Origin: Escherichia coli
GTDB taxonomy: Bacteria; Pseudomonadota; Gammaproteobacteria; Enterobacterales; Enterobacteriaceae
Assembly: GCF_016903815.1 (NCBI RefSeq)
Contig: NZ_CP069973.1
Length of the DNA: 64,000 nt
Reading direction: 5' to 3' (one strand)
Shown: piece after piece, positions 1 through 64,000 of the stretch
How positions within the stretch are numbered: position 1 is the stretch's first letter
How the letters are laid out: each line of letters starts with the position of its first letter
Program-made: the position numbers and the translations under genes
Notes under the pieces: generated by a model
The model's database searches: none
What the model was told of the DNA's origin: nothing
The model's input: the letters and a program-made list of their open reading frames with translations, nothing else

Positions 1-1
1 G

Positions 2-178
2 CTGGAACGTCTGGAGGCAGGCGAAACCCTGAGCGCCGAAGAGCAATCCTGGGTGGATGCCAAACTGGATCGTATTGATGAGTTGATGCAGAAACTCGGC
101 CTCTCTTATGACGATGACGAAGAAGAGGAAGAAGACGAGAAGCAAGAAGACATGATGCGTCTGCTGCGGGGCAACTAA
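2..178 (+). CDS. yihI: 3' end of Der GTPase-activating protein YihI (partial, C-terminal acidic tail)
   Basis: Frame-2 translation ends ...[33 protein letters not shown] ; matches remembered YihI C-terminus; stop TAA at 176-178. Confidence 0.8.
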
Positions 179-366
179 CGGATTGCCGCCGTGGGCCTTC
201 CCGTTCTGCTGATAACCCTTCCGGTTATATGTTATCTGGTGTGGTTATTCGTTAAACTACAGCGGTTGTCGCGGCGACAAAAGTGGCTGCGCAACCGGCT
301 GATGACCCGAAACGGGCATCCGCCGGTACGCCGTAGCCGCCAGAGACGCCATCGGAAGGAGTGAGC

Positions 367-1740
367 ATGTCTGTACAGCAAATCGACTGGGATCTGGCCC
401 TGATCCAGAAATATAACTATTCCGGGCCACGATACACCTCGTACCCGACCGCGCTGGAGTTTTCAGAAGACTTCGGCGAACAGGCGTTTTTACAAGCCGT
501 GGCGCGCTATCCTGAGCGTCCATTATCTCTCTACGTACATATCCCGTTCTGCCATAAGCTTTGTTACTTCTGCGGTTGCAATAAGATTGTTACTCGCCAG
601 CAGCACAAGGCCGATCAGTATCTGGACGCGCTGGAGCAAGAAATCGTCCATCGTGCACCGCTTTTTGCCGGGCGCAAGGTGAGCCAGCTGCACTGGGGCG
701 GTGGTACGCCGACGTATCTGAACAAAGCGCAAATCAGCCGTCTGATGAAGCTGCTGCGCGAAAACTTCCAGTTCAATGCCGATGCGGAGATTTCGATCGA
801 AGTCGATCCGCGCGAAATCGAACTGGATGTACTCGATCATTTACGCGCCGAGGGCTTTAATCGCCTGAGCATGGGCGTGCAGGACTTCAACAAAGAAGTG
901 CAACGTCTGGTTAACCGCGAGCAGGATGAAGAGTTCATCTTTGCACTGCTTAACCATGCGCGTGAGATTGGCTTTACCTCCACCAACATCGACCTGATTT
1001 ACGGCCTGCCGAAACAAACGCCGGAGAGTTTCGCTTTTACCCTGAAACGCGTGGCGGAGCTGAACCCCGATCGTCTGAGCGTCTTTAACTATGCGCATCT
1101 GCCGACCATTTTTGCTGCTCAGCGCAAAATCAAAGATGCTGACTTGCCGAGTCCGCAGCAAAAACTCGATATCCTGCAGGAAACCATCGCCTTCCTGACG
1201 CAATCGGGCTATCAGTTTATCGGTATGGATCACTTTGCCCGTCCGGATGACGAACTGGCGGTGGCCCAGCGTGAAGGCGTGCTGCATCGTAACTTCCAGG
1301 GCTACACCACTCAGGGCGATACCGATCTGCTGGGGATGGGCGTTTCCGCCATCAGCATGATTGGCGACTGCTACGCGCAGAACCAGAAAGAGTTGAAGCA
1401 GTACTATCAGCAAGTGGATGAACAAGGCAATGCGCTGTGGCGTGGTATTGCGCTAACGCGTGATGACTGTATTCGCCGCGATGTGATTAAGTCGCTCATC
1501 TGCAACTTCCGTCTGGATTACGCTCCCATTGAGCAACAGTGGGATTTGCACTTCGCTGATTACTTTGCCGAAGATCTCAAGCTGCTCGCCCCGTTAGCAA
1601 AAGATGGGCTGGTGGATGTGGATGAGAAGGGGATTCAGGTGACGGCGAAAGGTCGCTTGCTGATCCGCAACATTTGCATGTGCTTTGATACCTATCTGCG
1701 CCAGAAAGCGCGGATGCAGCAGTTCTCACGGGTGATTTAA
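367..1740 (+). CDS. hemN: Oxygen-independent coproporphyrinogen III oxidase (radical SAM)
   Basis: 457 aa from ATG 367 (MSVQQIDWDLALIQKYNYSGPRYTSYPTA...); CxxxCxxC radical-SAM motif (CHKLCYFCGC); track ORF 361-1740 starts at upstream GTG. Confidence 0.95.
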   Translation: MSVQQIDWDLALIQKYNYSGPRYTSYPTALEFSEDFGEQAFLQAVARYPERPLSLYVHIPFCHKLCYFCGCNKIVTRQQHKADQYLDALEQEIVHRAPLFAGRKVSQLHWGGGTPTYLNKAQISRLMKLLRENFQFNADAEISIEVDPREIELDVLDHLRAEGFNRLSMGVQDFNKEVQRLVNREQDEEFIFALLNHAREIGFTSTNIDLIYGLPKQTPESFAFTLKRVAELNPDRLSVFNYAHLPTIFAAQRKIKDADLPSPQQKLDILQETIAFLTQSGYQFIGMDHFARPDDELAVAQREGVLHRNFQGYTTQGDTDLLGMGVSAISMIGDCYAQNQKELKQYYQQVDEQGNALWRGIALTRDDCIRRDVIKSLICNFRLDYAPIEQQWDLHFADYFAEDLKLLAPLAKDGLVDVDEKGIQVTAKGRLLIRNICMCFDTYLRQKARMQQFSRVI

Positions 1741-1807
1741 ATAGTGAATGGCGCTTCGTTTACAAAGTAGAAAACGAAAGCGCCATCAATGTGCTGAGAA
1801 CAAGATT

Positions 1808-1898
1808 GCCTGATGCGCTACGCTTATCAGGCCTACAAAACCTGTTGAAAATATTGCTTTTGTAGACCGGATAAGGCGTTCACGCCGCATCCGGCATG
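1808..1898. repeat. REP/BIME-type palindromic units (two inverted REPs) downstream of hemN
   Basis: gcctgatgcgctacgcttatcaggcctac ... gtagaccggataaggcgttcacgccgcatccggcat, classic E. coli REP consensus. Confidence 0.8.
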
Positions 1899-1929
1899 AA
1901 CAAAGAGCACTTCATCAGCAATCTGAAAC

Positions 1930-2040
1930 TCAGCTAAACAGCCCAATCATCGCGGCACACAGCACGGCAGCAACGGCAGTTTGCGGTGTGTGGCTGTCAA
2001 CTGCGCCACTCGATACCAGATTAATTATTGATTCCAGCAT
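1930..2040 (-). CDS. yshB: Small protein YshB (36 aa, hydrophobic)
   Basis: Minus-strand ATG at 2040; translation MLESIINLVSSGAVDSHTPQTAVAAVLCAAMIGLFS*; position between hemN and glnG as in K-12; not in supplied ORF track (below length cutoff). Confidence 0.6.
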   Translation of the reverse strand: MLESIINLVSSGAVDSHTPQTAVAAVLCAAMIGLFS

Positions 2041-2151
2041 AATGACTCTCCCCGTTTTCCGGGCAAGATCATACTGAACTTATCGGAACAGTAAAGCGCA
2101 AAATACCAGCAATTTGCGCTCAATAATCAATCTTTACACACAAGCCGTGAA

Positions 2152-3561
2152 TCACTCCATCCCCAGCTCTTTTAACTTCCGCGTCAGAGTGTTACGCCCC
2201 CAGCCGAGTAGCCGCGCCGCTTCCTGTTTATGCCCCTGCGTATGTCGCAGCGCGGTGGTCAGTAACGTCCGCTCCAGCTCAGGCTGCGCTTCGGAAAGCA
2301 GATTTTGATGACCGGAACGCAGCGCCCTGTCTGCCCACTGCGCTAACAGCGTCGCCCAACTGTCCGGTTGCATTTGCGAAGTACTCTCCGCAACCGTTGA
2401 TTCAAACAGTTCGCCAGGCAAATCCTGAATCAACACTTCCTGTCCGGCAGCCATTACCGTTAGCCAGCGGCAGGTGTTTTCCAGCTGGCGCACGTTGCCT
2501 GGCCACGCCAGACGCGTCAGCGCGGCTTCGGTTTCCGGATGCAGTAACTTCGCTTCTACGCCCAGTTCGCGCGCGGCAACCTGTAAAAAATGGCGTGCCA
2601 GGCGGGGAATATCTTCCCGACGCTCACGCAGTGGTGGCAGATGAACGCGGATGACGTTCAGGCGGTGGAACAGATCCTCACGGAACTTACCTTCCTGCAC
2701 CCGCTGTTCAAGATTCTGGTGAGTGGCAGCGATAATCCGCACATCCACTTTCACCGGCGCATAGCCGCCAACGCGATAAAACTGACCGTCTGCCAGCACG
2801 CGCAGCAAACGCGTCTGCACATCCAGCGGCATATCACCAATTTCGTCGAGAAATAACGTGCCGCCATCGGCCTGTTCAAAACGCCCCTGACGAATGGTAT
2901 TCGCGCCGGTAAACGCGCCTTTCTCGTGACCAAACAGTTCTGATTCGATCAAATCCTTCGGGATAGCCGCCATATTCAGCGCGATAAACGGCGCTTTGGC
3001 TCGCGGACTGTGGCGATGCAGGGCATGAGCGACCAGCTCTTTACCGGTGCCGGATTCGCCGTTAATCAGCACGCTAATAGAAGAACGCGAAAGCCGACCG
3101 ATAATACGGAACACGTCCTGCATGGCTGGCGCTTCGCCGATGATATCGGTCGTTGGGCCGTTAAGCTGAACATTACGCGGCTGCTGCTGTTCCTGGTAAT
3201 GACTGATGGCGCGCTCAACCAGGGCGACGGCTTCGTCGATATCAAACGGTTTGGGCAGATAATCAAACGCCCCTTGTTGATAGGCGCTGACGGCAGCATC
3301 CAGATCGGAATGTGCGGTCATAATGATGACCGGAAGCATCGGATGGCGCTGTTTAATCTGCTTGAGCAGCGCCAGCCCGTCCATTCCCGGCATACGGATA
3401 TCTGAAAGCAGCACATCCGGCGTTTTGCTCGCCAGCGCCTCCAGTACCTCCGCGCCGTTCTCAAATGTTGTACAGGTTAAACCCGCTCCAGCGAGCGCAC
3501 GTTCAAGCACCCAACGGATGGAACTATCGTCATCGACTACCCAGACTATCCCTCGTTGCAT
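2152..3561 (-). CDS. glnG: Nitrogen regulation response regulator NtrC (sigma-54 enhancer-binding protein)
   Basis: 469 aa from ATG at 3561 ([23 protein letters not shown]...); receiver domain, AAA+ GESGTGKE Walker A, C-terminal HTH; track ORF extends to 3621 with no SD support. Confidence 0.95.
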
Positions 3562-3572
3562 AAACGTCACCT

Positions 3573-4622
3573 TTATTTCCTGATAGGCAGGTAAACCGAG
3601 AACTCGGTATGACCTGGCCAACTGGTAAATTCAATTTTGCCTGAATGCTGATCAATCAAATTACGGGCGATGGATAAGCCAAGCCCGGTGCCACCTTCGC
3701 GGCCACTGACCATCGGATAAAACAGCGTATCCTGCAAATGAGGCGGAATGCCCGGCCCGTTATCTTCCACATCAATTCGCGCCGCCAGCCGATAGCGCTC
3801 GCCGTGTAAGGTCAGTTGAAACGCGGTGCGGGTACGCAGAATGATTTCACCGCCTTCCGGCCCCAGCGCCTGTAGCGCATTGCGCACAATATTCAGCAAG
3901 ACCTGTTCAATTTGATCCGGGTCGTGCGCCAGTTCCGGCAGGCTGGGATCGTAATCACGAATCAACCGCACGTTGTCCGGCAGTTCCATCGACACCAACG
4001 TCACCACGCGTTCAGCCACTTTGTGAATACTTTCGGTAACGCGCGTACCGGGCAGTTGCGGTCCCAACAGACGGTCGACCAGATTTCGCAGCCGGTCCGC
4101 CTGTTCGATAATCACTTTGGTATATTCGAGTAGTGACGGGTCAGGTAATGCTTTGCTGAGTAGCTGCGCCGCGCCACGTAAACCGCCAAGCGGATTTTTA
4201 ATCTCATGTGCCAGGCCGCGCACTAAATCACGGGCAGCAACCTGCTGGGCGTGCTGTAGCTGTTCCTGACTTAAGCGGCGCTGGTTATCCATCGGTGCCA
4301 TCTCCAGCAGGATCATGCCGTCTGGCATACGCTGGGCCGTCACAGAAAGGATATGCGAGCGCCCGTCGATGACCAGCGTCACTTCGTTATCGGTAAAACC
4401 TTGCCCCGCCTCCAGACTTTCTTGCATCAGCTCGATATTTAATGAGAAGTAGCTCAATAGTTCCGGTAACGGTGTACCAAACAATTTGCGGGAGCTTTGG
4501 GCGAGCAGTTGTTGCGCGGCGGGGTTGGCGTAATGGATCGCCAGGTTGTCATCGATTAACAAAATACTGTTAATCAGCGAGTTGAGGATCTGCCCAGCAT
4601 CGGGCTGCGTGCCTGTTGCCAT
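3573..4622 (-). CDS. glnL: Nitrogen regulation sensor histidine kinase NtrB
   Basis: 349 aa; PAS-like N-terminus, H-box (HEIKNPLGG), ATPase G-box; directly upstream of glnG. Confidence 0.95.
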
Positions 4623-4643
4623 AAAGCAGTCTCCTGAACAGGT

Positions 4644-4660
4644 TGCACCATTTTAGTGCA
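4644..4660 (-). promoter_or_regulatory. NtrC binding site in glnL promoter region (TGCACCA-N3-TAGTGCA)
   Basis: tgcaccattttagtgca palindrome in glnA-glnL intergenic region. Confidence 0.6.
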
Positions 4661-4711
4661 TTATAGCTTTTTACGGATAAAAAGCGCGTAGCATCAGAGA
4701 ATTGACGGAGA

Positions 4712-4795
4712 AAAAAGCCCATGCAGAGATGGGCTGAAAGTTTCCACGGCAACTAAATCCCGGCGTTGTTGCGCCGGGTAGTACAACTTCAACTA
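4712..4795 (-). ncRNA. glnZ: glnA 3'UTR ending in rho-independent terminator; candidate GlnZ 3'UTR-derived sRNA
   Basis: Downstream of glnA stop on minus strand: hairpin cccggcgcaacaacgccggg, then agcccatctctgcatgggct followed by TTTTTT at ~4712-4742; boundaries approximate. Confidence 0.35.
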
Positions 4796-6205
4796 TTAGA
4801 CGCTGTAGTACAGCTCAAACTCTACCGGATGCGGAGTCATACGCACGCGGTCATCTTCTTCGCGACGCAGAGCGATGTACGCATCGATCGCTTCATCAGT
4901 GAACACACCACCGGCTTTCAGGAACTCGCGGTCCAGATCCAGTTCGTTCAGTGCTTCTTCCAGAGAACCAGCAACCTGTGGGATCTCTTTCGCTTCTTCC
5001 GGCGGCAGGTCATACAGGTTTTTGTCCATCGCTTCGCCCGGATGGATCTTGTTCTTGATACCGTCAAGACCGGCCATCAGCAGGGCAGCAAAGCACAGGT
5101 ACGGGTTAGCCGCCGGGTCCGGGAAACGTACTTCGATACGACGTGCTTTCGGAGAAGAAACCACCGGAATACGGATAGACGCAGAACGGTTGCGTGCAGA
5201 GTAAGCCAGCATTACCGGTGCTTCGTAGCCCGGGACCAGACGCTTGTAAGAGTTGGTGGTCGGGTTTGCCAGGGCATTAATCGCTTTCGCGTGTTTGATT
5301 ACGCCGCCAATATAGTACAGCGCCTGCTCAGACAGACCTGCGTATTTGTCGCCTGCGAACAGGTTGACGCCGTTTTTAGACAGCGACATGTGGCAGTGCA
5401 TACCGGAGCCGTTATCACCGAACATCGGTTTTGGCATAAAGGTCGCGGTTTTACCGAAGCGGTGCGCTACGTTGTGCACAACATATTTGTAGATCTGAAT
5501 TTCGTCAGCTTTTTTGGTCATGGTATTGAAGCGGGTAGCCACTTCGTTCTGACCAGCAGTCGCTACTTCGTGGTGATGGGCTTCAACCACCAGGCCCATC
5601 TGTTCCATCACCAGACACATTTCAGAACGAATATCCTGAGCAGAGTCTACCGGCGGAACCGGGAAGTAACCGCCTTTCACTGCCGGACGGTGACCTTTGT
5701 TACCACCTTCGTATTGGGTGGAGGAGTTCCATGCGCCTTCGATATCGTCGATAGCAACGTGAGAACCGGAGATAGATGATCCGAAACGGATGTCATCGAA
5801 CAGGAAGAATTCAGGTTCTGGCCCGAACAGTACGGTGTCGGCAATGCCAGTGGAACGCAGGTAATCTTCGGCGCGCTTCGCAATGGAGCGCGGGTCACGG
5901 TCATAGCCTTGCAGGGTGCCAGGTTCAAGGATGTCGCAACGGATAATCAGGGTGGAGTCGGCGAAGAACGGGTCAATCACTGCGGTGGATGCGTCTGGCA
6001 TCAGCACCATGTCGGACTCGTTAATGCCTTTCCAGCCGCCAATCGAGGAGCCGTCAAACATTTTGCCTTCTTCGAAGAATTCAGCATTCACCTGATGAGC
6101 AGGGATAGTGACGTGCTGTTCTTTACCTTTAGTATCGGTGAAGCGCAAATCAACAAACTTCACTTCGTGCTCGTTCAGCATCGTCAGTACGTGTTCAGCG
6201 GACAT
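4796..6205 (-). CDS. glnA: Glutamine synthetase (type I)
   Basis: 469 aa [35 protein letters not shown]...; adenylylation-site region and C-terminus ...EFELYYSV. Confidence 0.97.
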
Positions 6206-6287
6206 ACTTTAACTCTCCTGGATTGGTCATGGTCGTCGTGGTAACGAAATCTGCAATTATTTTGGCCGTGTCGCCGTAAAAAAGATA

Positions 6288-6305
6288 AAGCGAAATCTGT
6301 GCCAA
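6288..6305 (-). promoter_or_regulatory. glnAp2 sigma-54 promoter (-24 TGGCAC / -12 element)
   Basis: Minus-strand TTGGCACAGATTTCGCTTTATC about 85 bp upstream of glnA ATG. Confidence 0.8.
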
Positions 6306-6354
6306 CTTTTAAATTGCCCCTAAAAGGCGTTATCATGCTTAACATCGTGCAAAA

Positions 6355-6428
6355 GGGCTGCACCATGATGTGAATGTTGCACCAATATAGTGCTTCAATG
6401 GAAACATTAAGCACCATATTGGTGCAAT
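6355..6428 (-). promoter_or_regulatory. NtrC enhancer sites upstream of glnA
   Basis: Repeated TGCACCA...TGGTGCA-type palindromes (tgcaccatgatg..., ttgcaccaatatagtgc, gcaccatattggtgca). Confidence 0.75.
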
Positions 6429-6577
6429 GACCTTTGGATAACCCTTTTTATGCTCCGTGAAAGCAATCACAAAGGGACTCTGCAATACTTGTTTGCGGAG
6501 GATGTTTGTGATCCTGTTTTGTAGTGCGATTAATCCGTGTACAATAACGCGCTATTTCTAATGCCTGAGGCAAAGTT

Positions 6578-8401
6578 GTGATCGAAAAATTGCGTAATAT
6601 CGCCATCATCGCGCACGTAGACCATGGTAAAACCACCCTGGTAGACAAGCTGCTCCAACAATCCGGTACGTTCGACTCTCGTGCCGAAACCCAAGAGCGC
6701 GTGATGGACTCCAACGATTTGGAGAAAGAGCGTGGGATTACCATCCTCGCGAAAAACACCGCTATCAAATGGAATGATTACCGTATCAACATCGTTGATA
6801 CCCCGGGGCACGCCGACTTCGGTGGTGAAGTTGAACGTGTAATGTCCATGGTAGACTCAGTGCTGCTGGTGGTTGACGCATTTGACGGCCCGATGCCGCA
6901 AACGCGCTTCGTAACCAAAAAAGCGTTTGCTTACGGCCTGAAGCCGATTGTTGTTATCAACAAAGTTGACCGCCCTGGCGCGCGTCCTGACTGGGTTGTG
7001 GATCAGGTATTCGACCTGTTCGTTAACCTCGACGCGACCGACGAGCAGCTGGACTTCCCGATCGTTTACGCTTCTGCGCTGAACGGTATCGCGGGTCTGG
7101 ACCACGAAGATATGGCGGAAGACATGACCCCGCTGTATCAGGCGATTGTTGACCACGTTCCTGCGCCGGACGTTGACCTTGACGGTCCGTTCCAGATGCA
7201 GATTTCTCAGCTCGATTACAACAGCTATGTTGGCGTTATCGGCATTGGCCGCATCAAGCGCGGTAAAGTGAAGCCGAACCAGCAGGTCACTATCATCGAT
7301 AGCGAAGGCAAAACCCGTAACGCGAAAGTCGGTAAAGTGCTGGGCCACCTCGGTCTGGAACGTATCGAAACCGACCTGGCGGAAGCTGGCGATATCGTGG
7401 CGATCACGGGCCTGGGCGAACTGAACATTTCTGACACCGTTTGCGACACGCAAAACGTTGAAGCGCTGCCGGCACTCTCCGTTGATGAGCCGACCGTTTC
7501 TATGTTCTTCTGCGTTAACACCTCGCCGTTCTGCGGTAAAGAAGGTAAGTTCGTAACGTCTCGTCAGATCCTGGATCGTCTGAACAAAGAACTGGTACAC
7601 AACGTTGCTCTGCGCGTAGAAGAAACCGAAGACGCCGATGCGTTCCGCGTTTCTGGTCGTGGCGAACTGCACCTGTCTGTTCTGATCGAAAACATGCGTC
7701 GTGAAGGTTTCGAACTGGCGGTATCCCGTCCGAAAGTTATCTTCCGTGAAATCGACGGTCGTAAACAAGAGCCGTATGAAAACGTGACTCTGGACGTTGA
7801 AGAACAGCATCAGGGTTCTGTAATGCAGGCGCTGGGCGAACGTAAAGGCGACCTGAAAAACATGAATCCAGACGGTAAAGGCCGCGTACGTCTCGACTAC
7901 GTGATCCCAAGCCGTGGTCTGATTGGTTTCCGTTCTGAGTTCATGACCATGACTTCCGGTACGGGTCTGCTGTACTCCACCTTCAGCCACTACGACGACG
8001 TACGTCCGGGTGAAGTGGGTCAGCGTCAGAATGGCGTACTGATCTCTAACGGTCAGGGTAAAGCGGTAGCGTTCGCGCTGTTCGGTCTGCAGGATCGCGG
8101 TAAGCTGTTCCTCGGTCACGGTGCAGAAGTTTACGAAGGTCAGATTATCGGTATTCATAGCCGCTCTAACGACCTGACTGTAAACTGCCTGACCGGTAAG
8201 AAACTGACCAACATGCGTGCTTCCGGTACTGACGAAGCCGTTGTTCTGGTTCCGCCTATCCGCATGACTCTGGAACAAGCTCTGGAGTTCATCGATGATG
8301 ACGAACTGGTAGAAGTGACTCCGACCTCTATCCGTATTCGTAAACGTCACCTGACGGAAAACGATCGTCGTCGCGCCAACCGCGCACCGAAAGACGATTA
8401 A
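6578..8401 (+). CDS. typA: Ribosome-associated translational GTPase BipA/TypA
   Basis: 607 aa, GTG start; G-domain motifs [22 protein letters not shown]-like domains. Confidence 0.95.
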
Positions 8402-8419
8402 TTTCGTTTTTTAGTTATA

Positions 8420-8451
8420 AAAAACCTGCCATCGCTGGCAGGTTTTTTTTT
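8420..8451 (+). terminator. Rho-independent terminator of typA
   Basis: cctgccatcgctggcagg stem followed by T9 run. Confidence 0.8.
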
Positions 8452-8454
8452 GTG

Positions 8455-9160
8455 CACAGAAAACCCCCAGCTAGGCTGGGGGTTCCGGAAAGCTTTCAGC
8501 TTTGAGCCAGTTATTAAAACCCCTTTTGATTTGTTAAAACACCTTGCGGTCTGGCAACTGCAAGTGTCAAACAAGAAATCAAAAGGGGGTCCCAATGGGG
8601 AACGAAAAGAGCTTAGCGCACACCCGATGGAACTGTAAATATCACATAGTTTTTGCGCCAAAATACCGAAGACAGGTGTTCTACAGAGAGAAGCGTAGAG
8701 CAATAGGCAGTATTTTGAGAAAGCTGTGTGAGTGGAAAAGCGTACGGATTCTGGAAGCTGAATGCTGTGCAGATCATATCCATATGCTTGTGGAGATCCC
8801 GCCCAAAATGAGCGTATCCGGGTTTATGGGATATCTGAAAGGGAAAAGCAGTCTGATGCTTTACGAGCAGTTTGGTGATTTGAAATTCAAATACAGGAAC
8901 AGGGAGTTCTGGTGCAGAGGGTACTACGTCGATACAGTGGGTAAGAACACGGCGAAGATACAGGATTACATAAAGCACCAGCTTGAAGAGGATAAAATGG
9001 GAGAGCAGTTATCGATTCCCTATCCGGGCAGCCCGTTTACGGGCCGTAAGTAACGAAGTTGGATGCAAATGTCAGATCGTGTGCGCCTGTTAGGGCGCGG
9101 CTGGTAAGAGAGCCTTATAGGCGCATTTGAAAAACCTCCGGCTATGCCGGAGGATATTTA
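8455..9160 (+). mobile_element. IS200/IS605-family insertion sequence (IS200-like, ~0.7 kb); ends approximate
   Basis: Single tnpA with HxH Y1-transposase signature, structured leader (cccccagctaggctggggg hairpin and RBS-sequestering stem) typical of IS200; no inverted repeats expected for this family. Confidence 0.7.
8595..9053 (+). CDS. tnpA: IS200-family Y1 (HUH) transposase TnpA
   Basis: 152 aa from ATG 8595: MGNEKSLAHTRWNCKYHIVFAPKYRRQVFY...HIHMLVEIPPK...; HxH motif and Tyr-containing C-terminal region. Confidence 0.85.
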   Translation: MGNEKSLAHTRWNCKYHIVFAPKYRRQVFYREKRRAIGSILRKLCEWKSVRILEAECCADHIHMLVEIPPKMSVSGFMGYLKGKSSLMLYEQFGDLKFKYRNREFWCRGYYVDTVGKNTAKIQDYIKHQLEEDKMGEQLSIPYPGSPFTGRK

Positions 9161-9328
9161 TTACCTGTCGTGAGCGCACACCAATGCGAGTATCTCCCTT
9201 ATAAGTCTGTGATTACGTCAATAGAGAGCTTTGTCACAATTATCTGCAAAGTCATACACCGTTAATTGCTTTCTTTTTTGGCGTAAGCGTAAGATGCTTC
9301 ATCTGGTTTAAACCAAAAGGATTAAACA

Positions 9329-10039
9329 ATGGCGGAGAATCAATCCACCGTAGAAAATGCAAAAGAGAAACTGGATCGGTGGTTGAAAGATGGCATCACC
9401 ACGCCGGGTGGAAAACTCCCTTCAGAAAGAGAGCTGGGAGAACTGCTGGGCATTAAACGTATGACGCTGCGCCAGGCGTTGTTGAACCTCGAGGCAGAAT
9501 CCAAAATCTTCCGTAAGGATCGTAAGGGGTGGTTCGTGACCCAGCCGCGATTTAATTACAGTCCGGAGCTGTCAGCGAGCTTTCAGCGGGCCGCAATTGA
9601 GCAAGGACGAGAGCCTTCTTGGGGGTTTACCGAGAAAAACCGTACCAGCGATATTCCCGAGACGCTCGCGCCACTGATTGCAGTGACACCATCAACTGAA
9701 CTCTATCGCATCACCGGCTGGGGGGCGCTGGAAGGACATAAAGTTTTCTATCACGAAACATATATTAATCCTGAAGTTGCTCCGGGTTTTATTGAACAAC
9801 TTGAAAACCACTCATTTTCTGCAGTCTGGGAAAAGTGCTACCAGAAAGAGACGGTAGTAAAAAAATTGATTTTCAAACCCGTCAGAATGCCGGGCGATAT
9901 CAGCAAGTATCTTGGCGGTTCTGCGGGTATGCCAGCGATCTTAATTGAAAAGCATCGCGCCGACCAGCAAGGCAATATTGTCCAGATAGATATTGAATAT
10001 TGGCGATTTGAGGCCGTAGACCTCATCATTAATCTGTAG
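9329..10039 (+). CDS. yihL: GntR-family HTH transcriptional regulator (UTRA effector domain)
   Basis: 236 aa; N-terminal wHTH (SERELGELLGIKRMTLRQAL); K-12 order typA-yihL. Confidence 0.85.
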   Translation: MAENQSTVENAKEKLDRWLKDGITTPGGKLPSERELGELLGIKRMTLRQALLNLEAESKIFRKDRKGWFVTQPRFNYSPELSASFQRAAIEQGREPSWGFTEKNRTSDIPETLAPLIAVTPSTELYRITGWGALEGHKVFYHETYINPEVAPGFIEQLENHSFSAVWEKCYQKETVVKKLIFKPVRMPGDISKYLGGSAGMPAILIEKHRADQQGNIVQIDIEYWRFEAVDLIINL

Positions 10040-10046
10040 GTGTTTT

Positions 10047-11027
10047 ATGGTGACAATAAATAACGCAAGAAAGATTCTACAACGTGTCGACACTCTTCCT
10101 CTTTATTTACATGCTTATGCCTTTCATTTAAATATGCGGCTGGAAAGAGTGTTGCCTGCTGATTTACTTGATATCGCAAGTGAAAATAATCTACGTGGCG
10201 TCAAAATCCATGTTCTGGACGGCGAGCGTTTTTCTCTTGGTAATATGGACGATAAAGAACTCTCTGCCTTTGGGGATAAAGCCCGCCGTCTGAACCTTGA
10301 TATTCATATTGAAACCAGCGCTTCAGATAAGGCATCTATTGACGAAGCCGTCGCCATTGCGTTGAAAACTGGGGCATCGTCCGTACGTTTTTATCCACGT
10401 TATGAAGGTAATTTGCGCGACGTATTATCGATCATCGCTAACGACATTGCCTATGTACGGGAAACGTATCAGGACAGCGGCCTGACTTTTACGATCGAAC
10501 AGCATGAAGATTTAAAAAGCCATGAGTTGGTGTCGCTGGTCAAAGAAAGTGAGATGGAATCTCTTTCCTTACTGTTTGATTTTGCGAACATGATCAATGC
10601 AAATGAGCATCCCATCGACGCTTTAAAAACGATGGCACCGCATATTACCCAGGTCCATATCAAAGATGCCTTGATCGTTAAAGAAGAGGGTGGCCTGGGT
10701 CATAAAGCCTGTATTTCAGGTCAGGGTGATATGCCGTTCAAAGCGTTATTAACGCACCTTATATGCCTGGGTGATGATGAGCCGCAGGTGACGGCATATG
10801 GCCTGGAAGAAGAGGTTGATTACTATGCGCCGGCGTTCCGCTTTGAAGACGAAGATGATAATCCGTGGATCTCTTATCGCCAGATGAGTGAAACACCATT
10901 GCCAGAAAATCATTTACTGGATGCGCGGTTACGTAAAGAAAAAGAAGATGCAATTAATCAGATAAATCATGTGCGTAACGTACTACAACAAATCAAACAA
11001 GAGGCAAACCATCTTCTGAACCACTAA
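10047..11027 (+). CDS. yihM: Sugar phosphate isomerase/epimerase (xylose-isomerase-like TIM barrel) family protein
   Basis: 326 aa; synteny yihL-yihM-yihN. Confidence 0.8.
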   Translation: MVTINNARKILQRVDTLPLYLHAYAFHLNMRLERVLPADLLDIASENNLRGVKIHVLDGERFSLGNMDDKELSAFGDKARRLNLDIHIETSASDKASIDEAVAIALKTGASSVRFYPRYEGNLRDVLSIIANDIAYVRETYQDSGLTFTIEQHEDLKSHELVSLVKESEMESLSLLFDFANMINANEHPIDALKTMAPHITQVHIKDALIVKEEGGLGHKACISGQGDMPFKALLTHLICLGDDEPQVTAYGLEEEVDYYAPAFRFEDEDDNPWISYRQMSETPLPENHLLDARLRKEKEDAINQINHVRNVLQQIKQEANHLLNH

Positions 11028-11128
11028 TAAGTTTTAACTCATACGCAGTTAATAAAACCATTCGATATGAATGGTCGGTATCTTATTGCCTTTAAAACAG
11101 TGATTTTAAAAATCGCTTAGGGGATGTT

Positions 11129-12394
11129 ATGCTCACGAAAAAGAAATGGGCGTTATTTAGTCTATTAACATTGTGTGGCGGTACAATTTATAAATTACCG
11201 TCGCTGAAAGATGCGTTTTATATCCCGATGCAGGAATATTTCCATTTGACCAATGGTCAAATTGGTAATGCTATGTCGGTAAACTCATTTGTCACGACAG
11301 TGGGCTTTTTTCTGTCTATTTATTTTGCCGATAAACTACCGCGCAGATACACCATGTCATTCTCACTCATTGCGACAGGATTACTGGGTGTTTATTTGAC
11401 GACAATGCCGGGGTATTGGGGCATCCTCTTTGTCTGGGCGCTATTTGGCGTTACTTGCGACATGATGAACTGGCCGGTCTTGCTCAAGTCGGTAAGTCGA
11501 TTGGGCAATAGCGAACAACAAGGTCGGTTGTTTGGCTTCTTCGAAACAGGGCGTGGCATTGTCGATACCGTGGTGGCATTTTCTGCGTTGGCAGTATTTA
11601 CCTGGTTTGGCAGTGGCTTATTGGGTTTTAAAGCAGGCATCTGGTTCTATTCCCTTATTGTGATTGCCGTAGGCATTATCATTTTCTTTGTTCTGAATGA
11701 CAAAGAAGAGGCACCGTCCGTTGAGGTGAAAAAAGAAGACGGAGCATCGAAAAACACCAGTATGACCTCGGTGCTGAAAGACAAAACTATCTGGCTTATC
11801 GCTTTCAACGTCTTCTTCGTTTACGCGGTTTACTGTGGCCTGACATTCTTCATTCCATTCCTGAAAAACATCTATCTATTGCCCGTTGCGCTGGTGGGGG
11901 CTTACGGCATCATTAACCAATACTGTCTGAAAATGATTGGTGGACCGATTGGTGGCATGATTTCAGATAAGATCCTGAAATCGCCGAGTAAATATCTATG
12001 CTACACCTTTATCATCAGTACCGCTGCGCTCGTACTGTTGATTATGCTGCCGCACGAAAGTATGCCGGTATATTTAGGGATGGCATGTACGCTGGGCTTT
12101 GGCGCGATAGTCTTTACACAGCGAGCCGTATTTTTTGCACCTATCGGCGAAGCAAAAATTGCTGAAAATAAAACAGGCGCGGCGATGGCGTTGGGTAGCT
12201 TTATTGGTTACGCCCCGGCGATGTTCTGCTTCAGTCTGTATGGCTACATTCTGGATTTAAATCCGGGGATTATTGGCTACAAAATTGTGTTTGGCATTAT
12301 GGCCTGCTTCGCATTCTGTGGTGCGGTGGTTTCCGTAATGCTGGTTAAGCGTATTAGCCAACGTAAGAAAGAGATGCTGGCGGCTGAAGCTTGA
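11129..12394 (+). CDS. yihN: MFS transporter
   Basis: 421 aa, 12 predicted hydrophobic segments. Confidence 0.85.
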   Translation: MLTKKKWALFSLLTLCGGTIYKLPSLKDAFYIPMQEYFHLTNGQIGNAMSVNSFVTTVGFFLSIYFADKLPRRYTMSFSLIATGLLGVYLTTMPGYWGILFVWALFGVTCDMMNWPVLLKSVSRLGNSEQQGRLFGFFETGRGIVDTVVAFSALAVFTWFGSGLLGFKAGIWFYSLIVIAVGIIIFFVLNDKEEAPSVEVKKEDGASKNTSMTSVLKDKTIWLIAFNVFFVYAVYCGLTFFIPFLKNIYLLPVALVGAYGIINQYCLKMIGGPIGGMISDKILKSPSKYLCYTFIISTAALVLLIMLPHESMPVYLGMACTLGFGAIVFTQRAVFFAPIGEAKIAENKTGAAMALGSFIGYAPAMFCFSLYGYILDLNPGIIGYKIVFGIMACFAFCGAVVSVMLVKRISQRKKEMLAAEA

Positions 12395-12400
12395 TTAATG

Positions 12401-12478
12401 GCCGGATGTGGCTTAATCCGGCCAACGGAAACCGTATCAACCGTAGGCCGGATAAGGCGTTTTCGCCGCATCCGGCAG
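12401..12478. repeat. REP/BIME palindromic units
   Basis: gccggatgtggcttaatccggc ... gtaggccggataaggcgttttcgccgcatccggcag. Confidence 0.8.
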
Positions 12479-12485
12479 TTTTACA

Positions 12486-13178
12486 TCAGAAGAAATACTT
12501 CGTCCCGATACGAATCTGGTTTTGCTCGCGGTGGTACGGTTCGACATTACGATCTAACCAGCGTAATTCGAAATAAGGGAGCCAGTGTTCATTAATGCGA
12601 TAACGGAAGGTGTTAGTGATTTCCCAGTGATGATCTTTTCCATTGCTGCTATTAAAGTCATTTACTCGCATGAAGTAATGTGGTTCAAATGTATAGGAGA
12701 ATTTCTCGGTGATTTTAAAATTCCAGTAGGTGCCAACTTCATAGGTGTCGTTATTATCCAATTCGCCGTTCAAATCTGTAGAGCTGTAATTATTATGGTT
12801 ATAGCGATTACGCACCGTCAGGTTAAACCACGGAGTAAATTTGTAGTTAACATCCAGATAAACGGCACCACCCGAACCGATACTCTTGTCATTAATTAAG
12901 CCACCGGGCTGGATGGTTAATTTATCGGTTGGTTTAAATAAAGGATACCAACCTTCAATTTCATTATAGCCATGTTTGAGTTCATCTTCTCGCTGAAAGG
13001 TGTAGGTATTGGTTAACATAATACCCGCGCCCATATCGAAGTTATAACCCACGCGTAGCATAACTTCGCCCTGATCGGAGGCGAGATTATATGCCTCCCT
13101 GTTTTCGACGTATGCGCCAGCAAATACCGAGGCAGAGGTCAGAGAGGATAATAGAATTATTGCATTAATCTTTTTCAT
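12486..13178 (-). CDS. ompL: Outer membrane porin L
   Basis: 230 aa from ATG 13178 (MKKINAIILLSSLTSASVFA signal peptide), C-terminal ...RIGTKYFF. Confidence 0.85.
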   Translation of the reverse strand: MKKINAIILLSSLTSASVFAGAYVENREAYNLASDQGEVMLRVGYNFDMGAGIMLTNTYTFQREDELKHGYNEIEGWYPLFKPTDKLTIQPGGLINDKSIGSGGAVYLDVNYKFTPWFNLTVRNRYNHNNYSSTDLNGELDNNDTYEVGTYWNFKITEKFSYTFEPHYFMRVNDFNSSNGKDHHWEITNTFRYRINEHWLPYFELRWLDRNVEPYHREQNQIRIGTKYFF

Positions 13179-13244
13179 AATAAGTCCATTTTTAAACGTA
13201 GGGAGGCCGCCACCCACCAGGATGGAAATAGCGGCTATTGACAT

Positions 13245-14648
13245 TTATAACGTTACGGAAGCCGTTTTTTCTTCTGTCGCCATCTCTTTATTTTTGCGTT
13301 GGTTGATTTCCTCAATAATCAATGCAAACCGTTTTTCATTGAGTGTGTAAAAGAATCCCATCGTCAATGCAGCAATAATTGCCAGTGCACAAGGCCAGAT
13401 AAAAATGAGCTGACGCAAACCCTGTAATGTCGCATCACTTTGCGCGATGTTGGGAACATAACCGATTTGCGTCAGCATAATGCCTGGCAAGAAGCCAGCA
13501 AGTGCGGCAGAAATTTTACGAAAGAAGGTATAACCGGTATAAACAGAACCTTCGGCACGAATACCGGTTTTCCATTCACCGTAATCTACGGTATCTGGCA
13601 CCAGTGCCCAGTTCAGGCTGTTTACAAAGGCCGTGCCAAAAAAGGCGACACAAGAGAACATGACGAAAGTGAAAGAGTTACTTCCCCAGAAATAATTCAG
13701 GATATCACCAACCGCCCATAGCACCATGCCAGCTAAATAAACCTGTTTTTTACCAAAACATTTTACAGTTAATGGCACCAGTAATACGCCGACGAGGATA
13801 CATCCCATACTGAAAAATCCCATCCACGACAATAAATTAATATCATTCAGCACATACTGGGTGTAATAGACCTGAATCGCCAGTTTGATATTAAATGCCG
13901 CCAGGGTACACAGGTTAGCAATGCACAAAACCAGCAATGGCGGATTACGAAATATCGCGCAAAAAGATTTGAGAATACTGGCTTTATGTCCGGTTGGCGT
14001 CGTGTCCACATAATGCTCTTTGACGCCTCTGTAGCACAGCATCATAAAAATAAAGCCACCAATGGAGAACATCAGTGCCGCGCAGGCATAACCGACGGTG
14101 GAGTCAGAAAAAAGCGACTGCAACGGAATAAACGCCACGGTACAAATCAATAGCCCTATGGTTGCACCACCCTGGCGGTAAGCCGCGAGCTGCGCGCGCT
14201 CATTCGGGTTTTTGGTAATTGCCGGGATCATCGCACCATACGAGCAGTTCATCAGACTGTATGAAAGTCCAAACATCATAAACAGTGCGGTGGCAATCGT
14301 CGTTTTAACCGGCAAACTAAAGGTGGTGGCGATAAACTGGAGCGTTGCAATTAACGCCGCCGGAACCGCTGCATATAAAATAAAGGGACGAAATTTGCCT
14401 TTAGGCCCAATATTTTTCCGCGAGTCGAGTAAAAATCCGGTGAGCATATCGGTAAACGCGGTAAAAAACTTCGCCACCAGAAAGATAATCCCGCCATAGT
14501 AAGCAGGCATCCCTAATTCATCGGTATAAAATTTGAGGAGATACAGAGTACCGATGCAGAGCATTAAATTCGAACCGACGTCGCCCATACCATAGGCGAT
14601 TTTTTCCCGCAGATTCAGTCTTAATGTCAGTGGATTATGGTCAGACAT
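13245..14648 (-). CDS. yihO: Sulfoquinovose importer (GPH-family sugar:cation symporter)
   Basis: 467 aa from ATG 14648 with AAGGAG SD; paralogous to adjacent yihP. Confidence 0.9.
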   Translation of the reverse strand: MSDHNPLTLRLNLREKIAYGMGDVGSNLMLCIGTLYLLKFYTDELGMPAYYGGIIFLVAKFFTAFTDMLTGFLLDSRKNIGPKGKFRPFILYAAVPAALIATLQFIATTFSLPVKTTIATALFMMFGLSYSLMNCSYGAMIPAITKNPNERAQLAAYRQGGATIGLLICTVAFIPLQSLFSDSTVGYACAALMFSIGGFIFMMLCYRGVKEHYVDTTPTGHKASILKSFCAIFRNPPLLVLCIANLCTLAAFNIKLAIQVYYTQYVLNDINLLSWMGFFSMGCILVGVLLVPLTVKCFGKKQVYLAGMVLWAVGDILNYFWGSNSFTFVMFSCVAFFGTAFVNSLNWALVPDTVDYGEWKTGIRAEGSVYTGYTFFRKISAALAGFLPGIMLTQIGYVPNIAQSDATLQGLRQLIFIWPCALAIIAALTMGFFYTLNEKRFALIIEEINQRKNKEMATEEKTASVTL

Positions 14649-14690
14649 AATCACTCCTTATAACGCCCCGCAGGGCGTTGTTTATTATAA

Positions 14691-16076
14691 TTACGCCGTG
14701 CGTTTACGGGCTTCTATCTCTTCAACAATGCGGACGTACATCTTCTCGTTCAGACTGTAGAAGCAACCCATCGCCACAATGGTGACTACTGCCAGTGCGC
14801 TTGGGTAGATGAAGATCAGCTGGCGCAACCCTTCAATGGTGTGGTCAGCCTGTGCGACGTTTGGCACATAGCCGATTTGCGTCAGCATCCAGCCTGGGAA
14901 GAAACCTGCCAGCGCCTGAGATACTTTGCGAAAGAAGGTGAAGCCGGTGTAGACCGTACCTTCCGAACGCACACCGGTGCGCCACTCGCCGTACTCGACG
15001 GTGTCGGAAACCAGCGCCCAGTTCAGGCTGTTAACAAACGCCGAGCCGAAGAATGCCAGGCAGGAGAACGCCACAAAGCTGACCGAGCCGCCGCCGAAGA
15101 AATAGTTGAGCAGATCGCCCAGCACCCAAATCAGCAGGCCGCCGATATAGACCTTCTTCTTACCAAAACGTCTGACTGCGCCAGGCATCAGGAACACGCC
15201 GATGAAAATACAGCCCATGCTGAAAAATCCCATATACGACAACAGGATGGGATCGTTAAGTACGTACTGGGTGTAATAGACCTGGATGGCGAGCTTGACG
15301 TTAAACGCCCCTAAAGTGCAGAGGTTGGCAATGCACAGAATGAACAGCGGGCGGTTACCGGCAATTGCGCGGAAAGATTGCAACAGGCCTGGCTTTTGCG
15401 CCGGATTGGTAGGTTGGGTTTCGACATAACGCTCTTTCACGCCCGAGTAGCAGATCCACATAAACAGCAGGCCGAACAGTGAAAACAGCGTGGCAGCGAA
15501 GATATAGCCAATTTGCTGATTACCTTCGATAAGATTCATAACCGGCACGAATCCCACCGTACACAGCAGTAAGCCCAATGTAGCGCCACCCTGACGCCAT
15601 GCTGCCAGCGATGCGCGTTCGTTGGGGTTTTTGGTAATAGCGGGGACCATTGCGCCGTAGGAGCAGTTCATCATGCTGAAAAACAGCCCGTAGAGCATAA
15701 ACAGAATAGTGGCCATCACCGTTTTACCGGTGACATCAAACGGTGTGCCGACAAAGTTGGCGATCGCCAGCAGAGTGACCGGGAATGATGCATACAGAAT
15801 AAAAGGGCGGAATTTGCCTTTTGGACCGATCTTGCGCCGGGAATCGAGCATGATGCCGGTACCCATATCGGTAAAGGCGGTAAAGAATTTCGAGATCAAA
15901 AAGATAATGCCGCCATAGGTGCCGGGCAGCCCCAGAACGTCGGTATAAAACTTCAAAAGATAAAGCGTGCCGATATCCAGCAGGATGTTAGAGGCCAGAT
16001 CGCCGATACCGTAAGAGAGTTTCTCTTTAAAGGGCAGACGTAAAGTAGCCGGATCTTCCGTTGTGATGTGACTCAT
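14691..16076 (-). CDS. yihP: GPH-family transporter (putative DHPS exporter / SQ-related permease)
   Basis: 461 aa from ATG 16076 with AGGGAGA SD; strong similarity to yihO product. Confidence 0.9.
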   Translation of the reverse strand: MSHITTEDPATLRLPFKEKLSYGIGDLASNILLDIGTLYLLKFYTDVLGLPGTYGGIIFLISKFFTAFTDMGTGIMLDSRRKIGPKGKFRPFILYASFPVTLLAIANFVGTPFDVTGKTVMATILFMLYGLFFSMMNCSYGAMVPAITKNPNERASLAAWRQGGATLGLLLCTVGFVPVMNLIEGNQQIGYIFAATLFSLFGLLFMWICYSGVKERYVETQPTNPAQKPGLLQSFRAIAGNRPLFILCIANLCTLGAFNVKLAIQVYYTQYVLNDPILLSYMGFFSMGCIFIGVFLMPGAVRRFGKKKVYIGGLLIWVLGDLLNYFFGGGSVSFVAFSCLAFFGSAFVNSLNWALVSDTVEYGEWRTGVRSEGTVYTGFTFFRKVSQALAGFFPGWMLTQIGYVPNVAQADHTIEGLRQLIFIYPSALAVVTIVAMGCFYSLNEKMYVRIVEEIEARKRTA

Positions 16077-16121
16077 CGTTGTTCTCCCTTTGCCCGTGAG
16101 TTTCCCCACGGGCGGACGTGA

Positions 16122-18158
16122 TTAGATGCTTTTTAACGACGCGAACAGTGCCGCCCATTCGCTATCGGCGCGATAAAAGACCGGCGGCTTGCCGATGGGC
16201 GCATTAACGGTCACTTCCCCGCCCCGGAATGCTTCACCCGTCCAGGCATGGACCCAGTTATCCTCCGGCAGATAGAGCGTCCAGTCGCTACGGCCTTCTT
16301 CATGCACCGGAGCGACCAGAATGTCGCGGCCTAACAGGTACTGATATTTCAGGGTGTAGGTCTGCGCGTCGTCTTCGTAATGCAGGAACAGCGGGCGCAT
16401 GACCGGCAGACCGGACTTCGCATTCAGCGCGACGGCCTCTTTCAGATAAGGTTTCAGGGTGGTGAAGACGGTGGTCATACGGGCGAAATGGGCGATGGTT
16501 TCCGCGTCGCCGTCAAACTGCCAGTTGTCGCCAGGACGGTTACCTTCGTGGGTGCGCATCATCGGCGTGAAGGCGCTGAAATCGCACCAGCGCAGCAGCA
16601 GCTCTTTGCTGCGCTTCATCTCAAACAGGGTGGTGTAACCGCCAATGTCGCTGTGATGCAGGCCATGTCCGGTCATTGCCAGCGACAGCGCCGCCGGGAC
16701 AACCGACGCCAGGCCATCGTCGAGACTCCAGTCGACGTTCTGGTCGCCCGCCCACATCATGGTGGAGTATTTCTGGCTACCGGTAGAACCGGCGCGCATA
16801 AAGAAGAGGATCTCGCCGAGCTTGCCCGTTTCTTCAAGGGCTTCGTAGTTACATTTCGCCCACAGCGCAGGCCAGGCGTTATGCATAATTTCCGCGCTGA
16901 CGCCGTTATGCAGGTACGTGTCGGTGGGCAGATACTCGCCGAAGTCAGCCATCCAGCCGCCGCAGCCAAGTTCAATCATGTTCTTTTTGATCACTTCCTT
17001 GAACCAGGCGTAGGCTTCTGGATTGGTGAGGTCGACAACGCCGCCATAGAACTCGCCAAACTCCACCAGATAGTCGCCGCCAGAGGCATCTTTTGCCAGA
17101 TAACCGCGCTTTGCCGCCTCTTCGCAGAGATCTTTATCGCTGGCTACATACGGGTTGATATAGGCCAGGAACTGCACGCCCTCTTTGTTCCACTGCTTAA
17201 TACGTGAGTCCAGTTGCGGATAGTTTTCGCTGTTCCACTTCCAGTTCCACATTACGCGTTTGCCAAAAGAGGTCATACGGATCCCGGACCAGTCCTGCGC
17301 CCAGATGCCGTTAACCTTCACACCCGCGTTACGCATGGTGTCCAGTTTCTTCTGACACACTTCCGTCCCGCCCTGAATGCCGAGCGTTACCCCGTCATAA
17401 ATCCAGTCGGGCAGTTCTGGCTGGCGTCCCAGCAGGGCAGTTAATTTTTCCAGCAGGGAGATGTATGTATCAGCACATTCAAAACGCAGCGTTGCTTTGT
17501 CTTCCCACAGCGCCAGTTCATGGTATTCCGGGGCGCTAAAGTCGAAGTTCATGTAGCAACTGTTATCAACATGGCAGTAATACTTCTGCGTGCTGACAAA
17601 CGTAGGCTGTGGGAAGAAAGTCCAGTAATAGTCGCCGCCCGCGTTCTCTTTGCAGTCGGCCTGCCAGGTGACATAGGTTTGCTTGTTGCGACCAACGCCT
17701 TGTTCACTGGTCCATAGCGGGAACGGTTTGCCGCGCAGATCGAAGTAGGAAAACTGTTCGCCGCAGCCGTAGATATGGTCCTCTGGTTGAGCGGCAAGGC
17801 GCAGCCAGATGCGGTTGTGGTTAAGGTTGTCGTTTTGTAGTTCCAGCAATAAACGGCCCTGATCGTCGGCAGAGATATTCAGCGTGGCGCTAATGTCAGA
17901 ACCACGGCTGAAATGGATTAACCAACCATCCGGTGACTGGCTGACGATGGCGTCGGTAAGCGCAATTTTCTCCTGTAGTTTATCTTTAATGCTGAAATTG
18001 CCGCGGAACATATCGATATCCGCAATACCTGAACCAATCCATAAACAAGGATTATCTTTGCTATGGGTTAAAATAAGACGCTGTTGAAAATGTAGGGTAA
18101 AACAGTCGTTATTCTGATGAAACTGAAAATCTGGTAATTGTGGGCGTGGCGTATCCAT
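16122..18158 (-). CDS. yihQ: Sulfoquinovosidase (GH31 alpha-glycosidase family)
   Basis: 678 aa; GH31-like motifs (WMADFGE..., GWTGDQ-like region). Confidence 0.92.
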   Translation of the reverse strand: MDTPRPQLPDFQFHQNNDCFTLHFQQRLILTHSKDNPCLWIGSGIADIDMFRGNFSIKDKLQEKIALTDAIVSQSPDGWLIHFSRGSDISATLNISADDQGRLLLELQNDNLNHNRIWLRLAAQPEDHIYGCGEQFSYFDLRGKPFPLWTSEQGVGRNKQTYVTWQADCKENAGGDYYWTFFPQPTFVSTQKYYCHVDNSCYMNFDFSAPEYHELALWEDKATLRFECADTYISLLEKLTALLGRQPELPDWIYDGVTLGIQGGTEVCQKKLDTMRNAGVKVNGIWAQDWSGIRMTSFGKRVMWNWKWNSENYPQLDSRIKQWNKEGVQFLAYINPYVASDKDLCEEAAKRGYLAKDASGGDYLVEFGEFYGGVVDLTNPEAYAWFKEVIKKNMIELGCGGWMADFGEYLPTDTYLHNGVSAEIMHNAWPALWAKCNYEALEETGKLGEILFFMRAGSTGSQKYSTMMWAGDQNVDWSLDDGLASVVPAALSLAMTGHGLHHSDIGGYTTLFEMKRSKELLLRWCDFSAFTPMMRTHEGNRPGDNWQFDGDAETIAHFARMTTVFTTLKPYLKEAVALNAKSGLPVMRPLFLHYEDDAQTYTLKYQYLLGRDILVAPVHEEGRSDWTLYLPEDNWVHAWTGEAFRGGEVTVNAPIGKPPVFYRADSEWAALFASLKSI

Positions 18159-18265
18159 AAATAATCTCCATAGAGTATAAAGCTAATATTTCATGCCATC
18201 CTGTTGTTACAGGTTTCATTAATTAAAGAATGTGTGCGGGTATAAATTAAAACCCGCATAAGTGA

Positions 18266-19141
18266 TTATTTACTTTCTTCAGCCCGGCGGATTGCCGCCA
18301 CTTTTTTACCAAATGCCAGTTGCAGTATAACTAACAAGGTAAAAGGAGGCAGAAGCGCGGCAGCAGCGGGAATTCCCAGCGCGCCTTTTATCAACATAGA
18401 ACCGGAGGCAATCAGCAACAAAAAGACCATCACACGGAACACTTTGACTGAAATGCGTTTATGCACATATTGTCCAACCAGTGAACCGAGGATCATGGTG
18501 GGAATACAAAACAGCACCAGTTTAAAGATAGAAACAGTCAAAATTCCGCTGGTCGCCAGCCCGCCGATCACCGCGATGTTGTTTGCGGTGAAGAAAGCGT
18601 TCAGAGTGCCACGAAATGCCGCCGGGCCTAAGTTACGCAGCATACCGTAGATAACCATCGGCGGTCCGTTGGTTGAGAACGCCGCGCCTAATGCGCCAGC
18701 TACTGCGCCGATAGGTGCGGCGATCCAGTTACGGTCATAAATCGGCAGGCGAGGAATAAACATGCTGTAAAACGAGTAAAGGATAAGGAATCCGCCTAAG
18801 CCCACTTTCATAAAATGGTCGGGTAAATACGACAGCGCATATAAACCGACGGGTATTCCCAGAAACGAGAAAATAATCAGTACCATTGCCGATCGCCAAT
18901 CCGTTTCTTTACGTGACAGCCAGGTGGCGTACAAGGCGGTCGCGGTGCCGACAATCACCGAGAGCGGAGTTGCCATTTTTACGGGGAGCATTAACGTGAC
19001 GAGCGGCATAGTGGTTAAACCACCGCCAAATCCCGCGCATATCCCCACAAAGGTATAAAGAAACATTAACGCGATAACGATACATACCACGCTTGTTTCC
19101 ACCATGGCCCCATCCGGCGAAAATAACGTAAAAAAGTCCAT
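18266..19141 (-). CDS. TauE/SafE-family (DUF81) membrane permease, putative sulfite/organosulfonate exporter
   Basis: 291 aa, ~8 hydrophobic helices, Gly-rich repeats typical of TauE/SafE (FVGICAGFGGGL..., two-fold internal repeat); AGGA SD 6 nt before ATG; embedded between yihQ and yihR. Confidence 0.7.
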   Translation of the reverse strand: MDFFTLFSPDGAMVETSVVCIVIALMFLYTFVGICAGFGGGLTTMPLVTLMLPVKMATPLSVIVGTATALYATWLSRKETDWRSAMVLIIFSFLGIPVGLYALSYLPDHFMKVGLGGFLILYSFYSMFIPRLPIYDRNWIAAPIGAVAGALGAAFSTNGPPMVIYGMLRNLGPAAFRGTLNAFFTANNIAVIGGLATSGILTVSIFKLVLFCIPTMILGSLVGQYVHKRISVKVFRVMVFLLLIASGSMLIKGALGIPAAAALLPPFTLLVILQLAFGKKVAAIRRAEESK

Positions 19142-19201
19142 AATATTTCCTGTTGTGTAAATACAACCCTAAACAATGATCTCGTTCTTTTCTTAATAAA
19201 A

Positions 19202-20104
19202 TTAATTGTGCTGCCCGTGAATATTAAAAAACAGGCGGTGCGTTTTTCCTGGTTCCAGTAATAATAAGTCGATACCTGAATTAAAGGCGTTAGGCGGGCA
19301 ACTCATAGGTTCAACTGCCAGTCCCTGACGCTGTAATTTTTCACCGCTATAAACCTGCACCCAGGGTTGATCGGAACAGAGGCTCACCGAAAGCGCCTGT
19401 TGTGGATGGGTAATGGTTATTTCCCACAGATCATTAGCGGTTTTAAAGGTATGGTCTATTTTTGTCGCGGCTATTTTTGTCGCCCGCGTGAAATTTAAAT
19501 TCAGCTCATCAACGTGGTGAAGCGTTGTCGGATTTGCGTGCTCATCGACGGCATAAACCTGTTCTGCCGGAAGCTGGAAAAGATAGTCATCAACAGATGT
19601 TAAGTTGCAGGTTAAATAAGGATGAATACCCACACCATAAGGTGCGGTCACAGTACCAATATTCTGGCTTGCGATCTCAACGGAAAGACCCGTGCGTGCA
19701 TTGAGCGAATAAACAACTTGTGAAGCCAGCATAAACGGATAGCCGTAACTGGGCGGCAGAAAAGCTGTCAGGGTAACGCTGGTGGCGGTTAATTCGCTAA
19801 TTTGCCAGTCACGCCAGGCAAGCAGCCCGTGAATAGCGGCTTTTGAACTATGTTCATTAATGGGTAACTGATAGTCCTGCCCCTGATAGCGATAACAGCC
19901 GTTGGCGATCCGGTTCGGCCACGGAATAAGCACTTTACCCAGATGCGCCAGCGGCATCTCTTCGGGTTTGTGCGGGATGACTAAATGACAACCCTGAAAG
20001 GTTAATTCAGCCAGACCAGCACCAACCGTCACGATAGTCGCGTGATAATCCCCCGCGGCAAGTGAAACGGTTTGTCCACTGCAATGCATGTTGGTGATTT
20101 GCAT
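19202..20104 (-). CDS. yihR: Aldose-1-epimerase family protein (sulfoquinovose mutarotase)
   Basis: ~300 aa from ATG 20104 (MQITNMHCSGQTV...), SD AAGGTG; alternative GTG start at 20113. Confidence 0.88.
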   Translation of the reverse strand: MQITNMHCSGQTVSLAAGDYHATIVTVGAGLAELTFQGCHLVIPHKPEEMPLAHLGKVLIPWPNRIANGCYRYQGQDYQLPINEHSSKAAIHGLLAWRDWQISELTATSVTLTAFLPPSYGYPFMLASQVVYSLNARTGLSVEIASQNIGTVTAPYGVGIHPYLTCNLTSVDDYLFQLPAEQVYAVDEHANPTTLHHVDELNLNFTRATKIAATKIDHTFKTANDLWEITITHPQQALSVSLCSDQPWVQVYSGEKLQRQGLAVEPMSCPPNAFNSGIDLLLLEPGKTHRLFFNIHGQHN

Positions 20105-20171
20105 ACGAGGCACCTTTATTGAATAACGACATACCCGGCATGTAGCCTGATATGCCGTTATTTCAGCTCAG

Positions 20172-21413
20172 TTATTTCGCGTTAACGTCCAGCAGGCCTG
20201 CGGCAACAGCCGGAGCCAGGCCTGGCGCTAACGGGATACGCGGGATCACCAGGCAATGCAGCAGGTGATAAATATCCTGTTTGCCGTCCCAGACTTTCGT
20301 GGTGACTTTATTGTCCGCATCCAGCTCCTGCCACCAGGAACCATTTTCATAGTCCATCAGGTACTTAATGCAGTAGTCCCACCATGTCTGATACCAGGTT
20401 TCATACTGGCGATCGCCGGTGGCGGTGTAGAGCGCGTAAGCCGTACCCATCGCTTCGACGATAGGCCAACGCACACGTTCGCGGACCACCGGTTTGCCTT
20501 CCCAGTCAACGGTATAAACAATCCCGTCCGCGCCATCGGGTGCCCAGGCATCGCGCACGGTGGCGTTAAATAGACCTTTGGCATCTTCTAGCAGCCAGGC
20601 AGGCGGCTGTTCACAACGGGCTTCCAGGGCCGCGTGGATGTGCAGCATTAAACGGCCCCATTCGATCCAGTGGCCCGGCGTGCCACCGAATGCGCGGAAG
20701 CGGTGCGCCGGGTTATCTTTGTTGTAATCCGGCAGCGGATTCCACTGGGTATCGAAGTGCTCGTTAACGCGATAATGATTATTTCTGGCGACGTCGTGGA
20801 TAATCACGGAAGCCACGCGAATCGCGCGATCCAGCCATTTTTTGTCATGGGTGACGTCATAGACAATCAGGAAGGCTTCCACCGCGTGCATGTTGGCATT
20901 GCCGCCGCGGTACTCTTCGGTTTTGCTGAAGGCTTCGTCCCAGGACTCCAGGCACATCTGCTCTTCTTCGCTCCAGAAGTATTTCTCAATAATTTCAATG
21001 GCGTAATCGAGAAGTTTACGGGCTTCCGGGTGACCGGTAGTGACGGCGCTGGCAGCACCCAGCAGAGCAAAGAAGTGTTGATAGCCCTGTTTGGAGGCAT
21101 CCACCACGCCCTCGTCATTCACGCAGGCATACCAACCGCCATATTTTTTATCGCGCAGTGCGCCGTTCATGGCTTTGATACCGTGATCAACCAACGAGTA
21201 AGCGCCAGGTCGACCCATCGCCGCAGCAACGGAATAAACGTGCAACATACGAGCGGTGATCCACAGATGGGTGCCCATCTCTTCTTTGATTTGCCCTTTA
21301 TTGCCTAACCAGCCAAATCCGGTCGGTACTACGGAATTTTTACCAAAATCAAAGATGCGGTCGGTTTCCTGTTCCAGCCAACGGTTGTGACTTAAGGTGT
21401 TAAACCATTTCAT
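20172..21413 (-). CDS. yihS: Sulfoquinovose isomerase (AGE/N-acyl-glucosamine 2-epimerase fold)
   Basis: 413 aa [23 protein letters not shown]... Confidence 0.92.
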
Positions 21414-21428
21414 TTTTGTATCCCCATC

Positions 21429-22307
21429 TTAACGGCGTTTAGCCATCATTTCGTCGACGATATCGCCAAGTTGTTGTAATTTAGGTGCGCAAACGTCACG
21501 CAGCATCAGCTCGTTGTCTGGTAAACCGACAACCGATGCCCAGACGGCACGACCAGCCAGGAAGCCCGATGCACCCGCTGTCATTGCCACGCGTACGGCA
21601 CGCGGGAACAGTTTTTCGTCGACACCGGAAGAAAGTATCACCCACGGCATATTGATATGGTCATTCAGACGTTGTGAAGCACTGAGAAGCTCTTGTTGCG
21701 GACCTTTACCGTAAAGCGGCATTTCAACTTTGTAGAGGTCAGCGCCACTGTCGCCCAGCTCTTTAGCAGCATCGATGATCGCTTGTTCGCGATCGAATTT
21801 ATCGCCACGACGTGGTGGGCGGACGACTGGCTCAATAATGCTTACCAGGCCGTGTGAGTGGCACAGTTCGTTAAACTCTTTCACCATATCCAGACGTTGC
21901 TGCGCATCTTCATCACTACGCCACAGCACCAGCAGTTTTAAGGCTTTGCCACCGTCTTGTTTGATTTGTAGCGGATTGATTTTGCGGTCAATGACCACGC
22001 TATCTACCGGAATACCGTTGCCAGGAATGAACTCATCGGCGGCGACAATCATGGCGCAACTTTTGGCAATCGCGTTTTGCTCAACCACCTGGCGGTAACA
22101 GAATTGCTGATCCACCAGAATCGCCGAGGCATAAGGCGAGAGGGCCTTTGCAGCGTTAACTTTGAAATCAGTTAAAACGCTATCGGCTACTGGAGCGGGT
22201 GCCCCAGCCGCGGCAAACATCATGCGCATGGCTTCGCGTTGATCGACCGCCAGCATGGCAAAACCGCCCGATGCGCGTGTAATGTCGTTGATGGTGTACT
22301 TATTCAT
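21429..22307 (-). CDS. yihT: 6-deoxy-6-sulfofructose-1-phosphate aldolase
   Basis: 292 aa; class I aldolase-like; synteny. Confidence 0.92.
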
Positions 22308-22330
22308 TCATTTATTCCTTTATCCAGTCG

Positions 22331-41484: not shown

Positions 41485-43233
41485 TCACCCCTTGTGAAGT
41501 AACTCCATAAATGCCTCATATCCTGTTAACCCGGCAATAACCTCTGCCGGATGCTGACACAATACGCTTGCCAGATAGCTGAATATTTTTAGCTCATGAC
41601 GCGCATCGGCGGCGGCACAGGCGATCAGCACATGGTTAACTACTTCGTTATTCACCTCAACCGGTTGGGCGAGGGTAATAAAAAATCCACGAAAACGGCG
41701 TTCCTGTTCGCTCCAGCAATGTGGGATGGCGAGACGATTAACAATCAGGTTTTCGCCTTCGCTTTCGCGGGCGATGATCCGTTGTACTTCATCGGCGGTA
41801 ATGTGGTGTTGCGTCACTAATTGCGCACAAATTTGCCGGGTAATATGTTGCCAGCTTTCACCACGTACATTCGAATAATGAAAACTTCCGGGGGCAGAAA
41901 AAAAACGCTCCGGTTGCTGGCGAATAAATGCCGTCGCCAGAAAATGTTTTATTTGTTCGATACCGGCAGCCGTAATGATATTTTTTACGATGATGCAATT
42001 ATTGACCGCATCATCCAGTAAATAATGGCTGTTATTAATGATCAATAACGGCTCAATCTCTTCGCGAATGGCAACAAGTTCGCTTAAGCTACGGGCAATA
42101 ATCACCCGACAATGTAAAACATCGCGCTCAATGGCGAGCTGATTAATGGTGGCAATCGCGTTCTGGTCCGAGAGCAAAATGATCGGCTGGCGTTCGTTTT
42201 GATGCCGTTCCAGCGCACAGGCAAAATACAAACCGATCAGATCGCTGTCGAAAAGGGGAATATCGAGTTGTTCACGCAGTAGCGTAATAAAGTGCAGACT
42301 CATATCAAAGGCCGCAGGCCAGGCGGCTTTCAGGTTATTCATGCTGCTTTGGCGGTGCTCACCTATCCACACCGGCGCGGCAAGGCAACGTAATAAATGC
42401 CCGGTAATATTCTCAACCAGTTGCGTATCAATAATATTCAATGACGCAATGCCCGGCACCCTTTGCAGCAATGCCAGCACATTATCGACACAAATAACCT
42501 GCGCCTGTTGATGCTGTTTCTCTATCAACCCCGTCAGGGTTCTTACAGCGTTATCACCAAGAAACAGGCCGCTTTGTTCAACGATTTGTTTTATCTCGTC
42601 ACCGGGATATTGCGGCCACTCATCGGTCAGTTGATTACGCAGGGCGTAAATCGCCAGAATCAGGCTGGAGAGATAATCACCCTGCATCAGCGGCCAGCGG
42701 TGTTGGTTGTCGCAGACCGTGGATAATTGCTGAAGGTTGTCTCGTGTTACGCCCGCCAGAGGAATTAAAAACGGATCTTTGCGTAAAAGATTCGCCAGCA
42801 AAATAATGCGTTTCTCTTCTGTCTCATCAATGAAATGGCCCAAACCAGGGCGACTAGCGAGACAAAAACCGCGTTCATAGCGCTGTTTCAGGCGGGGCAG
42901 GCGCTCTGCTACCCACGTTTCTGGCAAATTAAGCGCCGAGGCGAGTTGCGCACGGGGAGTGAAGGTATTCAGTAATAGCAGCGCCAGCAGCCGATCGTCG
43001 TTATCGTGCTTTTGCAGCAACTGAAAAAAGCTGCGGCGCTCGAAGATTTCCAGCTGATAGCCCGCGTTGCCACTGGCGGAAATGCGGGCTTTGCCGTTAA
43101 GGGTAAAGTTGAGATAGTCAATATCACGCAGAATGGTCCTACCAGAAACGCCAGTCTGTTGCGCCAGCTCGCCAGGCGTGCGTGGCTGTTGCTCCAGCAG
43201 ATCGACAATCTTTAACTGGCGTTCGTTTAGCAT
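41485..43233 (-). CDS. frvR: frv operon transcriptional regulator (HTH + PRD/PTS regulatory domains)
   Basis: 582 aa; N-terminal HTH (GRTILRDIDYL), synteny. Confidence 0.9.
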   Translation of the reverse strand: MLNERQLKIVDLLEQQPRTPGELAQQTGVSGRTILRDIDYLNFTLNGKARISASGNAGYQLEIFERRSFFQLLQKHDNDDRLLALLLLNTFTPRAQLASALNLPETWVAERLPRLKQRYERGFCLASRPGLGHFIDETEEKRIILLANLLRKDPFLIPLAGVTRDNLQQLSTVCDNQHRWPLMQGDYLSSLILAIYALRNQLTDEWPQYPGDEIKQIVEQSGLFLGDNAVRTLTGLIEKQHQQAQVICVDNVLALLQRVPGIASLNIIDTQLVENITGHLLRCLAAPVWIGEHRQSSMNNLKAAWPAAFDMSLHFITLLREQLDIPLFDSDLIGLYFACALERHQNERQPIILLSDQNAIATINQLAIERDVLHCRVIIARSLSELVAIREEIEPLLIINNSHYLLDDAVNNCIIVKNIITAAGIEQIKHFLATAFIRQQPERFFSAPGSFHYSNVRGESWQHITRQICAQLVTQHHITADEVQRIIARESEGENLIVNRLAIPHCWSEQERRFRGFFITLAQPVEVNNEVVNHVLIACAAADARHELKIFSYLASVLCQHPAEVIAGLTGYEAFMELLHKG

Positions 43234-44303
43234 TAATCCACCTGACGGAACTGGCTAAACGCGTTGACTTTCTCCGCGGTTAAGGTGGTCAGAAAATCCC
43301 GTATCAACGTGAGCAGAGCATCGTAATCGGCTTTTGAAATCATGCCGCTGTTGGCGTGCAGATAACGCGTTGGCAGGCACAGCGCAACAACCGGGCGACC
43401 GCCACCCATCACGTTGTAGCGCCCGCCATCCGTCGCACCGGTTTTCATAGTGGAAAATTGCAGCGGTAAATCATTCTGCGTGGCACAGCTTTTTAACGCT
43501 GCTACCAGTTTCTGGTTGGGGAAGTAGCGCTTGTCAAACAGCATCAGCCCCGGCCCGTTGCCCAGTTTCAGCGGATATTTAATGTTATCAATGCCTGGAA
43601 CATCACCTGCGACAGCGGTATCCAGCACGATCACCACATCCGGTTTAATGTGTTCAGCCGAGGTTTGCGCCCCGCGTAGCCCAACTTCTTCTTCCACACT
43701 GCCAACGCCATACAGCGTAATTTCGGGGTTATTCACCGTCTGCAATAGCTCAGCCATCATTGCGCAGCCGATGCGATTATCCAGCGCCTTGCCGACCACT
43801 TTATCTTCGCCCCAGCAGGCAAAATTGGCTTCCGGGCTAATAAAATTGCCAATTTCCACGCCGCGTTTTTCTGCTTCTTCGCGACTGTTCGCGCCAATAT
43901 CAATGAACATCTCATCAAATGACAGCGGTTGTTGCTTTTGCTTTTCCGTTAACGCATGAGGCGCGACGGAACCAATCACACCAGGGATTTTAAATCCCTT
44001 GTGTGTGCGTATGGTTACCCGGTGGTTGAGCATCGACTGATTCCACCAGCCGCCAATGGTGGTAAAACGCAGAAAACCGCTCTCGTCGATGTGGGTGACC
44101 ATAAAGCCGACTTCATCCATATGCCCGACAACGGCAACTTTTGGACCTTTATTTCCCTTACGGGCAACAAAGCTGCCCAGACCATCAAAGGTGATCTCAT
44201 TAACGCAAGGTTCCAGCGTGTTTATCAGAATGTCGCGAACTTCCTGTTCATCGCCGCTGACGGCGCTGGCTTCGCACAACTGTTGCAGTAACTCAATGTT
44301 CAT
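43233..44303 (-). CDS. frvX: M42-family peptidase / endoglucanase-like protein FrvX
   Basis: 356 aa from ATG 44303; M42 aminopeptidase-like His/Asp metal ligands. Confidence 0.9.
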   Translation of the reverse strand: MNIELLQQLCEASAVSGDEQEVRDILINTLEPCVNEITFDGLGSFVARKGNKGPKVAVVGHMDEVGFMVTHIDESGFLRFTTIGGWWNQSMLNHRVTIRTHKGFKIPGVIGSVAPHALTEKQKQQPLSFDEMFIDIGANSREEAEKRGVEIGNFISPEANFACWGEDKVVGKALDNRIGCAMMAELLQTVNNPEITLYGVGSVEEEVGLRGAQTSAEHIKPDVVIVLDTAVAGDVPGIDNIKYPLKLGNGPGLMLFDKRYFPNQKLVAALKSCATQNDLPLQFSTMKTGATDGGRYNVMGGGRPVVALCLPTRYLHANSGMISKADYDALLTLIRDFLTTLTAEKVNAFSQFRQVD

Positions 44304-45744
44304 GGACAAGCTCCTGTTGCGCGGCTTTCGCTTTGCGGCGTAACCACAATCCTTTCAGGACGATAATGAATGAAATGTTCAGCGCGAGGCCAATCGCCAG
44401 CACCAGATAAAACGAACCCACCGGCGACATCAGGCCGATCAGCGGGTCAAAGATACCCAAACCAGGTGCCAGTCGTTTGATTCCGAAAGCGATCACCAGC
44501 ACGCCGGTAATGCCGCCCGCCAGCGTATTGGCGGTAATCATTGGCAGTGGTGCCGCCAGAGCGTAAGGAATAGCCGGTTCGGTCGCGACCGTGGCACCGA
44601 CCACAATGGCGCTACTGGCGGCTTCTTTTTCCTGTTGAGTAAACAGTTTGGGCGCAATGAACGTCGCAAGACTCGCCGCGACAGGCGGCATCAGCGCGAC
44701 AACGCCGACGATGGCGTACCAGTCGTAAATGTGTTTTTCCAGCAGTGAGAAGCAGAAGAACCAGGCGGTTTTATTGATAGGGCCGCCCATATCGAACGCC
44801 AGCATCGCACCGACCAAAAACGCTGCCGCAAACTTCATTGACGGAGGAATGGTGTTCAGGAAGTGCAGCAACCCGCCCATGAGGTCGGACATCACCGGTC
44901 CGATAACGTAGTAAGTCAGTACGCCGAAAACCAGCAGAGTGACGAACGGGATCAGCATGGAACCGAGCAGCGGTTGTAATGCTTTGCCAAGGCGCACTTT
45001 ACGGAACCAGAAGACGAAATAGCCAATCGCCAGCCCCAGCACCACCGCGCCGAGGAAGCCCGCGCCAGACTGGGTGCCGAGCAGGGCTTTGTCATTCGCC
45101 AGATAGCAAACCAGAAACGCCGGAGCGAAAGCGGGTTTATCGGCAATCGACGAGGCAATATAAGCGCCCATGATGGGGATCATAAAGGTGAAGCCGAGAT
45201 AACCGATGGATTCAACCACCCAGGTAAACGACGGCGCGCCTTTCGACATATCGGTATACGGCAAACCGAACTGCACCAGCATGTTGGCAAGCGCCACCAG
45301 GATACCGCCACCGATGACAAACGGCAGCGCCGCAGAGACACCCGCCATCAGATGGCTCATTACGCTGCCACTTTGCACTTCCTGTTTGCCGAGCTTCACG
45401 CCGCTATCTGCGGCAAAAAGTTGTGAGTTTGTCGGTAATTCACTGAAAATCTGGTCGATATTTTTCAGCGCCTGGGAGATGGCAATCTCATAAACCATTT
45501 TCCCGGCAAATCGCGCGCGATCGTCACCGCTCAGGCCACGCCCGGTGGCGAAAATCACGTAATCGGCAGCGGCAATCTCTTCGCTGGATAAGCGGTTTTC
45601 GACGCCGCTTGATCCTTGAGTTTCCACTTTTATGGTATGGCCGAGAGAACGGGCTTTCTGTTCCAGGGCTTCCGCCACCATGTAGGTGTGAGCGATCCCG
45701 GCGGGGCAGTTGGTGATCGCGACAATACGTAAGGATGACTCCAT
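44293..45744 (-). CDS. frvB: PTS fructose-like EIIBC component
   Basis: 483 aa from ATG 45744; N-terminal EIIB Cys motif (ITNCPAGIAHTYM), C-terminal multi-TM EIIC. Confidence 0.9.
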   Translation of the reverse strand: MESSLRIVAITNCPAGIAHTYMVAEALEQKARSLGHTIKVETQGSSGVENRLSSEEIAAADYVIFATGRGLSGDDRARFAGKMVYEIAISQALKNIDQIFSELPTNSQLFAADSGVKLGKQEVQSGSVMSHLMAGVSAALPFVIGGGILVALANMLVQFGLPYTDMSKGAPSFTWVVESIGYLGFTFMIPIMGAYIASSIADKPAFAPAFLVCYLANDKALLGTQSGAGFLGAVVLGLAIGYFVFWFRKVRLGKALQPLLGSMLIPFVTLLVFGVLTYYVIGPVMSDLMGGLLHFLNTIPPSMKFAAAFLVGAMLAFDMGGPINKTAWFFCFSLLEKHIYDWYAIVGVVALMPPVAASLATFIAPKLFTQQEKEAASSAIVVGATVATEPAIPYALAAPLPMITANTLAGGITGVLVIAFGIKRLAPGLGIFDPLIGLMSPVGSFYLVLAIGLALNISFIIVLKGLWLRRKAKAAQQELVHEH

Positions 45745-45754
45745 CGCCACGTCC

Positions 45755-46201
45755 TTATGAGCTGAGGGTTTGATTTAACAAAGCAAGCACCTGGTCGGCG
45801 TCGCCCTGTCGCAGTTGGTCGATAAAATCCTGGTGGATAATTTTGCGGCATAGCGTGCCGATGATTTTGACCTGATCCTCTTCGCCACTTTGCGGCACAC
45901 CGAGGCAGATCCAGCAATTGACGTCTTCGCCATCGCTGGCTTTCCAGTCAATGGCCTGCGCTTTGCGGGCGAATAACACGAACGGTTGTTTAACGCAGGC
46001 GCTTTTACCGTGCGGCACGGCGACACCGGAACCAAATCCCGTGGAGTGCATTTTTTCGCGCAGCAGCAGGGTTTGCAGGAATTGATGTGAGTCGGTGATA
46101 AAACCGTTTTGTAACGCCATTGTCGCCAACTGCTTCAGAACGGAATAAGTGCCATTGCCCTGAATATTCAGGTCAATACAGCTTGCAGTAAGTGCTGCCA
46201 T
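45755..46201 (-). CDS. frvA: PTS fructose-like EIIA component
   Basis: 148 aa from ATG 46201 (MAALTASCIDLNIQ...); EIIA-2 fold with phospho-His region HGKSACV. Confidence 0.88.
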   Translation of the reverse strand: MAALTASCIDLNIQGNGTYSVLKQLATMALQNGFITDSHQFLQTLLLREKMHSTGFGSGVAVPHGKSACVKQPFVLFARKAQAIDWKASDGEDVNCWICLGVPQSGEEDQVKIIGTLCRKIIHQDFIDQLRQGDADQVLALLNQTLSS

Positions 46202-46677
46202 TATTGGACTCCATGAAAAAATATTATAGTTAATTGTAACGGCGGGGCGGTTTTGTGATGAGCGCGGATATGTCGTGAAGTCGTGACAATATAAGGCAGA
46301 GTGAAGGATAAATTTTGCGGTGTAAGGCACATATTGATGGGCAAAATAAATGCAGTGAATAAAAAATCATTATTTAATGATGTTGTGAATGTTTAACTGC
46401 CGCACATGTTTTGCAGCAAGGTTATTTATATTTGTGGCTTATGAGTCAGCGTGAATTATATCTAATATTTTTTACGATATTTGGTTAAAAACGGCACTAT
46501 TGTTATATTCCTCACGTTCCAGGAAATCAGCGGATTTACTCATATTATGCAGCGGGATACTATCCATAGGCCTGCTGAAGTTGGATTAAAAATTCGAAAG
46601 TGCACACCTTATATTTCTCTATATACGTATTCCTTTTGGAAAGCGTAGGGTCTCTTTTATTTCAGGGAACGTAAATA

Positions 46678-48072
46678 ATGAAAAAATCGACATTATCTTT
46701 AGCCATCGGTTTATTATTGGCATGTAGTACCGGAATGGCAAAAACACAGCATTTAACGCTGGAACAACGCATGGCATTGCTGGAAGAACGCCTGGAAGCG
46801 GCAGAAATGCGGGCAGCAAAAGCAGAGAGCCAGGTTAAACAGCTGCAGACACAACAAGCCGCTGAGATCCGCGAAATTAAGGCTGCCCAGGGCAATACGC
46901 CGGTAAATGGACAGGCAACGGCGGAATCTGCAAAGAAAAATTCCACCTCACCTAATCTTTTGCTCTCAGGTTATGGCGATTTAAAAATCTACGGCGATGT
47001 AGAATTTAATATGGATGCGGAAAGTAATCATGGCCTGCTGGCAATGACCAACGCTGATGTGAATAGCGATCCCACTAATGAACAGTGGAATCTCAATGGT
47101 CGTATTCTGTTAGGTTTTGATGGTATGCGAAAACTGGATAATGGCTATTTCGCCGGGTTCTCCGCACAACCGCTGGGGGACATGCACGGTTCAGTAAATA
47201 TCGATGATGCGGTATTCTTCTTTGGCAAAGAAAACGACTGGAAGGTCAAAGTAGGCCGTTTTGAAGCCTACGATATGTTCCCGCTGAATCAGGATACCTT
47301 TGTTGAACATTCCGGTAATACTGCGAACGATCTTTATGACGATGGCAGCGGTTATATCTATATGATGAAAGAGGGCCGCGGGCGCTCTAACGCTGGCGGT
47401 AATTTCCTCGTCAGCAAACAACTTGATAACTGGTATTTTGAATTAAACACGTTACTTGAAGACGGAACATCTTTATATAATGACGGTAATTATCATGGAC
47501 GCGATATGGAGCAGCAGAAAAATGTTGCTTATCTGCGTCCGGTAATTGCCTGGTCGCCGACGGAAGAATTTACCGTTTCCGCAGCGATGGAAGCGAACGT
47601 GGTAAATAATGCTTATGGTTATACCGATAGCAAGGGTAATTTTGTCGATCAGTCCGATCGTACCGGCTATGGTATGAGCATGACCTGGAATGGCCTGAAA
47701 ACGGATCCGGAAAATGGCGTCGTGGTTAATCTTAATACCGCCTATTTAGATGCTAATAATGAGAAAGATTTCACTGCCGGGATTAACGCGCTGTGGAAAC
47801 GTTTCGAGCTAGGTTATATCTACGCGCACAATAAGATTGATGAATTCAGCGGTGTAGTTTGTGATAACGACTGCTGGATTGATGATGAAGGGACGTACAC
47901 CATTCACACCATTCATGCGTCTTATCAGTTCGCTAATGTGATGGATATGGAGAACTTTAATATTTACCTCGGGACGTATTACTCCATTCTGGATAGCGAC
48001 GGTGATAAAAAACACGGTGATGATACTGATGACCGTTACGGCGCACGCGTTCGCTTTAAATACTTCTTCTGA
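46678..48072 (+). CDS. Putative outer-membrane beta-barrel porin with N-terminal coiled-coil (carbohydrate-porin-like)
   Basis: 464 aa; signal/lipobox-like N-terminus MKKSTLSLAIGLLLACSTGMA; heptad-rich segment LEQRMALLEERLEAAEMRAAKAESQVKQLQ; alternating aromatic/Gly beta-strand pattern; C-terminal ...RFKYFF; long AT-rich upstream region. Confidence 0.6.
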   Translation: MKKSTLSLAIGLLLACSTGMAKTQHLTLEQRMALLEERLEAAEMRAAKAESQVKQLQTQQAAEIREIKAAQGNTPVNGQATAESAKKNSTSPNLLLSGYGDLKIYGDVEFNMDAESNHGLLAMTNADVNSDPTNEQWNLNGRILLGFDGMRKLDNGYFAGFSAQPLGDMHGSVNIDDAVFFFGKENDWKVKVGRFEAYDMFPLNQDTFVEHSGNTANDLYDDGSGYIYMMKEGRGRSNAGGNFLVSKQLDNWYFELNTLLEDGTSLYNDGNYHGRDMEQQKNVAYLRPVIAWSPTEEFTVSAAMEANVVNNAYGYTDSKGNFVDQSDRTGYGMSMTWNGLKTDPENGVVVNLNTAYLDANNEKDFTAGINALWKRFELGYIYAHNKIDEFSGVVCDNDCWIDDEGTYTIHTIHASYQFANVMDMENFNIYLGTYYSILDSDGDKKHGDDTDDRYGARVRFKYFF

Positions 48073-48112
48073 TGAAGGCGCGGTGCTGGATATTTTCCGG
48101 CACCGCAACTCA

Positions 48113-48427
48113 TTATGGCAGGTAAAACACTTCTTGCAGCTCGCTACTGACTGGGCTGTTATCCGGGTTAGCTGGCATAACGTCGGTCATATATTTCCAC
48201 CAACGTTGGCAAACATCAGTGCTGGCTACCGCATTCCACCGTTCTTCAGATTCAATCTCTACCGTGGCAAACAGCAGATTACGCGCTTTGTCGAGGTAAA
48301 TGGCGTAGTTATGCGCACCGTGAGATTTCAACACTGCTTCCAGTTCCGGCCAGATGGGGTTATGCCGACGCTGATACTCTTCGTGGGCGTCGGGGTTAAC
48401 CTGCATTACAAAGGCTTTGCGGATCAT
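48113..48427 (-). CDS. rhaM: L-rhamnose mutarotase
   Basis: 104 aa [29 protein letters not shown]... Confidence 0.95.
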
Positions 48428-48436
48428 GTTTGCTCC

Positions 48437-49261
48437 TTACAGCGCCAGCGCACTGGCGAGTGGTGTAACGCCGAAACGCTGGCCGAGCGCTATCAGCTCT
48501 TCACGACTGATGGTCTGTTTCATGCCGCCCATCGAATAAACCTTCACTAATACTTGTGCTGATTTTTCTGCGGTGTCGATTAAACCGAATGTTTCATCCA
48601 GTGTCGGACCGCTGCCGAAGACGCCGTGGAAGGGCCACAACACCAGCGAATGTTTTTGCATTTCCTGTGCGGTCGCCTGGCCGATTTCGTCGGTGCCGGG
48701 CACCATCCACGGCAAAATGCCGACGCCATCCGGGAACACTACCAGACATTCGGTGCTGCCTTCCCACAGTTGGCGAGTGAAGACCGCGGTGTCGTTTTCC
48801 AGTACGTAGGTAAGGGCGATCAGGTTGGTGGCATGGCAGTGCATGATCACCCGATCTTTACCGTTGGTGGCTTTAATGCGTTCGCAGTGGGAGAGGAAGT
48901 GCGCCGGGAGTTCAGAGGTTGGAACGGCTTCGTGAGTTAGCCCCCAGAGAATGTGGTAGCCCGTGCCGTCGCTGTCGACTTTTACGACGCCTAAGTTAGC
49001 CGCAGGATCAAGCTGGACGTTGCGGAAGAATTTGCCGGAGCCGGTGACAATAAACGGTGTATTTGCCAGTAAAGGCATGGGCTGGCTGAGCGGGATATAG
49101 CGCGGTTGTGCATGAAAGTTGTCGTGATAAGGCGCGATATCGGCGTCATCCAGGCGTAGCGTCAGGTTGCCGCCGTTGCGCTCGTCCCAGCCTTTCAGCC
49201 AGGCGTCGGTGGTGGCTTTAATCATTCCCTGGACAAACCAGGACTGAGTAATGTTTTGCAT
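48437..49261 (-). CDS. rhaD: Rhamnulose-1-phosphate aldolase
   Basis: 274 aa from ATG 49261 ([21 protein letters not shown]...). Confidence 0.95.
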
Positions 49262-49288
49262 GTTCGGTGTTCCTGTAAATTCGGTGTT

Positions 49289-49340
49289 GTCGGATGCACG
49301 ATCTGTCGGCCGAATAAGGCGCTCGCGCCGCATCCGGCAG
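49289..49340. repeat. REP palindromic unit between rhaA and rhaD
   Basis: gtcggatgcacgatctgtcggccgaataaggcgctcgcgccgcatccggcag. Confidence 0.8.
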
Positions 49341-49343
49341 TGT

Positions 49344-52102
<2,759 letters not shown>

Positions 52103-52120
52103 CTAAAAAGCGCCTGACTT

Positions 52121-52260
52121 CGCGACCTTCTCGTTACTGACAGGAAAATGGGCCATTGGCAACCAGGGAAAGATGAACGTGATGATGTTCACAATTTGCT
52201 GAATTGTGGTGATGTGATGTTCACCGCATTTCCTGAAAATTCACGCTGTATCTTGAATAA
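52121..52260. promoter_or_regulatory. Divergent rhaBAD / rhaSR control region (RhaS site, CRP site, RhaR site)
   Basis: Minus-strand ATCTTTCCCTGGTTGCCAATGGCCCATTTTCCTGTCAGTAACGAGAAGGTCGCG (RhaS half-sites) at 52121-52174; CRP-like TGTGA-N6-TCAC at 52179-52194; repeated tgtggtgatgtgatgttcacc upstream of rhaS. Confidence 0.75.
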
Positions 52261-52356
52261 TCGACGTTTTTTACGTGGTTTTCCGTCGAAAATTTAAGGT
52301 AAGAACTTGACCTCGTGATTACTATTTCGCCGTGTTGACGACATCAGGAGGCCAGT

Positions 52357-53193
52357 ATGACCGTATTACATAGTGTGGATTTTTTTCCGTCTGGTAACGC
52401 GTCCGTGGCGATAGAACCCCGGCTCCCGCAGGCGGATTTTCCTGAACATCATCATGATTTTCATGAAATTGTGATTGTCGAACATGGCACGGGTATTCAT
52501 GTGTTTAATGGGCAGCCCTATACCATCACCGGTGGCACGGTCTGTTTCGTACGCGATCATGATCGGCATCTGTATGAACATACCGATAATCTGTGTCTGA
52601 CCAATGTGCTGTATCGCTCGCCGGATCGATTTCAGTTTCTCGCCGGGCTGAATCAGTTGCTGCCACAAGAGCTGGATGGGCAGTATCCGTCTCACTGGCG
52701 CGTTAACCACAGCGTGTTGCAGCAGGTGCGACAGCTGGTTGCACAGATGGAACAGCAGGAAGAGGAAAATGATTTACCCTCGACCGCCAGTCGCGAGATC
52801 TTATTTATGCAATTACTGCTCTTGCTGCGTAAAAGCAGTTTGCAGGAGAACCTGGAAAACAGCGCGTCACGTCTCAACTTGCTTCTGGCCTGGCTGGAGG
52901 ACCATTTTGCCGATGAGGTAAATTGGGATGCCGTGGCGGATCAATTTTCTCTTTCGCTGCGTACGCTACATCGGCAGCTTAAGCAGAAAACGGGACTGAC
53001 GCCTCAGCGTTACCTGAACCGCCTGCGACTGATGAAAGCCCGACATCTGCTACGCCACAGCGAGGCCAGCGTTACTGACATCGCCTATCGCTGCGGATTT
53101 AGCGACAGTAACCACTTTTCGACGCTTTTTCGCCGAGAGTTTAACTGGTCACCGCGTGATATTCGCCAGGGACGGGATGGCTTTCTGCAATAA
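52357..53193 (+). CDS. rhaS: AraC-family activator RhaS
   Basis: 278 aa [25 protein letters not shown]...; cupin + AraC HTH. Confidence 0.95.
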
Positions 53194-53266
53194 CGCGAAT
53201 CTTCTCAACGTATTTGTACGCCATATTGCGAATAATCAACTTCGTTCTCTGGCCGAGGTAGCCACG

Positions 53267-54115
53267 GTGGCGCATCAGTTAAAACTTCTCAAAGATGATT
53301 TTTTTGCCAGCGACCAGCAGGCAGTCGCTGTGGCTGACCGTTATCCGCAAGATGTCTTTGCTGAACATACACATGATTTTTGTGAGCTGGTAATTGTCTG
53401 GCGCGGCAATGGTCTGCATGTACTCAACGATCGCCCTTATCGCATTACCCGTGGCGATCTCTTTTACATTCATGCTGACGATAAACACTCCTACGCTTCC
53501 GTTAACGATCTGGTTTTGCAGAATATTATTTATTGCCCGGAGCGGCTGAAGCTGAATCTTGACTGGCAGGGGGCGATTCCGGGATTTAGCGCCAGCGCAA
53601 GGCAACCACACTGGCGCTTAGGTAGCGTGGGGATGGCGCAGGCGCGGCAGGTTATCGGTCAACTTGAGCATGAAAGTAGTCAGCATGTGCCGTTTGCTAA
53701 CGAAATGGCAGAGTTGCTGTTCGGGCAGTTGGTGATGTTGCTGAATCGCCATCGTTACACCAGCGATTCGTTGCCGCCAACATCCAGCGAAACGTTGCTG
53801 GATAAGCTGATTACCCGGCTGGCGGCCAGCCTGAAAAGTCCCTTTGCGCTGGATGAATTTTGTGATGAGGCATCGTGCAGTGAGCGCGTTTTGCGTCAGC
53901 AATTTCGCCAGCAGACTGGAATGACCATCAATCAATATCTGCGGCAGGTCAGAGTGTGTCATGCGCAATATCTTCTCCAGCATAGCCGCCTGTTAATCAG
54001 TGATATTTCAACCGAATGTGGCTTTGAAGATAGTAACTATTTTTCGGTGGTGTTTACCCGGGAAACCGGGATGACGCCCAGTCAGTGGCGTCATCTCAAT
54101 TCGCAGAAAGATTAA
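53267..54115 (+). CDS. rhaR: AraC-family activator RhaR
   Basis: 282 aa from GTG 53267 ([20 protein letters not shown]...); track ORF from 53156 is an upstream in-frame extension. Confidence 0.88.
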
Positions 54116-55146
54116 TTCGCCATGCCCATGCCGACGATGTTGGCGGCGACAATAATCACCACACAACCGAGGCTCAACACCGTTACCGGACGGCGACCTG
54201 CATTGTTCCACTCTTTCAGCACCAGCCCGACGATACCGCCGCACAATACATAGAAGCTCATATGCAGCATCCAGCTGATGTAGTCATACTGCGCCGGAAT
54301 ACGCGCGTGGCCCCAGGCATAGAAAAAGAATTGCAGATACCACATCAACCCGCCCAGTGCTGAGAGTAACACATTGTGAATGATCAGCGGTTTTGCCAGC
54401 GAGAAGTCGGCTTTTAGCGACAAATCCTTCACTTTTGCCAGACGAGTGAAGCAGAAACCGAGGTTGATGATCGCGCCGCCTCCCATGATGACAACATAGC
54501 TTGGCAGAGCGACATACAGTGGATCGACGCCCAGTGCAGCAGCGGCTTCATGCATCGGTTTTGCGGCGTTCATCGCAAAGGACATCCCGGCAGAGAAAAT
54601 GCCGCACATCACCGCCAGCACCAGCCCTTTTTTCAGGTTGAACTCTTCGGCTTTAATGCCCATCTTGCGCTCTTTCAACTGCCCGGCGCGAGTTACAATC
54701 CCTACGCCAATCAGCGCCACCAGAACGCCGAGCAACGTCATGCGTCCGCCTTCGGTATTAATCAGAACATCGAAATTGCCGTTGATAATTGGCGTCATCA
54801 GCGTACCGACAATCAACGTAATGCCAATGGCGATGCCAATTCCCATCGACATGCCGAGATAACGCATGGTCAGGCCGTAGTTGATATTACCGATCCCCCA
54901 CATTGCGCCGAACAGAAAAACAGGCAGCAGCGTAGAGAGACTAAACGAGCTGTAATACGCCCAGAAATTCGGTAGTAACAGGGCGCTGATGGCCCACGGC
55001 AGAATAATCCACGAAACAATCCCACCAACTGACCACATGGTTTCCCATGACCATTTTTTTACTTTTTTGAACGGAGCGTAAAAACAGGCTGCACTGGCCG
55101 CGCCGATCAAATGCCAAAATATCCCCATCGTAATCGCGTTAATCAT
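54112..55146 (-). CDS. rhaT: L-rhamnose-proton symporter
   Basis: 344 aa, 10 [28 protein letters not shown]... Confidence 0.95.
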
Positions 55147-55430
55147 CTTCTTATCCTCATCATTTTTCGTCGCGTCACATCTCCGACGAGATGAGTGTAA
55201 AAATCGTGCTGTCGATTAACCTTTCGCCTGTTGCCGCCGTTGTCGATTTACTGGCAATCACGGCATTAAGTGGGTGATTTGCTTCACATCTCGGGCATTT
55301 TCCTGCAAAACCATACCCTTACGAAAAGTACGGCATTGATAATCATTTTCAATATCATTTAATTAACTATAATGAACCAACTGCTTACGCGGCATTAACA
55401 ATCGGCCGCCCGACAACACTGGAGATGAAT

Positions 55431-64000: not shown

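Follow-up and report, generated by a model that had tools for sequence, protein, structure and literature searches.

The glnA 3' untranslated region of an Escherichia coli genome encodes the short, O157-type form of the small RNA GlnZ

Organization of the glnA-glnL locus

The DNA analysed here, referred to as the window, is a stretch of 64,000 nucleotides (64 kb) from Escherichia coli, and all features of its glnA-glnL locus lie on the minus strand. The glutamine synthetase gene glnA is a 469-amino-acid open reading frame at 4796..6205, assigned from the ORF list and from matching RefSeq records (glnA, glutamate--ammonia ligase), and it ends with a TAA stop codon at 4798..4796. The downstream limit of the locus is glnL (ntrB) at 3573..4622, with its ATG at 4622, as given by the ORF list and the RefSeq annotation of the matching records. 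Upstream of glnA, the sequence contains the sigma-54 promoter glnAp2 (TGGCACAGATTTCGCT, 6289..6304), itself preceded by NtrC-type palindromes at about 6430..6370. A TATAAT box (4665..4660) is located upstream of the glnL ATG and overlaps the palindrome TGCACTAAAATGGTGCA (4660..4644). Together these elements (4644..4665) lie outside the small RNA described below, and we take them, from the NtrC consensus, to be the glnL promoter and an NtrC site. This stretch is unchanged in an alignment of all three E. coli 3'UTR types.

The glnA 3'UTR is 85 nucleotides long (4711..4795), counted from the first base past the glnA stop codon to the last T of a T run. From its match to strain EDL933, its length, and its fold, we identified it as the short (O157-type, Class I) form of GlnZ, also called EsrF; the glnA mRNA is its parent transcript. 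The order of elements in the RNA after the stop codon is UAGUUGAAGUUGUACUA-CCCGGCG-CAACAA-CGCCGGG-AUUUAGUUGCCGUGGAAACUUUC-AGCCCAU-CUCUGC-AUGGGCU-UUUUU. The 5' hairpin, hereafter hairpin 1 (CCCGGCG-CAACAA-CGCCGGG, 4759..4778, nt 18-37 of the 3'UTR), was found by hairpin scan and folding and has a stem of seven pairs, all of them G-C. It is followed by the seed region GUUGCCGUGGAAACUUU (4737..4753), which includes the published 12-nt core UUGCCGUGGAAA at 4752..4741. A Rho-independent terminator, AGCCCAT-CTCTGC-ATGGGCT plus T6 (4711..4735), was likewise recovered by scan and fold. Its stem-loop, with a 7-bp stem, occupies 4735..4716, or nt 61-80 past the stop, and the T6 run (4716..4711) ends at nt 85. 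This terminator is expected to form the Hfq-binding 3' end of GlnZ.

In the predicted fold of the 85-nt RNA, an open linker joins hairpin 1 to the terminator; the minimum free energy (MFE) is -28.3 kcal/mol, and the z-score relative to shuffled sequences is -2.27. An earlier note on this DNA had described a GC hairpin downstream of the glnA stop and a terminator with T6 some 55-85 nt past it, upstream of the glnL promoter/NtrC site. Both structures are present, the distances are accurate since the T6 run ends at nt 85, and the TATAAT box and palindrome lie where the note had placed the promoter and NtrC site. A local scan found two terminator-like sites in 1 kb, against 0.7 +/- 0.9 in shuffled sequences, which is weak evidence for the hairpin and terminator. 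That these structures are real follows instead from the conservation of a seed-plus-terminator module between glnA and glnL across species, described below.

Several other RNA elements were matched by Rfam in the window. An ES222 sRNA match (131 bits; gathering score 62) lies at 6389..6496 on the plus strand, in the glnA-typA spacer and opposite to glnA; it probably represents the typA (bipA) leader and shares sequence with the NtrC-type palindromes that precede glnAp2. In Enterobacter and Cedecea (loci L011 and L038), weaker copies are found at the same place. An STnc490 Hfq-binding RNA match (146 bits) lies at 8462..8585 on the plus strand, just past a 607-amino-acid ORF (6578..8401) that corresponds to typA of EDL933, and looks like another 3'UTR-type sRNA adjoining the glnA locus. 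Matches to SECIS_3 (a selenocysteine insertion element; 39032..39090), naRNA4 (58131..58208), and ES036 (63213..63254), all on the minus strand and above the gathering score, are unrelated to GlnZ.

Identity with O157-type GlnZ and relation to other forms

Across the 173-nt glnA-glnL spacer, a single position, nt 107 (window 4689), distinguishes the window from E. coli O157:H7 EDL933. As this sole mismatch comes after the terminator, the window RNA and its EDL933 counterpart agree at every base (85/85 nt), and no difference was found in position, seed, or terminator. The window has A at the mismatch and EDL933 has T; the site lies between the terminator, 22 nt away, and the glnL promoter. T is also found in K-12-like and TH9F11 sequences, and strain 7/2 is identical to the window. 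The EDL933 3'UTR of 85 nt has been described as "O157 type" GlnZ (PMC9731577), and the same RNA as "Class I GlnZ / EsrF" (Walling et al., bioRxiv 10.1101/2022.04.01.486790) and as "EsrF" (Jia et al., PMC8092317). The feature is thus not new. The conserved GlnZ seed has been reported as 5'-UUGCCGUGGAAA-3' (PMC9731577); in the 64 kb analysed, an exact copy is found once, on the minus strand at 4752..4741, directly 5' of the terminator, against 0.02 copies expected by chance. The proposal of the earlier note, that the glnA 3'UTR yields a GlnZ-type sRNA as an alignment to published GlnZ could reveal, is therefore upheld by the match to the O157 type; with K-12 glnZ, the alignment has only seed and terminator in common.

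Three glnA 3'UTR types have been distinguished in E. coli, of 197 nt (K-12), 85 nt (O157), and 230 nt (O111) (Miyakoshi et al., PMC9731577). The glnA-glnL spacer was matched in 5425 of 5426 complete E. coli genomes and occurs in three length variants corresponding to these types. K-12 GlnZ (b4836, 194 nt, Class III), which is annotated in the MG1655 RefSeq record, derives from the same locus and shares the seed (AGTTGCCGTGGAAACTTT), the terminator (AGCCCATCTCTGCATGGGCTTTTTT), and the validated targets. Its seed, however, follows right after the stop codon, about 150 nt including a REP insertion separate seed from terminator, and hairpin 1 is missing, whereas seed and terminator are directly adjacent in the window. 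The window and the K-12-like sequence agree throughout the last 35 nt of glnA; past them, only seed and terminator are in common, and the window RNA is not the same form as the 194-nt K-12 RNA. This limited likeness agrees with a report that a blastn query with K-12 GlnZ failed to find the EPEC ortholog (PMC8550237).

In the 185-nt 3'UTR of Salmonella enterica (Class II), the seed adjoins the terminator as it does in the window, while the stretch from stop to seed is far longer. RNase E processes Salmonella GlnZ, which represses sucA and glnP. An extra G beside its seed abolishes regulation of aceE and adds deoD as a target; the window RNA has a U there (nt 41). The O111-type 3'UTR shares the window's backbone of hairpin 1, seed, and terminator and differs by a 145-nt insertion immediately past hairpin 1 (373..517 in locus L002, the TH9F11 locus used for the alignment; in the window it would follow 4759). 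The insertion has been described as 98 nt flanked by AGGUUCAAA repeats in the published GlnZ work. In 285 other genomes, the best match is a diverged copy of the insert (80-90% identity), and some genomes match at two places; the insert thus behaves in the manner of a small repeated or mobile element. The TH9F11 locus also has the seed flank GGAAATTTC where the window has GGAAACTTTC, one C fewer; the missing base lies immediately 3' of the 12-nt core of the seed, and its loss could change pairing that extends beyond the core, for example with sucA.

The layout of GlnZ, in which the mRNA terminator serves as the Hfq-binding 3' end and the seed lies upstream of it, is also that of SdhX, CpxQ, and SroC, 3'UTR-derived Hfq sRNAs released by RNase E, according to the background in PMC9731577. 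Their sequences and parental genes are unrelated to GlnZ.

Conservation of a seed-plus-terminator module

One genome per species was scanned for the pattern GCCGTGGAAACTTTN{1,3}GCCC, and at least 120 loci matched. Among the 120 matches listed, 99 lie beside glnA, glnL, or both, in every case on the strand of glnA, in genera including Enterobacter, Citrobacter, Pantoea, Erwinia, Serratia, Yersinia, Edwardsiella, and Dickeya. The other 21 listed matches are isolated and mostly in other phyla; about 26 chance matches had been estimated by hand. A hairpin followed by a run of at least five T just past the seed was found in 97/99 linked and 0/21 unlinked loci among the matches listed, and the sequences of the two linked loci that lack it end at contig ends. 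Sequence conservation with GlnZ, one of the points on which the earlier note would have its proposal judged, is seen as a seed and terminator kept between glnA and glnL across species.

Conservation extends beyond the searched pattern. A T-rich tract upstream of the seed is conserved, and GTT precedes GCCG in 95-97 of 97 species. Of the linked loci, 97/99 retain the stem GCCCAU(C)..(G)AUGGGC, followed by T6 in 88/97 and T7 in 9/97. The terminator stem is almost invariant, with isolated paired changes only (GCCCGC..GCGGGC and GCCCATT..AATGGGC), so that covariation neither supports nor undermines the structure. The commonest terminator in other species has an 8-bp stem and a UUCG loop; the E. 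coli sequences (window, K-12-like, and TH9F11) have the 7-bp stem and CUCUGC loop.

The distance from stop codon to seed, by contrast, ranges from 15 to 220 nt across the linked loci. Hairpin 1-like sequences (CCCGGCGC..GCGTCGGG) occupy the same position in five Enterobacter loci, while other genera have different GC hairpins or none between stop and seed. GlnZ has been described as unusual in being only partly conserved, with seed and terminator kept and the remainder variable (PMC8550237). The cross-species pattern, as read from the scanned sequences, agrees with this published view of a minimal seed-plus-terminator module that carries lineage-specific insertions.

Pairing of the seed with target leaders

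We searched for duplexes in a local scan with the seed region only, against target leaders taken from K-12 rather than from the window's strain. The best duplex with sucA lies at -48..-33 relative to the start codon (-20.4 kcal/mol; 5/300 shuffled seeds as good), that with glnP at -22..-11 (-18.4 kcal/mol; 8/300), and that with aceE at -105..-91 (-20.8 kcal/mol; 2/300). All three positions fit the published sites. Scanning the whole 85-nt RNA against the same leaders gave unrealistically long duplexes (-50 to -55 kcal/mol) that were little better than those of shuffled sequences, and this approach was discarded in favor of the seed-region scan.

The centre of the seed (CGUGGA, nt 48-53) has a predicted probability of being unpaired of 0.86-0.96. 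Over the 12-nt core, the mean is 0.61, and the MFE structure pairs part of the seed with the 5' end of the RNA; the predicted openness of the seed is thus moderate.

The O157-type RNA has been seen on northern blots at the size of the 3'UTR together with processed species, and it is induced by growth on glutamine or by nitrogen starvation (PMC9731577; bioRxiv 10.1101/2022.04.01.486790). The O157-type allele has also been transplanted chromosomally into K-12 (PMC9731577). The O157-type/Class I RNA represses glnP, sucA, and aceE through its seed, seed mutants lose repression, and the compensatory target mutation glnP-M1 restores it (bioRxiv 10.1101/2022.04.01.486790).

Transcription, release, and alternative explanations

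Taken together, the data make it very probable that the window's 3'UTR is short GlnZ, made as part of an NtrC/sigma-54-driven glnA transcript, released by RNase E and Hfq, and repressing sucA, glnP, and aceE through its seed. The anatomy, the EDL933 sequence match, the seed-target complementarity, and the conservation across Enterobacterales come from the present analysis, and the induction, the dependence on RNase E and Hfq, and the target repression from the published work. Under nitrogen limitation, NtrC would activate the sigma-54 promoter glnAp2, and the resulting glnA transcript would stop at the intrinsic terminator (4735..4711). RNase E, with Hfq, would then sever the 3'UTR from the coding part of the mRNA. 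In the freed RNA, the open seed GUUGCCGUGGAAACUUU would pair with the leaders of sucA and aceE and with the ribosome-binding region of glnP. Repression of 2-oxoglutarate dehydrogenase, the pyruvate dehydrogenase E1 component, and the glutamine transporter would in this way tie carbon flux to nitrogen supply.

Walling et al. describe GlnZ as NtrC-dependent (bioRxiv 10.1101/2022.04.01.486790); both glnAp2 and the NtrC-type palindromes upstream of glnA are recognizable by sequence in the window. For the K-12 and Salmonella alleles, processing requires RNase E and Hfq, and repression requires release from the mRNA (published work including PMC9731577). RNase E sites flank the glnA stop codon in K-12, and the upstream site is conserved in Salmonella (PMC9731577). 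A motif scan with the RNase E consensus RN|WUU found AGUUU inside the end of the glnA coding region (4817..4821, minus strand), a candidate for this conserved "upstream" site. The scan also found GAUUU at the 3' foot of hairpin 1 (4755..4759, minus strand), with predicted unpaired probabilities of 0.00 for G37 and 0.99 for nt 38-40. We infer that the short allele may be cut here (GA|UUU, nt 38/39); the predicted product is a core sRNA of about 47 nt with UUUAGUUGCC at its 5' end. The same UUUAGUUGCC context follows straight after the stop codon in K-12.

A different origin and function have been proposed for the same RNA. In the EsrF model (Jia et al. 2021, PMC8092317), the 85-nt RNA arises as a primary transcript, with a promoter of its own in the end of glnA, is repressed by NtrC, and activates flhB: GGGAUUUAG pairs with CUAAAUCCC of the flhB leader and relieves Rho termination, leading to motility and virulence. 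EsrF was reported to be higher at high ammonium, with an independent promoter (Jia et al., PMC8092317). The window RNA does contain GGGATTTAG at nt 35-43, and CTAAATCCC is found at -93 of K-12 flhB, but a 9-nt match is weak evidence alone, and the GGG of the pairing motif lies inside the hairpin 1 stem, where its predicted probability of being unpaired is 0.00. With regard to the promoter, a consensus scan of 4300..5300 on either strand, which a weak promoter could escape, found no sigma-70-like promoter. The final 35 nt of glnA match the K-12-like sequence exactly, and for the K-12 gene, PBAD-glnA has been reported to yield hardly any GlnZ unless arabinose is added. Furthermore, two independent groups found the RNA to be induced by nitrogen limitation, and both state their disagreement with Jia et al. 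(PMC9731577; bioRxiv 10.1101/2022.04.01.486790). We therefore consider the EsrF model very unlikely to describe this RNA, although flhB may be an additional target.

The region could also be read as nothing but a glnA terminator with a stabilizing hairpin and no trans-acting role. Any operon-internal terminator would look alike, the local scan for terminator-like sites barely exceeds chance, and deletion of the terminator in K-12 slightly lowers GlnA (PMC9731577), which indicates that the terminator stabilizes the mRNA. What such a reading leaves unexplained is the 17-nt unpaired sequence beside the terminator, which hardly varies, if at all, among genera of several Enterobacterales families, in contrast to its surroundings, and which is complementary to three validated targets. 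The invariance of the seed, together with the loss of repression in seed mutants of the short allele and its restoration by glnP-M1 (bioRxiv 10.1101/2022.04.01.486790), contradicts a plain terminator, and we regard this possibility as extremely improbable.

Within the preferred reading of the 3'UTR as short GlnZ, the role of hairpin 1 deserves separate consideration. Rather than being a passive insertion, hairpin 1 with the following AUUUAGUU might act as a weak first terminator or as a barrier to 3' exonucleases, and so set how much glnA mRNA carries or releases GlnZ. The scan flagged it as terminator-like (seven G-C pairs, with five T among the next eight bases), and the RNase E motif sits at its 3' foot. 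Where the stop-to-seed stretch is at least 30 nt, 68 of 69 species fold at -10 kcal/mol or better, with a median z-score of -3.6, and Serratia and related loci keep a hairpin of their own through a paired G-C to A-T change (GCGCCGTC..GACGGCGC versus GCGCCATC..GATGGCGC). On the other hand, stop and seed are only 15-24 nt apart in 27/96 species, which leaves no room for a hairpin and makes it dispensable for GlnZ itself. Palindromes are also a normal feature of insertions such as REP elements, so that structure in the hairpin 1 stretch is no proof of selection, and swapping the 3'UTR types in K-12 had a negligible effect on GlnA and NtrC levels (PMC9731577). On this evidence, we regard a terminator or barrier function as conceivable but rather doubtful.

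A more specific version would make hairpin 1 and GA|UUU a functional module, in which the hairpin caps the 3' end of glnA against exonucleases after cleavage and sets the yield of the ~47-nt core; we think this unlikely. If it were true, the short allele would, together with the contested GGGAUUUAG-flhB pairing, have properties that the K-12 allele lacks.

Distribution in E. coli and annotation

The short form was counted with a 60-nt query across the junction of hairpin 1 and seed, which found the junction unbroken in 2857/5426 complete E. coli genomes (52.7%), including O157:H7 and ST131 strains. In a further 993/5426 genomes, the junction is broken past hairpin 1, which fits the 994 genomes that carry the O111-type insert at 95% identity or more. 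The remaining ~1575 genomes should be of the K-12 type. By these counts, no other allele is as common in E. coli as the short one. Strain EC31, in which the 3' 59% of the query matched, was considered as a possible fourth 3'UTR type and rejected: its spacer of 285 nt has the K-12 length and its GlnA is a variant, so that it is probably a K-12 type with a divergent glnA end.

Among the short-type RefSeq records listed, none has an annotated feature at the match. Rfam 15 contains no GlnZ family, and no match with a GlnZ name was obtained at either threshold. The window does match RF02766, Ysr49 (Yersinia sRNA 49), with 34.1 bits at 4711..4815 on the minus strand, and the same glnA 3' end scores 43.9-44.4 bits in Cedecea and Yersinia nurmii (L038, 12097..12242; L047, 3117..3267); the gathering score of 95 bits is not reached in any of the three. 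In the alignment, the 3' 45 nt of the Ysr49 model (GCCGuGGAAACUUUUgGCCCauCU..GGauGGGCuUUUUU) cover the seed and terminator of the window RNA, while the model's 5' two-thirds have no match there. Given these sub-threshold scores and the unmatched 5' part, Ysr49 appears to be the Yersinia counterpart, probably the Yersinia GlnZ ortholog, and not a family that contains the window RNA; being sub-threshold, the match was not used for membership. No link between Ysr49 and GlnZ was found in the literature searched, where the relevant Ysr49 paper mentions neither GlnZ nor glnA and the GlnZ preprint does not mention Yersinia.

Since three groups have already characterized this RNA, its recognition in the window has no discovery value. 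The practical value lies elsewhere: the majority allele of E. coli GlnZ is unannotated in the records listed, Rfam 15 lacks a GlnZ family, and a K-12-based search overlooked the EPEC ortholog. With a covariance or sequence model of the seed-plus-terminator module, this gap would be closed throughout Enterobacterales, and such a model would probably absorb Ysr49.

Follow-up and report, generated by a model that had tools for sequence, protein, structure and literature searches.

The stretch of DNA analysed here (the window) comprises 64,000 nucleotides of Escherichia coli, identical at 64,000 of 64,000 bases to strain 7/2 (NZ_CP023820.1, 4389499-4453498), and carries on its plus strand an insertion element between typA (6578-8401) and yihL (9329-10039). 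Directly upstream of the element lies the intrinsic terminator of typA (8424-8451, +), which consists of the hairpin CCTGCCA-TCGC-TGGCAGG followed by nine T residues; it is supported by RNAfold, and its uninterrupted presence in L001, L003 and many other empty sites identifies it as native host DNA that served as the insertion target. Alignment to the empty typA-yihL junction of strain CFSAN061762 (L003) defines an insert of 711 bp at 8452-9162 (+), the placement of which is ambiguous by TT (8450-9160 to 8452-9162) because both the T-run 5' of the insert and the insert itself end in TT. The empty site reads ...CCTGCCATCGCTGGCAGGTTTTTTTTT|ACCTGTCG..., with the element exactly at the end of the T-run and oriented the same way as typA. 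Many complete E. coli genomes contain, over its entire length and with 100% identity, the empty site predicted by joining 8150-8451 to 9163-9460; since the empty site equals the two flanks joined, the insertion was precise, without duplication or deletion, in line with the expectation that no target duplication would be seen. The site is also empty in K-12 ER2796, which contains no other match to the element. The original prediction had placed an IS200-family element with a single-ORF Y1 transposase at 8455-9160, directly after the typA terminator and in a position empty in K-12; family and position are confirmed, as is the region, while the exact ends fell three bases short on the left and two on the right. 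It should be mentioned that the simple scan used for promoters missed this terminator, whose stem is probably prolonged into the T-run by the A6/T6 sequences that flank it, and that it was RNAfold and a purpose-made rule that detected it.

Because it starts only after the typA terminator and the start codon of yihL is a further 167 bp away from its end, the insertion is probably neutral. The segment from the typA stop codon to the terminator (8386-8454, +) scores 53.0 bits against the Rfam family STnc370, an enterobacterial sRNA, for which the gathering score is 54, and the typA 3' end may be a 3'UTR-derived sRNA locus with IS200C immediately after it. Several other features of the window were recorded. 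An ES222 sRNA lies upstream of typA in the glnA-typA spacer (6389-6496, +), and matches to naRNA4 (CssrE; 58131-58208, -) and ES036 (CssrF; 63213-63254, -), two RNA families that presumably derive from REP repeats, occur further downstream. A yiiG pseudogene lacking its N-terminus is located at 40788-41429 (+). Another mobile-element insertion is present between fabY and an alpha/beta hydrolase gene, where RefSeq annotates at 28510-30324 (+) a hypothetical pseudogene truncated at its C-terminus and then a 'transposase' (WP_077634137.1). The Rfam SECIS_3 match (84 bits; 39032-39090, -) falls within the formate dehydrogenase alpha-subunit gene (36622-39672, -), as expected for a selenoprotein; RefSeq labels this gene fdnG, yet it belongs to an fdoH-fdoI-fdhE operon.

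The element is named on the basis of the RefSeq/PGAP annotation of identical copies: a query of 706 bp is 100% identical to copies annotated as IS200C, and the identical protein WP_000526135.1 is entered in RefSeq as 'IS200/IS605-like element IS200C family transposase'. Its transposase gene, tnpA, is a single ORF that runs from an ATG at 8595 to a TAA at 9053 (+) and encodes 152 amino acids, including the peptides HTRWNCKYHIVF and HIHMLVEIPP. In Pfam the protein is assigned to Y1_Tnp (E=3.8e-38), and in NCBIfam to the equivalog transpos_IS200 (147.7 bits, E=1.9e-43, against a cutoff of 55); its nearest relatives in the PDB are TnpA proteins of the IS200/IS605 family, among them those of IS608 (2a6m, 3.9e-19) and ISDra2 (2xm3, 1.9e-16). 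No frameshift was seen, and both the HuH motif (H61-I-H63) and the catalytic tyrosine (Y125) are intact; the latter is the residue that was replaced (Y125F) to obtain a catalytically dead transposase in published work (Ellis et al. 2015).

It was considered whether the gene might instead be a RAYT (TnpA-REP), that is, a domesticated single-copy relative. RAYT/REPtron transposases share the HUH-Y1 fold class with the present protein and, with a tetranucleotide as guide, act on hairpin DNA, a weak match to NCBIfam REP_Tyr_transpos was indeed obtained (32.2 bits), and the naRNA4 and ES036 matches lie elsewhere in the window. That score is nevertheless far below the cutoff of 80, whereas transpos_IS200 is well above its own; moreover, RAYTs are single-copy and flanked by REP sequences, whereas the gene described here is present at about 22 places in the genome, at varied locations and with IS200 ends rather than REP arrays. 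Family scores and copy-number pattern together rule out a RAYT identity, which is to be considered extremely improbable. Likewise, many members of the IS200/IS605 family carry tnpB, and the ORF could in principle be part of a larger element of the IS605/IS1341 type with tnpB or IscB, in which case the boundaries given above would be wrong. The 711 inserted bases adjoin typA-terminator DNA on one side and yihL-upstream DNA on the other, which are contiguous in empty sites, so that there is no tnpB in the element; tnpA is the only family-supported sense-strand ORF of at least 50 amino acids inside it, and all 13 E. coli copies retrieved are 711 bp long with identical ends. The larger element is accordingly ruled out by the empty-site comparison and deserves practically no credence. 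IS200C consequently has tnpA as its sole gene, with tnpB and iscB absent from the 711-bp insert and from its ORF list. Both points on which the original prediction could have failed were checked, and an IS match was found while a tnpB partner was not. Neither a second copy nor a fragment of IS200C was detected in the 64-kb window when it was searched with the left-end hairpin (up to three mismatches) and with Rfam. With the empty site of CFSAN061762, the synthetic empty site and the identical annotated copies in agreement, and with nothing found that contradicts the identification, it is almost certain that 8452-9162 is an intact IS200C of the IS200 group (IS200/IS605 family), which is the best explanation of the locus. 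This is an ordinary copy, already known both as a kind of element and as a sequence.

IS200C has no terminal inverted repeats, its termini GTGCACAG... and ...ATATTTATT being unrelated, and the structure of its ends resides in two subterminal hairpins. The left-end hairpin cccccagctaggctggggg (8464-8482, +; element nt 13-31, numbered from 8452) has an 8-bp stem and a TAG loop, and 0.02 matches to it would be expected by chance in the window. At the right end, a hairpin with an 8-bp stem and a TAT loop (9135-9153, +), which obtains a terminator-like score on both strands, is identical to the left-end hairpin at 14 of 19 positions in the same orientation; in each of the two stem pairs that differ between them, both partners have changed (C-G to T-A and A-T to G-C). 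It is followed by the tail ATATTTATT (9154-9162, +), which is invariant in the 13 E. coli copies and the last five bases of which, TTATT, resemble the target pentamer. The foot of each hairpin is adjoined on its 5' side by AAAA, at 8460-8463 (+) on the left and, within an A-run at 9130-9134, at 9131-9134 (+) on the right. The tetranucleotide that IS608 carries 5' of its hairpin foot acts as a guide by pairing, in part through A:T pairs, with the site of cleavage or the target, and insertion of the left end is always 3' of that target. By analogy to the left guide of IS608 (GL AAAG, target TTAC) and to its right guide (GR), these tetranucleotides are candidate left and right guides, and an AAAA guide would specify a T-rich target.

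Such features are shared with IS608 of H. pylori and ISDra2 of D. radiodurans, which possess a homologous Y1 transposase and subterminal hairpins, lack terminal inverted repeats, produce no duplication and place their left end 3' of a short specific target, with a tetranucleotide guide 5' of the hairpin foot. On the other hand, both carry tnpB, which IS200C does not, and their targets (TTAC and TTGAT, respectively) differ from the TT(T/A/G)TT of IS200C. From the homology of its transposase to the TnpA proteins of these two elements, we infer that IS200C would transpose by single-strand 'peel and paste', a reading that finds indirect support in the occurrence of polymorphic identical copies among close relatives. 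By this analogy, the top strand would leave as a circle of single-stranded DNA and be inserted on the 3' side of a short, T-rich sequence, TT(T/A/G)TT, for the recognition of which the A-run on the 5' side of the left hairpin foot may be responsible. The GC skew of the plus strand (+0.02) fits a position of the top strand on the lagging-strand template, the preference of the family, at a value too weak to serve as evidence.

The left-end hairpin also opens the leader of tnpA, and here the element can be read against the IS200 of Salmonella enterica, the prototype of the group, which is likewise 707-711 bp long, encodes a single 152-aa TnpA with Y125, and has its left-end terminator hairpin, its Shine-Dalgarno stem, its ATG (nt 144) and the position of its antisense RNA art200 at the same coordinates. 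In that element nt 12-34 have been described as a bidirectional rho-independent terminator which shields tnpA from impinging outside transcription, while the stem in which the Shine-Dalgarno sequence is sequestered occupies nt 69-138 and tnpA transcription starts at about nt 40 (Ellis et al. 2015). The hairpin at 8464-8482 fits the former interval and, according to this literature, is a transcriptional insulator without a role in translational repression; by analogy, it is presumably also the left-end hairpin bound by TnpA. The second structure is a long stem-loop at 8520-8588 (+; element nt 69-137), in which CCCC(U)4GAUUUG pairs with CAAAUC(A)4GGGG (MFE -43.9 kcal/mol, z=-3.4). It agrees with both the published interval and the structure of Rfam STnc490, and it buries the Shine-Dalgarno sequence AAGGGGGU (AAGGGGGT; 8583-8590, +), which can be read directly and is the same as that published for IS200. 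The tnpA ATG falls on element nt 144, as in the published element. Of the leader hairpins that had been proposed to repress translation, it is therefore the second stem only that is the translational repressor, the first being the left-end terminator.

The leader (8462-8585) matches Rfam STnc490 (RF01405), a model named after a Salmonella sRNA, with 146 bits (E=3e-31) and is nearly identical to its consensus. The match is on the tnpA-sense strand and takes in the left-end hairpin; since the published STnc490/art200 sRNA is antisense to the tnpA start region, the match marks the locus and not the strand of the sRNA, and what the model captures appears to be the structure of the sense strand. 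Transfer of coordinates from Salmonella IS200 puts the approximate tnpA transcription start (nt ~40) at 8491 (+), a position taken from the literature only, and the expected place of art200, about 90 nt long with 5' ends at element nt 153/154, at about 8516-8605 (-). A simple scan of 8300-9400 found no sigma-70-like promoter for either tnpA or art200, a result which agrees with the reported 'intrinsically weak promoter' and confirms nothing. By eye, the minus strand shows a candidate art200 promoter, in which TTTACA (8639-8634) and TAAGCT (8615-8610) are separated by 18 nt. By analogy with Salmonella IS200, expression of tnpA would be kept very low by the left-end terminator hairpin and a weak promoter near nt 40, as well as by the Shine-Dalgarno-sequestering stem in the 5'UTR and antisense art200 with Hfq.

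The textbook view of IS200, formed on Salmonella, is that it rarely moves, and the original prediction had carried this view over to the present element, a view with which its distribution in this lineage is at odds. Among 5,426 complete E. coli genomes, IS200C-like DNA is present in 3,096 and full-length copies in 2,063, and the typA-IS200C junction was found in 51, each of which contains 18-35 places that match the element. Genome-wide counting in strain 7/2 gave 22 matching places, and two copies retrieved from this genome were 100% identical; this compares, for an E. coli variant with some 20 or more copies in the lineage, with seven copies of IS200 in S. Typhimurium SL1344. In several genomes that contain IS200C at about 20 other places, the flanks are 100% identical to those of the window and the typA site is empty, from which it follows that IS200C has moved recently in this part of the species. 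Strains 50579417, AR_0067 and YDC107 are examples of such an empty site between identical flanks. Accordingly, the high copy number and the 100% identity of copies point to a recent expansion in this lineage.

It has been proposed for Salmonella that IS200 is kept as an immobile, domesticated relic for its RNA products (the 5'tnpA sRNA and art200), and the copy at typA could be seen in the same light, given that the tnpA 5'UTR of Salmonella is processed into a regulatory sRNA, that IS200 has been described as apparently not mobile, and that the leader described above departs so little from the Rfam consensus. Nevertheless, the ORF, the catalytic residues and both ends are intact, and the 18-35 matching places, the identical copies at different loci and the close relatives with identical flanks and no copy argue against immobility; furthermore, a role of the RNA and mobility are not mutually exclusive. 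A relic is hence an improbable reading of this copy, and an element that has been active recently in E. coli, against the reputation of IS200 as nearly immobile, is preferred.

ST405 is a globally spread multidrug-resistant clone, and its published members figure among the carriers of the typA-yihL junction: both WCHEC96200 and KY1497, the carriers checked against the literature, have been published as ST405, while a further carrier, WCHEC4533, was analysed in the literature among the relatives of an ST405 isolate. The site, which is filled in 51 genomes and empty in K-12 as well as in relatives whose flanks are identical, marks a sub-lineage to which published ST405 strains belong; this upholds the suggestion that the element could be used to mark lineages and provides a precise marker that can be tested by PCR.

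The position directly after a terminator is not particular to typA. In a sample of 13 E. coli copies at 12 independent loci (L004-L015 and the window), IS200C lies downstream of typA, glyS, ompX, pheP, cspB, ccmH, kdsA, fbaB, mdh, yiaY and a hypothetical gene in EcN, and in the galR-aas spacer, which in K-12 we take to be the place of the OmrA/OmrB sRNA genes. At 12 of 12 loci, the left end is situated directly 3' of a GC-rich hairpin and T-run in the same orientation, and the 5' flank ends in TTTTT (eight loci), TTGTT (two) or TTATT (two), the last of these being the sequence in which IS200C itself ends. Under a strict rule that demands a perfect stem, 10 of the 12 sites still qualify, whereas of the TT(T/A/G)TT sites of the window the rule admits 3% overall and 10% when the intergenic ones are taken by themselves (binomial P ~8e-9).

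The same arrangement extends to other taxa. The exact 19-nt left-end hairpin was found in at least 120 stretches of species-representative genomes (L018-L137), with hosts that include, among the matches listed, Yersinia pestis (IS1541), Vibrio, Brenneria, Dickeya, Edwardsiella and Oxalobacter, as well as Mailhella/Desulfovibrio, Bacillota, Elusimicrobia and Saccharibacteria. Its occurrence across Proteobacteria, Desulfobacterota, Bacillota, Elusimicrobia and Saccharibacteria MAGs, for which binning errors are possible, suggests either wide horizontal spread or strong constraint. Among these listed matches, a terminator-like hairpin with a T-tail ends at the element boundary in 87 of 97 unique, non-tandem left-end flanks, as compared with a background in the same loci of 7.9% of T-rich pentamers (TTNTT) that follow a hairpin. 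A close parallel is IS1541 of Y. pestis, in which the 19-nt left-end hairpin is identical, the right-end hairpin and ATATTTATT tail are the same and placement is again after a hairpin and T-run; its left end reads GTGCCCAGAAAA, against GTGCACAGAAAA in IS200C, with one base different in the 12-nt leader. IS1541 also forms tandem copies, of which there are none in the E. coli sample of IS200C. In Y. pestis NCTC5923 (L112, L113, L115), two copies are directly joined as ...CCGGAGGATATTTATT|GTGCCCAGAAAA..., with left-end hairpins 710 bp apart, and since the left end of one copy is joined to the right end of another, the right end has served as an insertion target.

Two further contexts of the 19-nt hairpin were noted in this survey. 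On the minus strand of L089 (Dickeya undicola), the hairpin lies at the centre of a 43-bp perfect palindrome, GTCTATAGAAAA[LE hairpin]TTTTCTATAGAC, which has a terminator T-run on one side and, on the other, an A-run with a second hairpin after it. The palindrome has no transposase gene beside it and resembles either the remnant of a solo left end or a derivative of mini-palindromic type. In Ruminococcus MAGs (L047, L100-L110), the hairpin occurs in a right-end-like context, GTTAAAGAAATA[hairpin]ATGCTTATT, after which the flank is variable, and this seems to be a different multi-copy element with many copies at contig ends.

It has been reported in a recent preprint (2025-26; 10.1101/2025.07.22.666184) that sequences resembling terminators are enriched upstream of ISs, most strongly in IS200/IS605, and these upstream terminators were read as limiting transposase expression. 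In addition, expression of sRNAs immediately upstream has been described for two IS200 copies of Salmonella (Sittka et al. 2008), and an ST38 genome paper characterized the sites of IS200C simply as 'T-rich', with nine of ten copies listed under 'T-rich region' and the tenth within a prophage, while several IS1 copies were inside genes. The literature examined, a scope outside which the primary IS200/IS1541 papers and the family review fall, does not state that the host terminator itself is the recognised target, and nothing was found in it that connects IS1541 with terminators. The association with terminators is thus largely known, and only a structure-specific targeting mechanism would be new.

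Whether such a mechanism operates is the question on which the data invite two readings. According to the first, what IS200-group elements choose as target may be the intrinsic terminator, in the form of structured single-stranded DNA, and not just the T-rich pentamer, a proposal for which we consider the chances even. The hairpin and T-run of the target, on the strand of the T-run, resemble the right-end hairpin and its ATATTTATT tail, and TnpA might capture the terminator as a pseudo-right end; alternatively, it could make use of a T-run that lies exposed beside a hairpin, be it on the template of the lagging strand or in a termination complex that has paused. An adjacent target hairpin is not a required part of the target in the description of IS608. 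According to the second reading, a simple T-rich target without any hairpin recognition, together with purifying selection for harmless sites, would suffice to produce the post-terminator placement. Sites after terminators are neutral, the rule of the family needs a target of only 4-5 nt, and the ST38 paper mentions nothing beyond T-richness in its wording of the sites, so that this explanation has to be taken seriously. However, a hairpin precedes one tenth of the intergenic background sites in the window, and fewer still in the other taxa, while it precedes the large majority of IS sites in both samples; copies that are 100% identical, and hence recent, are still found at terminators at every one of the E. 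coli loci; and within the ST38 genome IS1 is partly intragenic while IS200C keeps almost entirely to its T-rich regions. Moreover, the element's own right end, a hairpin with a T-rich tail, was used as a target in the Y. pestis tandems. For these reasons selection acting on simple T-rich sites is regarded as the less probable of the two, although a possible one.

Targeting of structured DNA, if true, would explain the co-oriented position of these elements just after genes, their near harmlessness and their tandem copies, and it would also account for the sRNAs 'just upstream' of the Salmonella IS200 copies. In conclusion, the left end of these elements abuts a terminator at about 90% of sites across distant phyla, and if this reflects true recognition, it would amount to a structure-dependent rule in the target selection of the family; recognition of the terminator, if experiments confirm it, would explain why IS200 elements are so well tolerated by their hosts.

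Follow-up and report, generated by a model that had tools for sequence, protein, structure and literature searches.

What does an additional membrane permease do in the middle of the sulfoquinovose (SQ) gene cluster of Escherichia coli, and how did it come to be there? The question arises from a window of 64,000 nucleotides, the whole stretch of E. coli DNA analysed here, in which a gene for a TauE/SafE-like permease (hereafter tauE) lies between yihQ and yihR of the sulfo-EMP cluster (Table 1). The original prediction, made from the letters of the sequence, took it for an insertion and thought of two functions: export of the C3-sulfonate DHPS (2,3-dihydroxypropane-1-sulfonate), or export of sulfite in strains that take the breakdown further.

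An intact TSUP permease gene between yihQ and yihR

The gap between the start of yihQ (18158) and the stop of yihR (19202) covers positions 18159-19201 and holds a single ORF, which encodes the 291-residue membrane protein foreseen there. The sequence agrees at this locus with that of E. coli strain 7/2 at 100% identity, and RefSeq names the product in that strain WP_000345433.1, 'sulfite exporter TauE/SafE family protein'; the gene is thus already annotated and not an undiscovered one. Its assignment to TauE/SafE (DUF81) was borne out by the PF01925 search that the prediction had proposed: Pfam-A returned the TauE model (E=4.7e-35, 121.8 bits), with protein residues 23-248 aligned to model positions 2-235 of 237, nearly the full model. 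An NCBIfam search with the same protein gave no matching model.

Table 1 Features of the tauE locus and its cluster (window coordinates)
Feature	Position	Strand	Details
Whole sulfo-EMP cluster	12486..25110	- and +	-: ompL-yihO-yihP-yihQ-tauE-yihR-yihS-yihT-yihU; +: yihV-csqR(yihW); from ORFs, profiles, RefSeq
yihQ, sulfoquinovosidase	16122..18158	-	NF007746, 1245 bits; RefSeq; downstream neighbour of tauE
Palindrome CCTGTTGTTACAGG	18200..18213		About 45 nt upstream of the yihQ ATG
Hairpin UGCGGGU / 10-nt loop / ACCCGCA, then weak U-rich tract	18234..18258	-	8-32 nt past the tauE stop
tauE-like permease gene	18266..19141	-	ORF, ATG start, 291 aa; TSUP (TauE/SafE) family
tauE ribosome-binding site (RBS) AGGAAA	19146..19151	-	4 nt upstream of the ATG; kept in E. 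whittamii and Salmonella
yihR, sulfoquinovose mutarotase (aldose-1-epimerase)	19202..20104	-	NF011719, 615 bits; RefSeq start; upstream neighbour of tauE

The dN/dS ratio of tauE is 0.029 against Escherichia whittamii. Against Salmonella its dN is 0.0875, within the 0.076-0.098 of the neighbouring genes, and its RBS, start codon and N-terminus are kept there. Together with a confident AlphaFold2 model (mean pLDDT 94.5, pTM 0.90, built on a 106-sequence alignment), these values mark a real gene and no chance ORF: tauE is intact and under strong purifying selection. Within the cluster, divergence is highest in yihR, the upstream neighbour of tauE, with 70% amino acid identity to Salmonella and a dN/dS of 0.19 against the K-12-type allele.

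In the predicted structure, five helices at residues 16-128 (16-36, 40-49, 54-75, 82-105 and 108-128) recur as an equivalent set at 138-255 (138-155, 159-168, 173-198, 203-227 and 232-255), and in either set a break rich in Gly and Pro follows the first helix. Conserved columns of the 106-sequence alignment (about 30% identity) fall in both sets: G37, which is invariant, is followed by F38 and G39 in the first, and G145, G149, G152 and the run G159-P160-P161 stand in the second; at least 90% of the sequences share these residues and P46. The Gly-rich two-fold repeat of the original prediction is thereby found in the model and in the conserved columns, while at the level of sequence its signal is weak: hhalign aligned the two halves in register at E=0.03 with a diverse alignment, and detected no internal repeat with close homologues only (Neff 1.3). 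The two-fold repeat rests mainly on predicted structure. TSUP proteins are reportedly built of about eight helices that arose by internal duplication (4+4 TMS), a description said to be that of Shlykov et al. in 2012; the polytopic, duplicated helix bundle of our model is of the kind seen in that family. One more transmembrane helix, particular to the enterobacterial proteins described below, is predicted at the C-terminus (residues 259-290).

Among PDB entries there was no solved structure for any sequence relative of the protein, and in a Foldseek comparison of the model with solved structures no match reached E<=1e-3. BacA/UppP came closest (TM 0.42-0.50, E=0.013), a likeness that is not significant and that we do not take as meaningful.

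The spacer between yihR and tauE measures 60 nt and contains the tauE RBS. On the strand of the gene, a scan for terminators found no terminator-like site in either spacer flanking tauE, the single minus-strand site reported falling within the tauE coding sequence (19093-19068), and a scan for sigma-70 promoters found no promoter-like site. Since the 60-nt spacer is free of terminator-like sites, co-transcription with yihR is likely, and tauE is probably read from a yihUTSR-tauE transcript. On the other side, the 117-nt spacer between tauE and yihQ folds at -22.8 kcal/mol (z=-2.4), with a stem of 7 bp; the hairpin may act as a weak terminator or as an element that stabilises the RNA. Salmonella has a different hairpin at the same place past tauE. 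An Rfam search of positions 17900-19500 matched no family.

A presence/absence polymorphism shaped by recombination

Among 5426 complete E. coli genomes, 1295 (23.9%) carry the tauE ORF and 3987 contain a yihQ-yihR junction; by subtraction, about 2690 have the long cassette of K-12 type without tauE and about 1440 have no such junction. All copies are chromosomal, with a median of one per genome and two in a single one of the 1295 carriers. Nucleotide identity is 96.5-100% in all carriers but one, 1287 of the 1295 have the gene at essentially full length, and among all the matches listed its CDS annotation is intact. The statement that yihQ and yihR adjoin in K-12 with no gene between them holds for K-12-type genomes, including a J53 derivative, where the two are separated by a gene-free intergenic region of 198 nt; the K-12 cluster has been described as 10 genes, ompL plus yihO-W (PMC8006165). 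The rarity that the prediction implied does not survive these counts.

A recent survey distinguished two variants of the yih cassette, long ompL-yihOPQRSTUVW and short yihTUVW (Kaznadzey et al. 2025, PMC12608037), and the genomes in which we found no junction are consistent with the latter. Its text gave no match for TauE, exporter or permease. The long cassette with tauE, carried by about 24% of the complete E. coli genomes, is a common third variant which that survey missed. It resembles the published ones in that it concerns the same locus and is a presence/absence polymorphism of the same sort, scattered by recombination (PMC12608037).

We then asked which state came first. Salmonella enterica (86% amino acid identity) and E. 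whittamii (99%) both have tauE in the identical yihR-tauE-yihQ slot, and the equal divergence of tauE and its flanking genes from their Salmonella counterparts indicates that tauE travelled with the cluster. The K-12-type allele has 141 unrelated nt in place of about 985 nt. Homology of the resulting 198-nt spacer to the tauE-containing allele is limited to its last ~57 nt, upstream of yihQ; the palindrome CCTGTTGTTACAGG lies in this part, the sole one common to K-12-type strains. Local alignment and blastn-short, used to look for remnants of tauE in the spacer, gave no match between the remaining 141 nt and the tauE region: the minus allele is a replacement and no clean deletion.

Four E. coli strains without tauE, differing in their flanking haplotypes, have the same spacer sequence, from which the most divergent of them departs by a few point differences, so the minus allele arose once. 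In trees of the flanks (the 3' part of yihR and the 5' part of yihQ), E. coli alleles with and without tauE are intermixed, and the tauE-carrying E. whittamii and Salmonella fall outside; the intermixing shows an indel shuffled by recombination within E. coli. The cluster as a whole is a recombination mosaic, 88-99.5% identical to one K-12-type strain, with the lowest identity beside the indel.

Because the outgroups hold the gene in the same slot, the divergence of tauE equals that of its neighbours, the minus strains have one spacer in common and their flanks are nested within E. coli diversity, the K-12 state is most parsimoniously read as derived: tauE is probably ancestral in Escherichia and Salmonella. 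The view that tauE was inserted into the cluster is, on the strength of the shared slot and the common replacement allele, probably wrong. We also considered an origin from a mobile element and rejected it, as tauE was never found on E. coli plasmids and neither flanking repeats nor IS elements occur at the junctions. New here are the direction of the change and the finding that the K-12 allele arose a single time.

One permease clade in two sulfoquinovose pathways

A representative library of 1.84 billion proteins, standing for about 15 billion, contained 5635 relatives of the protein at E<=1e-3, and only one full-length cluster at 50% identity. The members of this clade are 77-99% identical and come from Enterobacterales and one Vibrio; identity remains 77-86% across genera as distant as Vibrio. 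Every TSUP protein found outside the clade is at most 38% identical, so that function is not transferable by close homology. The nearest of these relatives have about 240 residues against about 291, which implies that they are without the C-terminal helix, and two of them (36-38% identity) sit in unrelated genomic contexts and give no functional lead.

To survey the contexts of the clade itself, we scanned a genome collection with peptide patterns, which proved too exact and gave 5 loci, and widened the sample by look-ups of exact proteins to 16. The comparison of clusters across genomes, which the prediction had recommended, places tauE in a sulfoquinovose cluster at all 16 loci: 7 are of sulfo-EMP type and 9 of sulfo-ED type. 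Among the former, the order is R-tauE-Q in E. coli, E. whittamii and two Salmonella, and Q-tauE-P-O in Atlantibacter and Enterobacteriaceae RIT691; in Klebsiella quasipneumoniae Q-tauE is followed by a single GPH gene.

The nine sulfo-ED loci belong to Kluyvera, Enterobacter kobei, Hafnia, Leminorella, Edwardsiella, Vibrio owensii, Raoultella, Mixta and Pantoea. They comprise a LacI regulator, an SSS symporter, an IlvD/Edd dehydratase, an HpcH/HpaI aldolase, a mutarotase, an SGL lactonase, a YihU-like dehydrogenase and an SDR, with tauE last. We read them as sulfo-Entner-Doudoroff clusters because the SDR of V. owensii matches PDB entry 9gwu, 'Sulfoquinovose 1-dehydrogenase' (E=1.6e-95; next entry 1.5e-57), and the Pfam domain architecture of the remaining eight loci is the same.

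The two pathways share only the mutarotase and the YihU-like 3-hydroxyacid dehydrogenase. What clusters for two non-homologous pathways with the same permease clade have in common is their substrate and their predicted product. Each of them contains a YihU-type reductase and no aldehyde dehydrogenase, from which DHPS is the expected product. For the sulfo-ED clusters this is a prediction from gene content: their YihU-like enzyme is 27-31% identical to YihU and scores 143 bits against the NCBIfam SLA-reductase model, below its cut-off of 348 bits. That the clade is isolated, carries an extra helix and occurs in sulfo-EMP and sulfo-ED clusters alike is new here.

Transporter content follows a simple pattern. 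Sulfo-ED clusters have exactly one SSS sugar-type symporter plus TauE, and the sulfo-EMP cluster of K. quasipneumoniae has one YihO-like GPH symporter (71.5-75% identity to YihO, 65-67% to YihP) plus TauE and no YihP. A single importer-type protein together with TauE, as in these clusters, is the pattern expected of one importer and one exporter.

Candidate substrates and the place of YihP

We propose, with a probability of roughly 55%, that the TauE-like protein is a DHPS exporter dedicated to sulfoquinovose catabolism. An inner-membrane anion permease of the TSUP family would form a dedicated component of the pathway: the anionic DHPS, made by the SLA reductase YihU, would leave the cell through it, and its gene would be expressed together with yihUTSR. 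Ancestrally, the yih cluster of Escherichia and Salmonella probably had the gene; K-12-type E. coli lost it in a single event and would use another route, YihP according to a proposal in the literature. Substrate and direction of transport, like co-transcription, are what we infer from the arrangement of the loci. The role in sulfoglycolysis suggested at the outset, probably as DHPS exporter, fits all 16 loci across the two non-homologous pathways.

Related proteins have been read in the same way. The SftE of Bacillus/Firmicutes sulfo-TAL clusters, the sulfolactate (SL) exporters of the sulfo-ED clusters of P. putida SQ1 and Rhizobium leguminosarum and the permease of Arthrobacter AK04 belong to the same PF01925, are likewise encoded inside sulfoquinovose clusters, and are predicted exporters of a C3-sulfonate, SL or DHPS (PMC7491151, PMC8873060, bioRxiv 10.1101/2019.12.17.868638). 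The enterobacterial clade differs from them by its extra C-terminal helix and its length (about 291 residues, against about 240 in relatives), and by its company: it goes with an SLA reductase, which forms DHPS, whereas several of the named exporters go with an SLA dehydrogenase, which forms sulfolactate. Since no relative outside the clade exceeds 38% identity, any kinship with the named exporters of P. putida SQ1, R. leguminosarum or B. aryabhattai would be distant at best. According to PMC8940949, clusters containing TauE transporters were depicted in the Denger 2014 and Felux 2015 reports. TauE permeases in sulfoglycolysis clusters are an already published theme (PMC7491151, PMC8873060, PMC8940949), and on this count, too, the gene is less novel than first implied.

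The assignment has to be weighed against what is known of K-12, which is reported to grow on SQ and to export DHPS (PMC6278857). As it does so without tauE, the gene must be dispensable or redundant. A literature search found no expression or mutant data for any tauE-carrying Enterobacterales strain. In K-12, deletion of yihO abolishes growth on SQ, which identifies YihO as the importer, and YihP is called only 'most likely' the DHPS exporter (PMC6278857). YihP, a GPH protein of the same cluster with the same proposed job as the TauE-like protein, has an unrelated fold and family; being 63% identical to the SQ importer YihO, it looks like a sugar symporter. K-12 has YihP without TauE, whereas K. 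quasipneumoniae has a YihO-like protein and TauE without YihP. Given the likeness of YihP to YihO and the cautious wording of its assignment, TauE and YihP may be redundant or one may replace the other; another possibility is that YihP serves as a second importer. The Klebsiella arrangement puts the exporter assignment of YihP in question, a point that is new here.

Other roles for the permease can be envisaged. It might carry some other small anion or metabolite of SQ metabolism, for example in the detoxification of sulfolactaldehyde or sulfolactate, or serve a purpose other than product transport. What TSUP proteins carry is poorly defined (PMC8873060), no characterised member stands close to the clade, and the nearest solved fold, albeit weakly, is that of BacA/UppP, an enzyme and no transporter. 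As the BacA match is not significant and the simplest reading of the transporter tally favours the end product, we hold this to be unlikely, at somewhat under one chance in five in ordinary terms of judgement.

Import of sulfoquinovose or an SQ glycoside, alongside or instead of the GPH and SSS symporters, we consider slightly less probable still. The TSUP family owes its name to a 4-toluenesulfonate uptake permease, and TauE/TSUP proteins in such clusters have been read as SQ importers (PMC8940949). Every cluster examined, however, already contains a sugar-type cation symporter (GPH YihO/YihP or SSS), growth of K-12 on SQ needs YihO (PMC6278857), and the sulfo-ED and Klebsiella clusters would be left with two importers and no exporter.

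Export of sulfite, released by desulfonation of DHPS or sulfolactate, is what the Pfam and RefSeq names of the protein suggest. Cupriavidus necator H16 TauE and SafE, the founding members of the Pfam family and likewise linked to organosulfonate catabolism, export sulfite or sulfoacetate in C2-sulfonate degradation. They adjoin sulfite-releasing enzymes, whereas the locus studied here is without them and its product would be an intact sulfonate: neither in the cluster and its flanks nor at the 15 other loci did we find SuyAB, Xsc, an HpsG-type/glycyl-radical enzyme or a monooxygenase that could cleave the C-S bond. The neighbours of tauE are sulfo-EMP or sulfo-ED enzymes, transporters, regulators and backbone genes, with no desulfonation partner of the kind that accompanies a C. 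necator-type sulfite exporter, and each gene of the cluster already has its role in one of the two pathways. The sulfo-EMP pathway, moreover, stops at DHPS (PMC6278857). A sulfite exporter has precedents, in C. necator TauE (Weinitschke 2007, as cited in PMC8873060) and in a TauE homologue given this function in a sulfofucose pathway (PMC12421959), but with no C-S-cleaving enzyme nearby literal sulfite export is very unlikely, and the suggestion of sulfite export in strains that go further finds no support in or beside the cluster. That tauE is a decaying or neutral passenger without present function in E. coli we regard as scarcely credible: it is absent from about two thirds of long-cassette genomes and K-12 is not reported to have lost growth on SQ (PMC6278857), but its low dN/dS, its full length in nearly all carriers and its conservation out to Vibrio argue otherwise.

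Breakdown of SQ by Enterobacteriaceae releases DHPS, which gut Bilophila and Desulfovibrio turn into H2S (PMC6278857, PMC12330013). As a tentative extension of DHPS export by TauE, which we put forward as a speculation with the odds against it, the isolated TauE clade, and not YihP, could be the original dedicated DHPS exporter of enterobacterial sulfoglycolysis, a portable module that has passed from one type of cluster, sulfo-EMP or sulfo-ED, to the other; K-12, in which the pathway was defined, would in that case be a natural variant that has lost its exporter, and the tauE polymorphism (about 24% of complete E. coli genomes with the gene, about 50% without) could tune how fast DHPS reaches the H2S-producing, sulfite-respiring bacteria of the gut.

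For now, tauE is an annotated accessory gene whose context suggests its role, consistent with what the field assumes of such TauE genes. Export is the least characterised step of the pathway, the part played in it by YihP being itself an inference. If the permease is a dedicated exporter, the textbook K-12 pathway would be a reduced variant, rates of cross-feeding would be affected by a polymorphism that is common in E. coli and fixed in the Salmonella genomes examined, and the TSUP family would gain a member that is genetically tractable and whose physiological substrate is defined.

Sequence divergence along the yih cluster

Within the sulfo-EMP (yih) cluster, yihR has diverged much more than any other gene: its product shares 70% amino-acid identity with the Salmonella counterpart, against 84-96% for the other cluster genes. 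When compared with the allele of K-12-type (tauE-minus) strains, yihR also stands out by its dN/dS of 0.19, against 0.01-0.08 for its neighbours, and at its 3' end, adjoining the tauE indel, nucleotide identity to this allele falls to 88%. Two further troughs, of 90-94% identity, lie in ompL and in the 5' part of yihP, with 98-99% identity in the stretches around them. Judged from sequence comparison, the entire yih cluster is a recombination mosaic.

Length differences were noted as well. The yihS-yihR spacer is about 75-80 nt longer in K-12-type strains (137 nt, compared with about 60 nt in the window).

In the typA-yihL interval, roughly 680 nt of the window are missing in a K-12-type strain. 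This segment codes for a 169-aa transposase of the IS200/IS605 family.

Coordinates of the features compared
Feature	Location	Strand	Profile match
typA-yihL segment	window 8452-9130
IS200/IS605-family transposase ORF	window 8544-9053	+	NF033573, E=2.6e-43
ompL identity trough	window 12530-13130
yihP 5' identity trough	window 15330-16130
yihR	window 19202-20104
yihS-yihR spacer	window 20105-20171
yihS-yihR spacer, K-12-type counterpart	L010 10235-10371
tauE region, E. whittamii	L005 8001-8873
tauE-minus region, E. coli B-JRPT-4119	L025 1-750
Sulfo-ED and sulfo-EMP clusters, Enterobacter kobei	L012 1-16876
Conjugation block, Pantoea sp. BRR-3P	L021 10122-18882

tauE in E. coli and E. whittamii

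Comparison of E. whittamii with E. coli gives 99% amino-acid identity for the tauE products and a dS of 0.16 for the gene, far below that of the adjacent yihR (0.55) and yihQ (0.39). That tauE is so much more alike in the two species than the genes on either side hints at interspecies recombination at this position, or else at unusually strong constraint.

The tauE-minus strain E. coli B-JRPT-4119 carries an additional deletion that takes out the 5' end of yihQ; in this strain RefSeq lists the gene as a pseudogene.

Sulfo-ED clusters of other genera

The E. coli yih cluster and the sulfo-ED clusters of Kluyvera and Raoultella have a chromosomal neighbourhood in common, typA-glnA, which neighbours the sulfo-ED cluster in both of the latter. 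A DeoR-family (CsqR-like) gene directly adjoins the sulfo-ED cluster in Raoultella and Pantoea.

A single tauE is found in E. kobei across the 17-kb stretch covering both cluster types. The two clusters are less than 2 kb apart there, and the sulfo-EMP one is devoid of yihR between yihS and yihQ.

In Pantoea sp. BRR-3P, the sulfo-ED cluster is followed by a gene for a KdgM/OmpL-type porin and, directly downstream, by conjugation genes forming one block (TrbC, VirB4, TrbL and AlpA); this sulfo-ED cluster may lie at one border of an integrative element.

Follow-up and report, generated by a model that had tools for sequence, protein, structure and literature searches.

Between frvA and rhaM, the window (the whole 64-kb stretch of Escherichia coli DNA analysed here) carries a porin-like gene, which raises the question of what this protein is and whether it belongs with the adjacent rhamnose genes. 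From the open reading frame list, it was noted that a frame at 46678-48072 on the + strand encodes 464 aa plus a stop codon, beginning with ATG and ending in ...RFKYFF. The initial annotation had assigned this single 464-aa frame to 46330-48072; the frame and its end at 48072 agree with our analysis, whereas the start at 46330 takes in the upstream spacer. The AT-rich stretch that it described 5' of the gene was recovered as well, with a GC content of 0.34-0.38 in the spacer (46334-46677) and 0.42-0.49 in the porin gene, compared with 0.52-0.58 in the flanking genes. The neighbors, both on the - strand and outside the porin unit, are the divergent frvA (45755-46201; RefSeq annotation of the O157:H7 locus) and the convergent rhaM (48113-48427; open reading frame list and RefSeq annotation of identical loci). 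We propose that the gene is an orphan chromosomal RafY-type porin at an inherited rhaM-side locus, forming a wide diffusion pore and expressed from its own promoter, and we give this explanation as a whole a probability of roughly 0.8.

Family identity and predicted architecture

The protein matched the Pfam profile PF16966 (Porin_8, glycoporin RafY) with an E-value of 3.7e-154 and 513.7 bits over residues 104-464, covering model positions 1-372 of 372, and the same profile was matched by all 50 aligned relatives. Identity to plasmid RafY was 79% over 450 residues, where the reference was the porin following rafD at the end of the rafR-A-B-D-Y operon on plasmid NZ_PV023005.1. Judged by its sequence, the frame belongs to the RafY glycoporin family (PF16966, TCDB 1.B.15) and stands alone on the chromosome. 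The gene is already known, being listed as "carbohydrate porin" by NCBI and "Glycoporin RafY" by UniRef, and an O157:H7 paper names it rafY2 (PMC4809568). Our literature search found no experimental work on the chromosomal copy. The protein matched no NCBIfam family, and an Rfam scan of 46200-48200 returned no match at E <= 1.

The N-terminus reads MKKSTLSLAIGLLLACSTGMA|KTQ, and residues 1-21 (46678-46740, + strand) form a predicted signal peptide with a predicted signal peptidase I cut after TGMA. Of the signal or lipobox-like N-terminus described initially, the signal peptide was retained and the lipobox was not: LLAC fits the lipobox pattern in E. coli chromosomal alleles only, and close orthologues carry V-A-N or A-A-N there. 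At the end of the signal peptide, orthologues read LLLVANTGFA|KT or LLLAANTGMA|KT, with the G-[FM]-A|K site kept and Cys16 limited to the E. coli chromosomal alleles. Because orthologues keep the G-[FM]-A|K site but not Cys16, we took the signal peptidase I site as the real feature, with an Ala-X-Ala-type site and a putative cut after residue 21. The lipoprotein reading was rejected on the basis of the unconserved cysteine, and it appears unlikely that the porin is a lipoprotein.

In the AlphaFold2 structure, a monomer prediction, residues 28-70 (46759-46887, + strand) form a single helix with pLDDT above 90, which we interpret as a periplasmic N-terminal coiled coil. The best heptad register places hydrophobic residues at 11/15 a/d positions, compared with at most six in the other six registers, and the heptad-repeat segment of the initial annotation was thereby upheld. 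Pfam PF11471 (Sugarporin_N) matched this region weakly (E 0.06), while among 50 relatives it reached E <= 0.001 in nine and E <= 0.1 in 21, with a best value of 5.9e-07. The helix is followed by a low-complexity linker (residues 71-99; 46888-46974, + strand) that is predicted to be disordered, with pLDDT below 50 at residues 72-95, and by a predicted 16-stranded beta-barrel (residues 100-464; 46975-48069, + strand) ending in the aromatic KYFF. A signal peptide, an outer-membrane barrel of about 16 strands and an aromatic C-terminus are traits of the family that the prediction reproduces, and the model is in line with the earlier proposal of an outer-membrane barrel carrying an N-terminal coiled coil.

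A long loop between strands 5 and 6 in the model's secondary structure (residues 195-240; 47260-47397, + strand) is the family's most conserved stretch, GRFEAYDMFP...GYIYMMKEGRGRS, with invariant or near-invariant columns at G193, E196, A197, P202, D206, Y228, R234, G235, R236 and G241. It is placed in the model as the L3 constriction loop is in classical porins, and it probably constricts the pore. A PDB sequence search with the porin returned chance matches only (E about 0.8), with no solved structure of the family in that PDB copy.

Could the protein instead be a substrate-specific porin of the LamB/ScrY type, with an in-pore sugar-binding site (the aromatic "greasy slide")? The ScrY-type N-terminal extension and the "carbohydrate porin" label would suit such a channel, as would the TCDB clustering reported in PMC4827864, in which the sugar porin family is nearest to the RafY family. 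However, neither Pfam LamB (PF02264) nor Pfam OprB (PF04966), the two families named for comparison in the initial annotation, matched the protein, and the model has 16 predicted strands rather than 18. Moreover, the title of Andersen et al. 1998, cited in PMC4827864, describes the prototype RafY as a general diffusion pore that lacks carbohydrate specificity. We consider a specific porin of this kind highly improbable. The earlier ScrY analogy appears to hold for the N-terminal extension and not for the predicted barrel, and the earlier sugar-channel idea holds insofar as the family is tied to oligosaccharide uptake, but not as sugar specificity.

In the explanation that we favor, the protein would be exported by Sec and cleaved by signal peptidase I, after which its C-terminal part would insert in the outer membrane as the 16-stranded barrel, with the conserved loop probably folding into the pore. 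The heptad helix would hang into the periplasm on the flexible linker and, by analogy with ScrY, probably assemble with its counterparts from two further subunits of a trimer. The porin would most likely form a wide diffusion channel for oligosaccharides, as plasmid RafY does, through which raffinose, stachyose and maltodextrins, too bulky for OmpF/OmpC, could reach inner-membrane carriers.

Distribution, synteny and selection

We assessed the presence of the porin gene among 5426 complete E. coli genomes. It was found at 80% of its length or more in 2558 of these (~47%) and was missing from 53%, and the presence/absence survey suggested initially thus gave a gene that is not universal. K-12 MG1655 was negative, with frvA (b3900) and rhaM (b3901) separated by a 300 bp spacer and no gene between them, in agreement with the initial annotation. 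O157:H7 is an example of a carrier, and K-12, O104:H4 and O111:H8 are examples of non-carriers. In K-12-type genomes, window positions 46334-48111 are replaced by 167 bp of unrelated sequence, so that the AT-rich upstream region is lacking together with the gene; this filler showed no similarity to the porin segment with 7-base words, and no deletion or replacement scar was recognizable. It was also noted that some strains lost the gene via IS1, such as HS30-1, which keeps only a 77-bp 3' remnant. The absence from over half of E. coli genomes counts against our explanation, in that the gene is dispensable.

The porin gene is under strong purifying selection, with dN/dS of about 0.05. E. coli alleles, which differ from one another by dS 0.09-0.25, gave values of 0.045-0.05, and comparison of the E. 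coli gene with those of Citrobacter and Klebsiella gave 0.035-0.05. These results bear on whether the gene is a silent relic of a lost raf operon, an intact frame with no present function in E. coli. Its orphan position with no raf genes in the window, its absence from many genomes and the IS1-linked losses would be expected of such a relic, and the AT-rich upstream region could be silenced by H-NS. However, constraint of this strength across alleles with dS up to 0.25 is unexpected for a functionless gene, and the exact protein occurs at full length on at least 1000 contigs. The CRP-like box, leader hairpin and ribosome-binding block described below are also conserved across genera in which the gene is likewise an orphan (Citrobacter, Kluyvera). 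A functionless relic therefore appears unlikely.

The genomic contexts of 80 related loci were compared with that of the window. The gene rhaM lies downstream of the porin in 29 of them, these 29 form one clade, and rafR, rafA or rafB adjoins the porin in nine of the 29. The rhaM-adjacent orthologues were encountered in Citrobacter, Kluyvera, Klebsiella, Raoultella and Enterobacter, all convergent with rhaM. In Klebsiella, Raoultella and Enterobacter, rafR-rafA-rafB-porin clusters occupy the same rhaM-side place, with an orthologous porin of 74-76% identity beside a LacI-type regulator, a GH36 alpha-galactosidase and a LacY-type permease, whereas the rhaM-side porin stands alone in E. coli, Citrobacter and Kluyvera. 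No rafR, rafA, rafB, rafD or remnant of these was found in the upstream spacer or in the whole 64-kb window (best E 0.38). Location within or beside a raf operon, seen in Klebsiella, Raoultella and Enterobacter and absent here, is a trait of context that family membership does not need. The orthologues are rhaM-side across genera and several of them sit beside raf genes; the locus is therefore an old one associated with raf, at which the E. coli gene stands as an orphan, separate from the rhamnose genes. Its place beside rhaM would be inherited, E. coli having retained the porin only and about half of the complete genomes lacking even that. A raffinose pathway in the window's strain would need carriers and enzymes encoded outside the window. 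Other family members adjoin TreA with a GPH symporter, GH32 with a LacY-like carrier, GH78 with an MFS carrier, or GH13/GH130 with an ABC transporter.

On the link to rhamnose drawn in the initial annotation, the porin would admit rhamnose, or oligosaccharides containing it, working with the adjacent rha genes and sharing their regulation. The porin does adjoin rhaM in several genera, in 24 or more genomes at species level, and because in three more distant members (L044, L045 and L051) the porin gene is preceded by those for an AraC regulator, an MFS carrier and a GH78 alpha-L-rhamnosidase, the family can serve rhamnoside uptake. For the gene studied here, however, we found this reading most unlikely. 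The porin gene and rhaM converge, their stop codons being separated by a stable hairpin, and the porin gene has its own conserved upstream region, which shares with the rhaB-rhaS region only one 11-mer that is unconserved in other genera. K-12 possesses the same rha genes and no porin, no GH78 rhamnosidase was found near the porin in the stretch from 43 to 52 kb of the window, and it is raf genes that are directly attached to the orthologue in relatives. Rhamnose is, in addition, a monosaccharide small enough for general porins. The 11-mer, CAGCGTGAATT, the one motif to emerge when the porin upstream region was compared with the rhaB-rhaS and rhaT control regions, was attributed to chance, given its E-value of 0.036 in a very small search and its lack of conservation.

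Upstream region and candidate regulation

The AT-rich region (46334-46677, + strand) contains a conserved CRP-like box, TGTTATATTCCTCACG, at 46501-46516 (+ strand) with two mismatches to TGTGA-N6-TCACA. Among the 12 upstream regions compared, from five genera, TGTTAnnTnnCTCAC was identical in all and the final G was kept in 11, with unconserved flanks. This conservation suggests that CRP may bind at the TGTTA-N6-TCACG box. The gene would have a promoter of its own, which catabolite repression (CRP) probably controls. Another CRP-like site, at 46450, was dismissed, as it has three mismatches and is not conserved. The promoter and terminator scan gave site counts no higher than in shuffled sequence, and a candidate promoter, TTAAAA-18-TATATT at 46586-46615, was kept as a lead only. 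Given the AT-rich upstream region and the chance-level scan, most conditions may leave the gene silent.

An inverted repeat, ACGTATTCC-TTTT-GGAAAGCGT, was noted at 46625-46646 (+ strand), 32-53 nt 5' of the ATG, where it could form a leader hairpin. A hairpin occupies the leader position in most of 34 orthologous loci although the stem sequences are unrelated, with a mean z of -2.0 over the 34 loci compared with -0.2 in a control stretch further upstream; the hairpin is not significant in the E. coli sequence by itself (z -0.7). A Shine-Dalgarno-like AGGGAA (46664-46669, + strand) lies 8 nt before the ATG within the conserved block TTTATTTCAAGGAA. Between the convergent porin and rhaM stop codons, folding energies indicated a stable hairpin at 48080-48106, with -28.3 kcal/mol (z -5.5) on the + strand and -21.9 kcal/mol (z -4.5) on the - strand. 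It may act as a terminator, with no clear U run after its stem. New details of this region are the invariant CRP-like box and the leader hairpin, whose position is retained despite turnover of its sequence.

Significance and comparison with related porins

The value of these results lies mainly in clarification, as the family was known and the gene already annotated correctly: it is unlikely to be a rhamnose channel, a lipoprotein or a LamB-type porin. Beyond the annotation, they indicate that a close relative of the prototype plasmid RafY occupies a fixed, old place on the chromosome, that this rhaM-side locus has raf genes attached in some genera but not in others, and that E. coli lineages differ in keeping this presumed wide-channel porin. 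A bolder possibility, which we put forward tentatively and regard as doubtful, is a self-standing "hunger" porin switched by cAMP-CRP through the TGTTA-N6-TCACG box and tuned by the leader hairpin, with a channel wider than OmpF/OmpC. If this were true, carriers, which include O157:H7 and make up about half of the complete E. coli genomes surveyed, would gain a wider outer-membrane channel. Having or lacking the gene could then alter how well a strain reaches plant oligosaccharides in the gut and how readily bulky antibiotics enter it, in line with what was reported for GlyP of Klebsiella pneumoniae.

GlyP is a RafY-family porin under the LacI-type regulator GlyR, and the preprint describes it as an alternative, wider porin that is of advantage once the main porins are lost, with a fitness gain in OmpK35/36 mutants upon derepression (bioRxiv 10.64898/2026.03.29.715108). 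Because this family member was recently shown to compensate for main-porin loss in carbapenem-resistant Klebsiella (same preprint), the expression of the cryptic E. coli porin bears on nutrient competition and outer-membrane permeability. GlyP comes last in a regulator-permease-hydrolase-porin unit, whereas the E. coli gene has no adjacent regulator, and the likeness between them is one of shared family.

Among other porins, ScrY resembles the RafY family in its periplasmic N-terminal coiled-coil extension and its role in oligosaccharide uptake, but ScrY and LamB are 18-stranded barrels with a sugar-binding slide. The predicted barrel resembles more closely those of the classical trimeric porins. 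OprP, Omp-Pst1, Omp32, OmpU and PorB are 16-stranded trimeric porins with a long loop between strands 5 and 6 (L3), as in our model, and a periplasmic coiled coil at the N-terminus is also present in DcaP of Acinetobacter baumannii. These porins and DcaP share only 8-13% identity with the window's porin and belong to different Pfam families.

The closest known counterpart is plasmid RafY of the pRSD2 type, which shares the 464-aa length, the succession of signal peptide, coiled coil, linker and barrel, and the RFKYFF end. In a neighbor-joining tree, the plasmid gene and the clade of E. coli chromosomal genes are sisters. The window's gene differs in being chromosomal, at the frvA-rhaM site and without adjacent rafR, rafA, rafB or rafD. 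The upstream regions of the two genes are unrelated and their signal peptide sequences differ, and the 21% divergence between the proteins could alter the pore properties of the chromosomal porin.

The RafY-family porin gene between frvA and rhaM

In the six-frame ORF list, a single long ORF was found on the + strand (46678-48072; ATG start), encoding 464 aa with the C-terminus ...GARVRFKYFF. It is flanked on one side by frvA (45755-46201, - strand) and on the other by the convergent rhaM (48113-48427, - strand). The GC content was 0.34-0.38 in the 344 bases 5' of the ATG, 0.42-0.49 in the porin gene, and 0.52-0.58 in the flanking genes. From the ORF list and these values, it was noted that the span of 46330-48072 in the initial annotation joins the spacer to the porin gene, and that its description of the protein was accurate. 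The proposed absence from K-12 was also borne out, with MG1655 possessing frvA (b3900), a 300-bp spacer and rhaM (b3901) and no gene in between.

The Pfam search of the window protein returned one strong match, Porin_8 "porin-like glycoporin RafY" (E 3.7e-154; model positions 1-372 of 372, residues 104-464), and neither LamB nor OprB matched. NCBIfam held no model for the protein, and a PDB sequence search found no relative. The locus was megablasted against complete E. coli genomes, in which plasmids were matched as well. One plasmid match carried the cluster rafR, alpha-galactosidase, MFS permease (frameshifted), GH32 hydrolase and porin, which is the classical raf operon with rafY last. The plasmid RafY and the window protein are each 464 aa, with 79% identity. 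On this plasmid, NZ_PV023005.1 (L001), the permease gene rafB is annotated as frameshifted at 5096-6300.

The chromosomal gene is named "carbohydrate porin" in RefSeq, and the exact window protein was found on at least 1000 contigs. In UniRef the two alleles share a 90% cluster, that of the window going by "Porin" and that of O157:H7 by "Glycoporin RafY"; a comparative study of O157:H7, which lacks the rafRABD genes, names the gene rafY2 (PMC4809568). From these names, the gene is already known and correctly annotated as a RafY-family carbohydrate porin, and the novelty first supposed for it does not hold. Elsewhere, the complete rafABD set was reported in only 23 of 45 rafY-carrying isolates (PMC12987596). 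The family is small, with only 233 clusters (50% identity) at E <= 0.001 among 1.84 billion representatives, many of them fragments. What is added here beyond the known gene is small: a conserved locus history, a conserved upstream box, and a leader hairpin.

Distribution, locus history and the rhamnose neighbours

In a presence/absence survey, at least 80% of the porin gene was present in 2558 of 5426 complete E. coli genomes, K-12 being without it, and the chromosomal alleles among the matches listed were 93.7-100% identical to the window. Approximately 350 more records carried raf-type copies at 80-90% identity, and 200 places were on plasmids. Three locus states were encountered: frvA, porin and rhaM (the window, O157:H7); frvA and rhaM without the porin (K-12, NCTC9087, O104:H4, O111:H8), where 167 bp of unrelated sequence stands in place of window 46334-48111; and truncated yiiG, porin and rhaM, with the frv operon deleted (NCTC9022). 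At the NCTC9022 locus (L004, 2416-3324), the whole frv operon is gone, the porin is retained, and its upstream region directly adjoins the truncated DUF3829 gene (yiiG). In HS30-1 (L093, 1788-2577), an IS1 is followed by only the final 77 bp of the porin gene, adjoining rhaM; therefore, loss through IS1 happens. Strain 1579 likewise has an IS1 inside the porin locus.

Copies with a protein identity of 99% or higher were present in eight plasmid records. On the conjugative IncI-gamma/K1 plasmid CP057400.1 (L094, 3840-6588), a chromosomal-type porin, identical in protein to the window's, is accompanied by rhaM and rhaD. This segment corresponds to window 46517-49265 at 98.8%, is linked to an MFS carrier and GH32 hydrolase of Klebsiella/Raoultella type, and looks like a captured chromosomal piece.

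Purifying selection on the gene is strong where it is kept, with dN/dS of 0.045-0.05 at dS 0.09-0.25 among three E. coli alleles, 0.035-0.05 against Klebsiella and Citrobacter, and 0.14 at dS 0.94 against the plasmid RafY. The low values among the E. coli alleles argue against its being a functionless relic.

We sampled the 120 closest proteins carrying a source name and fetched 80 loci from species-representative genomes. All were labelled Enterobacterales with one exception, a record titled Chryseobacterium sp. 18061 (L033); its frvA, HTH/cupin gene, porin and rhaM show enterobacterial identity levels throughout, and the record is probably mislabelled or contaminated. The rhaM gene was found in the downstream flank of 29 of the 80 loci, directly after the porin in 24 of them, and rafR, rafA or rafB stood beside the porin, on either side, in nine. 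The Citrobacter orthologue (85% identity) has an HTH/cupin regulator gene on one side and, on the other, rhaM, with which it is convergent; at the same place, Klebsiella sp. B345 has a LacI-type regulator, GH36 alpha-galactosidase, LacY-type permease, porin and then rhaM. A neighbour-joining tree built on the barrel region grouped all frv/rhaM-locus genes into one clade with the raf-linked copies inside it; the plasmid RafY was the sister of the chromosomal genes of E. coli, a placement that is tentative in this tree without support values. No raf genes or remnants were found within the 64-kb window. On the simplest reading, the porin has long resided at the rhaM site; in some genera raf genes are joined to it, and in E. 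coli, Citrobacter and Kluyvera it stands alone.

A link between the porin and rhamnose use had been proposed initially. Adjacency to rhaM is conserved, which vertical inheritance accounts for, and other species have three distant paralogues that belong to rhamnosidase clusters at other places. However, the porin gene is convergent with rhaM, and a stable hairpin at 48080-48106 (-28.3 kcal/mol; z -5.5) separates their stop codons. The gene also owns an upstream region conserved across genera, which has one unconserved 11-mer in common with the rhaB-rhaS control region, and K-12, which lacks the porin, has the same rha genes. We consider a rhamnose role very improbable. The 11-mer (CAGCGTGAATT; 46447-46457, reverse-complemented at 52237-52247 in the rhaB-rhaS intergenic region) was taken as chance, not being conserved in other genera. 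Neither strand shows a clear U run after the stem of the 48080-48106 hairpin; K-12-type genomes have a different hairpin-like sequence at this place.

The upstream box and leader hairpin

Twelve upstream regions from E. coli, Kluyvera, Citrobacter, Trabulsiella and Enterobacter were aligned and found to be poorly conserved overall. A box at 46501-46516 (TGTTAnnTnnCTCACG / TGTTATATTCCTCACG) is identical at its first 15 positions in 12 of 12 regions; its last base varies in one, and its flanks are not conserved. At 19 nt downstream there is a TTTAC that is nearly invariant, and a conserved TTTATTTCAAGGAA block marks the porin ribosome-binding site. The box differs at two positions from the CRP consensus TGTGA-N6-TCACA. 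By our own estimate, sites this near the consensus are expected by chance about 0.1-0.3 times in 344 bp, and it is conservation that gives the box its weight. A simple promoter scan performed no better than chance.

An inverted repeat was noted at 46625-46646, 32-53 nt before the porin ATG, with the E. coli form ACGTATTCC-TTTT-GGAAAGCGT. A hairpin occupies the same place in most of the 34 orthologous loci (L012-L042, L050 and L065), with stems unrelated between genera: GCGTATTT/AAATACGC, CGTCTTCCG/CGGAAGACG, TGAAACCC/GGGTTTCA, CAGGTGAG/CTCACCTG and AAGGTGAATA/TATTCACCTT. The mean folding z was -2.0 over the 34 loci and -0.2 for a control stretch further upstream; for the E. coli leader alone, folding was not significant (z -0.7). 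Rfam gave no match. Possible roles for the hairpin are to stabilise the leader, to act as a regulatory RNA structure or to serve as an operator for a protein. Catabolite control of the porin gene and a structured leader are plausible leads.

Protein architecture, likely function and comparison with known porins

The window protein begins with MKKSTLSLAIGLLLACSTGMA, then KTQ. Its LLAC matches the lipobox pattern noted initially, with a cysteine confined to E. coli chromosomal alleles. In orthologues from Citrobacter, Kluyvera and Klebsiella this stretch reads LLLVANTGFA or LLLAANTGMA, followed by KT. Judged by sequence, what is conserved at the N-terminus is a site for signal peptidase I behind residue 21, and the lipoprotein reading was therefore rejected.

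An AlphaFold2 model (mean pLDDT 82, pTM 0.71), for which 50 diverse members of the family were used, predicted a single helix at residues 28-70 (pLDDT above 90) and a disordered linker at 72-95. In one heptad register 11 of the 15 a/d positions are hydrophobic, compared to at most six in the other six registers, which upholds the heptad-repeat segment described earlier. The motif LTLEQRLxxLExRLxxAExRA occurs family-wide in this coiled-coil region, and distant members of 350-390 aa are without the extension. Sugarporin_N, the ScrY-type periplasmic extension, scored E 0.06 on the window protein; among relatives it reached E <= 0.001 in 9 of 50 and E <= 0.1 in 21 of 50 (best 5.9e-07). DSSP assigned 16 long strands to residues 100-463 of the model; together with the full-length Porin_8 match, they agree with the outer-membrane porin first proposed. 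The 46-residue loop 195-240 between strands 5 and 6 holds the family's most conserved residues. In classical porins the constriction loop L3 sits between these strands, and loop 195-240 would likewise narrow the pore.

Other family branches have different neighbours. The largest paralogue group adjoins the periplasmic trehalase TreA and a GPH-family symporter (L048, L049, L053-L055, L060, L061, L066-L068, L076, L081 and others), and further porins adjoin a GH32 hydrolase and LacY-like carrier or, in Buttiauxella, GH13/GH130 enzymes and an ABC transporter. In Klebsiella spallanzanii, Phytobacter massiliensis and Budvicia diplopodorum (L044, L045, L051), a distant porin (62-64% identity) follows an AraC regulator, MFS carrier and GH78 alpha-L-rhamnosidase, an arrangement that resembles a cluster for rhamnoside uptake, sited at another locus. 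These contexts support a general family link with oligosaccharide uptake.

Given its 79% identity to RafY and their shared architecture, the chromosomal porin of E. coli would most likely work in the same way as RafY, as a putatively trimeric, wide and weakly selective channel for di- to oligosaccharides. The RafY family pore is reported to be larger than OmpK35/36, and GlyP, the K. pneumoniae member, was reportedly sufficient for a fitness gain in OmpK35/36-deficient strains once its LacI-type repressor was mutated (2026 preprint, bioRxiv 10.64898/2026.03.29.715108). The initial interpretation was partly right. The porin stands, as do its apparently ScrY-like extension and its likely part in letting oligosaccharides enter; the rhamnose link, the lipobox, the novelty and the barrel type do not.

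For the barrel, an analogy with ScrY had been suggested, with the OprB and LamB/ScrY families named for comparison; against these stand the missing LamB and OprB Pfam matches and the 16 predicted strands. The strand number agrees with the TCDB estimate of 16 for the RafY family; RafY itself is reported to be a general diffusion pore (Andersen et al. 1998, cited in PMC4827864). Compared with known porins, the model scored 23.9 against OprP, 23.5 against Omp-Pst1, 23.0 against both OmpT of V. cholerae and Omp32, 22.6 against both DcaP and PorB, 19.5 against OprB, 18.3 against ScrY and 17.9 against LamB. The likeness to ScrY would lie in the predicted N-terminal extension.
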